Assembly (NCBI GenBank): GCA_963720265.1
Contig: CAVRET010000002.1
Location: 328,704-392,703, forward strand
Source of the DNA: an uncultured bacterium
Lineage (GTDB): Bacteria > Patescibacteriota > Saccharimonadia > UBA4664
Reading direction: 5' to 3'
DNA: 64,000 nucleotides
Shown: positions 1 to 64,000 of the stretch, one piece after another
Numbering within the stretch: the first letter of the stretch is position 1
How the letters are laid out: every line of letters starts with the position of its first letter
Notes under the pieces: generated by a model
Seen by the model: the letters and a program-made list of their open reading frames with translations, nothing else
Database searches by the model: none
Told to the model about the DNA's origin: nothing
Made by a program: the position numbers and the translations under genes

Positions 1-214
1 ACGTCCAAGCCAATAAAGCCGAGGCTACCAGTCAGCTTGGTTTTGGCCGCAAAGTCTATTTCAAGCATTGGCGCCGCTTTGTTTCACATCCGCTCATGGC
101 CATAGAATTCTTGGGTTACAACTTAATGAAATATGCCTTTGGCGGCGCCGGCCTGATCGTCGGGCGCCTGCAGGGTGTGCATAAACAAAGCGGCCCGGGA
201 GATTCGATCAGGCT

Positions 215-1336
215 ATGAAAGTTGCCTATGTAATGCATCACGGCCGACCGGTCTACGGACACGAACTAGCCTGGTTTGCGGCCATGCCGAGCCAACAAGT
301 GAAGCTCCTTACCACCCAGGAGGCGCCCGGGCCGGCCGGCGACAACCTCGAGTATTGCCGCGTTGAGTACCGCGAACCCAAGGGACGGCTATTCTCCGAT
401 TCCACCGCCCGCCGGGTCACGTATTACAACTTCGAACAGTATCTCGAAGATGTCGATGTCATTGTGGTACTGGAGGTTTTCTCGTCCCTAAGCCGCCAAT
501 TCGTTGAATATGGCCGCAAAGTCCACAAACCGGTCGTGGTGCTTGTGTATGAGCTGATCGACAACCACCCCATCTACCGTATCCCCGGCTACCGGGCCAA
601 CACCAAATACGTACTCACCCGGGCCGACGCCTTCATTGCCGTGAGCCACACCGCCGCCACCCATCTGGAAAAACTCGGTGCGTTGCGGAACAAAATTACG
701 GTTGTGTACCCCGGTGTCGATACCGAGTTGTTTCACCCCAACACCGACGGCCGCGACGACACCGGGCTTGTCTTCATCGGCCCCCGGCTTGGCCCGCACA
801 AGGGCATGGACCTTGTAATTGGGCTTTACCGAGACCTTGTACGCGAATTCCCACATTTACGCCTCACCATTGTTGGCCAGGGTGGACTTGAGGATGAAAT
901 TAACCGTCTCGCCGCCGAACACCCCGGCGTAACCTTGCTCAAACCCCTGCCCAACGCTGAGATTCCAGCTCTGCTCAATCGGCGCGGCATCTTCATTCAG
1001 CCGGCCCGGGACACTCGGCGCTTCGGTCTGCGCGTCGGCGCCGAACAGTTCGGCTTTAGCATTGTAGAAGCCATGGCCTGTGGGCTGGCCATTATCACTA
1101 GCGACTGTGGAGCTCTGGCCGAGATTGTCACTGCGGCCAACGTTGTCTGCCCCCAGGGCAGTGCCAAAGTGCTCCTTGCCAAAACCCGCTCCCTACTGCA
1201 AGACACCAACCACCTGCGCGAACTCGGGCGCGCCAACCGCAACCTCGCCCTCGAGCGCTACAGCCTGCCTACGCAAGGCGCGGCTTTGGCGTGTGCACTC
1301 AATGGGCTTACAATGGCCCGCCGGAGTGGGAGTTAA
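215..1336 (+). CDS. Glycosyltransferase family 1 (GT-B, GT4-like)
   Basis: C-terminal retaining-GT motifs 'FIGPRLGPHKGMDLV' and 'EAMACGLAIITSDCGALAEIV'; ~370 aa typical size. Confidence 0.75.
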   Translation: MKVAYVMHHGRPVYGHELAWFAAMPSQQVKLLTTQEAPGPAGDNLEYCRVEYREPKGRLFSDSTARRVTYYNFEQYLEDVDVIVVLEVFSSLSRQFVEYGRKVHKPVVVLVYELIDNHPIYRIPGYRANTKYVLTRADAFIAVSHTAATHLEKLGALRNKITVVYPGVDTELFHPNTDGRDDTGLVFIGPRLGPHKGMDLVIGLYRDLVREFPHLRLTIVGQGGLEDEINRLAAEHPGVTLLKPLPNAEIPALLNRRGIFIQPARDTRRFGLRVGAEQFGFSIVEAMACGLAIITSDCGALAEIVTAANVVCPQGSAKVLLAKTRSLLQDTNHLRELGRANRNLALERYSLPTQGAALACALNGLTMARRSGS

Positions 1337-1339
1337 CCC

Positions 1340-2620
1340 ATGGACACAGACGCCGCCGGCACAGTAAACCCGTTCTATCGCCACGCCTTTGTATTCACGG
1401 CTGCCAGCCTTACCGCCTCAGCCGTCAATTACCTCTACTACCCGGTCATGGCCCGGCTTATGGGCGTGGTCAGCTATGGCGAGCTCCAGCTCATCACCTC
1501 GTTTATCCTTCAGCTCACCACCGTCTATCTCACCCTCAACATCATCAACGTCAACATTGTGGCCAACCACGAAGAGACAGTCGGCCGCCGGCTTATGACC
1601 GCGCTGCAGAAAACCATTTTTTGGCTGGTTGTAATCCTTTGTGTCGGCCTTGCGCTCGCAAGCGTCTGGCTACGAGATTTCTTTCATTTTTCCTCGGCGG
1701 TGCCGTTTCTCCTCATTGTGCCAATCTTACTCATTGATACTGCCTCTATTTTCTGGACCGGCTATCTGCAGGGGCACCGGGAGTTTAAAACCTTGTCGCT
1801 CTACACCGTGGGTGTGGCCGGGAGCAAATTATTCTTCTCAGTTGGGCTGGTCGTAGTCGGCCTCGGAGTATCCGGCGGCGTATTGGGCATCGCCGCCAGC
1901 CTAGCGTTTGGGTTGGTGTTGGTCCGGCTTGCTAGTCGCCGAAGCCTGCCGGCTCTTCTTCCGACCTTGTCTTTGCCCACCATAGCCGATCTACGCGTTG
2001 TTCGTGGCAATATCGTTTACGTTGTTGAGGTCTTAACTAGCCTCGTCTCCATGGGGATACTGCTGTCGGTCGACGTGATCATTGTAAAACACTACTTTTC
2101 GCCCGAATTTGCCGGTCATTACGCCGGCATCGCCACAGTTGCGCGCATTATCTACTTTGCCACTGCGCCGCTCGTCATGGTAATGCTCCCGTCAATTAAA
2201 TTAGGCCGGCCGGCCGCCAATCGCGCCGCCTTCCGCCGAACCTTGGGCCTTTGTGCACTCGTATGTATCGGCGGGCTGACCCTCTTTAGCGTGGCCGCGC
2301 ACCCAATTATTGCGCTGCTTATGGGGCCGGCCTTCGTAGCCTACTCAAACTGGCTACCGCTTATTAGCATCATTGCCGTGTTGTTTACCTTTACCAACCT
2401 GGCGGTCAACTATCTGTTAGCCCTACGGAGCCATTGGTCAATAGTGGTGAGTCTGGCATCACTCACGACCGGGGTGCTGCTCATAGTCTGGCATCATGCC
2501 ACTGTCCCGCAAATTGTGGCCTCGGCGAGCATCGGATTATTAATCGGGCAACTCATATTCTGGCTATCGCAGTTCATGAGCCGCCCTGGACGCCGGCAAT
2601 CTGGGCTTAGCCCGCACTAG
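1340..2620 (+). CDS. Polysaccharide flippase-like polytopic membrane protein (MOP/Wzx-like)
   Basis: ~12 hydrophobic segments over 426 aa, no soluble domain, embedded in glycosyltransferase cluster. Confidence 0.5.
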   Translation: MDTDAAGTVNPFYRHAFVFTAASLTASAVNYLYYPVMARLMGVVSYGELQLITSFILQLTTVYLTLNIINVNIVANHEETVGRRLMTALQKTIFWLVVILCVGLALASVWLRDFFHFSSAVPFLLIVPILLIDTASIFWTGYLQGHREFKTLSLYTVGVAGSKLFFSVGLVVVGLGVSGGVLGIAASLAFGLVLVRLASRRSLPALLPTLSLPTIADLRVVRGNIVYVVEVLTSLVSMGILLSVDVIIVKHYFSPEFAGHYAGIATVARIIYFATAPLVMVMLPSIKLGRPAANRAAFRRTLGLCALVCIGGLTLFSVAAHPIIALLMGPAFVAYSNWLPLISIIAVLFTFTNLAVNYLLALRSHWSIVVSLASLTTGVLLIVWHHATVPQIVASASIGLLIGQLIFWLSQFMSRPGRRQSGLSPH

Positions 2621-2623
2621 GCA

Positions 2624-4198
2624 ATGTCGATGACCCGCGCGAGCCTGTCTGAAAAGCGCCCACCCACCTGGCTGCTGGCCGTTTTTACACTGTTGCCGCT
2701 GGCGGTGTTGCTCGTCTTGCGTGACCATCTCAGCCCTCATTCTTCTGACGACGTTGCGGTGCAAGTGGTGGTCAATAGTTGGTTGCGCGGCCTCCACCAC
2801 AGGACGTATTTGCCCTCCGACAACTATCTCTTTAAGCTACCGGTCTATGTCATTGCGGAGCTCCTGCCGTTTTCCCCGCACATCAGGCTCCTTCTACAGG
2901 TACTGGTACTGAATCTGGCGTCCTTCGCCGCCTTCTTGCTCGCGCTACGTTGGCTTGTGACACCGCCCCGGGCCACGCACTGGGACCGAACCGCGGTATT
3001 TGTACCAACACTATGGCTAACGCTCATCGGTGGAGCCTTTGGCCTCGATATGATGGTGGCGAATTATCGCAACCTTGAACTTGGGCTGATATTCCTTGTT
3101 ATTGCGTACCTGCACCGATACGTCACGGGCGAGGGTAAGCCGCGCTGGTCATGGCTTGCGACCGGCACTCTGATACTTAGCTTCTTTTGGTTCAGTGACC
3201 CCTACTTTCTTTTGCTAGTTGGTTTACCGCTAATCGGTTTTATGTGGATTTGGTACGGCTTTCGTGAGCGCAGCAGCCGCCTGCTTCTGAGTTCGTTACT
3301 ACTGGCCGGCTCCGCCCTTATAAGCTACGTCTGGAAGCCACTAGCGGCCTGGTTTGGCATTGAGATCGGCGGGGGAGCCAGCCTCAGCCCAGCCGATATA
3401 TTGCACAACCTGGCCCTGTTATGGCCGAGCCTGTGCAGCCTATTAAATCTCCACCTCGGCTCCCCGGTTCGTATCCTCATCTCGGCTCTAACCCTTGCCG
3501 TTGCGATCGCCGGCCTCGCGGCTAGTATTACAAATGCCTGGAGCGGCTGGCGTGACCGCCGCTTTGTGCTCTTCTTCGCCGGCACGCAATGGCTGGTCAT
3601 AATCGGCGGCTTTGCCGTGAGCAGCTACGTTTTTGATATCGGCGCCGGACGCTATTTGGTGCTCATCCCGTTTTACATCGCGCTTAATCTCAGCCTGGCA
3701 CTCAGCCGGCTGCCCCGCCGCACTATTCACACCGTAGTGGTTGCCCTACTGCTGGTAGCTTCGTGCGCAAGTGTAATATCAGATCTCCACGAACTAACAA
3801 ATCCGCGGCTTTATCCTGGCACCACAGCGCAAAACCACACCCTGGCAATGCTGCGATCCAGCGGGTTAACCAAGGGTTATGCCCAATATTGGAGCGCAAA
3901 CATTAACACCTACCTGGACAACGGCCGGCCCACGGTCGTGCCGATCGACTGTGTCGCCGGGCAGATCAAGCCGCTTTATTGGTTCATGGACGATGCCGCT
4001 TTCCGCCGGCCGGCCCGGGCATCCTTCTACCTTTACGAGGACAATGTACCCCAAGCTGTCGCCTGTCCACTGGCGGCGCTCGAACAAGACTTTGGACAAC
4101 CGGTCCGCATCATCACCGTGAATGCCCACGACAGCCTGTTAATCTACAATTACGACATCGCCCGCCGCTTTGTAGAGACTGCGTCGCCTAGATATTAG
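2624..4198 (+). CDS. Polytopic membrane protein with C-terminal soluble domain; possible GT-C glycosyltransferase or polymerase
   Basis: 10+ TM helices in first ~380 aa then ~140 aa hydrophilic tail; genomic context. Confidence 0.35.
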   Translation: MSMTRASLSEKRPPTWLLAVFTLLPLAVLLVLRDHLSPHSSDDVAVQVVVNSWLRGLHHRTYLPSDNYLFKLPVYVIAELLPFSPHIRLLLQVLVLNLASFAAFLLALRWLVTPPRATHWDRTAVFVPTLWLTLIGGAFGLDMMVANYRNLELGLIFLVIAYLHRYVTGEGKPRWSWLATGTLILSFFWFSDPYFLLLVGLPLIGFMWIWYGFRERSSRLLLSSLLLAGSALISYVWKPLAAWFGIEIGGGASLSPADILHNLALLWPSLCSLLNLHLGSPVRILISALTLAVAIAGLAASITNAWSGWRDRRFVLFFAGTQWLVIIGGFAVSSYVFDIGAGRYLVLIPFYIALNLSLALSRLPRRTIHTVVVALLLVASCASVISDLHELTNPRLYPGTTAQNHTLAMLRSSGLTKGYAQYWSANINTYLDNGRPTVVPIDCVAGQIKPLYWFMDDAAFRRPARASFYLYEDNVPQAVACPLAALEQDFGQPVRIITVNAHDSLLIYNYDIARRFVETASPRY

Positions 4199-4209
4199 GG
4201 CCATTAAGT

Positions 4210-4238
4210 ATGACCAGCCGATAGATAGCCGTTATAAT
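4210..4238 (+). promoter_or_regulatory. Candidate sigma70-like promoter (aTGACc-17-TATAAT) ~10 bp upstream of wzm ATG, suggesting a leaderless or short-leader transcript
   Basis: TATAAT at 4233-4238, -35-like hexamer 4210-4215. Confidence 0.3.
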
Positions 4239-4247
4239 AGGGCTACA

Positions 4248-5099
4248 ATGTCGACTTCTGCCAAATCCACGGCTGTCCAGGGTACTGCTCCGAGTGCTGT
4301 GCCGCACGTTCGTTTCCGCTACCCCTTGATCCTGCTGCGGCAAATGGTTATTACCAATTTTAAGCTCCGCTACCAGGGCTCGGTGCTTGGCTATCTGTGG
4401 TCGTTGCTCAAGCCGCTCGTGATGTTCGCTATCCTCGACATCGTCTTTCTGCGCTTTCTAAAAATCGGCAATAATCTCCCGCACAAGCAAATCTATCTCT
4501 TGCTTGGCATCGTGCTCTGGACGTTCTTTGTCGAAGTCACCAGCCAAGGCATTGTCGCCATTGTCGACTCCTCCGACTTGATGCGCAAAATCAACTTCCC
4601 GCGCTACGTTATCGTGCTGGCGACCGGCGTCTCCGCGCTCATAAACCTGGCTTTTAATATGCTTGTCATCAGCATCTTTATGATGATCGACCACGTGCAC
4701 CTCGGGCCGGCGGCCCTCCTGGCGCCGCTGCTTATCGTTGAGCTATTCTTGTTTGCATTGTCCATGGCCTATTTCCTGTCGGCTCTGTTCGTGCACTTCC
4801 GTGACCTAAGCTACATCTGGGAGCTATTCCTGCAGGCCGCATTCTATCTCACACCCATCATTTATCCACTCAATACTGGTGCCCCGGCCAGATATGCCAA
4901 ATGGTTTTTGCTCTCGCCGCTCGCGCAAATCATTCAGGACACGCGCTATTGCCTGGTCACTAACCAATCCGTCACCGGTGTGCAGGTCTACAATCACTTC
5001 TGGCCGGTCCTGATCCCGTTTGGGATTGTCGCTGTAACGGCGTTTGGGGCTTCCGCCTACTTCCGCTCCAAAGCCGGCTATTTTGCGGAGGACGTCTAA
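4248..5099 (+). CDS. wzm: ABC-2 type polysaccharide/teichoic-acid export permease (Wzm/TagG/KpsM family)
   Basis: 'ITNFKLRYQGSVLGYLWSLLKPLVMF' N-terminal signature, 6 TM, followed directly by the ATPase. Confidence 0.8.
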   Translation: MSTSAKSTAVQGTAPSAVPHVRFRYPLILLRQMVITNFKLRYQGSVLGYLWSLLKPLVMFAILDIVFLRFLKIGNNLPHKQIYLLLGIVLWTFFVEVTSQGIVAIVDSSDLMRKINFPRYVIVLATGVSALINLAFNMLVISIFMMIDHVHLGPAALLAPLLIVELFLFALSMAYFLSALFVHFRDLSYIWELFLQAAFYLTPIIYPLNTGAPARYAKWFLLSPLAQIIQDTRYCLVTNQSVTGVQVYNHFWPVLIPFGIVAVTAFGASAYFRSKAGYFAEDV

Positions 5100-6316
5100 T
5101 GGCCAAAGACATCGCGGTCGAGGTAAAGCATGTCTCCAAGAATTTCCGCTTGCCGCACCAAAAAACCACTACGGTCAAAAAGACTTTCATCCGCCTGCTC
5201 ACCGCTTGGCGTACTCACCAGACCGTTGAAACCCAACACGCCCTACGCGACATCAATTTCACGCTTGAAAAGGGCGAATTCTTCGGCATTGTCGGCCGCA
5301 ACGGCTCGGGCAAATCTACTCTGCTCAAAATCCTTGCTGGTATTTACAAACCCAATGCCGGCAGCGTCAAGGTAAACGGCCGCCTAGTGCCATTTATTGA
5401 GCTTGGCGTCGGCTTCAATCCGGAACTTTCCGGGCGCGACAACGTCTATCTTAATGGCGCCCTGCTTGGCTTCTCACGCACTGAGGTCGACGAAATGTAC
5501 GACAGCATCGTGGATTTTGCTGAACTCCGGCCTTTTATGGATCAAAAACTCCGCAATTATAGTTCCGGCATGGAAGTCCGACTGGCCTTCTCGCTCGCGA
5601 CCCGCGCCAGGGCCGACATTCTGGTTGTCGATGAAGTCTTGGCTGTCGGTGACGCCGATTTCCAGCGCAAGTGCTACGATTTCTTCCGCCGTCTTAAAAA
5701 AACCGGCGTCACCGTTATCTTTGTATCGCACGACATGAACCCGGTACGCGAATATTGCGACCGCGCCATTTTAGTCGACAATTCCCACATCGTCGCCGAA
5801 GGTTCAGCCGATGAAATCGCCACCGCTTACACCCGCCTCTTTAACGAAGAGCATGGGCCTGAGCCCGACCGTCCCGAGGATCACACCGGCCAAACCCGCT
5901 GGGGCGACGGCAGTGTCGTTTACGACAAGCCGGTGGTCAAACGCCACGGTGCAGGTGCTAGCGAAATGATTACCATCACGGTCCGCGCCCACATTAAGGC
6001 CGACCTCGATCACCCGGTGTTTGGCTTTGGTATTAAAAATGCTGCCGGCGAGAATATCGTTGGCACCAACACCCAGATAGTGCGCCACCGCCTGGGCACA
6101 CTTAAAGCTGGCACCACACTCGAGCTCGACTGGTCATTTGCCGATATCCTGGCCGACGGCCTCCATGCCCTCGCAGTCACTGCGCACGACACTAACGGGG
6201 TCCAGGTGTTTGATTGGTGGGAAGATGCCACCAGCTTCACCATACGCAAAGACGAGCACACAGCCTACGCCATAACGCCCTACATCCAGGTCAACACCAG
6301 CGTGGACAAGGGATGA
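5099..6316 (+). CDS. wzt: ABC transporter ATP-binding protein Wzt/TagH-like with ~150-aa C-terminal extension (Wzt_C-like glycan-binding domain?)
   Basis: Walker A 'GRNGSGKST', signature 'YSSGMEVRLAF', Walker B 'ILVVDE'; start codon overlaps wzm stop. Confidence 0.8.
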   Translation: MAKDIAVEVKHVSKNFRLPHQKTTTVKKTFIRLLTAWRTHQTVETQHALRDINFTLEKGEFFGIVGRNGSGKSTLLKILAGIYKPNAGSVKVNGRLVPFIELGVGFNPELSGRDNVYLNGALLGFSRTEVDEMYDSIVDFAELRPFMDQKLRNYSSGMEVRLAFSLATRARADILVVDEVLAVGDADFQRKCYDFFRRLKKTGVTVIFVSHDMNPVREYCDRAILVDNSHIVAEGSADEIATAYTRLFNEEHGPEPDRPEDHTGQTRWGDGSVVYDKPVVKRHGAGASEMITITVRAHIKADLDHPVFGFGIKNAAGENIVGTNTQIVRHRLGTLKAGTTLELDWSFADILADGLHALAVTAHDTNGVQVFDWWEDATSFTIRKDEHTAYAITPYIQVNTSVDKG

Positions 6317-7497
6317 GCCGACGCATTCGTTTCATTGTTGACGCTTCGCCGCTCGCGGCAGAGCGTACGAGCGGAGTCGGCCACAGCGTACAAGGCATCG
6401 TTGGTGCCCTTGCCGCCGACCCCAACTTCACTGCTCGCTACGAGCTGCATCTGGTAGCACCGGTCCGCGGCATGAAATATGTGCGTGCCCACCGCTTCCC
6501 CGGTGTGGCCTACCGGCCGATCCCGTTACCGGCCCGGGTGTGGAACCGTCTGCCCGGCACCCCGCTCATGCCGCCCATGGATCTGCTCCTCGGCCGCGGT
6601 GTCTATTTCCTAACCAATTTCCGCTCCTGGCCGCTCCTGTGGTCGCCGTCCATGGTGCTCATTCACGACATTGCCTTTCGACTATTCCCGCATACGCTCA
6701 CCCTGCGCCACCGCGCCTTCCTGGAGCGCAATGTGCCGCGTTGGATGGCTCGCACCAATCTTGTCATCACGCCGTCGGAAAGCGCCAAGCAAGACATCGT
6801 AAGTCACTTCAATCTGACAGCAAGCCGGGTGCGTGTTATCCCGCACGGCATTGACACCGATGTGTTTTATCCGCGCTCCCAAGTCGAAATAACTGCTGCC
6901 AAAAAGAAGTATGACTTGCCTGATTCCTACATATTATTTGAAGGCAATCTTGAGCCGCGCAAAAATGTCGCCCGCCTCATTCGCGCCTACACCGCGTTGC
7001 CGCAAACATTACGCGACACCTATGCGCTCGTGCTTATCGGCGGCTCCAGCTGGCTGGACGAAGAGCTCGAACACGAGCTTACCCACGCCAAAGAAATTGG
7101 AGCCCACGTCGTCCGGCCTACCACTTACGTCACTGATGACGATTTGCCGGCAGTCTTTTCCGGCGCTCGGGTCTTCGCTTGGCCCACACTGCATGAAGGT
7201 TTTGGAATGCCGCTGCTTGAAGCCATGGCCACTGACGTGCCGGTGCTCACGGCCCGCAACAGTTCGCTGCCGGAAGTGGCCGGCGAGGCCGCCGTCTATG
7301 TTGACCCAACCTCTGATACTGCCGTCGCCGACGGCCTGCACCGCCTGCTCACCGACGACACTCTGCGTGCCGAACTCGTCCGCGCCGGACGCGAGCGGGT
7401 AAGACGTTTCACCTGGGCGGCCGCCGCTACGTCGCTCGCCAAACTGGCCGACGGCCTAACCCGCAACCATCCGGTAACCGGCAAAGTAGTGGCCTAA
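6313..7497 (+). CDS. Glycosyltransferase family 1 (GT-B)
   Basis: Start ATG 6313 overlaps wzt stop (ATGA); 'EGFGMPLLEAMATDVPVLTARNSSLPEVAG' motif. Confidence 0.75.
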   Translation: MSRRIRFIVDASPLAAERTSGVGHSVQGIVGALAADPNFTARYELHLVAPVRGMKYVRAHRFPGVAYRPIPLPARVWNRLPGTPLMPPMDLLLGRGVYFLTNFRSWPLLWSPSMVLIHDIAFRLFPHTLTLRHRAFLERNVPRWMARTNLVITPSESAKQDIVSHFNLTASRVRVIPHGIDTDVFYPRSQVEITAAKKKYDLPDSYILFEGNLEPRKNVARLIRAYTALPQTLRDTYALVLIGGSSWLDEELEHELTHAKEIGAHVVRPTTYVTDDDLPAVFSGARVFAWPTLHEGFGMPLLEAMATDVPVLTARNSSLPEVAGEAAVYVDPTSDTAVADGLHRLLTDDTLRAELVRAGRERVRRFTWAAAATSLAKLADGLTRNHPVTGKVVA

Positions 7498-7499
7498 CC

Positions 7500-8723
7500 A
7501 TGACTGCCAAATCGCCCAAGAAAATTCTCATACTTAGCAGTTATCCGGTCGCGGAGCCACGCCACGGCGGTCAAAAGCGCGTGCAGGCGGTCATTACCGA
7601 ATACAAAAAGCATTTCGCCCAGGTAAAAGCCGTGGCCGTGTATAGTCGTTGGGCCAATCCAAAACACGGCCCGGATGACATCCCAGTAAGCCACGCCACC
7701 GACCGCCTCATTCAAGAATCCGGCCGGGTTGAAGACGTCCTCTGCGGCGAAGCTATTTACACCGAGCCAAAAGTAAAAGCCCATCTCACGCAAATACTAA
7801 AAAGTTTTCGACCCGACTTGATTCAGGTTGAGCATGTCTATCCCTATATTGGCCTGGCGCCGCTCTTAAAAGAACTCGGGCTGGATACGCCGCTCGTGTT
7901 TGACACGCATAACGTCGAACATGAAATGAAACGCGTCATCTATGAGACTTCAGCCCTAACACCGGCCGACGCCCAGGAGCTTGTGGCGCGCATCGAAGCG
8001 ACCGAGCGGGAATTAGCCGCGCGAGCCGTCATCACTACGGCAGTAAGCGTTGCCGATCGCACTGCCTTTGAGCGCATGGGGGCACGTAAAATCGTACTCG
8101 CTCCCAACGGCATTTATCCCAGCCTTCGTGCTCCGCGGGCCGTCGCCGCTTGGCGCAAACAGTTTGCCGATGCTGGTATCAACCACACCTTCCTCTATGT
8201 CTCAAGCGCTCACATGCCAAACTGGATGGGTTTCTTGGACATCGTGAGCGACGGACTTGGCTTCCTGCCGCCCGATGGCCGCATTCTGCTCGCAGGCGGC
8301 CTATCGCGCTGGCTGACTACCCGCTACCAGTGGCCGGCCACCCCCGGTGCTGCCACCTTCTGGCTCCGCGCCGAAGCCCTAGGGGTCTTGCCCGAGGATC
8401 AGCTCGCGGGATTACTCACCGTCTCCGACCGCATTTTACTGCCCATAACCACCGGCGGCGGCTCCAATCTAAAGACCGCCGAAGCCCTGCTATCCGGCAA
8501 GCCAGTCATCGCCACCAGCCGAGCCTTCCGAGCCTACGAGGAGTTTATGAATCTGCCCACCGTCACGATTGCCGACCGTCCCGACGACTTCCGCGCTGCC
8601 ATGACCGCCTCGCTCGGCAGCCCCGCGCCCAAACTCATCGCTGCCGACCACGCCCGCTTGGCCGAGTCTGTTACCTGGCCCCATACACTTGAGCAACTCA
8701 CCAAGGAGGTGGCCGCACTATGA
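7500..8723 (+). CDS. Glycosyltransferase, GT4-like (N-terminal Glyco_trans_4-like region)
   Basis: 'KILILSSYPVAEPRHGGQKRVQ' N-terminal GT-B motif. Confidence 0.55.
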   Translation: MTAKSPKKILILSSYPVAEPRHGGQKRVQAVITEYKKHFAQVKAVAVYSRWANPKHGPDDIPVSHATDRLIQESGRVEDVLCGEAIYTEPKVKAHLTQILKSFRPDLIQVEHVYPYIGLAPLLKELGLDTPLVFDTHNVEHEMKRVIYETSALTPADAQELVARIEATERELAARAVITTAVSVADRTAFERMGARKIVLAPNGIYPSLRAPRAVAAWRKQFADAGINHTFLYVSSAHMPNWMGFLDIVSDGLGFLPPDGRILLAGGLSRWLTTRYQWPATPGAATFWLRAEALGVLPEDQLAGLLTVSDRILLPITTGGGSNLKTAEALLSGKPVIATSRAFRAYEEFMNLPTVTIADRPDDFRAAMTASLGSPAPKLIAADHARLAESVTWPHTLEQLTKEVAAL

Positions 8724-10102
8724 GCCGGACCTATTGGGTCGACATGACCGACCTCTATCTCTGGACCGGCTATCACACCGGCATTCAGCGTACTGTTTAC
8801 AATCTCGCCAAATATTATGCCGAGCGCCCAGACGCCAAATTTTTCGTTTACAACGATAAAACTCGTGAGTTCAACCAAATCGATTTCGCCGCCATCCCGG
8901 TGACCAAAAAGCGGATTAAGAAAATCACAGCCCGGTCTGAGGCCCGCGAGCAGCTTAAATATCAACTCAAAGCCATCTATCTACACACTCCGGCTGGCAC
9001 TCGCGCCAAGCTTCATCCTTTCCTGCGCCGTACGCTTAATCAAGCCCACCATACAGTCTTTAGTGTCAAACATTCGCTCACCACGCCCCGCCGCCATAAA
9101 CCACTCAAACCCGCCACATTCGCGCCCGGTGACGCCGTCATCATTATCGGTGCGGGCTGGATCCGTCCGTCCATTGTTACCGAGTTGTGGCGCCGCAAGC
9201 AGACCGGTGGCTTCAAGGTCTTCCATTTCATTCACGACATGATTCCCACCTACCACCCGCACCTCTTCGGTCCCGGCCACTTTGAGCTCGCCACCACCTA
9301 CATGTTTGAAGCCATCACAGCTTCGGACGGTATCATTACCAACTCGCAAGCTTCTAAACGCGATACCAATGCCTTCATGGCTGAAGTCCACTTACCGCCC
9401 CGGCCGATTACCGTCATTCGTCTTGGCGACGACTTGCGCGACCTGGCCGAACCCGTAGCTCCCGACGACGTCCAGCTCAAACCAGGAACGTTCCTGTTTT
9501 GCGACGGCACCCTCGAGATCCGGAAAAACCACATCCTGCTCTACACTGCCTACAAGCTGGCTGTTAGCCGCGGCCTCAAGCTGCCGCCGCTGGTCATCAT
9601 CGGCCAACCCGGCTGGCACTCCGGCGACGTTATTTACTCAATCAAAAACGACCCGGATGTCTCAGGTCTCATCACCATTCGCAAAAATACCTCCGACGCT
9701 GAGCTCATCTGGTTGTTCCAAAACTGCAAGTTTGCTATCTATCCTGCGCTTTACGAAGGCTGGGGTCTGCCGCATGCCGAAGCCCTCGTAATGGGCAAGG
9801 TCAGCCTCACCTCAAACAGCTCTTCGCTGCCCGAAGTTGCCGGCGATCTGGTTGACTACTTTAACCCCTACGATGCTGGCGACTGCCTTAGTGTCATCAC
9901 CAAGTATCTAGACCCAGCCATCCTGGCTGCCGCCGAGGCCCGCATTAAAGCCGAATATCGTCCCCAAAGCTGGAAAGATTCGTATGAAGAATTCCATGCC
10001 GCGGTTGAGGCCCAGCTTGCTGCCCTTGAACTTGAGCCTGCACATAGAAGCCAGCCAGTGTCGCCGCCCCTAGCCAAAGAACATCCGCTGCCCGAGGTAT
10101 AG
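8720..10102 (+). CDS. Glycosyltransferase family 1 (GT-B)
   Basis: 'EGWGLPHAEALVMGKVSLTSNSSSLPEVAGD' motif. Confidence 0.7.
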   Translation: MSRTYWVDMTDLYLWTGYHTGIQRTVYNLAKYYAERPDAKFFVYNDKTREFNQIDFAAIPVTKKRIKKITARSEAREQLKYQLKAIYLHTPAGTRAKLHPFLRRTLNQAHHTVFSVKHSLTTPRRHKPLKPATFAPGDAVIIIGAGWIRPSIVTELWRRKQTGGFKVFHFIHDMIPTYHPHLFGPGHFELATTYMFEAITASDGIITNSQASKRDTNAFMAEVHLPPRPITVIRLGDDLRDLAEPVAPDDVQLKPGTFLFCDGTLEIRKNHILLYTAYKLAVSRGLKLPPLVIIGQPGWHSGDVIYSIKNDPDVSGLITIRKNTSDAELIWLFQNCKFAIYPALYEGWGLPHAEALVMGKVSLTSNSSSLPEVAGDLVDYFNPYDAGDCLSVITKYLDPAILAAAEARIKAEYRPQSWKDSYEEFHAAVEAQLAALELEPAHRSQPVSPPLAKEHPLPEV

Positions 10103-11206
10103 GAGCCAAAATCCAGCCCACATTGCTATACTAGCGCTCGTCACCAGCCGGCGTGCCCAGCCGTTAAGGGCCCGCGCCGCAGCGATGTAAAGTGGGAACA
10201 ATACCATCACATACCGGTCCATACTACCCACCGTCCCCGAAGCCAGCGGTACTGCCACGCCCAAGCCTACGTAGAGTGCAAACCAATACTCGCGTTGCCG
10301 TACAAGCAGCCAAACCCCAGCCACACCCGCGAGCGTAGCCGCATACCACACCACAAAAGCGTTGAGACGCGTTAATACCCATATATGGTGCCGCAAGTTA
10401 AACAAATACTGGTGCCAGCTTGCCCGCAACTCGCTCACAAGGTGCGGCGGCCCCAGGCGGCCCCAGTAGCGTTGTACGTGCGCAAACGCCAGCGAGTCGT
10501 GATTATAAGCCTGCAGAAAGGCCATAAACGCCGCCAGTCCACCCAGGCTCACAATCCCGAGTCCAGCCGCCGTTAAAACCGTCTGCCATCGGTGCCCCGC
10601 CGGGTCCTGCCGATGCGCCCACAGCCACTGGGCCACCACAATCAGCCCCAGGCTGATACCCACCGGCCGTGTGGCTCCGGCGAGCGATGCTATCACTGCC
10701 GCCGACCACCACATCCGCCGTGCGAGCAGCCAAAACACCGCCACCGATAACAACAAAAACAACGACTCAGTGTACGCCAGGCCAAAGAACAGTCCAAACG
10801 GGTTGAACGCCAACAGCACCGTTGCCCATCTTGCCGCTGACGCGTCGTATCGCCGCCTCACGAGGTCGTAAAACAGCACCAGCGCGCCGCCGAAGCTTGC
10901 GAGCGAAACCCCCACCCCGGCCGCCAATGTCGACGCCGGCACAACCCGCCGCACCAACGCGACGATCACCGGATACAAGGGAAAGAACACCACATTCGTC
11001 TGCTTATGAGCGGCTCCGAGTGTATAACCCTGGTTTGCGATAGTTTCGTACCAACCGCCGTCCCAGCGTTGAAACGTATGTTCAAGCGGCCACACCGCGC
11101 CAAACCAGTGTTGCGCTAGTCCAAACAGCACAGCCGTGGCCGCAATCCACACGCACCACACCATTAGCGGAAATCGTACATCAAGAGTGTGCTTACGCTC
11201 CGCCAT
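10070..11206 (-). CDS. GT-C membrane mannosyltransferase, PIG-V/GT76-like (paralog 1)
   Basis: 'FQRWDGGWYETIANQGY...VVFFPLYP' matches the PIG-V/Gpi18 family motif (WD..Y..IA..GY ... AFFPLYP); ~9 TM. Confidence 0.55.
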   Translation of the reverse strand: MAERKHTLDVRFPLMVWCVWIAATAVLFGLAQHWFGAVWPLEHTFQRWDGGWYETIANQGYTLGAAHKQTNVVFFPLYPVIVALVRRVVPASTLAAGVGVSLASFGGALVLFYDLVRRRYDASAARWATVLLAFNPFGLFFGLAYTESLFLLLSVAVFWLLARRMWWSAAVIASLAGATRPVGISLGLIVVAQWLWAHRQDPAGHRWQTVLTAAGLGIVSLGGLAAFMAFLQAYNHDSLAFAHVQRYWGRLGPPHLVSELRASWHQYLFNLRHHIWVLTRLNAFVVWYAATLAGVAGVWLLVRQREYWFALYVGLGVAVPLASGTVGSMDRYVMVLFPLYIAAARALNGWARRLVTSASIAMWAGFWLLYLGQRMFFG

Positions 11207-11207
11207 C

Positions 11208-12356
11208 TTAGCCGAAAAATAGTTGCCGCGGGTCCAAATAAATCAGCCAGAATACCGCAAACGTGCATACACTGGCCATCAGTGCCAGCCGCCGCTCCCA
11301 GCGTAGCTGCAGCGCCCGCGCCACTGCGACATAAAGGGGAAATAACACCATCACATACCGGTCCATGCCCTCAATGCTGCCCGACGCCAGCGGTATGGCT
11401 AGCCCTAGTAGCACGTATGCCGCGTACCAATACTCACGCTGCCACACCAGCAACGCACCGCCGGCCACACCGGCCACGATCGCGCCGTACCAGACCACGT
11501 CAGAAAATAATATTGGATGGGGAATAGTATGATGCCGTACCCCTTCAGCAAAGCCCCACAGTGCCGGCCACAAGTTTGACACCCCGACCCGACCCCAATA
11601 CACCTGCACATGCACAAATGCCAGCGCATCATGATTATGGACCTGTAAATACGCCGCAAACAGTGCCAGCCCGCCGGTACTCACAAGCCCTAGCGCTACC
11701 GCCTGCAGCGCCACAGACGTCATCCGCCGGGCCGGCCGCCGCAGTGCGGCCCGGTTCTGCCACAGCCATCCCGCCACCACAAATAGTGCCAAAATCACTC
11801 CCTGCGGCCGGCTCCCAGCGGCTATCCCTGCCACCACCGCCGCCCACCAAAAACCGCGCCGTGCGAGCAACCAAAACACCGCCACCGACAGTAACAGATA
11901 CAAACTTTCGGTGTAGGCAAAAGCAAAAAACAGCCCAAACGGATTGAACGCCAACAACAGCGTTGCCCACTGGGCTGTGTGCTCATCATATTGGCGCCGT
12001 ACCAGGTCATAAAATAATAACAGCGCGCCCCCAAAGCACATCACCGACACACTCACTGCTGCCGCAACCATTGGTATAAACAGTCCGTGCTGCAGCACCG
12101 AAACCAGGAGCGGGTAGAGCGGGAAGAATGCGATGTTGGTCTGTCCATGAATGCTTCCACCGGCGTAGCCGTACTGAACTACCGAGAGATACCACGCTCC
12201 GTCCCAGCGCGTAAATTCAGCGGCCGGCGACCAGATTCCCCCGTGCACCCACTGGGCTAAGCCAAACAAGCCGGCCGTAACCAGTATCCACACCAACCAA
12301 ACCCCCAACCCAAACCGTACCTGGTCGAAGCGCCGAATCCAGTGCATTCCGGTCAT
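11208..12356 (-). CDS. GT-C membrane mannosyltransferase, PIG-V/GT76-like (paralog 2, tandem duplicate)
   Basis: 'FTRWDGAWYLSVVQYGY...IAFFPLYP'; collinear similarity to 10070..11206 along full length. Confidence 0.55.
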   Translation of the reverse strand: MTGMHWIRRFDQVRFGLGVWLVWILVTAGLFGLAQWVHGGIWSPAAEFTRWDGAWYLSVVQYGYAGGSIHGQTNIAFFPLYPLLVSVLQHGLFIPMVAAAVSVSVMCFGGALLLFYDLVRRQYDEHTAQWATLLLAFNPFGLFFAFAYTESLYLLLSVAVFWLLARRGFWWAAVVAGIAAGSRPQGVILALFVVAGWLWQNRAALRRPARRMTSVALQAVALGLVSTGGLALFAAYLQVHNHDALAFVHVQVYWGRVGVSNLWPALWGFAEGVRHHTIPHPILFSDVVWYGAIVAGVAGGALLVWQREYWYAAYVLLGLAIPLASGSIEGMDRYVMVLFPLYVAVARALQLRWERRLALMASVCTFAVFWLIYLDPRQLFFG

Positions 12357-12367
12357 GGCCGATTTGC

Positions 12368-14398
12368 CTATGGCACTACCGTCATATAGAAGTTAAGTCC
12401 CGGATCGTCCATCCAGGCGGCTCCTTCCGCGAGCAAATCAAAGTATTCAACATAAGTCCCGGTCTTTGACGGTGCATCCATCCACCAGCCAAAGGTACCA
12501 ACCTGTCCCGGCGCCACACTCGCTTCCTGCATCAGGGCTGGCCGGTTTTGGCCCAACCAGGAATTATCAAAGAACGCACTCATACGGTCGAGCGGGTGGC
12601 TGGTACCAACATGAATCGGGTTGGGGCCGGTGTTCGTCCAAGTCATGTTGCCGGTGTTCTTAGCCGTAAACCCGATCCACACTTTGTTACCGGGGTGCAT
12701 ACCAACCGTACTAGCGCCCGTTGTCATCGTTTGGTCGGTATAGGCAAACTGGCTCACCGGCTGCCAGCTATAAACCGGCGTCTGTACCGACATATAAAAG
12801 TTCAGTCCCGGGTCATTCATCCAAGCCGCACCCTCAGCTAACAGGCTAAAGTGTTCCAAATAGGTGCCCGGCCGTTGTGCGTCAATCCAAAATTCAAAGG
12901 TCCCAACCTGTCCCGGTGCCACACTGGCTTCCTGCATACCCGCCGGCCGGTTGGGCCCTAGCCACGATGGGTCGTAAATCAGGCTGCCCCGGTCTGTCGG
13001 ATCCGATGTGCCGACATGGATCGGATTTGGTCCACTGTTTTTCCATGTTATGTTACCGGTATTCTTAGCGGTAAACCCAACCCACACGCGGTCGCCGGGC
13101 AAAAGGCCGGTCGTACCCTTACCCGTTGTCATGCTCTGGTCCGTATAGGCGAATTGTCCCATCGGCTGCCAGCTATACACCGGCGCCACCACCGTTGAGT
13201 AGAATGTCAGGCCTTGGTCCGAGAACCACGCCACACCGCTCTCAAGCAGATCAAAATGCTCAGGATACGTTCCCGGCGTCGACGGCGCCTTCATCCAAAA
13301 CTCAAACGTCCCGGTTTGTCCCGGCGCTACACTGGCCTGCTGCAGCGTGGCCGGACGGTTACAACCGTTGCCCCAGTTATCGCAAAACGCGCTCATTCGG
13401 TCTTCGGGGTCCCAAGTCCCCAGCTCAACGGCATTGGGTCCAGAATTAGTCCAGGTGGTGTTGCCGGTGTTGAGCGCAGTTAGGCCCACGTACACTTCCT
13501 GGCCCGGCAGCAAGCCGGTCGTACCCATGCCGGTCGTCTTGGTGGCGTCGGTGTAAGCGTATTGGCCTGTCACTTGCCAGGCATAGCGCGGCACCATGGT
13601 CGAGCCAAACCACTGCTCAAAAATTCCCGGGAACGACTGGTTAAGGTGCGGCGTGTACGAGTACAGCGAAGCGGTCGAGCCGTTAGCGAGCTGAATGGTT
13701 TGGCCGTCAATCGTAGCCGAGCCGTCAAACACCGTCGGTGGACAGGTAGTTGCATTATCACAGCGTTGATAGGTGCCGGCTGTCATATAGCCTACGTACT
13801 GAATGTCCCCGTCCCCGTCCCAGGCCAAGTTGCCCTCAGACCGCTCCTGGCCAAATTCCAGTTGCCACGACCCCCACAACACCTGCTTGGTAAAGCCGGC
13901 GTACGTCGAGCTACAGCCGCCCGAATCCGGACAGTCATAGCCCATGGCCGATTGGTACCGCCAGCCGTCGCATGATGTCCCACTCACCAGGCTCTCTTCC
14001 TTTTCCAGGGTCGAAATGATTACTTCCGGGTTAATTCCCCACATTTGCGCCGCTTGGTAAATCGCCGCCGCCGCCGAAATATTGGCCGTGCCCCAATCTG
14101 TGTTCCAGTTCGAGTCTGTGCCGTAATGCCAGGTCGACCCGTCCCAGTAGAAATTCGGGGTCTGGTAGGACGTGAGGCATGGCGAGCCGCCGCTAAGCGT
14201 TGTATACGGCCCGGGTTGTCCGGCAAAAAACGATTGAATCTGCGCCCCGTTCAGGGTGCCCACTTTATTAAAGGTCACATCGTCCATCATGTCCGAGTTG
14301 GAATAATCAGTGGTAGCTTGAGCGGCTTGGTGCAGGCCGCCCACGAGCACAAACCCCAAGCCAAGCATCATGAGTCCAAGATATCGTCGCAGATTCAT
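12368..14398 (-). CDS. Secreted protein: signal peptide + N-terminal Cys-containing domain (possible glycan hydrolase-like) + three tandem ~135-aa repeats
   Basis: N-terminal 'MNLRRYLGLMMLGLGFVLVGGLHQAAQA'; repeats start 'YAWQVTGQYAYTD', 'YSWQPMGQFAYTD', 'YSWQPVSQFAYTD'. Confidence 0.5.
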   Translation of the reverse strand: MNLRRYLGLMMLGLGFVLVGGLHQAAQATTDYSNSDMMDDVTFNKVGTLNGAQIQSFFAGQPGPYTTLSGGSPCLTSYQTPNFYWDGSTWHYGTDSNWNTDWGTANISAAAAIYQAAQMWGINPEVIISTLEKEESLVSGTSCDGWRYQSAMGYDCPDSGGCSSTYAGFTKQVLWGSWQLEFGQERSEGNLAWDGDGDIQYVGYMTAGTYQRCDNATTCPPTVFDGSATIDGQTIQLANGSTASLYSYTPHLNQSFPGIFEQWFGSTMVPRYAWQVTGQYAYTDATKTTGMGTTGLLPGQEVYVGLTALNTGNTTWTNSGPNAVELGTWDPEDRMSAFCDNWGNGCNRPATLQQASVAPGQTGTFEFWMKAPSTPGTYPEHFDLLESGVAWFSDQGLTFYSTVVAPVYSWQPMGQFAYTDQSMTTGKGTTGLLPGDRVWVGFTAKNTGNITWKNSGPNPIHVGTSDPTDRGSLIYDPSWLGPNRPAGMQEASVAPGQVGTFEFWIDAQRPGTYLEHFSLLAEGAAWMNDPGLNFYMSVQTPVYSWQPVSQFAYTDQTMTTGASTVGMHPGNKVWIGFTAKNTGNMTWTNTGPNPIHVGTSHPLDRMSAFFDNSWLGQNRPALMQEASVAPGQVGTFGWWMDAPSKTGTYVEYFDLLAEGAAWMDDPGLNFYMTVVP
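12371..13585 (-). repeat. Three in-frame tandem coding repeats (~405 bp each) within the secreted protein gene
   Basis: Protein residues 272-407, 408-542, 543-676 align with conserved 'TTG.GTTGLLPG..V.VGFTAKNTGN.TW.N.GPNPIHVGT.DP.DR...F.D..WLG.NRPA.MQEASVAPGQVGTFEFW'. Confidence 0.7.
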
Positions 14399-14401
14399 AG
14401 A

Positions 14402-14980
14402 TTAATTCGTCACCGTTAATGGTTGCGGATTACTGTATGCGGTCTGACCATTGAGTATGGCCACGGCCTCAACTTGCCACGTACCAACGGTCAATTGATT
14501 GGCATTCCAATTCAAAATGACGCCGTCCGCGCCACTGTTAGGAACGGTTTCGCTTGTGCTCACCTTCTTAACTGTACCATTCATCGACACCTGAATATAG
14601 CACGAAGCGCCTGGCACCGCTTGGCACGTCGATTCCATACCCGTAGCACCGCTCAAGCTCACACTGCTAACGTTGAGCAAGTCGCCGGTCGGTGCCACCA
14701 AACTACCACTACTCGCCGGATGGCTTGGATTTGAAATTGTGGTCGGCGAAGCCGTAGGCGTCGCCCCGGCCGCTTCCGGTCCAGCCGGTGCCGACCCGGT
14801 CTTGGCCGGCCCCTGCACCGTTGGCGTCGGTGACACACTGGGCTTCACCGTCAAATTGATGGCCTTATTATGGCGCATCACAAACAGTGTGCCGGCTACC
14901 AAAAACACCACCGCGACCACAAGCATAACGAGAATCGAGGTCTTACGCTTAGCTGAGCTGCGGCGAGATCGCGGCATCAA
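14402..14980 (-). CDS. Membrane-anchored protein with Pro/Thr/Ala-rich linker and C-terminal Cys-containing domain
   Basis: N-terminal TM 'ILVMLVVAVVFLVAGTLFV', low-complexity 'PTPTVQGPAKTGSAPAGPEAAGATPTASPT'. Confidence 0.35.
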   Translation of the reverse strand: MMPRSRRSSAKRKTSILVMLVVAVVFLVAGTLFVMRHNKAINLTVKPSVSPTPTVQGPAKTGSAPAGPEAAGATPTASPTTISNPSHPASSGSLVAPTGDLLNVSSVSLSGATGMESTCQAVPGASCYIQVSMNGTVKKVSTSETVPNSGADGVILNWNANQLTVGTWQVEAVAILNGQTAYSNPQPLTVTN

Positions 14981-15044
14981 TTGCTACCCTTATCTAATGC
15001 TATCTTAACACAAGCTCATTCCAAGACCTGTTACAATAACCACT

Positions 15045-16124
15045 ATGAAAATCATCGTCACAGCCGGTGGCCAAGGCACTAAGCTTTGGCCTTACTCCCG
15101 CGAAACCAAACCCAAACAATTCCAGCCCGTCTTAAATGGAAAGTCTCTGCTCACCTACAATATCGAAACCTTGCTTGAGCGTCACAGTCCGGAAGACATT
15201 TTCATTTCCACCAAGCGCAAATTCATTAAGTATGTCTCCGACCAAGCACCGCAAATCCCGCTGCGCAACTATATCGTCGAGCCGGATATAAAAAAAGACC
15301 GCGGCCCTGGCGAAGGTCTAGCCTTCCTACACATGAGCATGCGTTATCCCGATGAGCCGTTCTTCCTCGTTCAGGCTGACGACATCCGCCGTCCCGAGTC
15401 CGAATTCCTGCAAATGATCGAGGACGCGGTAAAGCTCGTTGAGCGCGACAAAAAGTACATCACCGGCGGCATCAAGGCCACTGAGCCCGACATGGGCGTC
15501 GACCATATCAAGCTCGGCGACAAGGTGCAGCACGAGTCCAACCAGGAAATCTACGAAGTCGATGAATTTCTGGGCCGCAAAACCAGCTACAAAGAAACCA
15601 AAGAATTGATCGAAAACTTTCACGTTGTCACCCACTGCAACCATGCCTGCTGGTATCCTGATCCGATGCTCGACGCCTACAAGCAATACCGCCCTGATTG
15701 GCACAAGGCGCTCATACAAATGCGCGATGTCATTGGCAAACCCGGCGAAGACGCCGAAATTGAGCGCCTCTACAACGGCATGGAGGCTGGTCCCACCGAG
15801 GAAGTCACGCGCCACGTCATGAAATCCGGACGCATCATCCTCACCAAGTTCAAATGGATCGACATAGGCACCTGGGGTACCGTATATGAGTTTTTTGCCA
15901 ACGGCTCCAGCAACTACATTGACGGCCGGGTGGTAACGGTTGATACCTCTGGCTCAATCATCCGCAGCTCCAATCCCAGTAAGCTCATGGCCGTCGCCGG
16001 GGTTGAGGATCTCGTGGTCGTGGATACCGACGACGCCCTGCTCATCGTGCCGAAGAATAAGATTGAGAAAATCAAAGACATTCAAAAGGCGCTTGCGGGA
16101 GACGATAACCGCCGCTATCTCTAA
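15045..16124 (+). CDS. Sugar-phosphate nucleotidyltransferase, mannose-1-phosphate guanylyltransferase-like
   Basis: N-terminal 'MKIIVTAGGQGTKLWPYSRETKPKQF' NTP_transferase motif; no PMI domain. Confidence 0.65.
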   Translation: MKIIVTAGGQGTKLWPYSRETKPKQFQPVLNGKSLLTYNIETLLERHSPEDIFISTKRKFIKYVSDQAPQIPLRNYIVEPDIKKDRGPGEGLAFLHMSMRYPDEPFFLVQADDIRRPESEFLQMIEDAVKLVERDKKYITGGIKATEPDMGVDHIKLGDKVQHESNQEIYEVDEFLGRKTSYKETKELIENFHVVTHCNHACWYPDPMLDAYKQYRPDWHKALIQMRDVIGKPGEDAEIERLYNGMEAGPTEEVTRHVMKSGRIILTKFKWIDIGTWGTVYEFFANGSSNYIDGRVVTVDTSGSIIRSSNPSKLMAVAGVEDLVVVDTDDALLIVPKNKIEKIKDIQKALAGDDNRRYL

Positions 16125-16183
16125 GGCCCGCTGGTTCTCAGCCTTCCCACGTTGAACGTGAATTGTGACATAATAAAAAACAC

Positions 16184-18259
16184 ATGGCCAAAGCTCAAGC
16201 AATACCAGTGACCGACCTTGCCGGCCCGGCGCCGTTACGCGCTGGCCGGCCCAAGCGTGCCAAGGCCGTTGCCCAAACCACGGCCGTAGCTGTGCCGGTC
16301 ACAACTGCCGTAGCTAGGAAACCGGCCAAGGTACCGAAAGCATCGGCAACAAATGCCGCCACCGGATCCGCTGCGACCAAATCCCGATCTCCCAAAGCAA
16401 CGACTGCGGGCAAACTACCCAGATTAACCAAACCGTCAACCGCACCGTCGCAAGTCCCGGCCTCCGAAGCAGCGGTCGCCGCAACCGTGCAGGCCCATGC
16501 CGCCGCCCACCGTTGGTCGGCCGCGCTCTATGTCGCGATTGCACTGGTGGTGCTCGTTGTGCTCGCCGGCGTCACATATGAGGTTGCCTACAGTGGCAAA
16601 ATTCTACCCGGTGTAACTGCTGACGGCGTGCACGTTGGAGGCTTAAGCCAATCGGCAGCCGCCGCCCGCATCTCAGCGCAGGCGCAGGCCTTCAGCGATC
16701 AAACCATCACGATTGCCTATGGCAACACCTTGCTCCATATCCCGGTAAGCGGCCTCGCGCCGCAATATGATGCCGCCCACATTGCATCACTTGCCGCCGG
16801 CTACGGCCGCGGCGGCGATCTGACGGCCCGCTTCCACCAGCAGCTGCGCGCAATTTTTGGGCGGCCCACAGTGGTTTTGACCGCCGGCTTCGATGATTCC
16901 CGGCTCGCACCCTATCTCATGCAATTCGACGCCGCAGTCAGTACCCCGGTTCAAAACGCAACGCTTAGCTTCGACGGCGACCATGCGGTTGTAACGCCCT
17001 CGGCCACCGGCACCCGGCTTGATATCGGCGAACTGGCCGATGATGTTGAGAACCGCCTTGATGCCACTTCGACAACCACCATCCAAGCGCCGGTCTATCA
17101 GCTCGATCCTGATCTCACCACCGCGGCCGTGCAAGCAGTTGCCCGCGATGCTGACAGCTATCTCGAAGGCCCACTCACGCTGTCGTATTCCGGCAGCACC
17201 CGCACAGTTGATCAGCCCACACTCGTGACGTGGCTGCAAGTTTCGCCCGGTGCGTCTAATACCTTCCTGTCTGATCTCGACGTCGCAGGCATCAACCCAC
17301 CACCCGCTCTTGCCACACTCAGTCTCAATCATGACGCCATTACCAACTACGTCGCGACCCTCGCCGGGCAGATCGACCAGCCGGCCAAGAATGCCCAGCT
17401 CGCCATGCAAAACAACCAACTCGCGGTCACAGCGCCAAGCCAAAATGGTCTTACACTTGACCAAAACGCCGCCGTTACGGCTATTACAGCGAGCCTCACC
17501 AAGCCTGCTGCTGACCGCACCGTGAGCCTTAATCTTGCTTCCACACCGGCCGCGGTCAACGAAAATAACCTGGCCTCGCTCGGCATTACCCAGCTGCTTT
17601 CACAGGGGGTCACTAATGACTACCCGTCTCCGGCCGGCCGACTCAAAAATATCGAACTGGGCGCGGCCCGCTTTAACAATGCCCTGCTCAGTCCCGGGCA
17701 ACAGTTTTCATTCGGCCAGATTCTTGGCCCCGCTACGCCTGCTCAGGGTTATGAGGAGGGTTGGGTTATCCTCGGTAACAAGGAAGTGGAAGAGCCGGGT
17801 GGGGGGCTGTGTCAGTTAGTGACGACAGCCTTTAGAGCTGCGCTCTTGGCCGGTCTGCCCATCAATGAGCGGCAGAACCACGCCTTCACCATTCCCTACT
17901 ACACCTGGCCCTATGGTATACCGGGTGTCGATGCCACGATTTACTACCCCGAGCTTGACCTGAAATTTACCAACAACACCGGTCACTGGATCCTTATCCA
18001 AACCAACGTCAATACGAGCAATAATACGGTTACCTATAGCTTCTACGGCACCAAAACTAAGGTGGGGGTCATCCAGGGGCCTTATTATGTTACTTCGACC
18101 GGAGCCTTATCCAGCAACCCGAATTATGCGAATGCGAACGAAGCCTCACACACTGTCTTCTACCGTCAAATCCAGAACCTGAGCGGCCAGGTTTTGGAGA
18201 CAGATACGTTCAACTCGTATTATCAGCCGGAGAGCGATTATCCGCCGGAATCCGACTAG
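16184..18259 (+). CDS. VanW/YoaR family protein with long Ala/Pro/Thr-rich N-terminal tail and one TM
   Basis: 'GGGLCQLVTTAFRAALLAGLPINERQNHAF' VanW core motif; TM 'ALYVAIALVVLVVLAGV'. Confidence 0.7.
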   Translation: MAKAQAIPVTDLAGPAPLRAGRPKRAKAVAQTTAVAVPVTTAVARKPAKVPKASATNAATGSAATKSRSPKATTAGKLPRLTKPSTAPSQVPASEAAVAATVQAHAAAHRWSAALYVAIALVVLVVLAGVTYEVAYSGKILPGVTADGVHVGGLSQSAAAARISAQAQAFSDQTITIAYGNTLLHIPVSGLAPQYDAAHIASLAAGYGRGGDLTARFHQQLRAIFGRPTVVLTAGFDDSRLAPYLMQFDAAVSTPVQNATLSFDGDHAVVTPSATGTRLDIGELADDVENRLDATSTTTIQAPVYQLDPDLTTAAVQAVARDADSYLEGPLTLSYSGSTRTVDQPTLVTWLQVSPGASNTFLSDLDVAGINPPPALATLSLNHDAITNYVATLAGQIDQPAKNAQLAMQNNQLAVTAPSQNGLTLDQNAAVTAITASLTKPAADRTVSLNLASTPAAVNENNLASLGITQLLSQGVTNDYPSPAGRLKNIELGAARFNNALLSPGQQFSFGQILGPATPAQGYEEGWVILGNKEVEEPGGGLCQLVTTAFRAALLAGLPINERQNHAFTIPYYTWPYGIPGVDATIYYPELDLKFTNNTGHWILIQTNVNTSNNTVTYSFYGTKTKVGVIQGPYYVTSTGALSSNPNYANANEASHTVFYRQIQNLSGQVLETDTFNSYYQPESDYPPESD

Positions 18260-18293
18260 TCAAAAAAATTGTCACCTCAGCATGCAGCACCTC

Positions 18294-18322
18294 TTGACGA
18301 CTTCGGCTTTTGTTCGATAGAA
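18294..18322 (+). promoter_or_regulatory. Candidate lexA promoter TTGACG-17-TAGAAT; RBS AAGGAGG at 18338
   Basis: Hexamers at 18294-18299 and 18317-18322, ATG at 18352. Confidence 0.4.
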
Positions 18323-18351
18323 TAAAAACCAAATAGTAAGGAGGGGATATC

Positions 18352-18969
18352 ATGGCCGAACCATTAACCAAGCGCCAAAAAGAAGTACTCGATTACGTCA
18401 CGCAATTCATCGAGGTGCATGGCTACGCACCGAGCTACCGCGAAATTGCTGCCTACTTTAAATACGGCTCCGTCGCTACCGTGGCCGAGCACATTGAATC
18501 GCTCGTGGCCAAGGGCATGTTGCGCAAAGGCGACAACGAAGCCCGCTCGATCCAGCTCGTCGAAGCTAGAGTTGAGCCCGATCCAACCTTCCAGCTGCCG
18601 ATTCTGGGGCTCGTGGCCGCCGGCCAGCCGATCGAAACCCTCGGCCGCCACAATGAAACGCTCGAGGTCCCAGCTTTCATGGTCGGCCGCAAAAACTCGT
18701 ACGTCTTACAGGTTAAGGGCGACTCCATGATCGACGAAGGCATTCACACCGGCGATTACGTCGTGGTTACTGAAAAGCCAGTACCATCAAACGGCGAAAT
18801 GGTGATTGCGCTCATCAACGGCGGCGAGGCCACGCTCAAGCGCTACTACAAAGAGGCCGACCACATCCGCTTGCAGCCTTCGAATTCCGCCATGGAGCCG
18901 ATCATTATAAAGCCTGGCACCCCCATCGAAATTCAAGGCACGGTCATCGGTTTAATCCGGAAGTATTAA
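18352..18969 (+). CDS. lexA: LexA repressor (S24 peptidase)
   Basis: N-terminal wHTH 'KRQKEVLDYVTQFIEVHGYAPSYREIAAYF', Ala-Gly cleavage site 'LVAAGQP', 'VKGDSMIDEGIHTGDYVVV' Ser nucleophile. Confidence 0.85.
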   Translation: MAEPLTKRQKEVLDYVTQFIEVHGYAPSYREIAAYFKYGSVATVAEHIESLVAKGMLRKGDNEARSIQLVEARVEPDPTFQLPILGLVAAGQPIETLGRHNETLEVPAFMVGRKNSYVLQVKGDSMIDEGIHTGDYVVVTEKPVPSNGEMVIALINGGEATLKRYYKEADHIRLQPSNSAMEPIIIKPGTPIEIQGTVIGLIRKY

Positions 18970-19195
18970 GCACCGCCAATGACCAACGAGTTTACGTATC
19001 TTGAGTGCCGCCTCTACGTCCCGGCGCACGGACTAATGGCCGCCAAACTGCGGGGCCAATCCAGCCCGCGCCGGCTCGTCAAGTTGCTGCCGCTCAGCTA
19101 TGACGAGCTTATCGACCCCAAGTTTCGGCGGCTACTAGCAACATTTGAGACCGTCCGGCGGCCACACGGGGCGTAAGCCCAGGTATACTAAGGCC

Positions 19196-19939
19196 ATGTA
19201 TACATCGCCACTACTAGGGCAACAATCCAGCTTGGTCCACGGTTTTTCAGACATCAAAGAGGGGAATATGGCCTACCGTTTTGGCACTCATGATGAAGTT
19301 GAGGCCAATCGTAAAGCCTTTCTGAAGCAGCTCGGTCTAGAACTCGGCCAATGTGTGGCCCAGATCGGCCTGGTCGACGGTATTCATATTGCTACTGGAG
19401 GCGATGTCGGCCGCGGCATGCACGATCACGAAAACAGTATCCGTACCAATGCTCTCATCACTAATCAAACCGGCGTCGGCCTGTTCCTCACCATTGCCGA
19501 CTGCATTCCCATCATTCTGTATGACCCGGTAAAACATGTGGTGGCGCTCATTCATGCTGCCCGCGAAAGCACCAATCTGCTCCTGCCGACCAAGGTCGTC
19601 GCGAGGCTCGTATCCGAATTTGGTTGCGATCCAGCGGGTTTGCTCGCGGCTCTCGGCCCAGCCGTACGCGCCGAGTCATATATCTATGACCGCAACATTT
19701 ATGATCTCGTCACCCCAGCCTGGAAGCCTTACCTGAACGAGCTTGACCCTGACCATATCGAGGTCGACAACATCGGCTACGCTAAAGCCCAGCTTGTCGC
19801 ATCCGGGCTGCTAAAAACCAACATTAGCGACTCCGGTATCGACACCGGCAAAAGTGACGCCAACTTTTTCTCTCATGTTCGTTCGATCCACACCGGCGCA
19901 CCCGAAGGTCGACTAGCGGCCGTTGTTGCTCTGCGCTAG
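19196..19939 (+). CDS. pgeF: Peptidoglycan editing factor PgeF / YfiH (DUF152 laccase-domain, purine nucleoside phosphorylase)
   Basis: 'FLTIADCIPIILYDPVKHVVALIHAAR' Cys-His motif typical of YfiH; start chosen at ATG 19196. Confidence 0.75.
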   Translation: MYTSPLLGQQSSLVHGFSDIKEGNMAYRFGTHDEVEANRKAFLKQLGLELGQCVAQIGLVDGIHIATGGDVGRGMHDHENSIRTNALITNQTGVGLFLTIADCIPIILYDPVKHVVALIHAARESTNLLLPTKVVARLVSEFGCDPAGLLAALGPAVRAESYIYDRNIYDLVTPAWKPYLNELDPDHIEVDNIGYAKAQLVASGLLKTNISDSGIDTGKSDANFFSHVRSIHTGAPEGRLAAVVALR

Positions 19940-19959
19940 CATAAATACAAGCCGTCCGG

Positions 19960-20991
19960 CTAATTCCGACTCCCCGGTTCTTCCAGGACCCGCTCCAGAA
20001 TCTTGGTGATGCGATCGTTCGCTTCCTGTAGCTGCTTGCGTTGCTGTGTCCGCGTCACCAGCTCACGCTTAATCTTATTGCCCGCCGCTGCCAGCGCCTG
20101 CGTTTGCCGCAGGAGCTTACGCCTCGCCGCTTCCCGCTCGTCAATGATGATAGCCATCAGTAAACCGCTGACGGTTATTAGCATTACATACAAAAGCATA
20201 AATATCAGCCGCTCCTCAATCGAAGCCAATCCCCCAAACGGCCCGTAACCAGCCGCCGTGCCCAAGATCGCAAACACCGACACGGTAACACTGACGGTCG
20301 CTACCCCGAGTTGGGCAAATCGCAGCGCACCCCAGATTACCAACGGAAACGTTATATAGGCAATTGGATAAACATAGCCCAGCGGTGAAAAGAAAACCGT
20401 GGCGGCTACCAGCCCTGTGCTTACCAGCAGTATGACAGCCTCGATCATGCGACCTTTTAGTGCCGCCCGCCGCTCCGCGCTCAGCCACACCAGCAAAAAC
20501 GGCGCAAACAGTACATCGCCGGCCATATCGCCAAACCACCATAATAGCCACGCCATCGGCCAAGCCGACATGGTAAGCAGGCCACCGGCCATCAGACTGG
20601 CTGTCCCAATCGTTGCGGCAATCATGGTGCTACCGACCGCCGCTAATGTCAGCAACGCCAGCATATCCCGCATGCGTGAAAGATTAGGCCGGAAACTCAC
20701 CACTTTCATAAGCAGCCAGGCGCCGACCACTGCCTCCAGCGTGTTGCCGGCCGCAATCCCGGTCGCCACCCCGGCGGATTCGTGTGTCAGCCAATTGGCC
20801 ACTAAAGCTCCAACAAAAACACCGGGCCAAACCCGGTAGCCCAGTAATAACACAGCCACGAGTGCCAAGCCGGTCGGCGGCCATACCGAGGTGATCTGCT
20901 TAACCGAAAAAGCCAGCGACAAGCCTAACTTTGCCGCCACGATGTAAGCTACTGCCAAGCCCACTAGCTGGGCTATGTACTTCACCCTCAT
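19960..20991 (-). CDS. MASE1 sensor-domain membrane protein with C-terminal coiled coil, no recognisable output domain
   Basis: 'SVWPPTGLALVAVLLLGYRVWPGVFVGALVANWL' MASE1-like TM core; C-terminal 'RKLLRQTQALAAAGNKIKRELVTRTQQRKQLQEANDRITKILE'. Confidence 0.45.
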   Translation of the reverse strand: MRVKYIAQLVGLAVAYIVAAKLGLSLAFSVKQITSVWPPTGLALVAVLLLGYRVWPGVFVGALVANWLTHESAGVATGIAAGNTLEAVVGAWLLMKVVSFRPNLSRMRDMLALLTLAAVGSTMIAATIGTASLMAGGLLTMSAWPMAWLLWWFGDMAGDVLFAPFLLVWLSAERRAALKGRMIEAVILLVSTGLVAATVFFSPLGYVYPIAYITFPLVIWGALRFAQLGVATVSVTVSVFAILGTAAGYGPFGGLASIEERLIFMLLYVMLITVSGLLMAIIIDEREAARRKLLRQTQALAAAGNKIKRELVTRTQQRKQLQEANDRITKILERVLEEPGSRN

Positions 20992-20999
20992 TAATTTGA

Positions 21000-21413
21000 T
21001 TATACGCCTATGGTTATGCACTCCCGGCACACGCCGCTGATCTCAATCTGGTGGCTCCGCGGCTCAATATCATGCAACCTGGCTAGCGCCTCCAGTCGCT
21101 CCTCAAGCTCCGGATCTTCCACGCTCACCGACCGGCCGCACCGCACACACGAAATATGGTGGTGATGGCTATCAAACGTGTCCACCAGCTCAACCATCTT
21201 GCGCCCGCCCATAATGACGTCCTGAATCACCCCGAGTTTGCGAAATAACGTCAGGGTCCGATAAATACTGGCTCGGTCCATACCTTTGTTATCAGCCACG
21301 ATCGCGCTCAAACTTGCCGGGTCATTGGCTTGCATATAGCGAAACAACTGGGTGCGCGGGCTGGTCACACTATAGCCCTGTTCCTGCAAATGGCGCTTAA
21401 AAGCTTCTAGCAT
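21000..21413 (-). CDS. Fur-family metalloregulator (Zur-like by context)
   Basis: 'HHHHISCVRCGRSVSVEDPELEERLE' Fur C-terminal metal-site motif; divergent from metal ABC importer. Confidence 0.75.
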   Translation of the reverse strand: MLEAFKRHLQEQGYSVTSPRTQLFRYMQANDPASLSAIVADNKGMDRASIYRTLTLFRKLGVIQDVIMGGRKMVELVDTFDSHHHHISCVRCGRSVSVEDPELEERLEALARLHDIEPRSHQIEISGVCRECITIGV

Positions 21414-21430
21414 GATGCAATTATAGTAAG

Positions 21431-21451
21431 AATTGCAACAAATTTGCAATT
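21431..21451. promoter_or_regulatory. Perfect 8-5-8 palindrome AATTGCAA-CAAAT-TTGCAATT in the divergent regulator/importer intergenic region; candidate Fur/Zur operator
   Basis: Read directly from sequence; position between regulator start (21413) and SBP start (21483). Confidence 0.45.
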
Positions 21452-21482
21452 TACGCCCAAGCACACTATGGTTTGAGCAACT

Positions 21483-22424
21483 ATGAACTCACGCACAGCC
21501 CCCAAGCGACAGCCCCGCGACCGCGCCGTTTGGCTGGTCGGGCTGTTGCTCGCACTAATAATCCTATCTGTGCTGGCGCTCCTCATCATCGCGCACCGTT
21601 CGTCCCAGGCCACCTCGCGTCAGGTTCACGTTGTGGCAGCCGAAAACTTCTGGGGTAACATAGCCGCGCAAATCGGTGGCAGTAAAGTCATGGTTACATC
21701 GATCATCACCAATCCCAATGCCGACCCCCACCTCTACGAATCCGACGCTCACGATGCCGCTTCCGTTGCTACTGCCAACGTTGTCGTCGAAAACGGCCTT
21801 GGCTACGATGATTTTATGAGCAAACTACTGGCCGCCTCACCCAATAGCCGGCGCACGGTTGTCTCGGCCCAACAAGTACTGGGCGTAACCGGCGCCGACC
21901 CAAACCCGCACCTCTGGTACGACACTCCCCGCGTCCCCACCGTGGCTGCGGCCATTGAACAAGCGCTCGCCGCCAAAGATCCCGCCGACGCCGACTATTT
22001 CCGTGCCAACCTTACCACCTTTGACCAATCATTAACGCCGATTCTAAACATCATTGCCGAGATTAAAACCCGGTACCCCAATACTCCCGTCGCCTACACC
22101 GAGCGCGTACCCGGCTATCTCTTGAACGCCGCCGGCTTAAGCGTCAAAACCCCGCCCGGCTTTGCCTCGGCCGTTGAGGACGGCACCGACCCTAGCCCGT
22201 CCGACACCCTAGCTTTCGACTCGCTTATCACTTCACACAGCATTAAAGTATTACTATACAACGCGCAAACGATCTCCAGTGTTACCCAACAGATCAGCGA
22301 TCTGGCGACCAGCAACCATATTCCGGTTGTGCCCGTTACCGAAACGATGCCGGCTGGCGTTCCAACCTATCAGGCCTGGCAGTTAGACCAAGCCAAAGCA
22401 TTATTAACCGCCCTCGGAGGCTAA
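21483..22424 (+). CDS. Metal ABC transporter substrate-binding protein (ZnuA/TroA cluster-9 family)
   Basis: 'AENFWGNIAAQIGG...TNPNADPHLYE' motif, His-rich metal site, signal anchor. Confidence 0.8.
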   Translation: MNSRTAPKRQPRDRAVWLVGLLLALIILSVLALLIIAHRSSQATSRQVHVVAAENFWGNIAAQIGGSKVMVTSIITNPNADPHLYESDAHDAASVATANVVVENGLGYDDFMSKLLAASPNSRRTVVSAQQVLGVTGADPNPHLWYDTPRVPTVAAAIEQALAAKDPADADYFRANLTTFDQSLTPILNIIAEIKTRYPNTPVAYTERVPGYLLNAAGLSVKTPPGFASAVEDGTDPSPSDTLAFDSLITSHSIKVLLYNAQTISSVTQQISDLATSNHIPVVPVTETMPAGVPTYQAWQLDQAKALLTALGG

Positions 22425-23275
22425 TGGCAACCAAGGTCCGCGCCGCCCAAGTCGCAGCCGTAACCATCAACACGGCCGCCCTCAGTCTCGGCGGCCGTGA
22501 GCTTTGGCATGACCTCAATCTAACAGTCGGCCGCGGCGAATTTCTGGCTGTACTAGGCCCCAATGGGTCGGGCAAAACGAGTCTACTCCGCGCTCTGCTT
22601 GGGCTGGGCGAGCTTACCAAAGGCAGTATTGAGATTTTTGGTCAGGCTCCGCGCCAGGCGCGCAATCGTATCGGCTATGTGCCACAGCAAAAGGGTTTTG
22701 ACCCAGATCTGCCTATCCGCGGCCGTGACCTTGTGCATTTCGGTCTCGACGGGAACCGCTATGGTTTCGGCATTCACGGCCGCCGCACCGCCGCACGAGT
22801 CGACGAGGCCATTGCCGCAGTTGGCGCCACCGCTTTTGCTGATGCACCCATCGGCCTCCTGTCCGGTGGCGAGCAGCAACGTCTGCGCATTGCCCAGGCC
22901 CTGCTCACCGATCCCGACCTGCTGCTATGCGATGAGCCACTCCTCTCACTCGACCTCTCGCACCAGCAAACCATAAGCACACTCATCGACGAGCGCCGCC
23001 GTCAGGCCGGCACGGCGGTGGTCTTCGTCACCCACGACATCAACCCTATTTTGCCCATGGTCGACCGAGTGCTCTACCTTGTAGGCAATCGCTGGGCCGT
23101 TGGCGAGCCGGAAGTCGTGCTCACAAGCGAACGTCTAACTGATCTCTATGCCGCCCCGGTCGACGTTATGCGTGTGCGCGGCCGCATTGTGGTCGTGGGC
23201 GCCGGCGAGCCGGAGCTTACCGGCGGAGAGCGGCATCATCATGACCAAACTCACAAAGCCGAGGAGACAGCCTGA
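22424..23275 (+). CDS. Metal ABC transporter ATP-binding protein (ZnuC-like)
   Basis: Walker A 'GPNGSGKTS', 'LSGGEQQRLRIA', 'LLLCDEP'. Confidence 0.85.
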   Translation: MATKVRAAQVAAVTINTAALSLGGRELWHDLNLTVGRGEFLAVLGPNGSGKTSLLRALLGLGELTKGSIEIFGQAPRQARNRIGYVPQQKGFDPDLPIRGRDLVHFGLDGNRYGFGIHGRRTAARVDEAIAAVGATAFADAPIGLLSGGEQQRLRIAQALLTDPDLLLCDEPLLSLDLSHQQTISTLIDERRRQAGTAVVFVTHDINPILPMVDRVLYLVGNRWAVGEPEVVLTSERLTDLYAAPVDVMRVRGRIVVVGAGEPELTGGERHHHDQTHKAEETA

Positions 23276-24105
23276 TGGGTCTGGGGTTTTATCTAAATCA
23301 GGCTTTCGTTCTGCACTCCCTGCTAGCCGCCGGCCTAGTCGCAATTAGTTGCGGCCTGATCGGGCCGTTTGTGATCAGTCGCGGCATGGCGTTTGCGGTC
23401 CATGGCACAAGTGAACTGGCCTTCACCGGCGCTGCCGCAGGCCTGCTGGTGGACGGCAATCCCATCGCCGGCGCCCTAGCCGGTGCCCTCATCTTCGCCA
23501 CTATCATCGGTCTACTCGGCGTGCGCCAACGAGAACGCGATTCGTCAATTGGTGTGATCCTGGCCTTTGGTCTTGGCCTGGGCGTGTTGTTGCTGAGCTT
23601 CTACCACGGCTTCGCCTCCGAAGCCACAAACATCCTGTTTGGCAATATCTTCGGCGTCAGCTTAGGCCAGCTGGTACTGCTGCTTGCCATTAGCGTTATG
23701 GTAATCATTGCCATGGGCCTGCTCTATCGGCCACTCTTGTTTTCCTCCATTGATCCCGAAGTGGCAGTTGCCAAAGGCGTGCCAGTGCGGGGCTTGGGTA
23801 TCGTGTTCTTGCTCATCCTGGCGCTCACTGTTACCGCCGCGGCCCAAATTGTGGGCACGCTGCTCGTCTTAAGCCTGGCTATCACACCGGCCGCCGCAGC
23901 GCAGCGGCTCAGTGCCCGGCCCGGGGTCGTCACCGCGCTGTCAATAATATTTGCACTCATCGCCAGCCTCGGCGGCCTCATCGCCAGCCTGGCCGTGGCC
24001 GGTGGCACCGTCAAGCCCAGTGTTTTCATTACCTCCATCAGTTTTGCCATCTATATCATCGCCCGATTAGCCGGCCCGCTGTTTCGCGAGCGCCGGCCCG
24101 ATTAA
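23275..24105 (+). CDS. Metal ABC transporter permease (ZnuB-like)
   Basis: 8 TM, ABC-3 family architecture, immediately after ATPase. Confidence 0.8.
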   Translation: MGLGFYLNQAFVLHSLLAAGLVAISCGLIGPFVISRGMAFAVHGTSELAFTGAAAGLLVDGNPIAGALAGALIFATIIGLLGVRQRERDSSIGVILAFGLGLGVLLLSFYHGFASEATNILFGNIFGVSLGQLVLLLAISVMVIIAMGLLYRPLLFSSIDPEVAVAKGVPVRGLGIVFLLILALTVTAAAQIVGTLLVLSLAITPAAAAQRLSARPGVVTALSIIFALIASLGGLIASLAVAGGTVKPSVFITSISFAIYIIARLAGPLFRERRPD

Positions 24106-24124
24106 TTCAGTCTATAATGGGCAC

Positions 24125-24556
24125 ATGAGCAGCATCGAACAAGCCATCGCCGCTTTTGGGCTAGGCGTCGTACTGGTAATGGCACTGGCCTACGTGGCCT
24201 ACATGATCGGCCTCATCTTGGTCCTGCGCAAACTCGGCCGCCTGTCCTGGTACGCCTTCATTCCCTTGCTTAACTATTACGCCCAAGTCCGGGCCATCAA
24301 CGCGCCGCGCCGCTGGTTTTTGCTGTCCTTACCGCCCTACATCGGCGCCGTCTATGCCGGCTCAGTCGCCATTCGCCTCGGTTCAATCTTTGGCCGCGGC
24401 CCAGCCTTTTCGCTCGTCTGGCTGACTATTGGCGCACCCGTTGGCATGTTTATACTTGCCTTCTCAAAAACACCCATCAACCACGATATTCTGGCGAACG
24501 AAGCCAAACTCATCGACATCAAGGCGGCGAAGCACCACGCCAAATCAGAAGGCTAG
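24125..24556 (+). CDS. Small membrane protein, unknown function
   Basis: Three hydrophobic segments; no recognisable motif. Confidence 0.3.
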   Translation: MSSIEQAIAAFGLGVVLVMALAYVAYMIGLILVLRKLGRLSWYAFIPLLNYYAQVRAINAPRRWFLLSLPPYIGAVYAGSVAIRLGSIFGRGPAFSLVWLTIGAPVGMFILAFSKTPINHDILANEAKLIDIKAAKHHAKSEG

Positions 24557-24886
24557 CGCGCCGGCCCCTGCCAACGCGACCGCTCCAAGTCTACCCGATC
24601 GCCGATCAACGCAACGCCTTCGTCGCGCAGTATTTGGATCTTCGTTGGCTCACCGTTGCCAAAAGCGTATCCGTGCATTAGCCCGTCTGAGCCCACCACC
24701 CGGTGACATGGCACCCGCGCTGGATTCACATTGTGCTTCATCGCGTTGCCGACCGCCCGCGCCGCCGACCGCCCGCGCCGCCTGCGGACTTCCCGCCCAT
24801 ACCGCTACATCGGCGTACGTCGCTACCTTGCCAGTCGGAATTTGTGCCACAACGTCGTACACCTTACTCGTAAAATTCGCTCCCAT
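24553..24886 (-). pseudogene. ogt: Methylated-DNA-protein-cysteine methyltransferase (Ogt/MGMT) disrupted by frameshift
   Basis: Two adjacent minus-strand ORFs carry the N-terminal ('VYDVVAQIPTGKVATYADVA...AVGGA') and C-terminal ('NPARVPCHRVVGSDG') halves of MGMT; removing one copy of a 16-bp tandem duplicate restores 'AVGNAMKHNVNPARVPCHRVV'. Confidence 0.7.
24748..24779. repeat. Perfect 16-bp tandem duplication (GCCGACCGCCCGCGCC x2) causing the ogt frameshift
   Basis: Read directly at 24748-24763 and 24764-24779. Confidence 0.85.
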
Positions 24887-24890
24887 AATC

Positions 24891-25364
24891 CTAATACCCA
24901 GCCGGCGGTCGCTTGCCGCCCGACAATTTCTCAAGCCCCAGCGCGTTCACACGTCCCTGCACCGTTTCCACCGCTTGGTGAAACTCATCCAGTTCGACTC
25001 CGTATTTTGCCACTACCTGCTCATCAATAAAGCTCTGCGTTTTCGCAAAATCGTTCTTAAACTGCTGGTTAATATCCTTCCACGCAAATCCGCTCAAATA
25101 TTCAGCCAGCTTCGGGTCATACTCCACCACGCGGAGCGCTAGCAGCACCGCCACACTCGGATAGCCCAAGTATCCTTGCCAGAATGAGCCGTTGTCGTTC
25201 GCGGTAATCATATGCTGCTCCGGGTCGTACGCCACGTCGTAGTACTTATTTCCACTCGACGAATATACCTTGGCCGTATTGCCATCGAGCTTGACCCGTC
25301 CGTCACCCAAGCTGCCCAGAGCTTCATATACCTTAATTATCGGCGCCGGCTTCCACTTCATCAT
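24891..25364 (-). CDS. Hypothetical protein (start uncertain; ORF extends to 25433)
   Basis: Long ORF with ordinary composition, no recognised motif. Confidence 0.3.
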   Translation of the reverse strand: MMKWKPAPIIKVYEALGSLGDGRVKLDGNTAKVYSSSGNKYYDVAYDPEQHMITANDNGSFWQGYLGYPSVAVLLALRVVEYDPKLAEYLSGFAWKDINQQFKNDFAKTQSFIDEQVVAKYGVELDEFHQAVETVQGRVNALGLEKLSGGKRPPAGY

Positions 25365-25433
25365 CGCAACCACTTGTTCCTTTATCTCGAGTATAAACCT
25401 TGCAGCCCAACCGCCGCGTGCCACAATAGCCAC

Positions 25434-25982
25434 ATGTTCATCCGGGAACTTTCTACCGCCGACCCGTCGGTCAAGTTGGTCAAACCAAATGCCGCGCGCG
25501 ACGCGGCTCTTAGCGTCGAGTGGCTGGCCGATCCAACCGACCGGGAGACACTGGCCTTAATGGGCGTCACCGACCGAAGCAACCAGCCCTCCACACTGAA
25601 GCAAGAGCAAGCGAGAATCGCCGGCTTCCTAACGGGCAACGATACCTACAACTGGATGATCAAGGTGGACGCTAGCATCGTCGGCGCAATTTGGGCCGAC
25701 CTCAAGCCAACCACCAACATTAATGCACCGGCCATCTCGGTCATGATTGGCGACCTCGCCGTCCGTGGTCGTGGTATCGGCCGGCTCGCACTGGCGGCTG
25801 TGGTAAGCTTTCTTGAAAGCGAGGGCCATGCCATTGTCTATGCGCGCCACCTTGTCGCCAACCACGCTAGCGCCGCCCTCTTAAAACGGCTCGGGTTTCA
25901 ACCCGCCGGCCCGGCCTACCATGATGCCGACGGCCTCACTTGGCAAAACCTCGCTCATTCGCGCATCCACCCGTCGTCATAA
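25434..25982 (+). CDS. GNAT-family N-acetyltransferase
   Basis: 'IGDLAVRGRGIGRLALAAVVSFLESEGHAIVYARHLVANHASAALLKRLGF' acetyl-CoA binding motif A (R/Q-x-x-G-x-G/A). Confidence 0.65.
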   Translation: MFIRELSTADPSVKLVKPNAARDAALSVEWLADPTDRETLALMGVTDRSNQPSTLKQEQARIAGFLTGNDTYNWMIKVDASIVGAIWADLKPTTNINAPAISVMIGDLAVRGRGIGRLALAAVVSFLESEGHAIVYARHLVANHASAALLKRLGFQPAGPAYHDADGLTWQNLAHSRIHPSS

Positions 25983-26036
25983 CCTCGTCGCCCTCACCTC
26001 ATCGGTTTGCGTTGCACTGTGTAGTACGATGGGCAT

Positions 26037-26348
26037 ATGACCAAAGAAGAAATAGCCGGCGGTACGGTGCATCAGCTGCCGCCAGACTTAAAGATTGCTC
26101 TCACATCCGCCCCAGCAGCACGGGCAGCCTGGGAAAGCCTTACGCCGCTGGCACGCAATGAGTGGATTTGCTGGGATATTAGTGTCAAACAATCAGAAAC
26201 CAGAAAAAATCACATCGAGCGGACTGTCACGGAGTTGCAAGAGGGGAAGCGCCGACCTTGTTGCTGGCTAGGTTGCATCCACCGCACAGACAAAGCGATA
26301 AGTCCATCAGTGCAGTGGGTACTCGCGAAACGATCCAGGCCCAATTAA
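26037..26348 (+). CDS. YdeI/OmdA-family (bacteriocin-protection-like) small protein
   Basis: 'LTPLARNEWICWDISVKQSETRKNHIERTVTELQEGK' resembles the OmdA/YdeI domain. Confidence 0.5.
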   Translation: MTKEEIAGGTVHQLPPDLKIALTSAPAARAAWESLTPLARNEWICWDISVKQSETRKNHIERTVTELQEGKRRPCCWLGCIHRTDKAISPSVQWVLAKRSRPN

Positions 26349-26380
26349 CTAATGAAGAAGCCTTTCGACGCCTTAAAGCA

Positions 26381-27085
26381 TTAAAAAGACGCCTGGGGAT
26401 GCTTTGCATCTAACCAAAAACACTCCACCAGGCCTCCGCAATATCGTTGCGCTAGCTTGCCTAGCTCTTGTTGGGCGGCGTAAAGCTCGTCATCCGTTAC
26501 CGGGTTTAATGCTTCGAGCACAAGGATGCAGTTTGTCGTATCGCTGGTGAGCACAGTCCGCGCAACTTCTCGCCAATTCCAACGGCGGCAGATCGTCCCC
26601 ATATCATCCTCGTAGATAATCTCTCCCTCAGCCGGGGCCTGGGCTGCGTCCTTGCCAAGAACGGTCACTGGTGTTGCATCCGTCGTAGCATAGGTGAGCC
26701 GTAAATCGCCGGTCATCTTGTCGATGTCTTCGCCACCGGCCGGCAGCATGTGCTTAAGCGAGATGTAATTGTAAATGTCAACCAGCGGATTAATGCTTGC
26801 CACGCCACCACCCTTAGCAACACGTTTGTATAACGCCTCAACCGAACTCGGGTAATCCTTGGCTTTGACTCCGAATACACGATAGGCTGCACGCCAGGCC
26901 GCAATCTTTGGGAGCTGGGAGACTGCCTGCTGTGCGTACTCTGTTTCAAGAGCTGCTGCGAGCGCCTGTAGCCCGTGTTCAAACGCCGAGATATCAGCTC
27001 GATTATTGGCGTTTCTGATAACCGTTACGGCTATCCGCGGATTGTCAAACGTATCGAAAATCTTTTGATCTATAGTTAGCTTCAT
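26381..27085 (-). CDS. B3/B4 tRNA-binding domain protein (PheT-related stand-alone)
   Basis: 'AAWRAAYRVFGVKAKDYPSSVEALYKRVAKGGGVASINPLVDIYNYISLKHMLPAGGEDIDK' B3_4 core. Confidence 0.55.
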   Translation of the reverse strand: MKLTIDQKIFDTFDNPRIAVTVIRNANNRADISAFEHGLQALAAALETEYAQQAVSQLPKIAAWRAAYRVFGVKAKDYPSSVEALYKRVAKGGGVASINPLVDIYNYISLKHMLPAGGEDIDKMTGDLRLTYATTDATPVTVLGKDAAQAPAEGEIIYEDDMGTICRRWNWREVARTVLTSDTTNCILVLEALNPVTDDELYAAQQELGKLAQRYCGGLVECFWLDAKHPQASF

Positions 27086-27284
27086 GACCGCCAGTCTATC
27101 GTTACCAGGCAATCTAGTAAATGTACAAGAAAAATATCTGATTACTCACAGAATCCATGCACTAAGTATACCAACAGCTCTGTTTAAATTAGTGCAAGGC
27201 CGACCCCTAAAAGCGAAACCAAAAAGAAATTGTAAAGAGGGCGGGGCCATCAGGCCCCGCCCATGTAACGAGCAACCTTGACTG

Positions 27285-27668
27285 TCAGCAGTCCGGTGTG
27301 GCCTGCAGGCCGATCTGTTCGGCGAGGGTCACGTTCAGATCCTCAGACGTGAGGGCACAGATCGGCGCGCAGCAGTTGTACAGGCCGAAGGCTGCGCCGA
27401 AGTGTCTGGTGAGTACGCCACGGGCGATGTCGGTACCGAGAAGCCGGCTGAGCTGACCGCCGAGTGGCGAGTGCGGGTCTTCTCGTTGCAGCAGACGCTG
27501 TCCACTGGCGCGAACCTTGGCCACCAGCTCGGCGATGTACGCGAAGCCGAGGGGCAGGTCCTGCTCGAACGCTTCCACGAACGCCGCGTCGAGTGCACCC
27601 TGGTCGGCTGTATCAGGGTCGGTAATGCCACGACGTGCGAGGATAGCGCCGAGGGACTGATATGACAT
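27285..27668 (-). CDS. Hypothetical protein with 'CCAPIC' cysteine cluster, downstream of CooC-like ATPase
   Basis: ORF with ordinary composition; Cys-x-x-x-Cys cluster; start chosen at ATG 27668. Confidence 0.3.
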   Translation of the reverse strand: MSYQSLGAILARRGITDPDTADQGALDAAFVEAFEQDLPLGFAYIAELVAKVRASGQRLLQREDPHSPLGGQLSRLLGTDIARGVLTRHFGAAFGLYNCCAPICALTSEDLNVTLAEQIGLQATPDC

Positions 27669-27735
27669 GACGGGCCTTTCTAACTCGTGCTGGCCGTGTT
27701 GCCAGCTAGCGACCATTCAGCTGCATGGCCCTTAG

Positions 27736-28704
27736 CTAATAACCGGTCTGATGAACAAGTTCAGGAGTGAGCTTGAAATCCGGGTCGATCTGCTTGGTTA
27801 GATCAGCACCGGCGGCTTCATTGGCCCAACTGGCAGCATTGCGGCGGTGGAACGCCAGAGCCTGGGTATAGAACTTGTCCCAATCTCTGGGCATTGCGTC
27901 GAGTGTGCGTTTAATAACCTTGAGCGCCTCGAGGTTAAAGGGCTCCAGTTCGGCAAAATCACGATGTTGGCCCTTCTCTAATGAACGGACGTAATTTGAG
28001 CGCTCCAACCAGGTGAGCAAGTCATCGCCGACGTGCTGGCGCAAGAATTCAACATCTTCAACGGATTCGACCTTGTTTCCAACTACTGCGAGCTTTACAT
28101 GATGGTCTTTGGCGTAGTGTTTGTATTGCCTGTAAACGCCGACGCCCTTTAAGGTCGGCTCAGCTACGAGCACGGTAAGGTCAAACTTGGTGAACATGCC
28201 GGAGGCAAATGAGTCAGCCCCGGCTGTCATATCGACGATGATATATTCGTTTGCACCGTCGATGAGGTGGTTCAGGATAAGCTCGACGGCTCCCACTTTG
28301 GAGTGATAGCACTTAACACCGAGGTCCGACTCATTGAATGGACCGGTAGCGAGCAGTCGCACGCCGTTGATCCGCTTCTCGAAATGGTCCCAAATCGGGT
28401 TCTGCTCGCCAAGCATCAGGAGATTTGAGCCTCGTCCAGGCGGCGTGGTTTTAGCCATTTGCTCGTTCGAGACAATGCGAGAATTGCTCCCCCGCAGGTA
28501 CTCTTTGACCCGGTCAATCTCAATACCAAGCGGTGGGATACCGGCCGCAGCTTCGACCGATCCTCCAAGCGCCTGTGCCAGGTGCTGGTTAATGTCCGCG
28601 TCGATCGCCATAACGGAAAGTTTCTTACTGGCTAGGTATCGAGCAAATAGCGCGGAGGTGGTGGTTTTGCCGCTGCCGCCTTTGCCAACAAATGCAATTC
28701 TCAT
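27736..28704 (-). CDS. CooC/MinD-type P-loop NTPase (ParA/Mrp superfamily), putative metal-centre maturation ATPase
   Basis: 'MRIAFVGKGGSGKTTTSALFARYL...VMAIDADINQHLAQALG' deviant Walker A and CooC-like 'AIDAD' motif; ~80-aa C-terminal extension. Confidence 0.65.
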   Translation of the reverse strand: MRIAFVGKGGSGKTTTSALFARYLASKKLSVMAIDADINQHLAQALGGSVEAAAGIPPLGIEIDRVKEYLRGSNSRIVSNEQMAKTTPPGRGSNLLMLGEQNPIWDHFEKRINGVRLLATGPFNESDLGVKCYHSKVGAVELILNHLIDGANEYIIVDMTAGADSFASGMFTKFDLTVLVAEPTLKGVGVYRQYKHYAKDHHVKLAVVGNKVESVEDVEFLRQHVGDDLLTWLERSNYVRSLEKGQHRDFAELEPFNLEALKVIKRTLDAMPRDWDKFYTQALAFHRRNAASWANEAAGADLTKQIDPDFKLTPELVHQTGY

Positions 28705-28736
28705 GGACGTTAGCCTACTGCCCACGATGCAATGAA

Positions 28737-28751
28737 TGCAACTTAGTTGCA
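28737..28751. promoter_or_regulatory. Perfect 7-1-7 palindrome TGCAACT-T-AGTTGCA in the divergent intergenic region; candidate Fur-paralog operator, shares TTGCA core with the 21431 site
   Basis: Read directly; TATAAT at 28770-28775 just downstream. Confidence 0.45.
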
Positions 28752-28783
28752 AGTGCTACTCAATATGCATATAATTGCAGGCC

Positions 28784-29209
28784 ATGGATAAAGAAAGACT
28801 ATTTAGAGAGGCACTTAATAATGCGAACGCACGGATCAGTGCCCAGCGCCTGATTATTTTTCGTGCGCTCCTGCGCAACACGCCCGTATCGACCCTGAAA
28901 CTGGTGGAGCTGGCCGGTAAAAACGGGATTGACCGCACCACCACCTACCGGACATTAACGCTGTTCCGTAAGCTCGGAGTTGTACGTGATGTGGTGGCTG
29001 GTGGCAAGCGGTTAGTTGAACTAAGCGACGACTATCTGGCACACCATCACCACTTTTGGTGCCGTAAATGCGGCAAATTAACCGATTTTGATAGCTTGGT
29101 TGTTGAGTCCGGCTTGCGTGAAGCCGTTAAGGCCATTGGCGGCCAGATGATGTCCCATCACGTCGAGATTAGCGGCATCTGCGCGGATTGCCTGCAGAAA
29201 GCCAGGTAG
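28784..29209 (+). CDS. Fur-family metalloregulator, second paralog (Nur/Zur/PerR-like, specificity unknown)
   Basis: 'HHHHFWCRKCGKLTDFDSLVVESGLREAVKAIGGQMMSHHVEISGICADCLQ' Fur C-terminal CxxC motifs. Confidence 0.7.
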   Translation: MDKERLFREALNNANARISAQRLIIFRALLRNTPVSTLKLVELAGKNGIDRTTTYRTLTLFRKLGVVRDVVAGGKRLVELSDDYLAHHHHFWCRKCGKLTDFDSLVVESGLREAVKAIGGQMMSHHVEISGICADCLQKAR

Positions 29210-29240
29210 GCTTCTTCTCTTGAGTGCAAACGCTGGTTTA

Positions 29241-29588
29241 TCACACTCTCGAATGCGGAAAGAATTTCGCCACCAGCGTATAGGTGGTAAAAGAATTAAC
29301 GACCTCTTCAAGGTCAAGACGAACATGCGCCGGGATCACTGCAAAATATTTGGTTTTTGCATGTACCCTTTGGTACTCTTCCGTCGACATTAGGATCGTT
29401 TCATGGCACGCTTCATCGTCACACTCACAGTGAAAAGCCATGTTTGAATGATCTTGAAGGCGTATGTCCTTTCTGGACTGTACTACCTTTTCCATGCGTT
29501 CTTCATTAAGTATCTTGGACCCAAATTCATTGAGGATGCGCTTTTCTATAGCCACCTTCAATGCTTCCGTAGGCGATTTATCATTCAT
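29241..29588 (-). CDS. Hypothetical protein with 'HCECDDEACHE' Cys/His cluster, AT-rich (likely acquired)
   Basis: ORF in a local GC trough adjacent to tRNA-Asn. Confidence 0.25.
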   Translation of the reverse strand: MNDKSPTEALKVAIEKRILNEFGSKILNEERMEKVVQSRKDIRLQDHSNMAFHCECDDEACHETILMSTEEYQRVHAKTKYFAVIPAHVRLDLEEVVNSFTTYTLVAKFFPHSRV

Positions 29589-30131
29589 ACCAGCCTCTAC
29601 ATTGGCTAAGGGTTGGCTTAACCAGAGCATTATTACTCTGGAATGAGGGCTAGACCGAGCAGCGGCTCAAAGCTGTGAAGACCTAGTCGACATGATGCTG
29701 ACCTTCACCATCATGTTTCTAGCTGATTGCATTATGTCACCTTTGTATAGTGCTTGCCGAAAGAAAATAGAACGACATCAAATTCATCGCAACAATTGCA
29801 TACGCTAAGCAAAGTTTCTGGACAACTCAACGATAAGCACCATGAGTTTGACGTTAGAACTATAATTTGCCGTTCAAGTACTTACTCGCAACACTCAATG
29901 CGAACGAAGGCAGAATAATAAACACAGTAATAATTAGGAGCTTCATCAGCATTTTGTTGAGGTCAGAGCCGTCTTTATCAACGCCGTTAGCAGGAGATGT
30001 CAGCACCGATAATATTCCGATAATGCCGAAAGCGATCGAAGCGTAGACAAATATTCGTGTAGCTAGCTTTTGCATATGGTAAGTATATCAAAAAGGGCCT
30101 GCGTAAGGCTCTTTTTTAAACATAAGTTCTT

Positions 30132-30206
30132 TGGCTCCGGAGGTCGGGCTCGAACCGACGACCCAACGGTTAACAGCCGTTTGCTCTACCACTGAGCTAC
30201 TCCGGA
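30132..30206 (-). tRNA. tRNA-Asn (anticodon GTT), CCA encoded
   Basis: Cloverleaf folded by hand: acceptor TCCGGAG/CTCCGGA, anticodon loop CTGTTAA, T-loop GGTTCGAGC. Confidence 0.85.
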
Positions 30207-30439
30207 ATACGAAGGCGATTATACGCGAAATCTGGGATACAGGTCAATTGGCAGCTCGCCTGGATTTTAGTCCTTAGAATTTTGCACAATATCAGATTGA
30301 GGCTACAAAAAGGATAAAACCAAACTGTCATCACGTAAAACTGAGATTTTGCTGGCCAACCCTTGGAAAAACAACCATGTACGAGACAATCAAATTAGCC
30401 CATATCTAAGGAATAAATCACGTTACAAGGAGGTTTGTT

Positions 30440-30994
30440 ATGAGTCCAGCCAACAGCCAGCTCAGAGAATTGTGGTGGCTCCTTTTGATTCGCGGTATCG
30501 CGCTCATATTATTCGGCGTGGTAGCAGTACTGTGGCCCGGTCTCACACTGGTTGGCTTGGCAGCCGCCTTTGCCATATTCTGGCTCATCACTGGGGTGAT
30601 CAACATCATTCAAGGAATAATGGGTATTGGGCGCCGCAGTCTGTGGTTTTTAACGCTCATCATTGGCCTAGCCGAACTTGGGCTGGCTGTCTATTTGCTC
30701 AAGCACCAACTGGTACTCGCAACCTTCATTGCGGTGATCGGCCTGTCGCTCATCATCTTGGGCATCATGGAGATTGTGGCGGCCTTTGAGCCGGGTGAGG
30801 ACGCGGGCAGCCGTTTCCTGGCCATTATTGGTGCGGCTCTAGCGCTCATTGCCGGCTTCGTGACGTTGCGTGAGCCGCTCTCCAGTGGTTTAGCGTTTAC
30901 CTGGGTCATCGGATTGTGGGCCTTGGTAGCTGGCGCACTGCAAGTTGCCGCTTGTTTGAGTCTGCACAGCAAGCTTGAGGCTGCCAGAGTCTAA
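30440..30994 (+). CDS. HdeD-family (DUF308) acid-resistance membrane protein
   Basis: Repeated DUF308-like TM pairs 'WWLLLIRGIALILFGVVAVLWPG'; RBS AAGGAGG at 30426. Confidence 0.6.
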   Translation: MSPANSQLRELWWLLLIRGIALILFGVVAVLWPGLTLVGLAAAFAIFWLITGVINIIQGIMGIGRRSLWFLTLIIGLAELGLAVYLLKHQLVLATFIAVIGLSLIILGIMEIVAAFEPGEDAGSRFLAIIGAALALIAGFVTLREPLSSGLAFTWVIGLWALVAGALQVAACLSLHSKLEAARV

Positions 30995-31035
30995 ACTCAG
31001 CATGCTCTCAGCCAGATTACATTACAATGTGAGCC

Positions 31036-31713
31036 ATGAGAATTCTGGTTGTCGAAGACGAGCACAAAATTGCCGGCGCTATCAAGCGTGGGCTTGAACA
31101 AGAGTCGTATGCCGTAGACGTGGCCTACGACAGCGACGAGGGCTTAAGTTCCGCCCTCACTGATGAATATGATGTGGTCGTTCTCGACCGCATGTTGCCG
31201 GGATTACTCGACGGCGCCGACATTTGCAAAGAAGTGCGCGCCGCCGGCATTCGCACTCCCATCCTCATGCTCACGGCCAAAGATAAGGTGGCCGATCGGG
31301 TTGGGGGACTCAACGCCGGCGCCGACGACTACCTCATTAAGCCGTTTGCCTTCGAAGAGCTGTTGGCCAGAATTCGCGCGCTGCTGCGCCGTCCCCAAGA
31401 TACAGTCGGCGACGTCCTGCAAATTGATGACCTCACGCTCAACACTCAAACCTACGAGGTGAAGCGCCAGAATCGCAAAATTCAGCTCTCGCAGCGCGAA
31501 TACGCTTTGCTCGAGTACCTGCTGCGCAACCAAAACCGCATCCTCTCCAAAAATAACATTATCGGCCATGTCTGGGACTACGACGCCGACATCCTGCCCA
31601 ATACCCTGGAAGTATACATCGGCTATTTGCGTGCTAAGATTGAGCGGCCGTTTTCCGGACCTGAGCTTATTCACACCGTGCGCGGCTTCGGGTATAAAGT
31701 CAGTATTGAATAA
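31036..31713 (+). CDS. OmpR-family response regulator
   Basis: Receiver 'MRILVVEDE...VVLDRMLPG...DDYLIKPF', C-terminal winged helix 'VYIGYLRAKIE'. Confidence 0.85.
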   Translation: MRILVVEDEHKIAGAIKRGLEQESYAVDVAYDSDEGLSSALTDEYDVVVLDRMLPGLLDGADICKEVRAAGIRTPILMLTAKDKVADRVGGLNAGADDYLIKPFAFEELLARIRALLRRPQDTVGDVLQIDDLTLNTQTYEVKRQNRKIQLSQREYALLEYLLRNQNRILSKNNIIGHVWDYDADILPNTLEVYIGYLRAKIERPFSGPELIHTVRGFGYKVSIE

Positions 31714-31728
31714 CTCAGGTTCCAGAAG

Positions 31729-32811
31729 GTGATTGAATCGGCCACGCTTAAACTGACGTTGTGGTACCTCGCCATTATTATGGCGATTAGTTTGGTGTTT
31801 AGTTTTGCCCTGTACCGTGAATCCATGGGCCAGCTCAACGACCAGGCCAACCGGCAGCGCACAGCCATCGAACGCTACATGCCACCGCCGGGTCTCGACC
31901 CACAAGACGACCAAATCTCTCAATATCTCGAAAATCAGCTCAACAAAGAGCTTGATGCCGCCCAACGCAAACTCTTGTTCCGACTCGGCACACTCGATCT
32001 CGTAACTCTAGTGCTTGGCGCCGCGGCTTCATACCTGCTCGCCGGCCGCACCCTCAAGCCAATCGAAGATTCGCTTGAAGCCCAAGGCCGCTTCACTGCC
32101 GATGCCTCGCACGAACTCCGCACGCCGCTCACGGCCATGCGCACAGAAATTGAAGTCGCACTGCGCGAGCACGAACTGTCACCGGGCGACGCCCGCGAGC
32201 TCCTATCCTCGAATCTCGAAGAAATCGCCAAGCTTGAGCAACTCTCGGCCGGCCTGCTCAGGCTCGCCCGCACGGAAAAAAGTCTTGATCCCACGGTCAT
32301 CAAGTCAGTGCCGGTCGGGGAACTATTCGAAGCCGCCGCCGCCCGGCTCCAGTCGCAACTTAAGGCTCATCATATTAAACTTACGACCGAAACCGGCGAC
32401 GAAACCGTCTCCGGCGACCGCGACAGCCTCGTTGAACTGATCGTGATTTTGCTAGATAACGCTATTAAATACAGCCCGGAGGGCGCCGGCGTAACCCTAC
32501 GAGCAGCCGGCGGCAATCAGAACGTAACTCTGGCTGTTATTGATGAGGGCATGGGCATCAAAGCCACGGACATCCCTCACATTTTTGACCGCTTCTACCG
32601 CGCCGACCGCTCTCGCAGCCGCGAGCACGAACGCGTCGGCGGCTATGGCCTTGGCCTGTCAATTGCTAAGCGCATCGTCGATGTTCATCACGGCACGATC
32701 AGTGTTAATAGTAAGCCTAATCACGGCACTACCTTTACCATCAAACTCCCAAACACCTATGAGCCGGCCAAACCGCCTTTTCTAAGCCTCATCTCAGAAC
32801 TCAAGCGTTAA
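31729..32811 (+). CDS. Sensor histidine kinase (HisKA + HATPase_c), 2 TM
   Basis: H-box 'DASHELRTPLTAM', N-box 'DNAIKYS', G-boxes 'DEGMGI','GGYGLGLSI'. Confidence 0.8.
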   Translation: MIESATLKLTLWYLAIIMAISLVFSFALYRESMGQLNDQANRQRTAIERYMPPPGLDPQDDQISQYLENQLNKELDAAQRKLLFRLGTLDLVTLVLGAAASYLLAGRTLKPIEDSLEAQGRFTADASHELRTPLTAMRTEIEVALREHELSPGDARELLSSNLEEIAKLEQLSAGLLRLARTEKSLDPTVIKSVPVGELFEAAAARLQSQLKAHHIKLTTETGDETVSGDRDSLVELIVILLDNAIKYSPEGAGVTLRAAGGNQNVTLAVIDEGMGIKATDIPHIFDRFYRADRSRSREHERVGGYGLGLSIAKRIVDVHHGTISVNSKPNHGTTFTIKLPNTYEPAKPPFLSLISELKR

Positions 32812-32820
32812 ATTACCTCC

Positions 32821-34236
32821 ATGAGTGCAATAACACGTGGTGCGCGTAGCGTATTCCGCAATTCAATTAGAACGTCTGGAGTCACAATAATTCTTGGCCT
32901 CAGCATCGGGCTAGCCCTGGTCATGCTGCTGGCTCTTAAAACTGTCCAGTCCCGCATTAATAGTGTGAAATCGTCTATCGACAACACCGTGAGTATTTCG
33001 CCGGCCGGCTTTAGCGCCTTTAGCACGGCCAACAATGCTCTGTCCACAACCGACCTCGACAAAGTGTCGTCCTTGCCGCACGTCACGAACGTCACCCAAA
33101 CACTCACTGGCCGCCTCACTACCATCGGCAGCACAACACCGAGTTTTGGCAACCAAACCCAAAACTCAAGCGCCACGACCAGCCTTACCTCACCGGTCAA
33201 ACTCAACACGAACGGGGGTTCCGGCAGTGGTAGCGGCGGTGGGGGACGCGTCTTCTTCGAAGGCGGCGGCACGCTGCCGGCCAACTTCAGCCTGCCCATT
33301 AGCATCGTCGGCACCAACAACCCCTTAAGCCTCAACGGCACCAGCTTGAGCATCACGAGCGGTGCTACCATCGACGGCAGCAAAGACACTGATAACGCGC
33401 TCATCAGCGCCGACATGGCCTCCAAAAATAATCTCAAAGTCGGCCAAACCTTCACTGCTTACGCAACCAAGCTCACCGTTGCCGGTATCTTCAGCTCAAG
33501 CAGCCAAGGAGCGAGCAATAACGTGATTGTGGCACTGCCCACTGAGCAGCGCCTCAGCGGTCAGGCCGGCGACGTCACCAGCGCCACAGCCACCATCGAT
33601 TCCGTCGACAACTTAAGCTCGGCTACGACAGCCATTAAAAACACGCTGGGCTCCAGCGCCGACGTTGAGAACTCGCAACAGCAGGTCAACAGCGCCATTC
33701 AGCCACTCGAAAACATTAAGACCATCTCAACCTATAGCCTCATCGGCGCCCTCGTGGCCGGCGGGATCATCATCTTCCTCACCATGCTCATGATTGTGCG
33801 CGAACGGCGCCGCGAGATCGGCGTGCTCAAGGCCATCGGCGCTTCCAACTACAAGATCGTTGTCCAGTTCGTGTCCGAAGCGCTCACGCTCACACTATTT
33901 GGTGCTGTGCTCGGTATGGTCGCCGGCCTCGCGCTCTCCAACCCAATCCTAAAAATGCTGGTCACCTCGAGCACAACTACCACAACCACTACCGGCGGTG
34001 CAGGCGGCTCCCGTGGTGGTGGTGGTTTTGCTGGTGCTGCCGGCGCGGCCGGCCGTGGCTTTGCCCGCGCTCTTGGTGGCGGCGGCCGCGACCTCGCCAA
34101 TCTTCACGCCGCCGTCGGCTACGACCTGCTGCTCTACGGCCTCGCCGCCGCGTTCGTCATTGCGGTTATTGGCAGCGCCTTGCCGGCCTGGTTAATTGCC
34201 CGGGTCCGCCCGGCCGAAGTTCTGAGAGGAGAATAA
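32821..34236 (+). CDS. MacB-type ABC exporter permease (FtsX domain) with large extracytoplasmic domain and Gly-rich inserts
   Basis: C-terminal FtsX 'IGALVAGGIIIFLTMLMIVRERRREIGVLKAIGAS'; 1+3 TM topology. Confidence 0.7.
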   Translation: MSAITRGARSVFRNSIRTSGVTIILGLSIGLALVMLLALKTVQSRINSVKSSIDNTVSISPAGFSAFSTANNALSTTDLDKVSSLPHVTNVTQTLTGRLTTIGSTTPSFGNQTQNSSATTSLTSPVKLNTNGGSGSGSGGGGRVFFEGGGTLPANFSLPISIVGTNNPLSLNGTSLSITSGATIDGSKDTDNALISADMASKNNLKVGQTFTAYATKLTVAGIFSSSSQGASNNVIVALPTEQRLSGQAGDVTSATATIDSVDNLSSATTAIKNTLGSSADVENSQQQVNSAIQPLENIKTISTYSLIGALVAGGIIIFLTMLMIVRERRREIGVLKAIGASNYKIVVQFVSEALTLTLFGAVLGMVAGLALSNPILKMLVTSSTTTTTTTGGAGGSRGGGGFAGAAGAAGRGFARALGGGGRDLANLHAAVGYDLLLYGLAAAFVIAVIGSALPAWLIARVRPAEVLRGE

Positions 34237-34238
34237 TC

Positions 34239-34991
34239 ATGCTTACGGTCACAAACCTCACCAAAACCTTCAAAAGCGCCGCCGGCCCGGTCACGGCCGT
34301 GAACAGCGTCAATTTCCATGTCCCGGACGGCAAGTTCGCCGCCATCATTGGCAAATCCGGCTCGGGCAAAACCACACTACTGTCATTGCTCGGCGCGCTC
34401 GACAAGCCCACGTCCGGCACCATCGACGTCTCAGGCCAGGCTATCACAAGCTTCGGCGACCGCAAACTTACCGAATACCGCCGCAGCCGGATTGGCTTTG
34501 TCTTCCAGGCCTACAACCTCATTCCCAACCTATCAGCGCTCGAAAATGTTATGCTCCCCATGGAATTTGCCGGGGAAAAGAAGCCGGCCCGCCGCGCCCG
34601 CGCGCTAGAATTGCTCGGTCAAGTCGGCATCACCGAAGAAGAGGCTGCCCGCAAACCCACCCGTTTGTCCGGCGGCCAGCAGCAACGTGTGGCCATCGCT
34701 CGCGCACTTGCCAACGAGCCCAAGCTCATCTTGGCAGACGAACCTACCGGCAACCTCGACAGTGCCACCGGCAAGGTTATCGTCAACCTCATGCACGAGC
34801 TCGCCCGCACCAAGCAAACCACCATTGTGGCCGTCACTCACGATCTCGAAATCGCCCGCCAGACCGACATCACCTTCCGCCTCGCCGATGGTCATCTTGA
34901 GTCCGGCCATGTGCCGGCCCGCCAGGCCGCGGCACCGGTCACTGCCCCAGCGACTCCGGCCCCCGTGCGTAAACGTTCGGTGGCACTATGA
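34239..34991 (+). CDS. ABC transporter ATP-binding protein (MacB/LolD-type)
   Basis: '[15 protein letters not shown]','[15 protein letters not shown]','[12 protein letters not shown]'. Confidence 0.85.
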
Positions 34992-35458
34992 AGCGTTTCG
35001 ACCTCATCATTATCGTTGTGGCCGTCGCGGTCATCGCCGCCGGCGGCGGCTTCGCGCTCGGGCACTACACGGCTGCCAAGTCGGCCAGCGCCTCAAGCAG
35101 CCAGAGCGCGAACGGCTCCGGCTCACGCGGCTCCGGCGGCGGCTTTGCCGGCAGGCGCGGCGGATTTGGCGTCCGTGGCACAGTTGCGTCAGTGAGTGGT
35201 AACACCATCATGGTCACCGGATCAAACGGCACCACCTACACCGTGAACATCAGCTCCAGCACGACATATTCCAATGGCTTCGGCTCCTCTGCTACTTCGG
35301 CCAGCCTGTCCAATGTCACTGCCGGCACTACCGTCCTCGCCGCAGGCCAAACTTCCGGAACCACTGTCACGGCCACACGCATCATTCTCAACCCGCCCAA
35401 TTTCGGCTCCGGCTCGGGCGGTTCTTCCAACGGCTCCGGCAACACCACCAGCGACTAA
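34988..35458 (+). CDS. Membrane-anchored Gly/Ser-rich protein (accessory of the ABC/two-component module?)
   Basis: N-terminal TM then low-complexity 'SGGGFAGRRGGFG' and a Thr-rich beta-like segment. Confidence 0.3.
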   Translation: MKRFDLIIIVVAVAVIAAGGGFALGHYTAAKSASASSSQSANGSGSRGSGGGFAGRRGGFGVRGTVASVSGNTIMVTGSNGTTYTVNISSSTTYSNGFGSSATSASLSNVTAGTTVLAAGQTSGTTVTATRIILNPPNFGSGSGGSSNGSGNTTSD

Positions 35459-35470
35459 CTCAAACCATTC

Positions 35471-36061
35471 CTAATTCAGCGCCGTCAGCCGTTCGTATGC
35501 AATCGGCAATTCGGTAAAGCCGTCGTCGCCGCTAAAGTGCCCCATGTTATGCAGGAGTATCCCTTCTGCTCCCAACTCCTGCTTGAAGGTGGTCAAGTTT
35601 TCCACCGCCACCCACTTGTCGTTATCAGACTGAATAGCAACGAACTTGTGGCAACGGCGCTTGATCTCGCCCCACTGCAACGGAGTTGTAAAAAAGCCCG
35701 ACAATTCGCCGGAATATCCCGGCGCCGTCAGATCTGATGCAAATCCGGCCACCAGCATTGCTCCTCCAATTGCTTCTGCGCCACGCAATGTCTCTAAATA
35801 GCGCAAAATCGTGACACACCCCAAGCTATGGCCCACCAAATAAGTGTCCAGGTCCGGCCGGCCCACAATTTCTGAGAGCTCTTGAACCCACGTTCCCATC
35901 ACCGGTTGCATCGTATCCGGCATGGCCGGTACCGCAACGGCCCAGCCGTCTTGCTTCAATTTGCGCTTCAGCCACGGTAGCCATCCGGCCTCCGGCGTTC
36001 CCTCCCAACCGTGTACAATAACCGCTCGTTTCATGGCTTTAAGCATAGCAAGCCGCCCCAA
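35471..36061 (-). CDS. Alpha/beta hydrolase, RBBP9/YdeN-like serine esterase (start ambiguous among three Met)
   Basis: 'VIVHGWEG','LVGHSLGC' nucleophile elbow. Confidence 0.55.
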   Translation of the reverse strand: MGRLAMLKAMKRAVIVHGWEGTPEAGWLPWLKRKLKQDGWAVAVPAMPDTMQPVMGTWVQELSEIVGRPDLDTYLVGHSLGCVTILRYLETLRGAEAIGGAMLVAGFASDLTAPGYSGELSGFFTTPLQWGEIKRRCHKFVAIQSDNDKWVAVENLTTFKQELGAEGILLHNMGHFSGDDGFTELPIAYERLTALN

Positions 36062-36099
36062 ACTTTACAGCTGTACCCCTATCACGCTAGGCTATAGCT

Positions 36100-36639
36100 A
36101 TGACAAACCGAGTCATATTTATTATTGTGGCCGTGGTATTAGTAGCCGCCGGCCTCTATTTTCGTAGCCAAAACAGCAAATCAGCCAAAGCCCAAGTCGC
36201 TCAGATCTTAAACCTCGATACCGACGCCAGCGATACCGCCACTCCCATTGCCAATCTCAAGACATACGTTAATGGTCATATGGGGGCCTCGGCCGTCTTC
36301 ACGCTAGACGGCGCCTACCAGCGCGCCCAAACGGCCGCCGGCGCCGCCGCTGCCCAAGCCGCTGCCAACGCCCAGGTCTATGCCGCTGCCCAAGCCGCCT
36401 GCAGTGGCCACACCGATTCCATTACCCAGGCCGAATGCAACCAGCGCTATCTGAGTCAGCACCTCGTTACCGAAACCCCGGCCGGCACGTCCACGACGCC
36501 CCAATTAGTCGACTATCAGTACAACTTGCGCGCGCCGTTCTGGACCCCGGATGCAGCCGGCGCCTGTCTGCTCGGTGCCGCGTTAGCCGCAGCGGCTGCC
36601 ATTGTCACCTTCCTGCGGTCTAAACGAAAGGCAATCTGA
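36100..36639 (+). CDS. Hypothetical membrane-anchored Ala-rich protein
   Basis: N- and C-terminal TM segments; no motif. Confidence 0.3.
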   Translation: MTNRVIFIIVAVVLVAAGLYFRSQNSKSAKAQVAQILNLDTDASDTATPIANLKTYVNGHMGASAVFTLDGAYQRAQTAAGAAAAQAAANAQVYAAAQAACSGHTDSITQAECNQRYLSQHLVTETPAGTSTTPQLVDYQYNLRAPFWTPDAAGACLLGAALAAAAAIVTFLRSKRKAI

Positions 36640-37256
36640 TGTCAACGGTCCCATCGCTCGGCGAACGCTTCGTTAACACGGTCATCCCCACCCGCGTCCA
36701 GGTCTTAGGTGCGCTACTACTTTCACTCGTCATTCTGGTCGCCGCCCAAAGCCATGCTTTGCTCGTCGGCCTCGGCCTGCCGTCCGACATTGTCTCAGCT
36801 GGTCAAACACAGTTTAGCTCCAGGTTTGATAACGTCCTCAACTCTACGTTTGTGGCGCAGTTTGCCCTCATTACCTTCTGGGCCGTGGTTGGTCTTGTAA
36901 CCTATCTCGTCTGTTGGGGCGCCTACAATATCTTCATCGAGGCTCGCAATGAGGTGACACTCAAAACCTCCTACACTAACCGAGGCGGTAATGATCACAG
37001 CCCATATCGCATACTAGCCTTTAAGGCTGCTGCAGCCGTCGGGCTCGCGGCCACCATTGGAGCCTTGCGTTACGGGTTTGCCTTGTCGGTCGCGCTGGCT
37101 TCCCGCTTTTCAAGCAGCCCCAGCCTCAGTACCGCCGGCTGGGCCGCCTTGGCTATCGTCTGTCTGGCCGTCGAACTATACTTCATCTTTGTCTTCATCC
37201 AATTAACCTTCACGCCCTGGTATAGTGCTATCGATCAGGAAGAATCATTTACATAA
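36639..37256 (+). CDS. Hypothetical polytopic membrane protein
   Basis: 4 hydrophobic segments; start overlaps previous stop. Confidence 0.3.
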   Translation: MSTVPSLGERFVNTVIPTRVQVLGALLLSLVILVAAQSHALLVGLGLPSDIVSAGQTQFSSRFDNVLNSTFVAQFALITFWAVVGLVTYLVCWGAYNIFIEARNEVTLKTSYTNRGGNDHSPYRILAFKAAAAVGLAATIGALRYGFALSVALASRFSSSPSLSTAGWAALAIVCLAVELYFIFVFIQLTFTPWYSAIDQEESFT

Positions 37257-37346
37257 GCTTGAGGTTGCGCTAAACTTCCGAAGTACATAATAAACCCGCC
37301 CCGAAGGTGGAGTGTCGTCCCGGCCGCAAAGCTTGGCGATGTTAAT

Positions 37347-37640
37347 GTGGAGCCAAGTTACGTGGCCAAGAAACTGTTCGTAGGCAATCTGCCGTACACA
37401 ACAACTAATGAGGAGCTCGGTGAGTTCTTCGCCCAGTTCGGCGAGGTCTTAAGTGCCGCCGTTATCATGGACCGGACGACCGGCCGTTCAAAGGGCTACG
37501 GCTTTGTTGAAATGACCGATGACACCGCCGCCGACGCGGCGATTACCGCCGCCGACTCTGAGGCCGGCGCTGAGCTCGATGGTCGCAAGCTGACCGTCAG
37601 CGTCGCTCGTCCCAAGGGCGACATGACCCTGGCCGCCTAA
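37347..37640 (+). CDS. RNA-recognition-motif (RRM) RNA-binding protein
   Basis: RNP-2 'LFVGNL', RNP-1 'KGYGFVEM'. Confidence 0.7.
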   Translation: MEPSYVAKKLFVGNLPYTTTNEELGEFFAQFGEVLSAAVIMDRTTGRSKGYGFVEMTDDTAADAAITAADSEAGAELDGRKLTVSVARPKGDMTLAA

Positions 37641-37690
37641 TCGCGGCTGGTCGTAGCGGCCGCCCTCTCCGGTATCTACCGGAACAAATT

Positions 37691-37712
37691 GGAGCCCACC
37701 GGCTCCTTTTTG
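37691..37712 (+). terminator. Rho-independent terminator GGAGCC-cacc-GGCTCC + T5
   Basis: Hairpin followed by TTTTT directly after RRM gene. Confidence 0.5.
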
Positions 37713-37736
37713 TTTGCCTTTCCTAATAAGATCTAA

Positions 37737-37766
37737 AAGGAGGAGCTCCTGGTGGAGCTCCTCCTT
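37737..37766. terminator. 13-4-13 perfect hairpin AAGGAGGAGCTCC-TGGT-GGAGCTCCTCCTT, A-run on + / T-run on - strand; terminator for minus-strand gene 37790..38386 (bidirectional)
   Basis: Read directly; convergent gene ends. Confidence 0.5.
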
Positions 37767-37789
37767 GGGTCGACCCGTAACTCTGCGAC

Positions 37790-38386
37790 TTACTTGCCGC
37801 TTGCTTGGTAATTGTCGATTGCTTGGACAACCTTACCGCTGTTCTTCAAGTTCTCCCAGAACAAAACCTGGTCTCGGCTGATGAACATCTCATCTTCCGG
37901 ACCGTGAAGCTCCCCGCCTAGTTTGGCCAACGAAACTTGCTGGTTATTGTTGCTGCTCGAGCTACTGCTGCTCGGCTGGACTGTTTGTTGAACCTGCAGG
38001 TAGTAGATGTCGGTCAGCTTCACGTAGCTTGAGTTAATATCCGCAAACTTGCCAAAGTAGACCTGGCCGTTGGTTAGGAACACAGCCTGGAATTGCTTGC
38101 TCTTCACCGCATTGTCGGCTGTTAATGCCCCGTACGCCCGGGCACCGAACCAAATGAGCACCGCTAGTGCAACGAGCCCAAACAAACCGGCAATAACCTT
38201 TGTCATTGTCGACATATCATGTGTGCGGCGGCTACTCGGCTGTGGCCGCGGTACCTGCGGCTCGGGCGCGTTATTGTCATTCACGGTCCTACGTACATCC
38301 ATATGCGAATTTGAACTCCACTCTAATTTAGCATTGAGGTTATGGTACAGGAGGGGCGCCTCAGTGTCCAGCCGATTAGCGGCCAC
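37790..38386 (-). CDS. Hypothetical membrane-anchored protein (true start may be Met at 38215)
   Basis: TM 'VIAGLFGLVALAVLIWF'; poly-Ser/Asn linker. Confidence 0.35.
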   Translation of the reverse strand: MAANRLDTEAPLLYHNLNAKLEWSSNSHMDVRRTVNDNNAPEPQVPRPQPSSRRTHDMSTMTKVIAGLFGLVALAVLIWFGARAYGALTADNAVKSKQFQAVFLTNGQVYFGKFADINSSYVKLTDIYYLQVQQTVQPSSSSSSSNNNQQVSLAKLGGELHGPEDEMFISRDQVLFWENLKNSGKVVQAIDNYQASGK

Positions 38387-38447
38387 TTTTTTGCGCCGCA
38401 GCCGTTCACACTGCTATAATCATAAGCACTATTGCAAGGTGATATTG

Positions 38448-39287
38448 GTGCCGCAGTCTGTCCTCATTTCATTCCGCTCCGGCCTCGGGCTGGCCGCCGG
38501 CGTGTTACTGCTGCTAGTTGCAGCCCCAGCCGCCCTCGCAAGTCTGTCTCAGGGCTATGCCACGACTAGCACCATTCCGGCCGGTAGCCTGGTTGCGCTC
38601 GATTCCAAATCCGCCGGCGTGGTCGACACTGCTACACTCGCCAACATCGGCCGGCTGTTTGGCGTTGTCGTGCCGCCCGCCTCTGCTTCGATCTCGCTTT
38701 CCGGCACCGGATCCGGCCAAGTGCAAGTCGGCACTACCGGCAGCGCCACCGTGTTTGTCACCAACGCCGCTGGCAACATTCATGTCGGCGACTACCTCAC
38801 CGTCAGCCCCATCGCGGGCGTTGCCGAGGAGGTCGGCACCGACTCCACCCGTGTCATTGGTACTGCCCAGGCCGACTTTAGCGGTACTGGCTCCGGGGTC
38901 ACCACGCAGTCCGTTACTGACGCGACCGGCCACAGCCGGACGGTCGCCGTCGGCCAAATCCCGATCCTGATCAATGTCTCAAGCTATACCTCAACCGCTG
39001 GCAAGCAACCATACGTTGTGCCCAACTGGCTGCAAAATCTTTCTAACACATTGGCCGGCAAAGCCGTGTCACCCATTCGCATCGTTATCGCTAGCCTCAT
39101 CCTGCTCGTTGCCCTCATGTGTATCACGGTGTTGCTCTACTCGGCTGTGCGTAATAGCATTATTTCCATCGGCCGCAACCCACTCTCGCGCAGTTCAGTT
39201 TTGCGAGGGCTGTTTGAGGTTGTTGCGATCGCCGGTATAATCTTGGCCGTCACCGCTGCGGCCATGTATGTGGTAATCTCCAAATGA
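38448..39287 (+). CDS. Secreted Thr/Ser/Gly-rich protein whose C-terminal 73 aa form a two-TM hairpin resembling an F-ATPase c subunit (possible in-frame atpE from GTG 39066)
   Basis: TATAAT at 38415-38420; GTG starts 38439/38448; signal peptide 'LGLAAGVLLLLVAAPAALA'; C-terminal 'IGRNPLSRSSVLRGLFEVVAIAGIILAV' (polar R-N-P loop + membrane Glu). Confidence 0.4.
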   Translation: MPQSVLISFRSGLGLAAGVLLLLVAAPAALASLSQGYATTSTIPAGSLVALDSKSAGVVDTATLANIGRLFGVVVPPASASISLSGTGSGQVQVGTTGSATVFVTNAAGNIHVGDYLTVSPIAGVAEEVGTDSTRVIGTAQADFSGTGSGVTTQSVTDATGHSRTVAVGQIPILINVSSYTSTAGKQPYVVPNWLQNLSNTLAGKAVSPIRIVIASLILLVALMCITVLLYSAVRNSIISIGRNPLSRSSVLRGLFEVVAIAGIILAVTAAAMYVVISK

Positions 39288-39300
39288 ATGAGGTGAATGC

Positions 39301-39897
39301 ATGAGTGATCCGCTGTTAATAATTGCCGCCGCTATTGCCGTTGGGCTCGTTATCCTGGTGCTCCTGCAAAGCTGGCAGCTGCGAAAAGTCCAAGCCAAGC
39401 TCGCTGCAGCACAGCAAAACGGCACGCCCAAAGTTAGCCAACCCACCGCGGCCGAACTCGAATCCAAGCTAAAAAGCGCCTACGAAGGCAAAATTGTTGC
39501 AGCCACAGCCACCTTCGCTACTGATCTGGAGGCCACTTCCAAACGCCTATCTGAGCAAGTCTCTCGGCTTACTACCACAGTTATCGAAGAAGAACTCGAA
39601 GCCTACCAAAAAACCCTCGAGCAAGTTCGCTCCTCGGCTATTCAAGCCATGGACCAGATCCACCAGGCCGTCGAGCACCAGCGCACCGAACTCCGTGAAG
39701 GTATGGAAGCCGATCTAAACAAAGAAAAACAAGCCTTGGCTGACAAATTCGATGCCAAGCTCGGCGACGTCGTGGCCAGCTACATTTCCGAATCCTTAGG
39801 CTCCGGTGTCGATATCGGTGCGCAAATGCAATTTATCCTGACAAGTCTTGAAGCCCACAAGGAAGACATTAGAAAGGATCTGCTTGGTGGCTCCTAA
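39301..39897 (+). CDS. atpF: F-type ATP synthase subunit b-like (N-terminal TM + long coiled coil)
   Basis: TM 'LLIIAAAIAVGLVILVLL' then ~170 aa helical charged region; operon position. Confidence 0.6.
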   Translation: MSDPLLIIAAAIAVGLVILVLLQSWQLRKVQAKLAAAQQNGTPKVSQPTAAELESKLKSAYEGKIVAATATFATDLEATSKRLSEQVSRLTTTVIEEELEAYQKTLEQVRSSAIQAMDQIHQAVEHQRTELREGMEADLNKEKQALADKFDAKLGDVVASYISESLGSGVDIGAQMQFILTSLEAHKEDIRKDLLGGS

Positions 39898-40387
39898 AAC
39901 ACCAAAGCGCAAGGAATTTATCCTGCCGGCCGCAGTGTACAGCCCGCAGCTGCTCGAATCGGTAATTTACGACCTGCAGGTCTACGTCGACTGGATTCGC
40001 CAAAACGAAATCCGCGCCAAAGTCGGCACCAAGCTCAAAGAAGAGCCCAATCATTCGGATGAAACCGTGCTTGTCATCGAAGCCTGGCAAAACGGTGAAG
40101 CGCCCACCATCGACTCCGTCCATGCACTGCTCGACCACCTCAAAAACATGCATCTACCCGAGGTGCACATTACCCTGGCCGCCCTCCCCAATTATGCCCA
40201 GCGCAAAACCCTGGTCGACTGGTTTCGAAATAATACCGCGCCCGAGCTGCTCGTATCCTTTGTGGCCGATCGCAACCTCGGCGGCGGCCTAGTGGTGCGC
40301 ACGCCCAACCGCGTCTTCAACTATTCCTGGAGTCAGGAGCTGGTAGCCGGCCGTGATAAGTTGGCGGAGATTGTGCGCCGTGTTTGA
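39887..40387 (+). CDS. atpH: F-type ATP synthase subunit delta (OSCP)
   Basis: C-terminal 'LGGGLVVRTPNRVFNYSWSQEL'; GTG start after RBS AAGGA at 39873. Confidence 0.6.
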   Translation: MAPKTPKRKEFILPAAVYSPQLLESVIYDLQVYVDWIRQNEIRAKVGTKLKEEPNHSDETVLVIEAWQNGEAPTIDSVHALLDHLKNMHLPEVHITLAALPNYAQRKTLVDWFRNNTAPELLVSFVADRNLGGGLVVRTPNRVFNYSWSQELVAGRDKLAEIVRRV

Positions 40388-41930
40388 TAATCCCAAATTT
40401 GCCAAACTCGTGGCCGACGGCCGTCCCACCGGCGAAGTCGTTGGTGTCGACCGCTTCTTGGTGACAGCTGAGGGCCTGGGTGAAGTCGCGGTGAACGCGC
40501 TCATCTATTTTGATAACGGCCATCAGGGACTTGTGCGTGAAGTGCGCGAAAACGTAGTCATGATCCTCAATATGACAGCTGAGAGCATCCCGCTCGGCAC
40601 ACTGGCTGTTATTGAGGCCGAGGAAGTTGTTACCGGCGTGGGTGAGTCGCTGGTGGGTCGCGTGCTATCAGTTACCGGCCAGCCACTCGACGGTAAGGGC
40701 CCGATCACATTCTCGCGCTTCGACCCAGTGTTCAAAGTCGCCCCCGGCATCATTGAACGCAAAGCTCTCGACGAGACACTCACCACTGGTGTCGCCATCG
40801 CCGACCAGCTCTTTCCGCTCGTGAAAGGTCAGCGCATCGCTGTGCTTGGTGACAACAAAGTTGGGAAGTCGGCTTTCACCATGCAGCTCACCCTCGCGCA
40901 AAAGGGCACCGGTCGTGTCGTTATTCACGTTCTCATTTCCAAGCGCAAAGCCGACGTCGACCGCCTCATCGCCAAGCTCAATGAAACCGGCGCCATGGAA
41001 TACTGCGTTGTCGTGGTCGCCTCAGTCTTCGATTCGCTCACCCAAAGCTACCTCGCGCCCTACATTGGCGCCACCATCGCCGAGTACCTCTGGACCAACG
41101 GCAAAGATTGCGTCATTGTTTATGACGATCTGTCCAACCACGCCAAGGTTTACCGCGAACTATCGCTCTTACTCAAAGTCGCCCCCGGCCGGGCCAGCTT
41201 CCCAGGCGACATGTTCTACGCCCACTCGTCTCTGCTCGAGCGGGCCGGTCGTCTCAACTCAAACGGCGCGACCCTGGCCGCCATTCCGGTTATCCTCACC
41301 CCCAACAACGACATCACAGCCCCTTTGCCCACGGCCATCATGTCCATCACCGACGGCCAGCTCATCTTCGATTCCGAGGCCTTCCGCGCCGGCATTCGGC
41401 CGGCCGTGTCCGTCGGCCTGTCGGTCTCTCGCGTGGGTGGTGTCGGCCAAGATAAGCGCCAGAAGAAACTCACTGCCGACTTGTTCAAAAAACTTGCCAG
41501 CTATCGCCAAGCAGCCGAATTTTCGCACTTCGGTTCCGAGCTCGCCATCGAATCTCGCGCCGACCTTGAATTGGGCAAGAAGATTTACGAAGCCTTGAAG
41601 CAGCCGCCGGACACCATCTATACCGCCAACGAGCAAGATCTCATCCTGGGCGTTGTTATGAAAACTGAGGGCAAAATTACCATTAATATTGATAGCCTGA
41701 AGCGCAAGGCCAAAGAGATCGCACCGTCCATGAAGCCGGATTCCGACTGGGAGGGCATGGTCACCAAGCTGTTGGCCGAAGTGACGGTACAGGCGCCGAC
41801 TGCTCCTGCTCCAGCCCCTGGTGCCAACCCACCCGGTGCCGGCGCGTCTCCGGGCCCAACCCAAACCCAGGGCGGCCTACCGGCTGCTCAGCCCTCGGCC
41901 CCCGCCCCCGCAGCCGAGGCTAAAAAGTGA
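40380..41930 (+). CDS. atpA: F1 ATP synthase subunit alpha
   Basis: 'VGRVLSVTGQPLDGKGPI','GQRIAVLGDNKVGKSAF' P-loop, 'ITDGQLIFDSEAFRAGIRPAVSVGLSVSRVG'. Confidence 0.85.
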   Translation: MFDNPKFAKLVADGRPTGEVVGVDRFLVTAEGLGEVAVNALIYFDNGHQGLVREVRENVVMILNMTAESIPLGTLAVIEAEEVVTGVGESLVGRVLSVTGQPLDGKGPITFSRFDPVFKVAPGIIERKALDETLTTGVAIADQLFPLVKGQRIAVLGDNKVGKSAFTMQLTLAQKGTGRVVIHVLISKRKADVDRLIAKLNETGAMEYCVVVVASVFDSLTQSYLAPYIGATIAEYLWTNGKDCVIVYDDLSNHAKVYRELSLLLKVAPGRASFPGDMFYAHSSLLERAGRLNSNGATLAAIPVILTPNNDITAPLPTAIMSITDGQLIFDSEAFRAGIRPAVSVGLSVSRVGGVGQDKRQKKLTADLFKKLASYRQAAEFSHFGSELAIESRADLELGKKIYEALKQPPDTIYTANEQDLILGVVMKTEGKITINIDSLKRKAKEIAPSMKPDSDWEGMVTKLLAEVTVQAPTAPAPAPGANPPGAGASPGPTQTQGGLPAAQPSAPAPAAEAKK

Positions 41931-42787
41931 GTTCCCAAGCCTTAGGCATTGAAAAAGAGGCCAGTCAGGTTGGCACCGTCCATGAACTAACCGGCATTTT
42001 CGAATCCATTGCCTCCATGCGCATTGGCAAAATTAAAGACCGCGTCAATCGCAGCCAACTGTTTTTCGTTGAGCTTTGGCAGATTTATACGCAGCTGCGC
42101 GTCGACCCGACCGAACGCCTAATCGGGAAAAACGGTCCCAAACGCGACAAAGACAATGCCTTCCTGGTGCTCACGTCCGAAGGCGGCTTATCCGGCGACA
42201 TCGACCAGCGCATTGTCCAAACTGTTATACAAAGTTTCGACCCCAAAACCACCGACCTCATTGTCATCGGCGCCCACGGTGCCACGCAATTCGTCCAAAA
42301 CCATGTCAAGATTAAGCGCTACTTTCGTCTGCCTGACATCGATCAGGCCATCGACGTCTCGCCCATTATCGATGAGCTCCTTGGCTACAAGAAGCCCACC
42401 GTGTGGTTTCAACGCTACGTTTCACTCTCCGTCCAAGAAGTCGGCCACCTCGACCTCATCGGCCGCGTACAAGCGCTTGGCACCAATGCCGCCGGCGCCG
42501 GCCAGGGTGAGATCATTTCTCCGCGCGAGTACCTCTTTGAGCCGAGTGTCGATGACGTCGTGCGCTACCTCGAATCCGTCATGATGGAAATCGCGCTCTC
42601 GCAGGTCATCATGGAGTCGCGCCTTGCCCAATACGCCTCGCGTTTCACCGCCATGAGCTCGGCCAAAAAGCGCGCCAAAGAGCTCCAAACCCTCCTCCTT
42701 ATGAACTACAACCGTGCCAAGCGCGGGGAGGCCGACGACCGCATCAAGGAAATCGTCAATGCCATGAATGCACTCGGCGTGGGGTAG
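41927..42787 (+). CDS. atpG: F1 ATP synthase subunit gamma
   Basis: C-terminal 'ASRFTAMSSAKKRAKELQTLLLMNYNRAKR...EIVNAMNAL' gamma signature. Confidence 0.75.
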   Translation: MSSQALGIEKEASQVGTVHELTGIFESIASMRIGKIKDRVNRSQLFFVELWQIYTQLRVDPTERLIGKNGPKRDKDNAFLVLTSEGGLSGDIDQRIVQTVIQSFDPKTTDLIVIGAHGATQFVQNHVKIKRYFRLPDIDQAIDVSPIIDELLGYKKPTVWFQRYVSLSVQEVGHLDLIGRVQALGTNAAGAGQGEIISPREYLFEPSVDDVVRYLESVMMEIALSQVIMESRLAQYASRFTAMSSAKKRAKELQTLLLMNYNRAKRGEADDRIKEIVNAMNALGVG

Positions 42788-42803
42788 CTCTAAAATAATT
42801 CCG

Positions 42804-43337
42804 CTAATTCCGTGATTGGGGACGAAGGGCAAGCCGCACCTTCGCCCCCAATCGGATTAACACATCGGTCGCGGGTTCATCAGTTTCGGTATCACCAGCC
42901 GCGCGACGCAGAAATTCAGTTGCGTGCGCGATGCTGCGCAGGCCCCTCCACAGCCCCCGGTCGGCCCGCACATATTCCTTCCGAAAACCCTCAAGGATCC
43001 AGGCTGGTAGGTCGATGAAGATGCCGCGAGCCCTCATTACTTGGGCGAGGCTGGAGAGCTCGCTGTTGATCCGGTCGACCGCGCTCTGGTCTTGCTTCAC
43101 TAGATTGGCGAGCCGTTGCCAGATCTCGTCTCGCTGTCCGATCCCCCAGTCAACGAACATAACCACGAGCACAGCGGCCCGCAACCTAACGCCGTCGTCC
43201 GGAGGGTTATCGAAGATACGCTTCAACTCCTTCAAGATAAACGTCAGCCCGTCCTGATCGCTCAATATCTCTTGAGCGCGTTCGGAGACACCCCGGGTCT
43301 CAATGTTCGGTTCCGGCACAAACCCTCCACATGTCAA
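42804..43337 (-). CDS. Orphan hypothetical protein encoded antisense inside the atp operon (R-x6-H HEPN-like motif 'RGLRSIAH'); TTG start
   Basis: 177-aa ORF with ordinary composition on opposite strand between atpG and atpD. Confidence 0.35.
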   Translation of the reverse strand: MTCGGFVPEPNIETRGVSERAQEILSDQDGLTFILKELKRIFDNPPDDGVRLRAAVLVVMFVDWGIGQRDEIWQRLANLVKQDQSAVDRINSELSSLAQVMRARGIFIDLPAWILEGFRKEYVRADRGLWRGLRSIAHATEFLRRAAGDTETDEPATDVLIRLGAKVRLALRPQSRN

Positions 43338-43366
43338 TCGGCGCCTGCCGAGCCGCTAGATATAAC

Positions 43367-43389
43367 GTCTGTTATATCAGATAACAGAC
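43367..43389. promoter_or_regulatory. Perfect 9-5-9 palindrome GTCTGTTAT-ATCAG-ATAACAGAC 30 bp upstream of the antisense ORF start
   Basis: Read directly from sequence. Confidence 0.4.
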
Positions 43390-43673
43390 TGTCACGGCAA
43401 CGACGCCCGCCAGTTACATTCTTCCGGCCGTACCGCTCGCCCACAGTGCAGGCATGGTCGGCGCGGTAACTTCCTGCGAGCAGATGGCCGAAACCGAGGC
43501 CACGGAGGCAGCCATGTTCCGTCGGTTGCCCTGAGGTAGACTCCGCTGTACCAACCCCGGCCCTGGCGCTTGACGCGCCTGGCCGGATCTGCCCCGAGTT
43601 TTGAATCTTGCTTTCTCGAATCTCAAGGTAGGCCCAAACGCTTTATCGTGTAGAATATAAACATTAGCGCTAA

Positions 43674-45140
<1,467 letters not shown>

Positions 45141-45150
45141 GTCACGAACT

Positions 45151-45408
45151 ATGGATAAAAACGTTAAACGCTTCAAGGTCAAAATCTTCAGCCCTTACCA
45201 GACCTACTACGAGGGTGATGCTGTCAGTCTCAGCGCCCAAAACCGCACCGGCCCATTCGACATCCTGCCCGGCCATATCAATTTCTTCTCCCTCCTGACC
45301 GGCGGCATCGTGGTGCTCAACACCGGCTTCCAGCGTCTCGAGTTTCAAATTGCCCGCGGCATCCTCCGCGTCAACCGCGACGATGTCACCCTTTTCGCCG
45401 ACGTTTAG
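45151..45408 (+). CDS. atpC: F1 ATP synthase subunit epsilon (N-terminal beta-sandwich only, 85 aa)
   Basis: 'TGPFDILPGHINFFSLL' epsilon motif. Confidence 0.65.
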   Translation: MDKNVKRFKVKIFSPYQTYYEGDAVSLSAQNRTGPFDILPGHINFFSLLTGGIVVLNTGFQRLEFQIARGILRVNRDDVTLFADV

Positions 45409-45551
45409 CCGCTTGGAAAAAATTCCGCTACGACGAGTCCTTGCCTTAAAAGTAAAAATTTTGGCCTCATTTGGCCACTTCAAGATGGAAAGTTGTTGAC
45501 AACAGATATAGCATAAGCATAATAACAGATATAAACATAAAAGGAATCCGT

Positions 45552-45773
45552 ATGGCATATTCCCAAACCAACTCTAAAGGTCAGCAGTATTATCTGCACA
45601 TGAAAGATGTCACGCTTAAAGGCGGCCGCTTGCAGCGCATCTACTTCTTTGCCCGCGACGTCCGCGACGGCGCTGTTGAAGAGATGCCGGCCGGCTACAT
45701 GTCGGTTGAGAATCCGCGCACCGGCCTGCTCGTGCTCAAGAAGACCGCTCCCAAAAGCGCCGCCGCCGCCTAG
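45552..45773 (+). CDS. Small hypothetical protein
   Basis: RBS AAAAGGAAT upstream of ATG 45552. Confidence 0.3.
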   Translation: MAYSQTNSKGQQYYLHMKDVTLKGGRLQRIYFFARDVRDGAVEEMPAGYMSVENPRTGLLVLKKTAPKSAAAA

Positions 45774-45809
45774 GCAAGCGTAAGCCCGGTATGCTAAAGT
45801 GAGCGCGGT

Positions 45810-46571
45810 ATGTCCGCGACTCTGCTTGAAGTACACAATCTAAAAAAGCGCTACGACGACGGCTTTGAGGCTGTCAAGGGTGTAAGCTTCGCGGTCAGCA
45901 AAGGTGAGGTGTTCGGCATTCTCGGTCCCAACGGCGCCGGCAAAACCACCACCCTGGAGATGATCGAGGGCTTACGCACCATCACCGACGGCCACGCGCT
46001 CATCGACGGCCTCGACGTCTCCCGCGACCCGTTTGCTGTCAAAGAGCGCATCGGCATCCAGCTCCAAGCCTCGGCCTTTTTCCCCAACCTCAAGCTGGTT
46101 GAATTGCTCCAACTCTTCAACGACCTTTATGCCGATTCCTCAGACCCTATGGAGCTCTTGCGCGAAGTCGAGCTGGAAGAAAAAGCCGGCGCCGCCGTCA
46201 AAGAACTATCCGGCGGCCAAGCTCAGCGCTTTAGTATTGCCACCACCTTGGTCAATAACCCGGTCTGCATTTTCCTCGACGAGCCCACCACCGGCCTTGA
46301 TCCTCAGGCACGCCGCAACCTCTGGGACCTCGTCCGCCACATTAAGGAAAAAGGCACTACCATTATCCTCACCACCCACTACATGGAAGAGGCACAGGTG
46401 TTGTGCGACCGCGTTGCGATTATGGACGAGGGCAAAATCATTGCCCTCGATACCCCGGACAAGCTCATTACCCAGCTCCTGGGCCGCGGCTTCAAGCCTC
46501 ATACCAAGGTCCAGGCCGCCACACTCGAAGACGTCTTTATTGATCTCACCGGCAAGGAACTGAGGGATTAG
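45810..46571 (+). CDS. ABC transporter ATP-binding protein (ABC-2/DrrA-like)
   Basis: 'GPNGAGKTTT','LSGGQAQRFSIA','IFLDEPTTGLD'. Confidence 0.85.
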   Translation: MSATLLEVHNLKKRYDDGFEAVKGVSFAVSKGEVFGILGPNGAGKTTTLEMIEGLRTITDGHALIDGLDVSRDPFAVKERIGIQLQASAFFPNLKLVELLQLFNDLYADSSDPMELLREVELEEKAGAAVKELSGGQAQRFSIATTLVNNPVCIFLDEPTTGLDPQARRNLWDLVRHIKEKGTTIILTTHYMEEAQVLCDRVAIMDEGKIIALDTPDKLITQLLGRGFKPHTKVQAATLEDVFIDLTGKELRD

Positions 46572-46572
46572 C

Positions 46573-47808
46573 ATGCATTTTTCCACTAACCTCATCTGGA
46601 TTGTCGTGGCCGCCCTCGTCATCGTCCGCATCGGCTGGCGCTTGATGTACCGCGGCTCGGCCGGCAAGCCCACCGGCCAAACCAAATCTCGCCACCGCCT
46701 CATCAAGAGCCGCCGCTGGGTAGCCTTCCGTGCCCTCAGCGTTGCCTCCATGAAGATGTACTTCCGCAACCGTACGGCGCTGTTCTTCTCGCTCTTTTTC
46801 CCGATTGTCTTCATCGGCATTTTTGGCTTCATATTCAAAAATAGCTCGGCTTCATTCAAGATCGACCTGGTCAACCAGTCGCAGACTGAGTTGTCCCAAC
46901 AATTCGTCACCGCCATTGGTAAAGTACCGGCCTTTAAAATTAAGCACGTGTCAGAATCAGACGCCGCTACCGATCTCAACAAAAACAACGCTGATCTCGT
47001 CGTCATCATTCCGTCCGACTTTGGGCGAACCGGCAAGCATGACCAGCTTATGCCGTCCCAAATCATTGCTCATTACAACAAAGCCAATCCACAAAACGGC
47101 CAGGCGGCTGCCCAAATCATCCAACAACTGGCTGGCAGCTTTAACGACACGATCACCCGCGAGCCTAAAATCATTACACTCGATGCTACCGGTGTCACCA
47201 CCAAGAACCTCAGCTACATTGATTTCCTGCTGCCCGGCATGGTTGGCCTCTCCATCATGCAGCTTGGCATCTTCAGCGTTGCTTTTAGCTTTGTATCGTA
47301 TAAAACCACCGGTGTCTTACGGCGCTTACAGGCCACGCCCGTACACCCCTCCGACTTCCTGACTGCCCAAGCCGTCACCCGCCTCATTGTAGCTGTGCTC
47401 CAAACTACGCTCCTCGCCGGTATGGGTGTACTACTCTTTGGCTTCCATCTTAGTTACGGCAGCTGGCCCACCTTCCTGGTGTTAGCACTCTTGGGCTCGG
47501 CCATATTCCAGGCTTTCGGCTTTGCGATCGCCGGTTGGGCCAAAAACGAGGACCAAGCTCAGCCTGTGGCTCAGCTCATTCAGTTCCCCATGATGTTCCT
47601 GTCCGGCACCTTTTTCCCACGCGACAGCTTCCCGCACCTGCTCCAAATTCTCACCGCCTACCTCCCGCTAACCTTCCTTACCGACGCGTTGCGCCAGGTT
47701 GCCAACAACGGCGCCACACTCATGGACGTCCGCGCCGACCTGCTCGGCCTCATCGTGTGGGGAATTGTGGTCGGCTTCATCGCAGTGCGCGTCTTCAGCT
47801 GGGAATAG
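46573..47808 (+). CDS. ABC-2 family exporter permease with large extracytoplasmic loop
   Basis: 1 TM + ~170-aa loop + 5 TM; adjacent to ATPase. Confidence 0.7.
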   Translation: MHFSTNLIWIVVAALVIVRIGWRLMYRGSAGKPTGQTKSRHRLIKSRRWVAFRALSVASMKMYFRNRTALFFSLFFPIVFIGIFGFIFKNSSASFKIDLVNQSQTELSQQFVTAIGKVPAFKIKHVSESDAATDLNKNNADLVVIIPSDFGRTGKHDQLMPSQIIAHYNKANPQNGQAAAQIIQQLAGSFNDTITREPKIITLDATGVTTKNLSYIDFLLPGMVGLSIMQLGIFSVAFSFVSYKTTGVLRRLQATPVHPSDFLTAQAVTRLIVAVLQTTLLAGMGVLLFGFHLSYGSWPTFLVLALLGSAIFQAFGFAIAGWAKNEDQAQPVAQLIQFPMMFLSGTFFPRDSFPHLLQILTAYLPLTFLTDALRQVANNGATLMDVRADLLGLIVWGIVVGFIAVRVFSWE

Positions 47809-48536
47809 CCCCGCCTAGAACAATCCGGGCCCTCAAACAGCAGCTCGGGTTGCCAGTGCTTAAGGGCCACGTTAATCGCAACCGATGGTTGTAAGGGCAT
47901 TGGCGCCAGATTGGTACCGGAAATTGCTACGGGTATGCCAGCAGGTGCCCCGACGACATTGGCATACACTCTAAAAATGGGCTGTGTCACGCCCTTAAAC
48001 GGCCGCCACACGAGTCCGTTCGGATAATGCGACGGATCGCCATGAGTTAGGCCCGGTCCAGGCTGGTTGACAAATGCGAACAGCCACTCCACCCTCACCC
48101 CTGGAGCAGCCCCCCAACGGATGAGGTAACTGCCATCACTGCGCCTCGGGCTCACCGTGATCCACAGTTCGTTGCTCGTTGCCACGGTAAACCCGTTCCG
48201 GCCGTTGCTCGTTGTTGTTTCAGTGGCGATCTCCATACTGCCGCTCTGAGGGTCGGTCAACACGTAGCCCGACAGGTTAGAGCAGGGGATAGGCACCGGT
48301 CGGTTGGTTATATTGAGGCCGCCCTCGTACCACTGACCATCCCGCTCAGTAACGGCACACACACCGGTATAAGCATCTGGCGCCACGGACATAATGGCGG
48401 CAAAATTCGGGCGGCCAGAGTGTTGTGTCGCTCTTACTGTGAACGCTCCCAGCGCTCCCAGCGCCATCGCGACGACACCCACCAGCACCAAAAACCGGTA
48501 TTGCGGCCACCAGCGCGGTCGCCATCTTCGGTCCAT
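47658..48536 (-). CDS. Hypothetical membrane-anchored secreted protein (3' 150 nt overlaps permease; C-terminus may be read-through)
   Basis: N-terminal TM 'FLVLVGVVAMALGALGAF'; ordinary composition for ~230 aa. Confidence 0.3.
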   Translation of the reverse strand: MDRRWRPRWWPQYRFLVLVGVVAMALGALGAFTVRATQHSGRPNFAAIMSVAPDAYTGVCAVTERDGQWYEGGLNITNRPVPIPCSNLSGYVLTDPQSGSMEIATETTTSNGRNGFTVATSNELWITVSPRRSDGSYLIRWGAAPGVRVEWLFAFVNQPGPGLTHGDPSHYPNGLVWRPFKGVTQPIFRVYANVVGAPAGIPVAISGTNLAPMPLQPSVAINVALKHWQPELLFEGPDCSRRGYSQLKTRTAMKPTTIPHTMRPSRSARTSMSVAPLLATWRNASVRKVSGR

Positions 48537-48645
48537 CCAGCCACCTCACTTGGGAAAGAGCGGTTCGCTTGCTACAATCCTAGCACAAACTCAGTTTGAA
48601 TCTGGTAAAGTAGCAATAACTGTTTATTAAGGAGTGTCTACGCCA

Positions 48646-49278
48646 ATGTCGCGTGAAACGAAAATATTGATCGGTGTCCTGGTGGTTGTCGTGGGCGGCA
48701 TGATCGGACTATTTGCCTTGGCTAACAAGAGTACTCCGGGGCCTAAGGGCTCCAAAACTGTCGTTCGTACCACCAGCCATAAAGAGGGGAATGGTCCGGT
48801 ACAAATGGTTGAGTTTGGCGACTACCAGTGCCCAGCTTGCGGCGCCGCCTATCCCAACATTCAAGAGCTACTCCAAAATTATGGTAGTCACATCACGTTC
48901 TATTTCCGCAACTTCCCGCTCACCCAGCTTCACCCCAACGCCATGGCCGGCGCCGAAGCCGCCGAGGCGGCCGCGCTGCAAGGCAAATTCTGGCAAATGC
49001 ATAACCAGCTCTACCAGACCCAAAACCAATGGGCCGACCTGCCCGATCCTACTCAAACCTTCGTTGGCTTTGCAAAGGCCCTCGGCCTCAACACCACTCA
49101 ATTCCAGTCTGATATGAGCGGAACGCAAGTCCAAAACACGATCAAACAAGACATGGCCGACGGCAACGCGTTAGGCATTGATGCTACACCTACGATTTAC
49201 TTCAACGGTCAGCAATTCACCGGCGGCTACAGCTACGCAGCCCTCTCCAAGGAGGTCCAATCGCTCTTAAGTAAGTAA
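48646..49278 (+). CDS. DsbA-like thioredoxin-fold thiol:disulfide oxidoreductase, membrane-anchored
   Basis: 'FGDYQCPACGAAYPNIQEL' CxxC; RBS AAGGAG 48629. Confidence 0.7.
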   Translation: MSRETKILIGVLVVVVGGMIGLFALANKSTPGPKGSKTVVRTTSHKEGNGPVQMVEFGDYQCPACGAAYPNIQELLQNYGSHITFYFRNFPLTQLHPNAMAGAEAAEAAALQGKFWQMHNQLYQTQNQWADLPDPTQTFVGFAKALGLNTTQFQSDMSGTQVQNTIKQDMADGNALGIDATPTIYFNGQQFTGGYSYAALSKEVQSLLSK

Positions 49279-50886
49279 GTGCTCAAGCGCTTTACGGTCG
49301 AGCTTGCCGTTCGCGTTTAACGGCAGCGATGAAAGCTGCACATACTTTTGCGGCACCATGAGCGATGTGAGCTGAGCCGCTGCCCGTTGCCGTAGTTCTT
49401 CAGGGTCAAACTTCTGTCCGGTCTGGACTGTAACGAAGGCCACCAGCTGCTTATCAACCGCGCGTTCGCCGGTCTGTTGCACCACGACCGCCGACTCTTG
49501 CACAAACGGCACGGCGTTCAAAACTGCCTCGATTTCGCCCGGCTCAATGCGCAACCCGCGCAGTTTAATCTGTGAGTCGGTCCGGCCAAGCCACACAATC
49601 ACGCCGTCCGGTCGGTAACGCGCCAAATCGCCGGTCCGGTACATTTTGGCATCTGGCCCAGCATTAAACGGGTCATGCACAAACAGCCGCTGCGTCAGCT
49701 CGTCGCGATGGTAATACCCACGTGCCAAACCCGCCCCGCCAATGTAGAGCTCGCCCACCTCGCCGACATTCACCGGCTGTAAATGTTCATCTAAAATATA
49801 CGTCCTCACGTTAGGAATTGGCTTTCCAATAGGGATGAATGGCTCTCCGCTGAGTTCGTCCGTGGCGGCCGAGGTGTAAAACGTGGACGTGACCGTGGTC
49901 TCGGTCGTCCCGTACGCCGCCACCCAACGCAATGTGCGAGCTCCAGCCAGGCGCCGCCAACTCTCATAAATCTTAGTATTAATTGCTTCACTGCCCGCGA
50001 TGACTAGCCGCAGGGACGCAGGAATTGGCAGACCGTGGCTGTCCAGAAACTCAGTCCATTCTTCCCACAATGGTGCCGGCAGATTCAGCAATGTGTAGCG
50101 GTTCTTCGTAATCTCCGCCTGAAACGCCGCCATGGTTGCAAATCGCGAGCTCGAAACAATAAGTGTACAGCCTGACACCAACGGCGGCACCATCTCTTCC
50201 ACCGCCATATCAAACGCGATCGGCGCCATCAGCGGCACGCGGTCATCTTGGCTCAACTCAAACAATTGCGAAAACGCGAGGGCATGGTTAACAGTCGCCC
50301 GGTGAGTAATAATGACACCCTTTGGTTCGCCGGTTGAACCCGAAGTATATGCAATATAGGCCGCGCCGGAGCTATTAATGGCAACATCAAGATTGGTGCC
50401 CGGTGAGTCTGCTGTGGCGGACGTAAGCTCATTCAGGCTCACTACATTGAGTCTCGGGCCCAACGAAATATCAGTAAACTCTGTATCCGTGATCATGAGC
50501 ATTGGTCTGGCGTCGACCACGATGTATTCCAGCCGCGCGACCGGCATGTGAGCATCGAACAACAGGTAGGTGCCGCCGGCTTTCAGGATTGCGAGTGTAC
50601 ACACTATCACCGAAGCCGACCGCGTAAGATAACACGCCACCACCGATTCACGTATCACGCCGTGCTCACGCAAAGCCTGCGCCAACCGGTTGGCCTTGGC
50701 GTTAATCTCGGCGTAAGTATAGCGAAGGTCGCCGTCAATCAGCGCGACCGCGTCCGGCGTCTTAGCCACCTGCGCTTGGAAGAGCTCATGGATACAGACA
50801 TCTGGATAATCCTTACGAGTGTCGTTCCAGGCCGAATCAGGCAATCGTGCTTGAGCTTGATGTATGATCTTCTTAGTATCGTCCAC
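49267..50886 (-). CDS. AMP-binding adenylation enzyme (stand-alone A-domain / DltA-like acyl-amino acid ligase)
   Basis: 'IAYTSGSTGEPKGVIITHRA','YGTTETT','YRTGDLARYRPDG','GK' C-terminal lysine motif. Confidence 0.75.
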   Translation of the reverse strand: MDDTKKIIHQAQARLPDSAWNDTRKDYPDVCIHELFQAQVAKTPDAVALIDGDLRYTYAEINAKANRLAQALREHGVIRESVVACYLTRSASVIVCTLAILKAGGTYLLFDAHMPVARLEYIVVDARPMLMITDTEFTDISLGPRLNVVSLNELTSATADSPGTNLDVAINSSGAAYIAYTSGSTGEPKGVIITHRATVNHALAFSQLFELSQDDRVPLMAPIAFDMAVEEMVPPLVSGCTLIVSSSRFATMAAFQAEITKNRYTLLNLPAPLWEEWTEFLDSHGLPIPASLRLVIAGSEAINTKIYESWRRLAGARTLRWVAAYGTTETTVTSTFYTSAATDELSGEPFIPIGKPIPNVRTYILDEHLQPVNVGEVGELYIGGAGLARGYYHRDELTQRLFVHDPFNAGPDAKMYRTGDLARYRPDGVIVWLGRTDSQIKLRGLRIEPGEIEAVLNAVPFVQESAVVVQQTGERAVDKQLVAFVTVQTGQKFDPEELRQRAAAQLTSLMVPQKYVQLSSLPLNANGKLDRKALEHLLT

Positions 50887-50931
50887 GTCTCCATTATTGT
50901 CCTAACCAGGTAAAAACACGAATACCCGCCC

Positions 50932-52020
50932 ATGCGTACGCTACTCATCATCCTCAGCAGTCTTCTCGCTCTCGGTGCGGGCGTGCCATATATCGTCGAC
51001 GTCATCAAGGGCAAGACCAAACCCCGGCTCGTCTCTTGGTTCACCTGGACTGGGCTCATGGCGGTGTCGGCCACGGCATCGCTCACTCAGGGCCAAATTC
51101 CGGCCGCTGCTTTTGGTTACAGCATTGCGCTCCAATGCCTGGCCGTAGTGGTACTTGGCTTTCGTAATGGCACTCGGGAGTTTGAGTTGCTCGACGCCGT
51201 CTGTCTGGGCGGTGCCAACCTGGGGCTTATTAGCCTGGTTATATTCCATGCGCCAAATCTGACCATCTTCCTTACCATTGTCACCGACTTCACGGGAGCG
51301 ATTCCCACTATCAGGCACGCGTGGCGGCGCCCCTATGAGGAAACGATGAGCAGCTATGTACTTGAAGCTATCGGCTGTGGGATTACCCTGCTGCTTGCCA
51401 ATTTTCACGCTCTCACATCATTTGGCGTACCGCTCTATCTTTTTCTATGTGATGCCCTGATAGTCGAAATCATGCTGCTCAGTCCCAAACGTCGCCTGCA
51501 GCCCGCTCCTGTGGCGCAGTACGGTTTGAACCCGCAGCCAAATGGGCAGGGGTGGCTTAACCGGCCAGTTACCGTCACGTTTGCGGGTAGTGACGCCACC
51601 GGCCTCGCTGCCTGCAGCCAGCCTGTCACCTTGAAGCTCGACGGCGCTGGGCAGGCCGTTACCGGACGTGTCACCAATCGTACCGGGGTTTCAACCGACA
51701 TCACCGCTTGGGTCAATGTTGACCAGTCTCCGCCGGTGCTCGGCCATCCAAATTGGTCAACCAACCCAGTGGCGCGCGGCGTCCCCACCACCCTCGCGGT
51801 GCCCGTGACCGACCACGTATCCGGCGTGAGCCAGGGGGAGTATGTCAGCGATCCCAATGTCGAACCGGGACAGGGGACGCCAATGACGATACAGCCAGGG
51901 CAGCTCGTTGCGGCCGTCAACACCAAGCTGGCTCCGGGTCGGTACCCAATCGGCATTCGCGCCAAAGACGCGGCCGGCAACTGGAGCCAACTCGCCTTCG
52001 CTACACTCTATATCGATTAA
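50932..52020 (+). CDS. Membrane protein (5-6 TM) with C-terminal extracytoplasmic beta-rich domain
   Basis: Hydrophobic N-terminal half, hydrophilic C-terminal 180 aa. Confidence 0.35.
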   Translation: MRTLLIILSSLLALGAGVPYIVDVIKGKTKPRLVSWFTWTGLMAVSATASLTQGQIPAAAFGYSIALQCLAVVVLGFRNGTREFELLDAVCLGGANLGLISLVIFHAPNLTIFLTIVTDFTGAIPTIRHAWRRPYEETMSSYVLEAIGCGITLLLANFHALTSFGVPLYLFLCDALIVEIMLLSPKRRLQPAPVAQYGLNPQPNGQGWLNRPVTVTFAGSDATGLAACSQPVTLKLDGAGQAVTGRVTNRTGVSTDITAWVNVDQSPPVLGHPNWSTNPVARGVPTTLAVPVTDHVSGVSQGEYVSDPNVEPGQGTPMTIQPGQLVAAVNTKLAPGRYPIGIRAKDAAGNWSQLAFATLYID

Positions 52021-52066
52021 GATCTAATCAAGTATTTTTCAGCTCGAAAATGATACGCTATAAGGA

Positions 52067-53404
52067 ATGAAGCGCAGAGGCTTAGCCGTTTGGCGGCAAA
52101 TTTGGTATCTTTTGTATGCCTTAGGCATTGTCGCCATCGGCCTGTTTTGGTGGCATGCCTCCGGCCATCGCACCACTGCCGCGACGCCGTCAATTGAGGT
52201 CGCCATCGGCAACCTCACCGGCCTGGTTGGCACCTATGCCATTCTGTGGCAGCTGGTGTTGCTCAGCCGGCTCGTGCCACTCGAATCAGCCTTCGGTCTC
52301 GAACAACTCACCTGGCTGCATAAATGGAACGGCTACCTCGCGCTCACGCTCATTCTCGCGCACACGCTATTTCTCACCTTAGGCTTTGCCGCCCCCGACC
52401 ACTTGTCGTTCGTCGGCCAATTCATGAGCTTTCTGCTGACATGGCAGGACGTGCTCAAAGCCACGGTTGGCACCGTGCTGCTCATTGTGGTAGTGTGCAT
52501 CTCAATCGGCATTGTCCGGCGCGGGTTTAAATATGAGACCTGGTACTACACCCACTTGCTTACCTATCTGGCAATTTTGCTTGCCTTTAGTCATCAATTT
52601 TCCGTTGGTCTCGATTTCGAAAATGCCCCGGCCTTTCGCCTCTACTGGTATGCTCTCTATGTGCTGGCTGTTGGCGCCATCGGCTGGTTTCGCTTTGTGG
52701 TGCCACTGTGGCAGCTGTGGTACTTTCGCCTGCGGGTGGAACGCATTGAGCCGGCCAACGCATCTGCCAACTCCATCTACATTACTGGCCGCCATCTCGA
52801 CAAATTTCACTTTGAACCCGGCCAATTCTTGATCTGGCGCTTTTTAGATAAAGATCATTGGTGGCAGGCTCACCCGTTCTCAATCTCAATGGCGCCCAAT
52901 GGCCAGCACCTCAGGCTCACGGCCAAAGCCGTCGGCGACTTCACGCGCACACTGCCAAACATTAAGCCGGGCACCCTTATCGCCACTGACGGACCGCACG
53001 GTAACTTCACGCTTAGCCGCGCGGGCGGTAACAAGCTATTGTTCATCGCCGGCGGCATCGGCATCACACCCATCCGCTCCATGCTCGAGCACCTTCCCAA
53101 ACAGGTGGACGCCGTTGTCTTATACGCCGTCCGCACGAAAGGGGAGTTTGCATTTACCAATGAACTAGACAAGCTCACCACCAGGCCCGGCGTCAGTCTG
53201 CATTATGTTATCAGCGATGAAAAAGTACCGGGCATGACCCACGGCCTGGTCACAACCAAAGTACTGCATGCTCTCGTTCCCGAACTCGCCGACCGCGAAG
53301 TCTTACTCTGTGGGCCGCCGGCAATGATGGATCATGTTACCAAACACCTTATCGCCGTCGGCGTGCCCCACCGCCACATTCACACCGAGCGCTTTGCCTA
53401 TTAA
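52067..53404 (+). CDS. Ferric-reductase/NOX-like flavocytochrome (6-TM heme domain + FAD + NAD(P)H binding)
   Basis: His-containing TM pairs, 'HPFSIS' FAD motif, 'LLFIAGGIGITPIRSML' NAD-binding. Confidence 0.7.
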   Translation: MKRRGLAVWRQIWYLLYALGIVAIGLFWWHASGHRTTAATPSIEVAIGNLTGLVGTYAILWQLVLLSRLVPLESAFGLEQLTWLHKWNGYLALTLILAHTLFLTLGFAAPDHLSFVGQFMSFLLTWQDVLKATVGTVLLIVVVCISIGIVRRGFKYETWYYTHLLTYLAILLAFSHQFSVGLDFENAPAFRLYWYALYVLAVGAIGWFRFVVPLWQLWYFRLRVERIEPANASANSIYITGRHLDKFHFEPGQFLIWRFLDKDHWWQAHPFSISMAPNGQHLRLTAKAVGDFTRTLPNIKPGTLIATDGPHGNFTLSRAGGNKLLFIAGGIGITPIRSMLEHLPKQVDAVVLYAVRTKGEFAFTNELDKLTTRPGVSLHYVISDEKVPGMTHGLVTTKVLHALVPELADREVLLCGPPAMMDHVTKHLIAVGVPHRHIHTERFAY

Positions 53405-53416
53405 TGCGCGTGCTAG

Positions 53417-54157
53417 CTAAAGGTATTGTTCAAGCCTGGGCGTAAGTGTGGCCCGTCCACTGTGGTCGATCACGTAGGCCTCTAGGTCCGGCTGCTGGGC
53501 GATCCATGCAGCGGCCCGCGTCCCCATGGCAAACGCCGCCGTCGCCGCCACGTCCACCCAGGTAATACGCGGACCAACCACGGTTACACTTGCAACTTCA
53601 CCGGTCGCGTGCCCGGTTTTGGGGTCGTAAATATGCGCGCCACGCTCGTAGTTGCCTGACGTTGCCACTGCCTGGCCGCGCACATGTAACACTTTCACGA
53701 TCTCAGCCGGCCGTTCCGGGTTACGTATGCCGACCCGCCATGGTTTACCCTTAGTATTCTTTCCCCCGGTCTGAATGTCGCCGCCGGCTTCGATGCAATA
53801 ATCATGCAATGCTCGCCGCTCCAGCTGCTCGGCCGCCCGTTCAATCGCCCAGCCTTTCACATATCCGCTGGGGTCCAGCCGGCCGTCGGGGCGCTGCATG
53901 TCAAAAAAACCGTCGGTGACCCCCTTCATCGCCTTACCGGCCGCCAGTACTTCGCGGACTTCGTTTGGCGCCTCGCCGAGACGGATCTGCCCTTCGCGCA
54001 GCCGGCTAATTACACTGTAGGCCTTGAACGGGCTATACGTGCGATCAACTTCGCCAAACCATGCAAACACCGCCTCAATCGCCGCCTCGGCTGTGTCACT
54101 TTCGGCCGCGACCTCCACAGTCACCGGCATCCCCATTACCAGCTCGGTGCGCTTCAC
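53417..54157 (-). CDS. apbE: FAD:protein FMN transferase (ApbE family)
   Basis: 'KGWAIERAAEQL','EAGGDIQTGG','PWRVGIRNP','AVATSGNYERG','HIYDPKTG' ApbE conserved blocks. Confidence 0.8.
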   Translation of the reverse strand: MKRTELVMGMPVTVEVAAESDTAEAAIEAVFAWFGEVDRTYSPFKAYSVISRLREGQIRLGEAPNEVREVLAAGKAMKGVTDGFFDMQRPDGRLDPSGYVKGWAIERAAEQLERRALHDYCIEAGGDIQTGGKNTKGKPWRVGIRNPERPAEIVKVLHVRGQAVATSGNYERGAHIYDPKTGHATGEVASVTVVGPRITWVDVAATAAFAMGTRAAAWIAQQPDLEAYVIDHSGRATLTPRLEQYL

Positions 54158-54625
54158 TTACGCCTGGGCTTGGGTCAAAGCCGCACTCAAGGATTGCTCA
54201 AACGCTTCGCTCGTCTGCGTTGCTCCTGACACCGTATCCACCTGTGCGCTCTGGGCTTGCACTGCTTCTTGCAACAGTTGCGGCTGCGCCGAGGCCGTTA
54301 CCACGCTCGAATTCCCGCCACTCGGCATTTGCAAAAAGTTAATACTGGTGAGCTTGCCGCCGGCCACCACGGCCTGCACTTGTACCGTGCCAAAGTTGAT
54401 ATTAACCGCCTGGCCGGTGTAGCTGCCGTCTTTGAGCGTAGTCGCGCTACTTGAGCTCGTGCTGCTAGAACTACTCGGACTGGCGCTCGCACTAGGCGTT
54501 ACTTGTGCCACTACCGGGCTTTTAGGTTTAGTGCCAACAGTGCTAGCCTTCGGGTGAAACGACAGCAACGCAATCAAGCCGCCTACACCCACCAACACAA
54601 CGATAATAAGTAAAGTCCGCTTCAT
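54158..54625 (-). CDS. Membrane-anchored FMN-binding domain protein (flavinylation substrate)
   Basis: TM anchor, Ser/Thr linker, 'DGSYTGQAVN...VDTVSGATQTSEAF' FMN_bind motif with target Thr. Confidence 0.7.
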   Translation of the reverse strand: MKRTLLIIVVLVGVGGLIALLSFHPKASTVGTKPKSPVVAQVTPSASASPSSSSSTSSSSATTLKDGSYTGQAVNINFGTVQVQAVVAGGKLTSINFLQMPSGGNSSVVTASAQPQLLQEAVQAQSAQVDTVSGATQTSEAFEQSLSAALTQAQA

Positions 54626-54683
54626 AATTTATAGCTTAAGCCCCCTTTCTGAGAATGTCTTGAAATATGACCGCGATACGTGC

Positions 54684-55328
54684 TTAGTCCTCAAGGATCT
54701 CCACTGCGCCGCTCGCCTCAGGCACGAGCCGCGAATGGATGACATAGCGCAATCGGGTTTCACCGGTGGTAGCAATGTGCAAGATTTGCCGAGTCAGCTC
54801 CGCACTCTCGCCTGCACCCAAGCGCGAAAATTTGGCCGCCAGCGTCTGCCGGCCAACGCGAATATTGCGCCGTACAAACCCGGTGAACGCAGGCCACACC
54901 GGCTGCGACGGCGTTACCGGCACGGCTGTGGCGTCAAGTCGCTCCGGCCGCTCCGGAGCGCGCCGCGCCTGATGAATCGTACCGTCCTCCACATGCACGG
55001 TTATCTCGATGTCGGCGTCCGAATCGCGGCCCAGATTACTAACAAAAATCTTAAACGGTACCAAGCCGTCCGCCAGTTCCCGTTCATAGCGTTCAAGCTC
55101 ATGCTCGTAATGAGTCAATGCTCGCTCGTAAGCTTGCCAATCCTGCTGGCGAAACACCCCGATCCCGCTTACTTTCACCGGCCGCCAGGTCCGCCACGAA
55201 TCACCGGTAATCTTCTCAAGCTGTTCAGCAATCCGTTGCCGCTCCAGCTTCAAAAACTGCCGTTCACTCTCGAGATTCGGCTCTTCGATCTTTAGCTCAA
55301 CCGCATATTGAACATCCGACTCTTGCAT
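54684..55328 (-). CDS. Hypothetical protein, charged/coiled-coil rich
   Basis: ORF with ordinary composition, no motif. Confidence 0.3.
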   Translation of the reverse strand: MQESDVQYAVELKIEEPNLESERQFLKLERQRIAEQLEKITGDSWRTWRPVKVSGIGVFRQQDWQAYERALTHYEHELERYERELADGLVPFKIFVSNLGRDSDADIEITVHVEDGTIHQARRAPERPERLDATAVPVTPSQPVWPAFTGFVRRNIRVGRQTLAAKFSRLGAGESAELTRQILHIATTGETRLRYVIHSRLVPEASGAVEILED

Positions 55329-55371
55329 ACCACAACCATTTTACCACCTAACGGTACAGTATAATCGGGCA

Positions 55372-56151
55372 ATGAATACCATCACTGGTTTTACTTCTGT
55401 CAAAGGCGGCCGCCTCTACCACAAAACCACCGGTCCTGGCGAACCGGTCGTGTTTATCCACGGTTTCACACTCGACCACCGCATGTGGCAGCCGCAGGTC
55501 GCATTTTTTAGCCCTCATTATCAAGTCATAACCTATGATGCTCGCGGCTTCGGTCGGTCGTCGTTGCCCACGGACCCTTATAACCATCACGACGACTTGG
55601 CCTTGCTATTGCAACACCTCGGCATCAAAGCGGCGCACGTCATTGGCCTCTCCATGGGTGGTCGCATCACCGTTAATTTCGCACTCGAACACCCGGAGAT
55701 GGTCCGTTCACTAGCCCTACTCGACGCCGCCCTCGACGGCTACGCCGACACTGTGGATTGGAATGTGCACGCGAAGACCCAAGGCCTTGAGCAAGCCAGG
55801 CGCAATTGGCTTGGTCACGAACTCTTCGCCGCTACAAGGCAGAATCCCGCCGCCATGGCCAGAATAAATCCAATCATCGCCGACTACTCTGGCTGGCACT
55901 GGCTGCACCACGATCCGCAAGCACCCAGCAACACCCACGCCAAGCAGCGTCTGCCCGAAATCCAAACCCCCACATCCGTCGTGGTCGGCGAACACGATCT
56001 CACGTATTTTCACAATATCGCCGACTCACTCGCCTCCGGCATTCTCCACTCACACAAGGAAGTAATCCCAAATGTCGGGCACATGGTTAATCTCGAGGCA
56101 CCAGACCTCGTAAACCAGTTATTGCTAAACCATCTCGAGCAACGGCAGTAA
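55372..56151 (+). CDS. Alpha/beta-fold hydrolase
   Basis: 'VFIHGFTLDHRMW','GLSMGG' nucleophile elbow, C-terminal His. Confidence 0.7.
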   Translation: MNTITGFTSVKGGRLYHKTTGPGEPVVFIHGFTLDHRMWQPQVAFFSPHYQVITYDARGFGRSSLPTDPYNHHDDLALLLQHLGIKAAHVIGLSMGGRITVNFALEHPEMVRSLALLDAALDGYADTVDWNVHAKTQGLEQARRNWLGHELFAATRQNPAAMARINPIIADYSGWHWLHHDPQAPSNTHAKQRLPEIQTPTSVVVGEHDLTYFHNIADSLASGILHSHKEVIPNVGHMVNLEAPDLVNQLLLNHLEQRQ

Positions 56152-56157
56152 AATGAG

Positions 56158-56409
56158 TTATTTTAGCTGACCAAGAGCGCTATACGTGGCCACCTGGCAG
56201 TAATTGCACATAATATGATATCGCTCGTGCCGTCCACGCACGCGCTTCAGTCCGCCCATGGTCTGAAACGTCCAATCGGCACAGCCGCGCTGCCATTCCT
56301 CATTTCTGGGATCGGTTAACAAGCCCGCCACCAGGTACATACCCTGCACTGCGAGCGCTAACATCAATAGATCAATCACAAACGTTTGCATGAATCTCCT
56401 CCACCTCAA
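56158..56409 (-). CDS. Small membrane protein
   Basis: Two TM segments, 83 aa. Confidence 0.25.
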   Translation of the reverse strand: MRWRRFMQTFVIDLLMLALAVQGMYLVAGLLTDPRNEEWQRGCADWTFQTMGGLKRVRGRHERYHIMCNYCQVATYSALGQLK

Positions 56410-56528
56410 GTGGACGTAGAATAGGTATTATAACACAAAATATCAAAAAACACAATGGATACCTCATCAAATGAAAACCCGTCCTTTCTAACCGGGTTTC
56501 CGAGTAGTAGAGACGGGTTGTTGCGGCG

Positions 56529-57263
56529 CTAGTTTGCGGCGATGGCCTGCAGCCAGCGCAGGGCCACGTTCGCCAAGCTGGCCCGGGCGTCGTCGAGGTA
56601 CCTGCGGGCGGTTCTCTCACCGACGAACAGGATCGCCGTCAGGTCGCTGAGCTGTCGCACCGGCTGGTCCTCGCCCAGTGCGAACCGCAACTGTACCGCC
56701 TGAAGCCGGTTCGAACTGAGGTGGGCCAGGCCCAGGAGAGCATTCAGGTGGGCAAGGTCGGGTGCGAGCGCCCGCACGAGCTGGCGCCTATCGGTGTTCT
56801 GGTCGTCCCAGCCCTTCAGCGCCCACTGGAACAGTGCGAGCACATTGTCGTCCCGGTAAACATCGCCGGCCAGCGGCGGCGTCCGCGGTGCAAGGTCGTG
56901 GGCCAGATCAACGAATGTTTGCGTACAGGAAAACTCCCCGCGCACGCGCACAAGAAATCCGCGCTGAACCAGACTGCTCAGGCTGGCGGCCGGCAGATCA
57001 CTGCTCCGGCCGATATGCTGGATCACGTAACTGGCCAGCTCGGACACCGTAAACGGCGCCCAGCCGGTAGCCCGAAACTGCATGAGCGCGATAATCCAGG
57101 CCGCGGCCCGACCCTCGCCGTGTTCGCCGAAGAAAACGTCGAACAGGCGGCCGACATTCGGCCCTTCGATGTTAAGTGAACCCGGCTGTATCAGGTAATC
57201 CCGGGCCACGGCAATCGGCACGACACCCTGATCGTTCAAGACCCCTCCTCGGGTAGATCGCAA
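56529..57263 (-). CDS. Hypothetical protein
   Basis: ORF with ordinary composition; hairpin AACCCGTC...GACGGGTT just downstream of stop. Confidence 0.3.
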   Translation of the reverse strand: MRSTRGGVLNDQGVVPIAVARDYLIQPGSLNIEGPNVGRLFDVFFGEHGEGRAAAWIIALMQFRATGWAPFTVSELASYVIQHIGRSSDLPAASLSSLVQRGFLVRVRGEFSCTQTFVDLAHDLAPRTPPLAGDVYRDDNVLALFQWALKGWDDQNTDRRQLVRALAPDLAHLNALLGLAHLSSNRLQAVQLRFALGEDQPVRQLSDLTAILFVGERTARRYLDDARASLANVALRWLQAIAAN

Positions 57264-57336
57264 GTATCAATACAGGATTATTGAAACATTAACACAAAAA
57301 TACAAAAAAGCAATCCAAACCATAGGCGAGTGTACC

Positions 57337-57654
57337 GTGATGCCACGTAGACGTGCTATAATGGCGTGGTTAAGGAAAAGGTTAATGGCCAGACAAACTT
57401 TTAAGTCTCTTGAACCTGAGATCAGGTCAGCGATAGACGCGATAATAATAAAGCCTGATTTTCCTAGAGACCCCAAAGGCTACACCCTCATAGAGGGATT
57501 TGTGCATCAATTTGTTCAGGACGCTACAGGTTCTGGAGTGCCGATAGCACTAGCGGGTCAAGTAATGCCAGTCGTTTCCATCATAGGAAATTCAACGGGC
57601 CGAGTTTTCTACTTCAATGTTAAGTTTTTACTTCCGAAAGTGAAATTCGAGTAA
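57337..57654 (+). CDS. Hypothetical small protein in AT-rich islet
   Basis: GC drop to ~40%; ORF abuts next gene (ATG overlaps stop). Confidence 0.25.
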   Translation: MMPRRRAIMAWLRKRLMARQTFKSLEPEIRSAIDAIIIKPDFPRDPKGYTLIEGFVHQFVQDATGSGVPIALAGQVMPVVSIIGNSTGRVFYFNVKFLLPKVKFE

Positions 57655-58079
57655 TGGCCGAGAATCAACGCATTACAAAAACCAGCAAACTAGATAAGGG
57701 CGGTAAGCAGCTTGATCAGGATCTGGTAAACGAGCTACTCGCCAAAGTTTCAAGGCTGGACAATGTAAAAGAAGAGTTTTTGGGAATATTCGGCCTTTTC
57801 GCTGCATTGTTGATCTTCACCTCAGTTGAAGTAAAAGTGTTTCAAGATGTTACTCGTTTTTCTCTAATTGTCGGCATCAGTTCATTTTTCGTTGCTACGC
57901 TTATGCTTTTCGTACTAACGCTTAATAACGTTATACATAGGAGAGCATGGAGCGATTTCTGGTCAGCGGCATCGGTTTTATCTGTTATATTCTTGGTTAT
58001 CTCGGGGGAAGCCTTTTGGTGGGCCACACACTTTGGCCACATTCTGTTACTGATATGGAACGTCAAAATCGTTAGCTGA
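57654..58079 (+). CDS. Hypothetical 3-TM membrane protein in AT-rich islet
   Basis: Translationally coupled to 57337..57654. Confidence 0.3.
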   Translation: MAENQRITKTSKLDKGGKQLDQDLVNELLAKVSRLDNVKEEFLGIFGLFAALLIFTSVEVKVFQDVTRFSLIVGISSFFVATLMLFVLTLNNVIHRRAWSDFWSAASVLSVIFLVISGEAFWWATHFGHILLLIWNVKIVS

Positions 58080-58089
58080 CATGAGCGTA

Positions 58090-59014
58090 TACTCTACCTA
58101 TGACCGACGAACCTAAACACCCATTCAAGAAATTTATTGAATTGGCCTCGAAGCCGCTTCCATCAGAAGAGGAAGCACGGCGGCGTGACGATGGTTATAC
58201 CGATACTCAAACTCGTTTACGTAAAGCTGAAGATACTTCGGGCTCACAGCGTGATACGTCCCGTCCAGACTCCGCTTCATCTGACTCCAAAACCCCTCAA
58301 TAGTGTTGGTTGTAACTGAGTCACGGCCATACTCGTGTTTGCTGTGGTTAATGGCCTCGTGTACGCGCTTGCGTGACACGTGCTTGTAAATCGGGCTTTC
58401 GTCGGTATGCAACTCGGCCTCCGGCGCAACGTTGCCCTCAATAAACCGTTCAGCCGCGACGCGCCCCACCTGCTTAGTGACCTGGGCCTCAACGCGACCG
58501 CCGCGCTCGACTGCACCCATGACGGCGGTTTTCTTAACCCAACGCCAATCTTGGCCACGGCGCTTGCCGCCCACGTACGTTTCGTCCATCTCGACAATGC
58601 CGGTTAAATTTACGTTGTGCTCGTCCATCATCTTGCGGATTTGTTTGGCGATACGCCACGCCGTCTTGTAAGTCACGTTAAGGTGCCGTTCAAGTTCCTT
58701 GGCCGCTACACCGTTCTTGCTGTTACTGAATAGGTAGATAGCGAAAAACCACTTCGTAAGCGGCGTGGCTGACTTGTGAAAGATCGTGCCGCTCAACGGG
58801 TACAGCTCAAAGGCACAGTGAGCGCACTTGTAATATTTGCGTGTCTTAATCCGGTAGAACTTGCCCTTGGTGCCGCACGAGGGGCAATACTCTAAATGAC
58901 CGTAGCGGTTTTGAAAGATGTATTCGAGGCAAACATCATCATTCGGGAACTCGGTTTTGAGCATATCGTAGGTGTATAACGGCGTTTTCATACATCTATT
59001 CTACTCCACCTATA
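58090..59014. mobile_element. IS1595-family insertion sequence (approximate bounds)
   Basis: Transposase gene flanked by imperfect 12-bp direct repeat TACTC(T/C)ACCTAT at 58090-58101 and 59003-59014; terminal IRs not resolved. Confidence 0.55.
58134..58991 (-). CDS. IS1595-family (ISXO2-like) DDE transposase with N-terminal zinc ribbon
   Basis: 'CPSCGTKGKFYRIKTRKYYKCAHC', 'VEMDETYVGGK', 'NTIEGFWSQMKRSL' hallmark motifs. Confidence 0.85.
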   Translation of the reverse strand: MKTPLYTYDMLKTEFPNDDVCLEYIFQNRYGHLEYCPSCGTKGKFYRIKTRKYYKCAHCAFELYPLSGTIFHKSATPLTKWFFAIYLFSNSKNGVAAKELERHLNVTYKTAWRIAKQIRKMMDEHNVNLTGIVEMDETYVGGKRRGQDWRWVKKTAVMGAVERGGRVEAQVTKQVGRVAAERFIEGNVAPEAELHTDESPIYKHVSRKRVHEAINHSKHEYGRDSVTTNTIEGFWSQMKRSLDGTYHAVSPKYLQLYVNEFEYRYNHRHAAVLPLLMEAASRPIQ

Positions 59015-59644
59015 CGTGGTGTCAAGGGATACTCACCAAACCATAAACCCAAAAGCAGCAGGCCCCACCGAGAATTGGCAGGGCCCCGCTGGGTCGCGGC
59101 TGCCGCCCTCAATGGGGCTAACTCGTGCGAACTGCGCGCCGAGCAATCAGAAATCGAACTGGCCCGTAACATTGGTCCAGGCTGTTATCGGCTCCGGCTT
59201 TGCCCTCGGTGCGCAGTGCCTGTCCGAGTGATCTACATTTACATAGCTGCGTGGTTTGACGAGCGCCAGCTGGTCAAAAACCTCTCCGAGCTGGTCGGTA
59301 AAGGCGGTGTTTTGGAACATGCGCTCTGCCTTACGCAGACCGGTGTGGGGGTTGGCAACCACCATGCGGGCATTGCCACTGGCGCTCTGGAAAGCTCTAA
59401 GTCCGTATGCCTGCAGGCCAAACGACAGCTGCGTCCGCCAACGGCTCGGCACACTGGGCATTAATTGCTTTTGTATACGAGTACGGATACCCCGTACAAT
59501 ATTGGGTGACGACATATTTGTTTTCCTGTTTGTTTTGAAGTGGACAGAAAACAGTGTGTCGTCTTTTTAGTTGCAGCTCAAGCAAGTGTGGGGTGGTTCA
59601 GAGAATAAACCTGTAGTTTTGTTACATTTATATCAATAATGTAA

Positions 59645-59926
59645 ATGAAGATCGGCTCGCCAAGGGCAAAAGCTTATATGGGTTACAGTAAAAAATGTAC
59701 AGGAACAGTTATGAATAATACGAAAAAAATTAACTCCGAAGTAAAATGTGTTTACGTTGTCTGCGTATTAGTTGCTGAGTTTGCAGGATTTGCAATTATT
59801 AGAACAAACGGTAGCCTGATTGTGGCCGGTCTTGTAGGCGGCGGAGCAGCCTTAGTGGCTGCCGTCGTTACCAAGCTTATAGCCAGGGCAAGAGGTATGG
59901 ATTTTTACTCCAAAAGTCACAAGTGA
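59645..59926 (+). CDS. Small membrane protein in AT-rich segment
   Basis: Weak; AT-rich, two hydrophobic stretches. Confidence 0.2.
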   Translation: MKIGSPRAKAYMGYSKKCTGTVMNNTKKINSEVKCVYVVCVLVAEFAGFAIIRTNGSLIVAGLVGGGAALVAAVVTKLIARARGMDFYSKSHK

Positions 59927-60048
59927 ATACTGGATCACAATGTCTTTGGAGCGAGACGCCCAAATACGCTGGCCCGAAAGCCCGCATTTAGTCTCAAATA
60001 AAATAGATGAAAATCGAAAACAGCCTAATAAAGCCACCATAATGCTTA

Positions 60049-60124
60049 TGGTAGGCCCGCCTGGATTCGAACCAGGGACCAACACCTTATAAGAGTGTCG
60101 CTCTAACCGCTGAGCTACGGGCCC
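60049..60124 (-). tRNA. tRNA-Ile with anticodon TAT (UAU), CCA encoded
   Basis: Hand-folded cloverleaf: acceptor GGGCCCG/CGGGCCT, anticodon arm ACACT-CTTATAA-GGTGT, T-loop GGTTCGAATCC. Confidence 0.75.
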
Positions 60125-60199
60125 GTGAAAAGCAAAATTGTCGCCCCCGTATATTATACGAGCCCAAGCGCTAACGCGAGCCCTGATATACTTGGGGTA

Positions 60200-60604
60200 A
60201 TGAAGTTCAGCCACTTCTTAAATTTGCCGCGTCCCAAGCTCACCGGCGCCAACCTCTTAAACATCATCGGCGCCGTGGTAGTGATCTATTTGCTCGCGGT
60301 CCTGGGCTCGACCATTAAGCACAACTATTCTCTCGACCAACAAGTTACACAGCTTAATTCCCAGATCGCTCAGCTCCAAAAGCAAAAGGCCGCCTTAAAC
60401 AGCAATATCCAATATGAGCAAACCAGCTCCTTTGACGATCGCGAAGCCCGTTCCCAGCTTGGCCTGCAGGCCCCCGGCGAAAAAGTTATCATCATTCCCG
60501 AATCCTCGCCCACTCCCACGCCGGCTGCCGGCAATACGAACGCGCCTACCCAGCCCAAATCCAACTTTCAGCAGTGGCTGACATTCCTTTCCGGCAAGGC
60601 CTAG
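60200..60604 (+). CDS. FtsB/DivIC-like septum-formation initiator (TM + coiled coil + Pro/Thr tail)
   Basis: 'LLNIIGAVVVIYLLAVL' TM followed by 'LDQQVTQLNSQIAQLQKQKAALNSNIQYEQ'. Confidence 0.5.
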   Translation: MKFSHFLNLPRPKLTGANLLNIIGAVVVIYLLAVLGSTIKHNYSLDQQVTQLNSQIAQLQKQKAALNSNIQYEQTSSFDDREARSQLGLQAPGEKVIIIPESSPTPTPAAGNTNAPTQPKSNFQQWLTFLSGKA

Positions 60605-60659
60605 CGGCGCCATACATTGACGCACACCCTCCAACGTGATACACTTATACCCACAATAG

Positions 60660-60736
60660 CGCGGGGTGGAGCAGTTCGGTAGCTCGCTGGGCTCATAACC
60701 CAGAGGTCGCAGGTTCAAATCCTGCCCCCGCTACCA
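60660..60736 (+). tRNA. Initiator tRNA-Met (CAT)
   Basis: Near-identical to canonical bacterial tRNA-fMet: 5' CGCGGGG with unpaired C1, GGG/CCC anticodon stem, anticodon loop CTCATAA. Confidence 0.85.
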
Positions 60737-60754
60737 AAATAGTAATGCTTAAAA

Positions 60755-60781
60755 TTAGCGACCTCTGGTCGCTAATTTCTG
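60755..60781 (+). terminator. Hairpin TTAGCGACC-TCT-GGTCGCTAA followed by TTTCTG, downstream of tRNA-fMet
   Basis: Read directly. Confidence 0.5.
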
Positions 60782-60813
60782 TAATAAGAGATCTATATTT
60801 TTTACCCGATCCA

Positions 60814-60844
60814 TTGCGCTTAAAACGAGAATATGGTATAAAAT
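60814..60844 (+). promoter_or_regulatory. Candidate promoter TTGCGC-17-TGgTATAAA (extended -10) upstream of helicase
   Basis: Hexamers at 60814-60819 and 60837-60842 with TG at 60834-60835. Confidence 0.3.
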
Positions 60845-60930
60845 CACAGTTTCCAGGTTAGTCACAACCTAATGCCTGGTAACGCGGCTTAACAATTTGC
60901 CGCACAACCCCTGCCGTTTCCCCATTCTCC

Positions 60931-60980
60931 GAGGGATGCCTTAGAGCCAGAAATCGCATTTCTGCTCTGGAACATCCCTC
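60931..60980 (+). promoter_or_regulatory. Nested inverted repeat (GAGGGATG...CATCCCTC enclosing CAGAAAT-CGC-ATTTCTG) in the helicase 5' leader
   Basis: Read directly; 40 bp upstream of ATG 61021. Confidence 0.35.
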
Positions 60981-61020
60981 AGCAGATCGCGGGGGAGCAG
61001 CGACACCCAAGGGGTGCTAC

Positions 61021-63456
61021 ATGCCGGACAACCTGGGCGTCGTTATAGAGCCCTTTCCGTACCAACGGGAGTTCCTCGACGCCATCGAAGTTGCACGCGA
61101 TCGCGGCCAAAAGAATATGCTTGGAGTCATGGCCACCGGCCTCGGCAAGACCGTGGTTGCGGCCTTTGACATTAAGCGGCAGCTTGAGCGTCGTCGTGGA
61201 CGGGTACTCTACCTCTGCCACAACAACTACATTCTGGGGCAGGCCCGCAAGACTTTCGAGGCCATCCTGGGACAGTCGTACACGTACGGCTTCTTCCATG
61301 GCACCGAAAAGCACATGCATCACGTCGATGTACTATTCGCCTCGTTTCAAACGATGGCGATCTGGCGTGAGGCATTCTTGCGTGACGAATTCCGGTACAT
61401 TGTGGTCGACGAGTTCCAACACGCTCACGCCGTCACGTTCAGGCCGACCATCGAGTACTTCGAGCCCGAATCAATGCTGGGGCTTACTGCCACACCAGAG
61501 CGCGGAGACGGCCTCGACATCACGACGCTTCTCGGGCGCCCCGTCTTTGAGCTGGGGCTCTTTAAGGCCCTGGGCCGGCGGTACCTGTGTGACGTCGACT
61601 ACCGGATCATGACCGATGAGCTGCAAAGGCTCGAGGTCCTTGATACACCGGTTGGCAAGCTCAGCATCGCCGAACTCAACCGCACTATCTTCGTCCCTAA
61701 GCGGGATGAAGAGATCGCCCGAATCATCATGGAAAAGACGGCAGAAGTAAACGACCCGCGGGTTATGATCTTCTGCGCGTCAATCGCCCACGCCGAGAAT
61801 ATGGCGGCACTCATGCCGCATGCGGTGGTCATTCACTCCAAGCTGAACGGCAAGGAGAAAGACCGACGGCTCGATGGGTTCCGCCATGGCCAGTACAACA
61901 CGGTCATCACGGTCGACATGCTCAACGAGGGCATCGACGTGCCGGAGGCGAACATTATCGTCTTCCTTCGGTCGACATCCTCGCGAACCATCTTCCTCCA
62001 GCAACTCGGCCGCGGCCTGCGCAAGGCTCTCGGCAAGCTGAAGGTCCTGGTGCTCGACTTCGTCGCCAACTGCGAGCGGTTCGAGATGATCGACCAACTG
62101 CAGCAAGGCGTCAGGAACGAGCGTGAGCGACCGCCCAAGGGGCCGGACGACGGTAATGCTGTCGACAGCAGCCGACCCGAACCGCTAACCATTACGCTCG
62201 ACGGCATCACGTTCGACGAGCGTGCGTGGGAACTGTTCAGGGTTATTGCTGTAGTCCGACAAAGTCATGTGCCGCGCTATACCTACACAAGGGAAGCACT
62301 CGCTGCACAACTCATGGCCAAAGCCAGGGGCGGAGTAATGCCATCATTTGCGGAGGTTAGTTCTGATCCCAAAATGGCATCACCTGACACTTTCATGGAC
62401 ACCTTTGACACCACTTGGAACGGCATCGCCCAAGAACTGGGACTTCGGCCAAACCAGCGCTTCGACTACACAAAGGAGGAGCTTACTGCACAACTCATGG
62501 CCAAAGCCAGGGGCGGAGTAATGCCTACGGGTGCCGAAGTTAATGCTGATCCCGCCATGGCCTCTACTCAGGCTTTCTACAACGTTTTCGGCACCACTTG
62601 GAGTGGCATCGCCGAAGGAGTCGGGCTCAAGCCAAACCTGCGAAGGGACTACACAAAGGAGGAGCTGACCACACAACTTCTGCGTAAATCCAGGGAAGGG
62701 GTAATGCCTTCCCAGCGGGAAGTCGACGCCGATCCGACAATGGCGTCGCAAGGTGCATATGTGTCAGTCTTTGGCACCACCTGGAACGGCATCGCAAAAG
62801 CGGTGGGTCTAAAGCCGACCAGGCGGCATGACTATACTAGGGAAGAGCTTACCGCTCAGCTCCGACGGAAGGCTAGGGATGGTGCAATGCCCGCACGCTC
62901 CGCCGTTGATGAGGACCTGGAAATGGCACCGGCCCAAGCTTTTCTGACTGTCTTCAGCACCACCTGGAACGGCATCGCCAAGGAACTAGGACTCAAGGTG
63001 ACGCAACGACGCGATTACACAAAAGCGGAGCTCACCACACAACTCCTTGCCAAAGCACGAAACGGGATAATGCCTACGGTCGCTGAGGTTAATGCCGACC
63101 CCACTATGGCGCGGTTTGAGACCTTCGTGAAAGCTTTCGGCAGCGACTGGGATGGCATAGCCCGCGAACTTGGTCTCAAGCGGGGCGGCCGCAGGACTGG
63201 GACGATGGCATCAGCGCCTCGCGCGCAAGAAGCCGATCCCAAGATAGCGACATTCCCATCGGACGAAGATGAGTATTCCGATGGGGAGCTCTTCGCCTAC
63301 CTCAGGGAGCTCACCATCCGGCTTGTGATGATACCAACGGAAGGAGACATCAACAAGGCTGCTCGTCGCAAAAACGGCATTGACCTTGTAGTTTTTATCC
63401 GGCGGTTCGGATCGCTGTCAGAGGCGCTCGCACGTGCTGGGGTTAGCCGCGGCTGA
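61021..63456 (+). CDS. SF2 DEAD/DEAH-box (ResIII/COG1061-type) helicase fused to 5 tandem 61-aa homing-endonuclease-associated (HNH_repeat-like) repeats plus a divergent terminal copy
   Basis: Motif I 'MATGLGKT', II 'VVDEFQHAH', III 'LGLTATPER', VI 'QQLGRGLRK'; repeats 'DYTKEELTAQL..KAR.GVMP...EV.ADP.MAS...F..VFGTTWNGIA.ELGLKP'; last copy 'FIRRFGSLSEALARAGV'. Confidence 0.8.
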   Translation: MPDNLGVVIEPFPYQREFLDAIEVARDRGQKNMLGVMATGLGKTVVAAFDIKRQLERRRGRVLYLCHNNYILGQARKTFEAILGQSYTYGFFHGTEKHMHHVDVLFASFQTMAIWREAFLRDEFRYIVVDEFQHAHAVTFRPTIEYFEPESMLGLTATPERGDGLDITTLLGRPVFELGLFKALGRRYLCDVDYRIMTDELQRLEVLDTPVGKLSIAELNRTIFVPKRDEEIARIIMEKTAEVNDPRVMIFCASIAHAENMAALMPHAVVIHSKLNGKEKDRRLDGFRHGQYNTVITVDMLNEGIDVPEANIIVFLRSTSSRTIFLQQLGRGLRKALGKLKVLVLDFVANCERFEMIDQLQQGVRNERERPPKGPDDGNAVDSSRPEPLTITLDGITFDERAWELFRVIAVVRQSHVPRYTYTREALAAQLMAKARGGVMPSFAEVSSDPKMASPDTFMDTFDTTWNGIAQELGLRPNQRFDYTKEELTAQLMAKARGGVMPTGAEVNADPAMASTQAFYNVFGTTWSGIAEGVGLKPNLRRDYTKEELTTQLLRKSREGVMPSQREVDADPTMASQGAYVSVFGTTWNGIAKAVGLKPTRRHDYTREELTAQLRRKARDGAMPARSAVDEDLEMAPAQAFLTVFSTTWNGIAKELGLKVTQRRDYTKAELTTQLLAKARNGIMPTVAEVNADPTMARFETFVKAFGSDWDGIARELGLKRGGRRTGTMASAPRAQEADPKIATFPSDEDEYSDGELFAYLRELTIRLVMIPTEGDINKAARRKNGIDLVVFIRRFGSLSEALARAGVSRG
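62272..63186 (+). repeat. Five tandem 183-bp in-frame coding repeats (HNH-associated repeat-like) within helicase gene; sixth degenerate copy 63277..63453
   Basis: Nucleotide-level identity visible, e.g. 'gcacaactcatggccaaagccaggggcggagtaatgcc' at 62300 and 62490. Confidence 0.8.
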
Positions 63457-63586
63457 GTACAGCCTGCAACAAGTACACCCGGGGCCGAGAAGACACAATC
63501 TTCTCGGCCCCCCTCTTTTGCCCTAGTCAATGAGTTAGTGAGACATGTCGATCTTACAGATAAAATTGCCACCAGCCACGTACGAC

Positions 63587-63985
63587 TTACATATTCGATT
63601 TTGCACCTGGTAAGATGCGACCATCCGAACCGCGCCGTTGAATGCCACCATTACAGCCAGGATTGCGGATAACAACACCGTCCTTAATGAGCAATCTTCG
63701 CACTGTTAGACGATCGATATGATACTTAGTCGCCAGTTTACGCAGAGAAAGGCCATTCTGATAATCATCTTTCAGATCGTCGACATTGATTGCCTGTAAC
63801 GCCGAAGAGCGTAAGGGTCTAACAGCAATTTCGTGTGCTTTATATGCAGGTTGATTTTTCAACTCACTCAGCGCAGCATATAAAAGCTTGATGATTGGGC
63901 CGCTCTGATGTCGCCCACCCAGCGCTACCAAGGAATTATTTCCAAAATCAACGGCCGCAGCCGTTTTTTTATTTAGTAAAAGCAT
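63587..63985 (-). CDS. Small HTH-containing protein in AT-rich (foreign-looking) segment
   Basis: 'GLSLRKLATKYHIDRLTVRRLL' helix-turn-helix-like; sharp GC drop after 63460; codon usage unlike the rest of the window. Confidence 0.3.
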   Translation of the reverse strand: MLLLNKKTAAAVDFGNNSLVALGGRHQSGPIIKLLYAALSELKNQPAYKAHEIAVRPLRSSALQAINVDDLKDDYQNGLSLRKLATKYHIDRLTVRRLLIKDGVVIRNPGCNGGIQRRGSDGRILPGAKSNM

Positions 63986-64000
63986 AAGTGTGTTGACTTT

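Follow-up and report, generated by a model that had tools for sequence, protein, structure and literature searches.

The question raised by this locus is what a second Fur-family regulator (Fur2), divergently paired with an ATPase gene and a gene for a small cysteine-containing protein, may control, and which metal is involved. The window, i.e. the whole 64-kb stretch of DNA that was analysed, holds another Fur-family gene (Fur1) divergent from a ZnuABC-like importer. Both arrangements had been described in a sequence-only reading of this DNA, and all their elements were found in place (Table 1). On balance we favour, as a probable explanation, a Zur-type-repressed, nucleotide-dependent metallochaperone module, with zinc as the most likely metal.

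Fur2 is divergent from a two-gene minus-strand operon, in which the ATPase gene comes before that of the small Cys protein, and calling genes independently on the source contig reproduced the products of 141, 322 and 127 aa. Around the ATPase gene lie those of the Fur protein, the PF20704 protein, a B3_4-domain protein and a GNAT acetyltransferase. Upstream of the small-protein ATG is a Shine-Dalgarno-like AGAAAGG, and the centroid structure of the operon's terminator candidate shows a 10-bp GC stem (z = -2.3); because a consensus scanner did not call it, we regard this terminator as probable only. CODH/ACS, urease, hydrogenase and ParB genes were all absent among the window genes scanned, in line with the earlier remark that no CODH/ACS-type enzyme is visible here.

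Table 1. Features of the two Fur-family loci, with positions counted in the window.
Feature	Position	Strand	Remarks
Fur2	28784-29209	+	second Fur-family regulator, 141 aa; PF01475 E=5.5e-15
CooC-like deviant-Walker-A ATPase	27736-28704	-	322 aa; motifs and a C-terminal helical extension of ~70 aa
Small Cys protein	27285-27668	-	127 aa; PF20704 (KH_NucS_shadow)/SCO5389 family
Fur1	21000-21413	-	137 aa, the first of the two Fur-family regulators; divergent from znuABC; exact 137-aa product on record
znuA	21483-22424	+	metal ABC importer, binding protein
znuC	22424-23275	+	metal ABC importer
znuB	23275-24105	+	metal ABC importer; znuA-znuC-znuB span 21483-24105
Operator box 1, AATTGCAACAAATTTGCAATT	21431-21451		between Fur1 and znuA; core TTGCAA-N5-TTGCAA at 21433-21449
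Operator box 2, ATGCAACTTAGTTGCAA	28736-28752		central in the 79-bp divergent intergenic region; readable as 7-1-7 or 6-5-6
Predicted sigma-70 promoter of Fur2	28747-28775	+	TTGCAA-17 nt-TATAAT, 10/12 matches
Probable intrinsic terminator of the ATPase/small-protein operon	27240-27263	-	GGGCGGGGCC-UGAU-GGCCCCGCCC, then a U-rich tract

Both divergent intergenic regions carry a palindrome as originally read, namely AATTGCAA-N5-TTGCAATT in the Fur1/znuA region and the perfect TGCAACT-T-AGTTGCA (28737-28751) between Fur2 and the ATPase gene. The two were thought to share a half-site with a TTGCA(A) core. The sharing was borne out, but it is not limited to a half-site, since the operators agree over the full 17-bp 6-5-6 register (TTGCAACAAATTTGCAA vs ATGCAACTTAGTTGCAA, one mismatch) with the common architecture (T/A)TGCAA-N5-TTGCAA. 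Exact copies of TGCAA-N5-TTGCA occur twice in the window against 0.09 expected, a number reached in 0 of 100 shuffles, and both lie in divergent intergenic regions adjoining a Fur-family gene; the enrichment holds for the exact form only, as the pattern at 2-3 mismatches is not enriched in the window. Box 2 is kept in the relative locus L002, where the flanking DNA has diverged. The TGCAA-N5-TTGCA box occurs again in Patescibacteria-like loci, and boxes of the box-2 type are present in at least ten related loci, where they separate the Fur gene from that of the small protein or the ATPase (L002, L003, L020, L087 (twice), L088, L090, L093-L095, L098 and L105). The palindromes are thus rare and intergenic, rather than common non-intergenic sequences. 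A third box at 35675, with two mismatches, lies within a serine-hydrolase gene, is probably due to chance and was rejected as an operator.

As expected of a member of a Zur regulon, the Fur-family operator at 28736-28752 overlaps the operon promoter. Its right arm is the -35 hexamer of the Fur2 promoter, which is predicted from the sequence, and the Fur2 ATG lies 9 nt past the -10 element, giving a leaderless or near-leaderless message. Each arm of the palindrome ATGCAA-N5-TTGCAA would be the -35 hexamer of one of two divergent promoters, and binding of metal-bound Fur2 would therefore repress both Fur2 itself and the ATPase/small-protein operon.

Fur2 has the HHHH motif and two CxxC motifs, is 36-38% identical to Fur1 and has an identical recognition helix (YRTLTLFRKLGV). 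When Fur1 and Fur2 are aligned with ScZur (28-30% identity, with only three single-residue gaps from Tyr52 to the last CxxC), C90, C93, C130, C133, H85-87 and H122 do not vary and both proteins keep E105, so that the Cys4 structural site and the D-site ligands of Zur (ScZur H84/H86/E105/H122) are present. The M-site cysteine that marks zinc sensors (ScZur C79, MtZur C76) is absent, with Ser/Asp in Fur2 and Asp in Fur1 at this position, an observation that speaks against zinc. Neither protein is a specific orthologue of ScZur or Nur, and similarity to PDB entries does not separate the classes, as Fur, PerR and Zur score alike for both.

The importer next to Fur1 is of cluster A-I (PF01297 E=1.6e-47). 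Alignment of the type B and type A binding proteins places the window ZnuA in the divergent type B, with TE...VTET motifs, and the best NCBIfam match of the type-B protein, AztC, scores 82 bits where 350 are required, too low to indicate the metal. The third ligand of the type-B protein is a Glu, which we take to be the situation in the Mn/Fe binders PsaA and MntC. This residue, the Asp/Ser at the Cys79 position, similar to the regulatory sites of Fur and PerR, and the top PDB matches of Fur2 (C. jejuni Fur and B. subtilis PerR) would all suit a Fur2 that senses iron, manganese or peroxide in the manner of Fur, Mur or PerR, with the operon answering that signal instead of zinc. We find such a sensor very unlikely, as Fur1 and Fur2 presumably have no counterpart of the N-terminal His that serves as a ligand in Fur and PerR, and in Actinobacteria the type-B ZnuA orthologues are found behind Zur-type boxes (L045, L086) and the partner regulators are Zur orthologues.

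The ATPase starts with MRIAFVGKGGSGKTT, contains AIDAD and has the motifs K8, GKGGSGKTT, DADINQH, KTTPPG, C132-Y-H134, DMTAG and GNK. Its closest PDB sequence match is CooC1 (3KJE, E=9e-15, 23% identity), followed by ArsA. CooC1 is also the top PDB fold match of the AlphaFold2 model (E=2.7e-12, TMt 0.74), about 4 logs ahead of MinD, NifH and Soj (1e-8 for these three) and of ATPase-type HypB. In the sequence alignment, C112-Y-C114 of CooC1 falls on C132-Y-H134. The family comprises 262 clusters at 50% identity with E<=1e-30; C-[YFH]-H is present in all 126 full-length representatives, down to ~30% identity, and the signature Lys of the deviant Walker A (VGK8GGSGKTT) in 120 of the 121 ungapped ones. 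The sequence-only reading of a CooC-like ATPase is thus supported by both sequence and fold, with the deviant Walker A (xKGGxGK[ST]) and MinD-type fold of CooC; the family, with C-x-H where CooC has C-x-C, is therefore no true CooC, and we assign it by its motifs and matches to a CooC-like but distinct conserved family.

A question posed with the sequence-only reading was whether the enzyme is instead of Mrp or ParA type, i.e. a ParA/MinD positioning or partition ATPase or an Mrp/NBP35 Fe-S carrier that lies beside a Fur gene by coincidence. Pfam and NCBIfam do return only generic models (MinD, ParA, BcsQ, ArsA, and for Pfam PF01656 CbiA/MinD/ParA), which match through the Walker A region, but the family-specific NCBIfam matches cover ~40 N-terminal residues and stay far under the cut-offs (ParA, 25 bits vs 180). 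CooC1 is clearly the top full-length match, Soj and ParA being ~4 logs worse, and ParB or parS is absent nearby; on these grounds a partition ATPase was ruled out. COG0523 and Mrp/NBP35 membership was ruled out on motifs: PF02492 (CobW/G3E) does not match the ATPase, CxCC is absent from its sequence, and the family has C-x-H and no CxxC Fe-S bridging motif. Since in addition independent lineages repeat the association with Fur, Zur, Znu and operator boxes, we regard a coincidental neighbour of this kind as highly improbable and already largely refuted.

CooC/CooC1 (the ATP-dependent Ni insertase of the CODH C-cluster; PDB 3KJE-3KJI), with its paralogue AcsF, is thus the nearest known system by sequence and fold. 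In common are the deviant Walker A with Lys8, the switch I D-x-D, the Walker B DM(T/G)AG, an Asn-only G4 remnant (GNK) and, where the metal site of the dimer interface lies, a Cys-x-(Cys/His) pair; it is at this interface that CooC1 C-x-C and UreG C-P-H chelate metal (PMC3792862). The ATPase family differs from CooC in the C-x-H, in an additional invariant KTTPPG and in the C-terminal helical domain of ~70 aa; its partner is the PF20704 protein, whereas CooC has CooT or CooJ, and it is linked to Zur and Znu and never found beside CODH/ACS genes in the loci examined (cooS, acsA and acsB are absent from the window genes scanned and from the recurrent neighbour clusters of 86 loci). In UreG and HypB, too, a short Cys/His motif chelates metal across a dimer that depends on nucleotide, but both are G3E-family GTPases that act together with UreE/F/H or HypA and go with urease or hydrogenase, both of which are absent among the window genes scanned. 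The COG0523 G3E GTPases (YciC/ZagA, ZigA, Zng1) are likewise Zur-repressed putative nucleotide-hydrolysing metallochaperones beside znuABC or zur, whereas the ATPase belongs to the MinD/CooC deviant-Walker-A branch, has C-x-H instead of CxCC and lacks the CobW C-terminal domain. A further parallel is ArsA-ArsD, an ATPase with a small vicinal-Cys metallochaperone. An ATPase gene beside the gene of a ~120-aa vicinal-Cys protein resembles the pair in which ArsD hands As(III) to ArsA; the ATPase differs from ArsA in being single-domain, with no ArsB or Acr3 pump, and no solved ArsD-like relative was detected, as the predicted fold of the small protein has no significant match in the PDB.

With 38.8 bits in Pfam (gathering score 27), the small protein is a member of PF20704/SCO5389, a known family that is still uncharacterised. 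The NCBIfam equivalog NF040488 (SCO5389 family) stays under its threshold (38.5 bits vs 75), which makes the protein a divergent SCO5389 subgroup. It carries NCCAPIC, and the 'CCAPIC' noticed earlier is thus present, but its third Cys is not conserved; the conserved thiol positions are C99, C/H100 and the C-terminal C127, with the N98-C99-(C/H)100 motif and the C-terminal Cys invariant and shared with the actinobacterial members.

It could also be supposed that the operon is a Zur-regulon member without metal transfer, in which the ATPase and a KH-like protein act on nucleic acid or ribosomes in zinc starvation (e.g. ribosome remodelling or NucS-linked repair) and the Cys/His residues are structural or redox-active. 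This would agree with the Pfam name of the family (KH_NucS_shadow), with the ribosomal-protein paralogues typical of Zur regulons and with a 2-fold change of the SCO5389 protein in a redox-stress proteome. The AlphaFold2 model (pLDDT 95) has helices followed by a beta-alpha-alpha-beta-beta-alpha order in residues 57-127, and its top fold matches include the KH proteins KhpB/EloR and YlmH, but none of the PDB matches is significant (best E=1.0, TM <=0.37) and the position of the KH GXXG loop is degenerate (GTDI or ASDA). That the residues at the CooC metal position are an invariant C-x-H, and that the partner has three conserved Cys/His positions, is more simply accounted for by metal handling. 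The small-protein gene of Patescibacteria-like loci, moreover, shares its transcription unit with genes for membrane proteins and ZnuA. A role without metal transfer seems improbable to us.

The metallochaperone reading draws further on the recurrence of the pair. Among 53 non-Streptomyces loci, the small-protein gene follows the ATPase gene directly or is close to it in 33, and a zinc hallmark (Zur orthologue, znuABC or Zur-type box) adjoins the ATPase gene in 30; in small-protein-centred metagenome loci the order ATPase, then small protein, was found in 8 of 24. In Ktedonobacteria, Micromonosporaceae, Kitasatospora, Streptantibioticus and Actinocrinis, a Fur-family gene, znuABC or both are found within 6 kb, and these Fur genes are ScZur orthologues with an RRCS..HHHH motif (L008 vs 3MWM, E=2e-52); the actinobacterial ones keep the RRCS, unlike Fur1 and Fur2. 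The Zur-box core TGAAAATNATTTTCA, an actinobacterial motif backed by earlier work (PMC5472717, PMC7174638), was found with up to 3 mismatches 19 times in the 300 bp upstream of the ATPase gene against 0.29 expected, i.e. Zur-type boxes are ~60-fold enriched upstream of the actinobacterial orthologues. In Ktedonobacteria the intergenic regions hold unrelated palindromes only and none that is Zur-like. That the pairing recurs in three bacterial phyla, near genes for zinc uptake and sites for zinc repressors, suggests a so far undescribed ATP-driven metal chaperone, and the Fur-paralogue-controlled metal-trafficking module (Ni or Zn) put forward at the outset is supported by other phyla, in which the link to Zur, znuABC and Zur boxes is repeated.

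Nickel (or cobalt) is a real rival to zinc, because the window operators have the exact 6-5-6 form of the S. coelicolor Nur box (tTGCaa-N5-ttGCAA; TTGCAACAAATTTGCAA and ATGCAACTTAGTTGCAA), differing from the TGAAA-type actinobacterial Zur box in being of TGCAA type, and because in three Thermomonosporaceae loci (L037, L052, L067) the ATPase gene is immediately downstream of a CbiM-PDGLE-CbiQ-CbiO Ni/Co ECF transporter, with TTGCGA-N5-TTGCAA 22 bp before cbiM. Fur1 and Fur2 would then be Nur-like, and the ATPase and its partner would deliver nickel to some Ni enzyme as CooC, HypB and UreG do. The closest characterised relative, CooC1, is indeed a Ni-inserting ATPase and the C-x-H is similar to the Ni-binding C-P-H of UreG; that CooC and UreG are nickel proteins counts against the zinc reading, as do the operator form and the Ni/Co-linked loci. 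The latter association is, however, confined to one family and 3 of the 53 loci, and the TGCAA-N5-TTGCA-type box in the window, L090 and L100 precedes a type-B znuA, i.e. a cluster A-I (Zn/Mn/Fe-type) binding protein and not a Nik or Cbi transporter. No Ni enzyme was found among the window genes scanned, the actinobacterial neighbour regulators are clear Zur orthologues, and the boxes upstream there are Zur boxes of the TGAAA type. The PDB search places Nur (3EYY) no higher than 9th for Fur2 (E=2.5e-7) and 19th for Fur1. The Ni-site histidines of Nur are His70, His72 and His126, and Fur1 and Fur2 presumably have Asp/Val at the positions of the first two, which would also count against nickel. 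The comparative evidence favours zinc over nickel, and a nickel module appears unlikely.

The zinc metallochaperone reading may be put together as follows. The locus would be a metal-starvation module, in which Fur2 is a lineage-specific duplicate of a Zur-like Fur1, and scarcity of the metal would derepress Fur2 and the ATPase/small-protein operon. The ATPase would be a dimerising enzyme of CooC type with C132-x-H134 at the dimer interface, where the Ni/Zn-chelating C-x-C of CooC sits, and its partner a 127-aa protein of KH-like topology with C99, C/H100 and the C-terminal Cys as ligand positions. We infer that the metal could be held at the ATPase dimer interface, with the small protein as its donor or acceptor, and that ATP hydrolysis may release it to client proteins. 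If the metal is zinc, this would be the counterpart, in the MinD/CooC branch, of the Zur-regulated COG0523 GTPases. It is tempting to go further, and we do so tentatively, with a proposal that is possible rather than probable: the C-x-H ATPase and the PF20704 protein would form a second, COG0523-independent class of zinc metallochaperone and the first ATP-dependent example from the MinD branch, under Zur-type control in Actinomycetota, Ktedonobacteria and Patescibacteria, and a second Zur copy, its DNA-recognition helix unchanged, would provide a separate regulatory input in this small genome.

According to a 2022 review, Ni(II) is the only known cargo of P-loop ATPase metallochaperones such as CooC (PMC9164220), and the COG0523 GTPases, with clients still largely unknown, are the only nucleotide-dependent chaperones tied to zinc starvation (PMC11672702). 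If correct, the zinc reading would place a CooC-type C-x-H ATPase with a dedicated small Cys partner in the Zur regulons of at least three phyla and extend ATP-driven metal delivery beyond nickel. It would give a first functional context to two large families, the SCO3560-like 'ATP-binding protein' and the SCO5389-like 'hypothetical protein', and imply that a duplicated metal sensor for the module is retained even in very small Patescibacteria-like genomes. It would also offer a second experimentally tractable way into zinc allocation under scarcity, as Streptomyces, Micromonospora and Ktedonobacter are cultivable.

In Streptomyces the ATPase gene and the SCO5389-type gene are unlinked and SCO5389 is absent from the S. 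coelicolor Zur ChIP list, two observations that speak against the proposed module. Four 'Zur-box' matches at +1 of Streptomyces ATPase genes were set aside, because the conserved MKIAFV codons produce them, and the divergent ORF upstream of the Streptomyces ATPase gene had no match in Pfam or NCBIfam. A full-text search gave no literature on SCO3560 and SCO3563, and protein-cluster look-ups for SCO3560 returned the generic name 'ATP-binding protein' only, with no S. coelicolor entry. SCO3560 is probably the Streptomyces orthologue of the ATPase, and peak_035 of the S. coelicolor Zur ChIP-chip data is located 24 bp upstream of this gene, with an intensity of 3.85 (4.38 for znuA).

The sequence-only reading had placed a second Fur-family regulator (Fur2) divergent from genes for a CooC-like P-loop NTPase (the ATPase) and a small Cys protein, and this arrangement is borne out by our own gene calls; genes called independently on the 1.1-Mb source contig yielded the same three products. 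The hairpin downstream of the small-protein gene probably ends a two-gene ATPase/small-protein operon.

Features of the Fur2/ATPase/small-protein locus
Feature	Position	Strand	Description
Fur2	28784-29209	+	141 aa, PF01475 E=5.5e-15
ATPase	27736-28704	-	322 aa, N-terminus MRIAFVGKGGSGKTT
Small protein	27285-27668	-	127 aa, 67 bases downstream of the ATPase gene
Candidate terminator of the ATPase/small-protein operon	27240-27263	-	GC-rich 10-bp hairpin, then U-rich tract
Predicted sigma-70-type Fur2 promoter	28747-28775	+	TTGCAA-17-TATAAT (consensus scanner)

The 79-bp Fur2/ATPase intergenic region holds a perfect palindrome, TGCAACT-T-AGTTGCA (28737-28751; box 2), and the region between znuA and the first, Zur-like regulator (Fur1) holds AATTGCAA-N5-TTGCAATT (21431-21451; box 1). 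A common TTGCA(A) core had been proposed for the two operators and is present in both, but the likeness goes beyond the half-site then claimed, since in common register the boxes read TTGCAACAAATTTGCAA and ATGCAACTTAGTTGCAA and have the entire 6-5-6 layout in common with one mismatch. The same 6-5-6 form is seen in the S. coelicolor Nur box known from footprinting, tTGCaa-N5-ttGCAA (PMC2691836). The exact pattern TGCAA-N5-TTGCA has two copies in the 64-kb window, where 0.09 would be expected, and none of 100 shuffles gave two copies; the palindromes are rare as well as intergenic, and not the common non-intergenic sequences that would have spoken against the proposal. Loosened versions of the pattern were not enriched in the window, and a site with two mismatches at 35675 was rejected as an operator because it falls within the coding sequence of a serine hydrolase. 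Each operator is accompanied, 4-10 bp upstream, by an additional (A)TGCAAT half-site (21413-21422; 28726-28732), e.g. gATGCAATtatagtaagAATTGCAA and gATGCAATgaATGCAACTT, which at the znu locus makes a second, overlapping inverted repeat (TGATGCAATT/AATTGCAACA, 90% complementary); such half-sites may permit binding of a second dimer or of oligomers.

The consensus scanner gave a single sigma-70-type promoter in the 2-kb region around Fur2 and the ATPase, and the right arm of the box 2 palindrome serves as its -35 hexamer. On the opposite strand the left arm (TTGCAT) precedes TAGGCT by 18 nt, TAGGCT in turn ending 7 nt short of the ATPase ATG, and the two hexamers may form the ATPase-side promoter. 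With the arms of box 2 on both divergent promoters, a single bound dimer would occlude both. Given the predicted promoters, the Fur2 and ATPase mRNAs would be leaderless or nearly so.

Fur1 and Fur2 are 36-38% identical and are mutually closest among the Fur proteins compared, which points to a duplication within this lineage and, possibly, to cross-regulation. The recognition-helix stretch YRTLTLFRKLGV is identical in the two proteins, and this explains their common operator type. Aligning them with S. coelicolor Zur (ScZur) takes just three gaps of one residue each between Tyr52 and the last CxxC. The ABC ATPase ZnuC of the importer beside Fur1 (22424-23275, +) ends in a His-rich tail, GGERHHHDQTHKAEETA.

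Pfam and NCBIfam models matched the ATPase as a generic P-loop only, over its first ~40 residues. By sequence, Carboxydothermus hydrogenoformans CooC1 ranks first in the PDB (3KJE, E=9e-15), ahead of ArsA (1.8e-7), and the AlphaFold2 model (pLDDT 90.6), when compared with the PDB by Foldseek, likewise found CooC1 first (E=2.7e-12, target-normalised TM 0.74), the runners-up MinD, Cfd1, NifH, FleN, ATPase-type HypB and Soj all being near 1e-8. The assignment as CooC-like and not ParA is thereby supported. In the alignment C112-Y-C114 of CooC1 falls opposite C132-Y-H134 of the ATPase; the C-x-C of CooC1, and likewise the C-P-H of UreG, chelates metal at the dimer interface (PMC3792862). The ATPase thus has a CooC-like fold, with its putative metal site placed as in CooC, yet lacks two defining features of CooC, the C-x-C motif and linkage to CODH/ACS, and in addition has a ~70-aa C-terminal helical extension that is absent from CooC. 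The family is large and closely knit. A word-indexed search gave 6969 family matches with 58-68% identity across Actinomycetota and Ktedonobacteria, and an exhaustive search gave 262 clusters (50% identity) at E<=1e-30. Invariant in the family are K8 and K13 of the deviant Walker A, DADINQH, KTTPPG, C132-x-H134, DMTAG and GNK, and C-[YFH]-H is found in 126/126 full-length representatives, down to ~30% identity.

The small protein scores above the gathering threshold of PF20704 (KH_NucS_shadow) and matches the SCO5389 NCBIfam model under its cut-off; expression of SCO5389 at the protein level is documented for Streptomyces tsukubaensis (PMC7602649). From 35 locus-derived and 47 database homologues the invariants are N98-C99, Cys or His at 100, and Cys as the final residue. 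The 'CCAPIC' cluster pointed out earlier is accordingly conserved as N98-C99-(C/H)100, while its third Cys is lineage-specific. The AlphaFold2 model (pLDDT 95) has N-terminal helices and then a beta-alpha-alpha-beta-beta-alpha unit, with the NCC motif in a beta-hairpin, and Foldseek gave it no significant match among solved structures in the PDB (best E=1.0).

In recent reviews on metal trafficking in bacteria and on NTPase metallochaperones, Ni is the only metal given for P-loop ATPase chaperones, and COG0523 the only entry for zinc (PMC9164220; PMC11672702; PMC6103462). We found no description of the ATPase family in full-text literature linking Zur with CooC- or MinD-type proteins, its sole trace being an unremarked line in a ChIP supplementary table for SCO3560, a probable member. 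Taken together, this leads us to propose that the ATPase and small protein, by analogy with known systems, may constitute a new SIMIBI-class metallochaperone under Fur-family control, from a family so far undescribed. In such a system metal-loaded Fur2, and possibly Fur1 too, would sit on box 2 and block both divergent promoters, and metal scarcity would allow the ATPase and small protein to be made. As in CooC1, UreG and HypB, two ATPase protomers could sandwich ATP and thereby bring two C-x-H motifs into a Cys2His2 site; the small protein might be metal donor or acceptor via its C99/C100/C127 triad, and ATP hydrolysis would release the metal to clients.

In a set of ATPase loci (80 from a genome scan and 6 from exact look-ups), the small-protein gene comes immediately after the ATPase in 32 cases and a short way upstream of it in 3, and 31 Streptomyces loci have a solitary ATPase gene within a conserved tad/ssd ... 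acsA neighbourhood. After Streptomyces and duplicates were set aside, at least one hallmark was present in 30 of 53 loci: a Fur-family gene (12/53) or znuA or znuB (11/53) within 6 kb of the ATPase, or a Zur-type box (18/53) or TGCAA-type box (4/53) within 300 bp upstream of it. In both Ktedonobacter robiniae and K. racemifer, zur-znuA and the ATPase-small protein genes are divergent, in Dactylosporangium two zur/znu sets flank the pair, and in one further locus (L086) ATPase-small protein-zur is divergent from znuCBA. The regulators neighbouring the ATPase in other phyla are, as judged by sequence, true Zur orthologues; that of locus L008 matches ScZur (3MWM) with E=2e-52, and the RRCS..HHHH motif is carried. 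Within the 300 bp preceding the ATPase start there are 19 matches to the actinobacterial Zur-box core TGAAAATNATTTTCA (<=3 mismatches), where the remainder of the 1 Mb predicts 0.29; four more matches at +1 of ATPase genes were rejected as a product of the MKIAFV codons. This core is in line with two published consensus motifs, tGaNNatSatNNtCa for S. coelicolor and taaTGaNAANNNTTNtCANta for actinobacteria (PMC5472717), and also with M. smegmatis boxes (PMC7174638). In two Ktedonobacteria loci the ATPase is preceded by the palindromes AGGAGAGTATACCCTCCT and ATGATAC-N3-GTATCAT (L006 4838-4855; L010 5956-5972), which differ from each other and bear no likeness to the Zur or Nur box. A gene for an LLM-class luciferase-like monooxygenase comes right after the ATPase/small-protein pair in 13 loci of Micromonosporaceae, Nonomuraea and Pseudonocardiaceae (e.g. 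L077 7425-8459), and its product is a possible third operon member or client.

Every Streptomyces orthologue of the ATPase bears the generic name 'ATP-binding protein' and has a divergent intergenic region of ~105-115 bp, with an acetyl-CoA synthetase gene three genes downstream (acsA, which we take to be SCO3563 in S. coelicolor). In the Zur ChIP-chip data for S. coelicolor (Supplementary Table 1 of that study), peak_035 has an intensity of 3.85, compared with 4.38 for znuA, 4.24 for zitB and 3.69 for rpmG/rpmB. This peak is 24 bp upstream of SCO3560, annotated as 'ATP-binding protein', and its distance from the divergent SCO3559 is 79 bp. From its name, intergenic length and acetyl-CoA synthetase neighbour, SCO3560 is probably the Streptomyces orthologue. 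The upstream regions of the Streptomyces loci (L021-L083) have in common an element GAGTGGTCTTCTTCAC at about -70 and GGTGAACATGAAGATCGC spanning the first codon of the ATPase gene; the latter includes TGAACATGAAGATCG, which matches the ScZur motif at 9 of its 11 specified positions and is a possible site for peak_035.

All the actinobacterial and Ktedonobacter evidence, namely Zur orthologues, znu neighbours, Zur boxes and the ChIP peak, points to zinc, which we consider the probable metal with moderate confidence. Also in favour of zinc would be the conservation in Fur1 and Fur2 of the Cys4 site, H85-87, E105 and H122 of ScZur, and the occurrence behind Zur-type boxes in L045 and L086 of type-B binding proteins, the divergent ZnuA form of the window's importer, 40-46% identical to it. 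Nickel or cobalt is rather unlikely, and would fit the Nur form of the window's TGCAA box and the fact that CooC and UreG are Ni proteins. In three Actinomadura/Spirillospora loci (L037 3243-5907; L052; L067), which have no small-protein gene near the ATPase, the latter follows a cbiM-PDGLE-cbiQ-cbiO operon for an ECF Ni/Co transporter at a distance of ~95 bp, and a Nur-box-like TTGCGA-N5-TTGCAA stands 22 bp ahead of cbiM. Counted against zinc or for nickel are also Ser/Asp in Fur1/Fur2 at the position of Zur Cys79, PDB similarity that does not separate Fur, PerR and Zur for these two proteins, and HMMs that make no specificity call for the window's binding protein. Signals other than Zn or Ni/Co take up the remaining probability.

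The nearest relatives of the small protein are in Patescibacteria-type assemblies (Doudnabacteria, Paceibacterota, 'Patescibacteria group'), where two layouts recur: Fur divergent from the small protein, followed by a 126-aa His-rich-tailed membrane protein and then YibE/F or ZnuA, and the ATPase, with or without a divergent Fur, followed by the small protein. TGCAA-N5-TTGCA (<=1 mismatch) is Fur-proximal and intergenic in L002, L003, L020, L087 (2 copies), L088, L090, L093, L094, L095, L098 and L105, and is also found upstream of type-B znuA in L090, L100 and the window. In L002, with an ATPase 87% identical, the box is kept and the sequence from box to ATPase start has diverged. The recurrent box thus defines a small regulon in Patescibacteria-like organisms, predicted to comprise the metal ABC importer and the small Cys protein, to which some genomes would add the ATPase, YibE/F and the 126-aa membrane protein. 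The ATPase-less small-protein operons (L088 5921-7452; L090 6477-8261; L093-L098; L105) all stand behind this same box and encode the small protein, the 126-aa protein (3-4 transmembrane helices, His-rich tail HPVDSDHKH) and a YibE/F-family protein or ZnuA, which suggests a membrane-associated step.

Some further features of the window may be mentioned. The small-protein gene has a GC content of 0.62-0.66, compared with 0.50-0.55 for the ATPase gene and 0.45-0.47 for the flanks, which could be due to amino-acid composition or separate origin. Convergent on Fur2 is a 129-aa ORF (115 aa in the gene call; 29241-29630, -) that has no Pfam match and contains HCECDDEACH, a possible small metal-binding site. 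Three tRNA genes are present (30135-30206, -; 60052-60124, -; 60660-60733, +), the first ~900 bp past Fur2 and bordering a low-GC stretch (0.42-0.45, roughly 29300-30500). About 23 kb from the locus, a ferric-reductase-like transmembrane flavoprotein gene (52067-53404, +; PF01794, PF08022 and PF00175) is a further metal-related gene in this small genome.

What the first reader, a model, noticed from the sequence alone, without database searches (positions are those of the whole stretch)
60049..64000. tRNA-flanked island carrying a helicase fused to homing-endonuclease-associated repeats
Directly downstream of initiator tRNA-Met sits an 811-aa SF2 helicase with motifs I, II (DEFQH), III and VI. 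Its C-terminal third consists of five near-identical 61-aa repeats plus a sixth divergent copy ('FIRRFGSLSEALARAGV'). These resemble the short DNA-binding repeat usually found next to HNH homing endonucleases. A helicase motor joined to an array of such modules is not a standard housekeeping architecture. It is preceded by a long structured leader and followed by an abrupt GC drop with an HTH gene. This context suggests a horizontally acquired single-gene defence or mobile-element-associated factor. No methylase or nuclease partner is visible in the window.
Basis: partly seen in the sequence, partly recalled or inferred. Interest (0 to 1): 0.72.

Follow-up and report, generated by a model that had tools for sequence, protein, structure and literature searches.

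The report
Nuclease-free restriction-type helicase with swappable repeat array
A Saccharimonadia (candidate-phyla-radiation) genome carries a self-contained helicase gene whose motor is related to that of a known restriction enzyme but which has no DNA-cutting domain, has an exchangeable array of six small DNA-binding-like modules, has a conserved structured mRNA leader, and tends, like its relatives, to sit just after tRNA genes; nobody has tested what it does.

Summary
An intact 811-aa SF2 DExH helicase (61021-63456, +) lies 284 bp downstream of an initiator-type tRNA-Met, and its C-terminal half holds five 61-aa repeats plus a sixth divergent unit that match Pfam HNH_repeat. The five repeats are only 48-66% identical, not near-identical.

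What it is:
- The motor belongs to the SauUSI (type IV restriction enzyme) clade, but the PLD nuclease and the SRA reader domain are both absent.
- The repeat unit appears to be that clade's own four-helix coupler module, amplified here.
- Between close homologues the motor (85%), last unit (73%) and 5' leader (83% nt) are conserved, while the five-unit block is only 26% identical, so the array behaves as an exchangeable module.
- The roughly 170-nt leader hides the ribosome-binding site, shows covariation in three lineages, and has no Rfam match.
- 7 of 20 family genes have a co-oriented tRNA within 450 bp upstream, against 5 of 240 neighbouring ORFs.
- Neighbourhoods vary and no partner gene is conserved. 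The gene's composition is native, and I found no integrase or att repeat.

Verdict: an uncharacterised, widespread (mostly CPR) accessory cassette. It is most likely an array-anchored dsDNA translocase involved in conflicts with mobile DNA. A defence role is unproven. I rate it a new variant of a known kind.

The parts
60660..60736 (+). Initiator-type tRNA-Met(CAT), directly upstream and co-oriented with the helicase gene
   Evidence: ARAGORN; Rfam tRNA 65.2 bits; C1xU72 mismatch and three G:C pairs in the anticodon stem read from the sequence
60753..60777 (+). Hairpin followed by a T-rich run: probable terminator of the tRNA gene, separating it from the helicase unit
   Evidence: Sequence AATTAGCGACC-TCT-GGTCGCTAATT followed by TCTG. 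The same tRNA, terminator, promoter layout is seen in L006, L007, L014 and L174
60814..60844 (+). Sigma-70-like promoter: -35 TTGCGC, 17-nt spacer, extended -10 TGgTATAAAAT
   Evidence: Read from the sequence. The -10 block is conserved in L254 and L001. Homology with L254 begins about here; identity upstream of it is only 42%
60850..61020 (+). Conserved structured 5' leader of about 170 nt: long hairpin (arms 60931-60954 and 60958-60980) and an outer helix pairing an anti-SD (60908-60915) with the SD-like AAGGGGTG (61009-61016)
   Evidence: Fold z -4.5. 83% nt identity to L254 over the last ~100 nt, against 62% in the CDS and 45% at third codon positions. Homologous leader in L001. 14 compensatory pairs against 6.0+-1.8 in shuffles and 2-3 in slid controls. 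No Rfam match
61021..62082 (+). SF2 DExH ATPase/translocase motor (aa 1-354) with all motifs intact and no N-terminal nuclease
   Evidence: Pfam ResIII and Helicase_C. SauUSI 7CLG residues 219-568, E 6e-45. Foldseek 1e-20. RadD second best. AF2 pLDDT above 90
62083..62277 (+). Linker (aa 355-419): helix, a disordered acidic stretch, a beta-strand and a helix
   Evidence: AF2 secondary structure with lower pLDDT; net charge -3; 63% identical to P0004
62278..63192 (+). Five tandem 61-aa four-helix units (u1-u5, aa 420-724), HNH_repeat-like: the hypervariable, exchangeable block
   Evidence: TRF and the repeat finder period 183 nt. 48-66% identical to each other. Only 26% identical to the P0004 array although the motor is 85% identical. 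AF2 pLDDT about 90, four helices per unit
63193..63267 (+). Disordered spacer (aa 725-749)
   Evidence: AF2 pLDDT below 50
63268..63453 (+). Sixth, divergent terminal unit (aa 750-811): the best Pfam HNH_repeat match and positionally conserved
   Evidence: PF18780 26.6 bits. 73-75% identical to the last unit of P0004 but 18-29% identical to u1-u5
63481..63511 (+). Strong intrinsic-terminator-like hairpin (13-bp stem) ending the helicase unit, facing the convergent downstream ORF
   Evidence: Terminator scan
63587..63985 (-). Neighbour, probably not part of the system: low-GC 132-aa ORF with weak HTH similarity
   Evidence: GC3 0.39. HTH_58 and Cbp1 hits below cut-off. No tblastn match next to any other family member

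Best explanation
The gene encodes an ATP-driven double-stranded-DNA translocase of the SauUSI/RadD/HsdR type that has neither a nuclease nor a modified-base reader. In their place it has a flexible array of six small four-helix, HTH-like modules.

Proposed mechanism (inferred): the array binds DNA multivalently and acts as the target-recognition or anchoring part. The motor then hydrolyses ATP to track along the duplex from that anchor, pulling loops, stripping bound proteins or stalling replication of the bound DNA. Any cutting would need a nuclease encoded elsewhere.

The unit of the array is the motor clade's own 'coupler' module, multiplied. The five-unit block is exchanged or homogenised independently of the motor, as specificity modules in genetic-conflict systems are.

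The gene is a self-contained cassette: own promoter, a conserved leader that hides the ribosome-binding site (tight translational control), the CDS and a terminator. In Saccharimonadia and other CPR genomes this cassette turns up at different places, preferentially just downstream of tRNA genes. It is therefore an accessory, horizontally shuffled factor, most likely acting on foreign or mobile DNA, rather than a core repair helicase.

Shown: architecture, clade membership of the motor, absence of nuclease and reader, mosaic conservation, leader conservation and covariation, tRNA adjacency, variable context. Inferred: DNA binding by the array, translocation, and the biological role.
For: - Motor: SauUSI 7CLG E 6e-45 over chain residues 219-568; Foldseek 1e-20; PADLOC mREase_IV 1.9e-54, motor part only; all ATPase motifs invariant. 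SauUSI was shown to translocate on dsDNA (PMC7913695).
- Nuclease and reader absent: the motor starts at about aa 6, with no PLDc, Mrr_cat or DUF3427 hit, whereas clade relatives carry them.
- Exchangeable array: against P0004 the motor is 85%, u6 73% and u1-u5 26% identical; the window's array type is shared with homologues whose motors are more distant. Repeat number is 1-7. Sister proteins carry INT_rpt or DUF4379 tails instead.
- Cassette and mobility: every context differs, and some are mobile-element or phage-like loci. A co-oriented tRNA lies upstream in 7 of 20 family genes against 5 of 240 controls, p = 3e-6.
- Leader.
- Trans-nuclease precedent: a stand-alone PLDc_2 gene next to the L247 homologue, and the CglI/NgoAVII H subunits (PMC7913695).
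Against: - No experiment exists on any family member, and no paper on the family was found.
- The window protein's own units are near-neutral (net charge -1 to +3), which is weaker support for DNA binding than the family average.
- The gene's composition is fully native, and several homologues sit among housekeeping genes, which also fits a lineage-specific housekeeping role.
- No nuclease, methylase or integrase partner is present, and single-gene defence systems with no nuclease effector are unusual.
- The leader evidence rests on three lineages, and the structure was derived from those same sequences.
- The sample for tRNA adjacency is small (20 loci) and was not chosen at random.
Confidence: 0.5

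Rival explanations
1. Lineage-specific housekeeping DNA repair or recombination helicase of CPR bacteria, a functional analogue of RadD or XPB. The repeat array would tether it to DNA or to partner proteins at stalled forks or lesions.
For: RadD is the second-best sequence and structure match (5e-26; Foldseek 2e-18). GC, GC3 and codon usage are native. Several homologues sit among housekeeping genes: rpoBC-rpsL, dnaG-rpoD, infB-rbfA, xseAB. The family is widespread in small CPR genomes. No defence partner is present. One homologue has the same context in many samples.
Against: NCBIfam RadD scores 102 bits against a cut-off of 720, and XPB 45 against 610. No synteny exists between any two lineages examined. 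The array is 26% identical where the motor is 85% identical, which is unlike a conserved repair factor. Repeat number ranges from 1 to 7. Two tandem paralogues occur on a phage-like contig, and one copy lies inside a relaxase/recombinase element. The family is enriched next to tRNA genes.
Confidence: 0.25
2. A gene of a phage or integrative element (replication, recombination or anti-defence helicase). The window copy would be what remains of an element that integrated at the tRNA-fMet gene.
For: L087 is a phage-like contig with an integrase, a small terminase, two methylases and two tandem copies of this architecture. L002 has Replic_Relax, RadC, an IS1595 transposase and a serine recombinase. 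The window has an IS1595 transposase and low-GC ORFs on both sides. tRNA adjacency is enriched. The motor matches phrog_16 'DNA helicase' at 4e-63.
Against: The helicase gene's composition is native, unlike its low-GC neighbours. No integrase is visible and no repeat of the tRNA 3' end is found in five tRNA-adjacent loci. The array has no tblastn match in 50,697 phage records. Most contexts are ordinary chromosomal genes.
Confidence: 0.15
3. The motor/recognition subunit of a split restriction-like system whose nuclease is encoded elsewhere in the genome, analogous to the H subunit of CglI/NgoAVII or to a SauUSI divided into two genes.
For: L247 has a 161-aa stand-alone PLDc_2 gene placed divergently next to the helicase, with two XRE-type HTH genes. 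The clade's default architecture fuses a PLD or Mrr nuclease to this motor. Precedent is described in PMC7913695.
Against: A PLD neighbour was found in only 1 of about 20 family loci. tblastn with that PLD protein finds nothing in the 64-kb window or in any other locus. No nuclease domain lies within 3 kb upstream. The downstream region is mostly outside the window.
Confidence: 0.1

Closest known systems
SauUSI (Staphylococcus aureus type IV modification-dependent restriction enzyme, PDB 7CLG)
   Same: Same SF2 DExH motor clade (E 6e-45 over the whole motor). A four-helix module sits at the same distance after motif VI, corresponding to the coupler subdomain at residues 618-669. Both are single polypeptides. 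The motor type has been shown to translocate on dsDNA.
   Different: No PLD nuclease (SauUSI residues 1-191) and no SRA/DUF3427 reader for 5mC/5hmC (806-953). The coupler-like unit is multiplied to six copies. It therefore cannot be a restriction endonuclease on its own.
RadD (E. coli YejH, PDB 6JDE/7R7J), an accessory recombination/repair helicase
   Same: Nuclease-free SF2 motor of related sequence and fold (5e-26; Foldseek 2e-18), with a C-terminal accessory region.
   Different: Scores far below the RadD family cut-off (102 against 720 bits). No match to anything in RadD beyond its motor (the RadD match stops at about residue 360 of the chain). The repeat array is absent from RadD.
HNH_repeat (Pfam PF18780) proteins: arrays of 'homing endonuclease associated repeats'
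   Same: The array matches the family model (61.5 bits). It has the same roughly 55-60-aa unit with the consensus LGRxPT...FGSWxxAL..AGL.
   Different: No HNH or LAGLIDADG nuclease is attached. The window's u1-u5 are a divergent subtype (KARGGVMP...FGTTWNGIA) that mostly falls below the per-unit cut-off.
CglI/NgoAVII-type ATP-dependent restriction systems (H subunit = SF2 ATPase, R subunit = PLD nuclease + B3 reader)
   Same: A nuclease-free SF2 ATPase polypeptide that would need a separately encoded PLD nuclease. One homologue (L247) has such a neighbour.
   Different: No R-like gene is present in the window. No sequence comparison with the H subunits was made here.
Type I restriction HsdR / FtsK-type 'anchor and translocate' motors
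   Same: Works like them only by analogy: a dsDNA translocase directed by a separate DNA-recognition part. HsdR models hit the motor (EcoAI R 1.7e-31).
   Different: No methyltransferase or specificity subunits and no nuclease. Recognition would be built into the same chain as a repeat array.

Membership tests
SauUSI-type type IV restriction enzyme | SF2 DExH ATPase of the SauUSI clade | tested here: met
   phmmer against 7CLG 6e-45, query 7-358 to chain 219-568; PADLOC mREase_IV 1.9e-54; Foldseek top hit
SauUSI-type type IV restriction enzyme | N-terminal PLD-family nuclease (HxK motif) | tested here: not met
   Motor motif I is at aa 40 with no N-terminal extension. No PLDc hit, whereas relatives show PLDc_2. 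No PLD homologue in the window by tblastn
SauUSI-type type IV restriction enzyme | C-terminal SRA/DUF3427 modified-cytosine reader | tested here: not met
   No PF11907 hit. The C-terminus is the repeat array. Relatives show DUF3427
SauUSI-type type IV restriction enzyme | Helical coupler domain following the ATPase | tested here: inconclusive
SauUSI-type type IV restriction enzyme | ATP-dependent cleavage of modified DNA | not testable with these tools
   Needs biochemistry
HNH_repeat (PF18780) repeat family | Match to the family model above the gathering score | tested here: met
   Whole protein 61.5 bits against 26; unit 6 alone 26.6; unit 3 at 23.5
HNH_repeat (PF18780) repeat family | Association with an HNH homing endonuclease domain (as the family's name implies) | tested here: not met
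   No HNH hit. Only 7 of 79 sampled carriers have one, so the name overstates the link
RadD (NF053632) | Score above the equivalog cut-off | tested here: not met
   102.3 bits against a cut-off of 720
tRNA-associated genomic island / integrated element | Lies next to a tRNA gene | tested here: met
   tRNA-fMet 284 bp upstream; family-wide enrichment of 7/20 against 5/240
tRNA-associated genomic island / integrated element | Direct repeat of the tRNA 3' end at the far boundary (attR) | tested here: not met
   None in the window or in L006, L007, L014 and L174 within the DNA held. The window ends 544 bp after the gene, so a distant attR cannot be excluded here
tRNA-associated genomic island / integrated element | Integrase or recombinase gene | tested here: inconclusive
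   None between the tRNA and the window end. An IS1595 transposase lies 1.7 kb upstream of the tRNA. The source contig beyond the window could not be fetched
tRNA-associated genomic island / integrated element | Composition that deviates from the host's | tested here: not met
   Helicase GC 0.578, GC3 0.677, KL 0.137 against window means of 0.571 and 0.666. Only the flanking small ORFs deviate
Known cis-regulatory RNA families (Rfam 15) | Covariance-model match of the leader | tested here: not met
   No match at gathering score, and none at E <= 1 other than the tRNA and one chance sRNA hit
Known anti-phage defence systems (PADLOC-DB 2.0) | Full-length match to a defence protein model | tested here: not met
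   The best models match only the motor (profile positions 214-569 of 945). The neighbours have no hit. The system-level PADLOC/DefenseFinder logic was not run

The most novel reading that the evidence does not exclude
The promoter, the SD-sequestering leader RNA and the helicase gene together form a previously undescribed, nuclease-free, single-gene DNA-surveillance cassette of CPR bacteria. It retargets itself by swapping arrays of small DNA-binding repeats (HNH_repeat, INT_rpt, DUF4379). It repeatedly lands immediately downstream of tRNA genes by a mechanism that leaves no att scar. It is controlled by a new class of cis-regulatory RNA.
Probability: 0.2. Interest if true: 0.8.

Novelty: new variant of a known kind. 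Interest (0 to 1): 0.62.

Why it matters
CPR/Patescibacteria have tiny genomes and depend on host cells and on imported DNA, yet little is known about how they handle foreign DNA. This family is abundant in them, is annotated only as 'DEAD/DEAH box helicase', and is untested.

If the proposed mechanism holds, it would show how a restriction-enzyme motor can be repurposed into a translocase-only factor by losing its nuclease and multiplying its coupler module into a recognition array. It would also give a function to a very large repeat family: 13,358 representative clusters, most with no attached enzyme among those sampled.

The conserved leader is a candidate new regulatory RNA, and reporter assays could test it directly. 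The tRNA-proximal placement could reveal a gene-insertion route in CPR genomes.

Tried and rejected
- Fetching the source contig beyond the window failed. The exact protein is not indexed for contexts, so the region downstream of 64000 stayed unseen.
I used those as controls instead.
- The attR search (repeats of the tRNA 3' end) was negative in five loci.
- A search for a PLD nuclease partner in the window and in all loci was negative except at L247 itself.
- Rfam was negative for the leader. The covariance model R1 found only the window, L254/L255 and a weak L001 hit among 36 loci.
- The repeat array has no tblastn match in 50,697 phage records. BFVD fold hits were all weaker than E 1e-3.
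- The repeat profile against PDB sequences gave nothing significant, with the best E at 0.26.
- The weak NCBIfam hit of a unit to the Brig1 glycosylase model led nowhere. The Brig1 paper does not describe that region.
- The AFDB50 fold library was unavailable.
- The downstream HTH ORF, the low-GC ORFs and FtsL do not recur next to other family members, so I rejected them as partners.
- The long leader is not a general family feature; the four other tRNA-adjacent loci inspected have short leaders. A T-box or other known riboswitch is excluded at E <= 1.
- The RNAalifold consensus from two sequences disagreed with the single-sequence folds. Only the three-sequence consensus recovered the long hairpin.

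Full report

The ORF 61021-63456 (+) encodes 811 aa. ARAGORN and Rfam place tRNA-Met(CAT) at 60660-60736 (+), 284 bp upstream. Its C1xU72 mismatch and three G:C pairs next to the anticodon loop (sequence) mark it as an initiator tRNA. The finding's start coordinate, 60049, is a different gene: tRNA-Ile(UAU) on the minus strand. An ftsL/divIC-like gene lies between the two tRNAs.

Pfam gives ResIII (5e-29), Helicase_C (2e-15) and HNH_repeat PF18780 (9.4e-17; 61.5 bits against a cut-off of 26). Motifs I, II (DEFQH), III, V and VI are present and invariant in 77 homologues.

Five units of exactly 61 aa (183 nt) span aa 420-724, and a sixth unit spans aa 750-811. Taken singly, only unit 6 reaches the Pfam cut-off (26.6 bits); unit 3 scores 23.5.

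The leader folds far better than shuffled sequence (z = -4.5). The gene ends at a 13-bp-stem terminator at 63481-63511. The convergent downstream ORF is low-GC (GC3 0.39 against 0.68) and has only sub-threshold HTH hits.

**2. Organism and breadth of the family**

AtpD from the window is 81-93% identical to proteins named Candidatus Saccharimonadia, and the source contig is 1.1 Mb. This is a TM7/Patescibacteria genome.

The helicase has 4,630 relatives at E <= 1e-5 among the candidates scored. Nearly all of the best 120 share ResIII + Helicase_C + HNH_repeat, and the named ones are Saccharimonadales, Parcubacteria, Colwellbacteria and Omnitrophica. My unit HMM detects 1-7 repeats in 107 of those 120. 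Some motor relatives carry INT_rpt (PF14882) or DUF4379 zinc-ribbon tails instead. No paper describing the family was found.

**3. The motor**

The closest solved relative is SauUSI, the S. aureus type IV restriction enzyme (7CLG). The match is E 6e-45, with query residues 7-358 aligned to chain residues 219-568, and SauUSI is also the Foldseek top hit. RadD is second. The PADLOC mREase_IV models match the motor part only.

Per PMC7913695, SauUSI consists of a PLD nuclease (1-191), the ATPase, a helical coupler (618-805) and an SRA reader (806-953), and it translocates on dsDNA. Relatives of this motor in other phyla carry PLDc_2 + DUF3427 or Mrr_cat. The window protein has neither a nuclease nor a reader: its motor begins at about residue 6. 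It therefore fails two defining features of a type IV restriction enzyme while sharing the engine.

**4. The repeat**

An HMM built from 374 family units finds one unit 78-96 residues after motif VI in every architecture of the clade, including PLD + motor + DUF3427 proteins. In SauUSI, motif VI is at Q537 (alignment), and 537 + 81 = 618, which is the published start of the coupler's 'four short helices' subdomain.

I also ran a profile-profile comparison between the post-motor region of 105 nuclease-bearing relatives in which the HMM saw nothing and the unit profile. It aligns the whole unit at E 7.5e-5.

The repeat family is very large: 13,358 representative clusters at E <= 1e-3. Of 79 sampled carriers, only 7 have an HNH domain and 4-5 are helicases; most are repeat-only. 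Members cross-hit Sigma70_r3, LexA_DNA_bind and HTH_38. Family units are basic (median pI 9.2), although the window's own units are near-neutral. Nucleic-acid binding is therefore plausible but untested.

**5. Mosaic evolution**

The homologue with the closest motor is P0004, also 811 aa. Against it, identity is 85% in the motor, 63% in the linker, 73% in unit 6 and only 26% in the u1-u5 block.

The window's u1-u5 resemble each other (48-66%) more than any P0004 unit (16-36%). They resemble the units of P0002, P0003 and P0005 (37-64%), with no position-by-position correspondence, and those three proteins have more distant motors (74-77%) and lack unit 6.

Motor and array therefore have different histories. 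The block has been exchanged or homogenised as a module. That is how specificity domains in genetic-conflict systems behave, and it is not expected of a conserved repair factor.

**6. The leader**

The P0004 locus (L254/L255) shares the -10 box and the leader with the window. The last ~100 nt before the ATG are 83% identical, against 62% for the CDS, 45% at third codon positions, and 42% upstream of the -35. Both leaders fold into the same long hairpin (z -4.5 and -4.3). L001 (P0003) has a more divergent version that ends on its start codon.

On a MAFFT alignment of the three, RNAalifold recovers the hairpin plus an outer helix that pairs the SD-like GGGG(T)G with an upstream C-rich stretch. 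Fourteen pairs keep pairing through changes on both sides, against 6.0 +- 1.8 in shuffles (0 of 500) and 2-3 in slid controls. Paired cells are 87% against about 42%.

Two caveats apply: there are only three lineages, and the structure was derived from the same sequences. There is no Rfam match. This is a candidate translational control element. It is not a general family feature, because the four other tRNA-adjacent loci inspected have short leaders.

**7. Context and the 'island' idea**

The neighbourhoods of the homologues all differ. I found the gene:
- among genes of unknown function (L001);
- inside a relaxase/RadC/IS1595/recombinase element (L002);
- inserted, with MazE and an MFS gene, between rpoC and rpsL (L003);
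- upstream of a sigma-factor gene and parAB (L005), after dnaG-rpoD (L006), before infB-rbfA (L248) and near xseAB (L249);
- next to a weak SMODS-domain hit (L253);
- once next to a stand-alone PLD gene (L247).

A phage-like contig (L087) carries two tandem copies beside an integrase, a SocA gene, two methylases and a small terminase.

A co-oriented tRNA gene lies within 450 bp upstream, with nothing in between, in 7 of 20 family genes. The tRNAs involved are fMet, Asn, Ala, Cys+Leu, Phe+Gly, Asn and Tyr. The same is true for only 5 of 240 other ORFs in the same loci (Fisher p = 3e-6), and none of about 190 nuclease-bearing relatives is immediately preceded by one. In the five such loci I inspected in detail, a tRNA terminator and a separate sigma-70-like promoter intervene, and no repeat of the tRNA 3' end is found downstream.

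Against an island, the helicase gene's GC, GC3 and codon usage are those of the host (0.578, 0.677 and KL 0.137, against means of 0.571 and 0.666). The small ORFs on either side, and the IS1595 patch upstream, do look foreign.

I conclude that the gene is an accessory, relocating cassette with a preference for tRNA-proximal sites. A classical integrase-borne island is not demonstrated.

**8. Most likely mechanism**

I favour (confidence about 0.5) a nuclease-free dsDNA translocase whose multi-HTH array anchors it to, or recognises, DNA. The motor would then track along the duplex, extruding loops, displacing proteins or blocking replication. The factor would act on foreign or mobile DNA, possibly together with an unlinked nuclease.

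Rivals:
- a lineage-specific repair helicase (0.25);
- a phage or mobile-element gene left behind at the tRNA (0.15);
- the motor subunit of a split restriction system (0.1).

The report sections list the evidence for and against each rival, and the results that would refute it.

**9. Novelty and score**

Sequences of this family are already in public databases, and the motor belongs to a known clade. The following features have not been described in any paper I found:
- loss of both nuclease and reader;
- amplification of the coupler module into a swappable array;
- the conserved leader;
- the tRNA-proximal habit.

I rate it a new variant of a known kind, with interest 0.62.

Noticed in passing
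window 60049-60124 (-); also L250 11945-12017: A tRNA-Ile with a UAU anticodon. To my knowledge most bacteria instead read AUA with a lysidine-modified CAU tRNA. The same kind of tRNA occurs in another family locus.
   Followed up: no
window 57654-59926: A patch of foreign-looking DNA upstream of the tRNAs. It holds an IS1595-family transposase (58134-58991, -; DDE_Tnp_IS1595 2.7e-37) flanked by two low-GC small ORFs (57654-58079, GC3 0.46; 59645-59926, GC3 0.38). Related transposases sit near family helicases in L002 and L077.
   Followed up: partly
window 56431-57309: 20-nt direct repeats (56431-56450 and 57290-57309, 85% identical) bracket an unusually GC-rich ORF with no Pfam match (56529-57263, -; GC 0.646, GC3 0.776). 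This may be a small insertion.
   Followed up: no
L087 4294-9263 (IMGVR_UViG_3300014161_000012): A phage-like contig carrying two tandem paralogues of the helicase + HNH_repeat architecture (862 and 794 aa, six Pfam repeat stretches each). They lie between an integrase/SocA-Panacea pair and C5 and ParB-N6/N4 DNA methylases and a small terminase.
   Followed up: partly
L247 5212-5697 (-) and 4713-5210: A stand-alone 161-aa PLDc_2 protein is encoded divergently next to a family helicase (P0015), preceded by two XRE-type HTH genes. This looks like a split nuclease/motor arrangement.
   Followed up: partly
L003/L004 5985-10145: In one Patescibacteria-like genome the helicase, a MazE antitoxin gene and an MFS transporter gene are wedged between rpoC and rpsL-rpsG-fusA, genes that to my knowledge are usually contiguous in bacteria.
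   Followed up: no
window 62734-62877 (aa 572-619 of the helicase): NCBIfam gives a weak hit (E 6e-6, far below the cut-off) from one repeat unit to positions 170-217 of the anti-phage DNA glycosylase Brig1 model. This hints that Brig1 may end in a related module. The Brig1 paper does not discuss that region.
   Followed up: partly
P0068, P0075, P0083 (homologues); 10 of 79 repeat carriers: LAGLIDADG_3 (PF14528) hits occur in proteins that are no longer than the other homologues. The hits probably fall on the repeats themselves rather than on inteins, which suggests the repeat unit resembles the LAGLIDADG-associated helical module.
   Followed up: no
window 40353-45140: The F0F1 ATP synthase alpha and beta subunits score below NCBIfam's equivalog cut-offs (392.7 against 484; 456.8 against 463). 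Five of ten large ORFs tested have no NCBIfam match at all, which fits the divergence expected of a CPR genome.
   Followed up: no
window 60125-60604 (+): The listed ftsL/divIC-like ORF starts at a GTG that directly abuts the minus-strand tRNA-Ile. The real start is more likely the ATG at about 60201.
   Followed up: no
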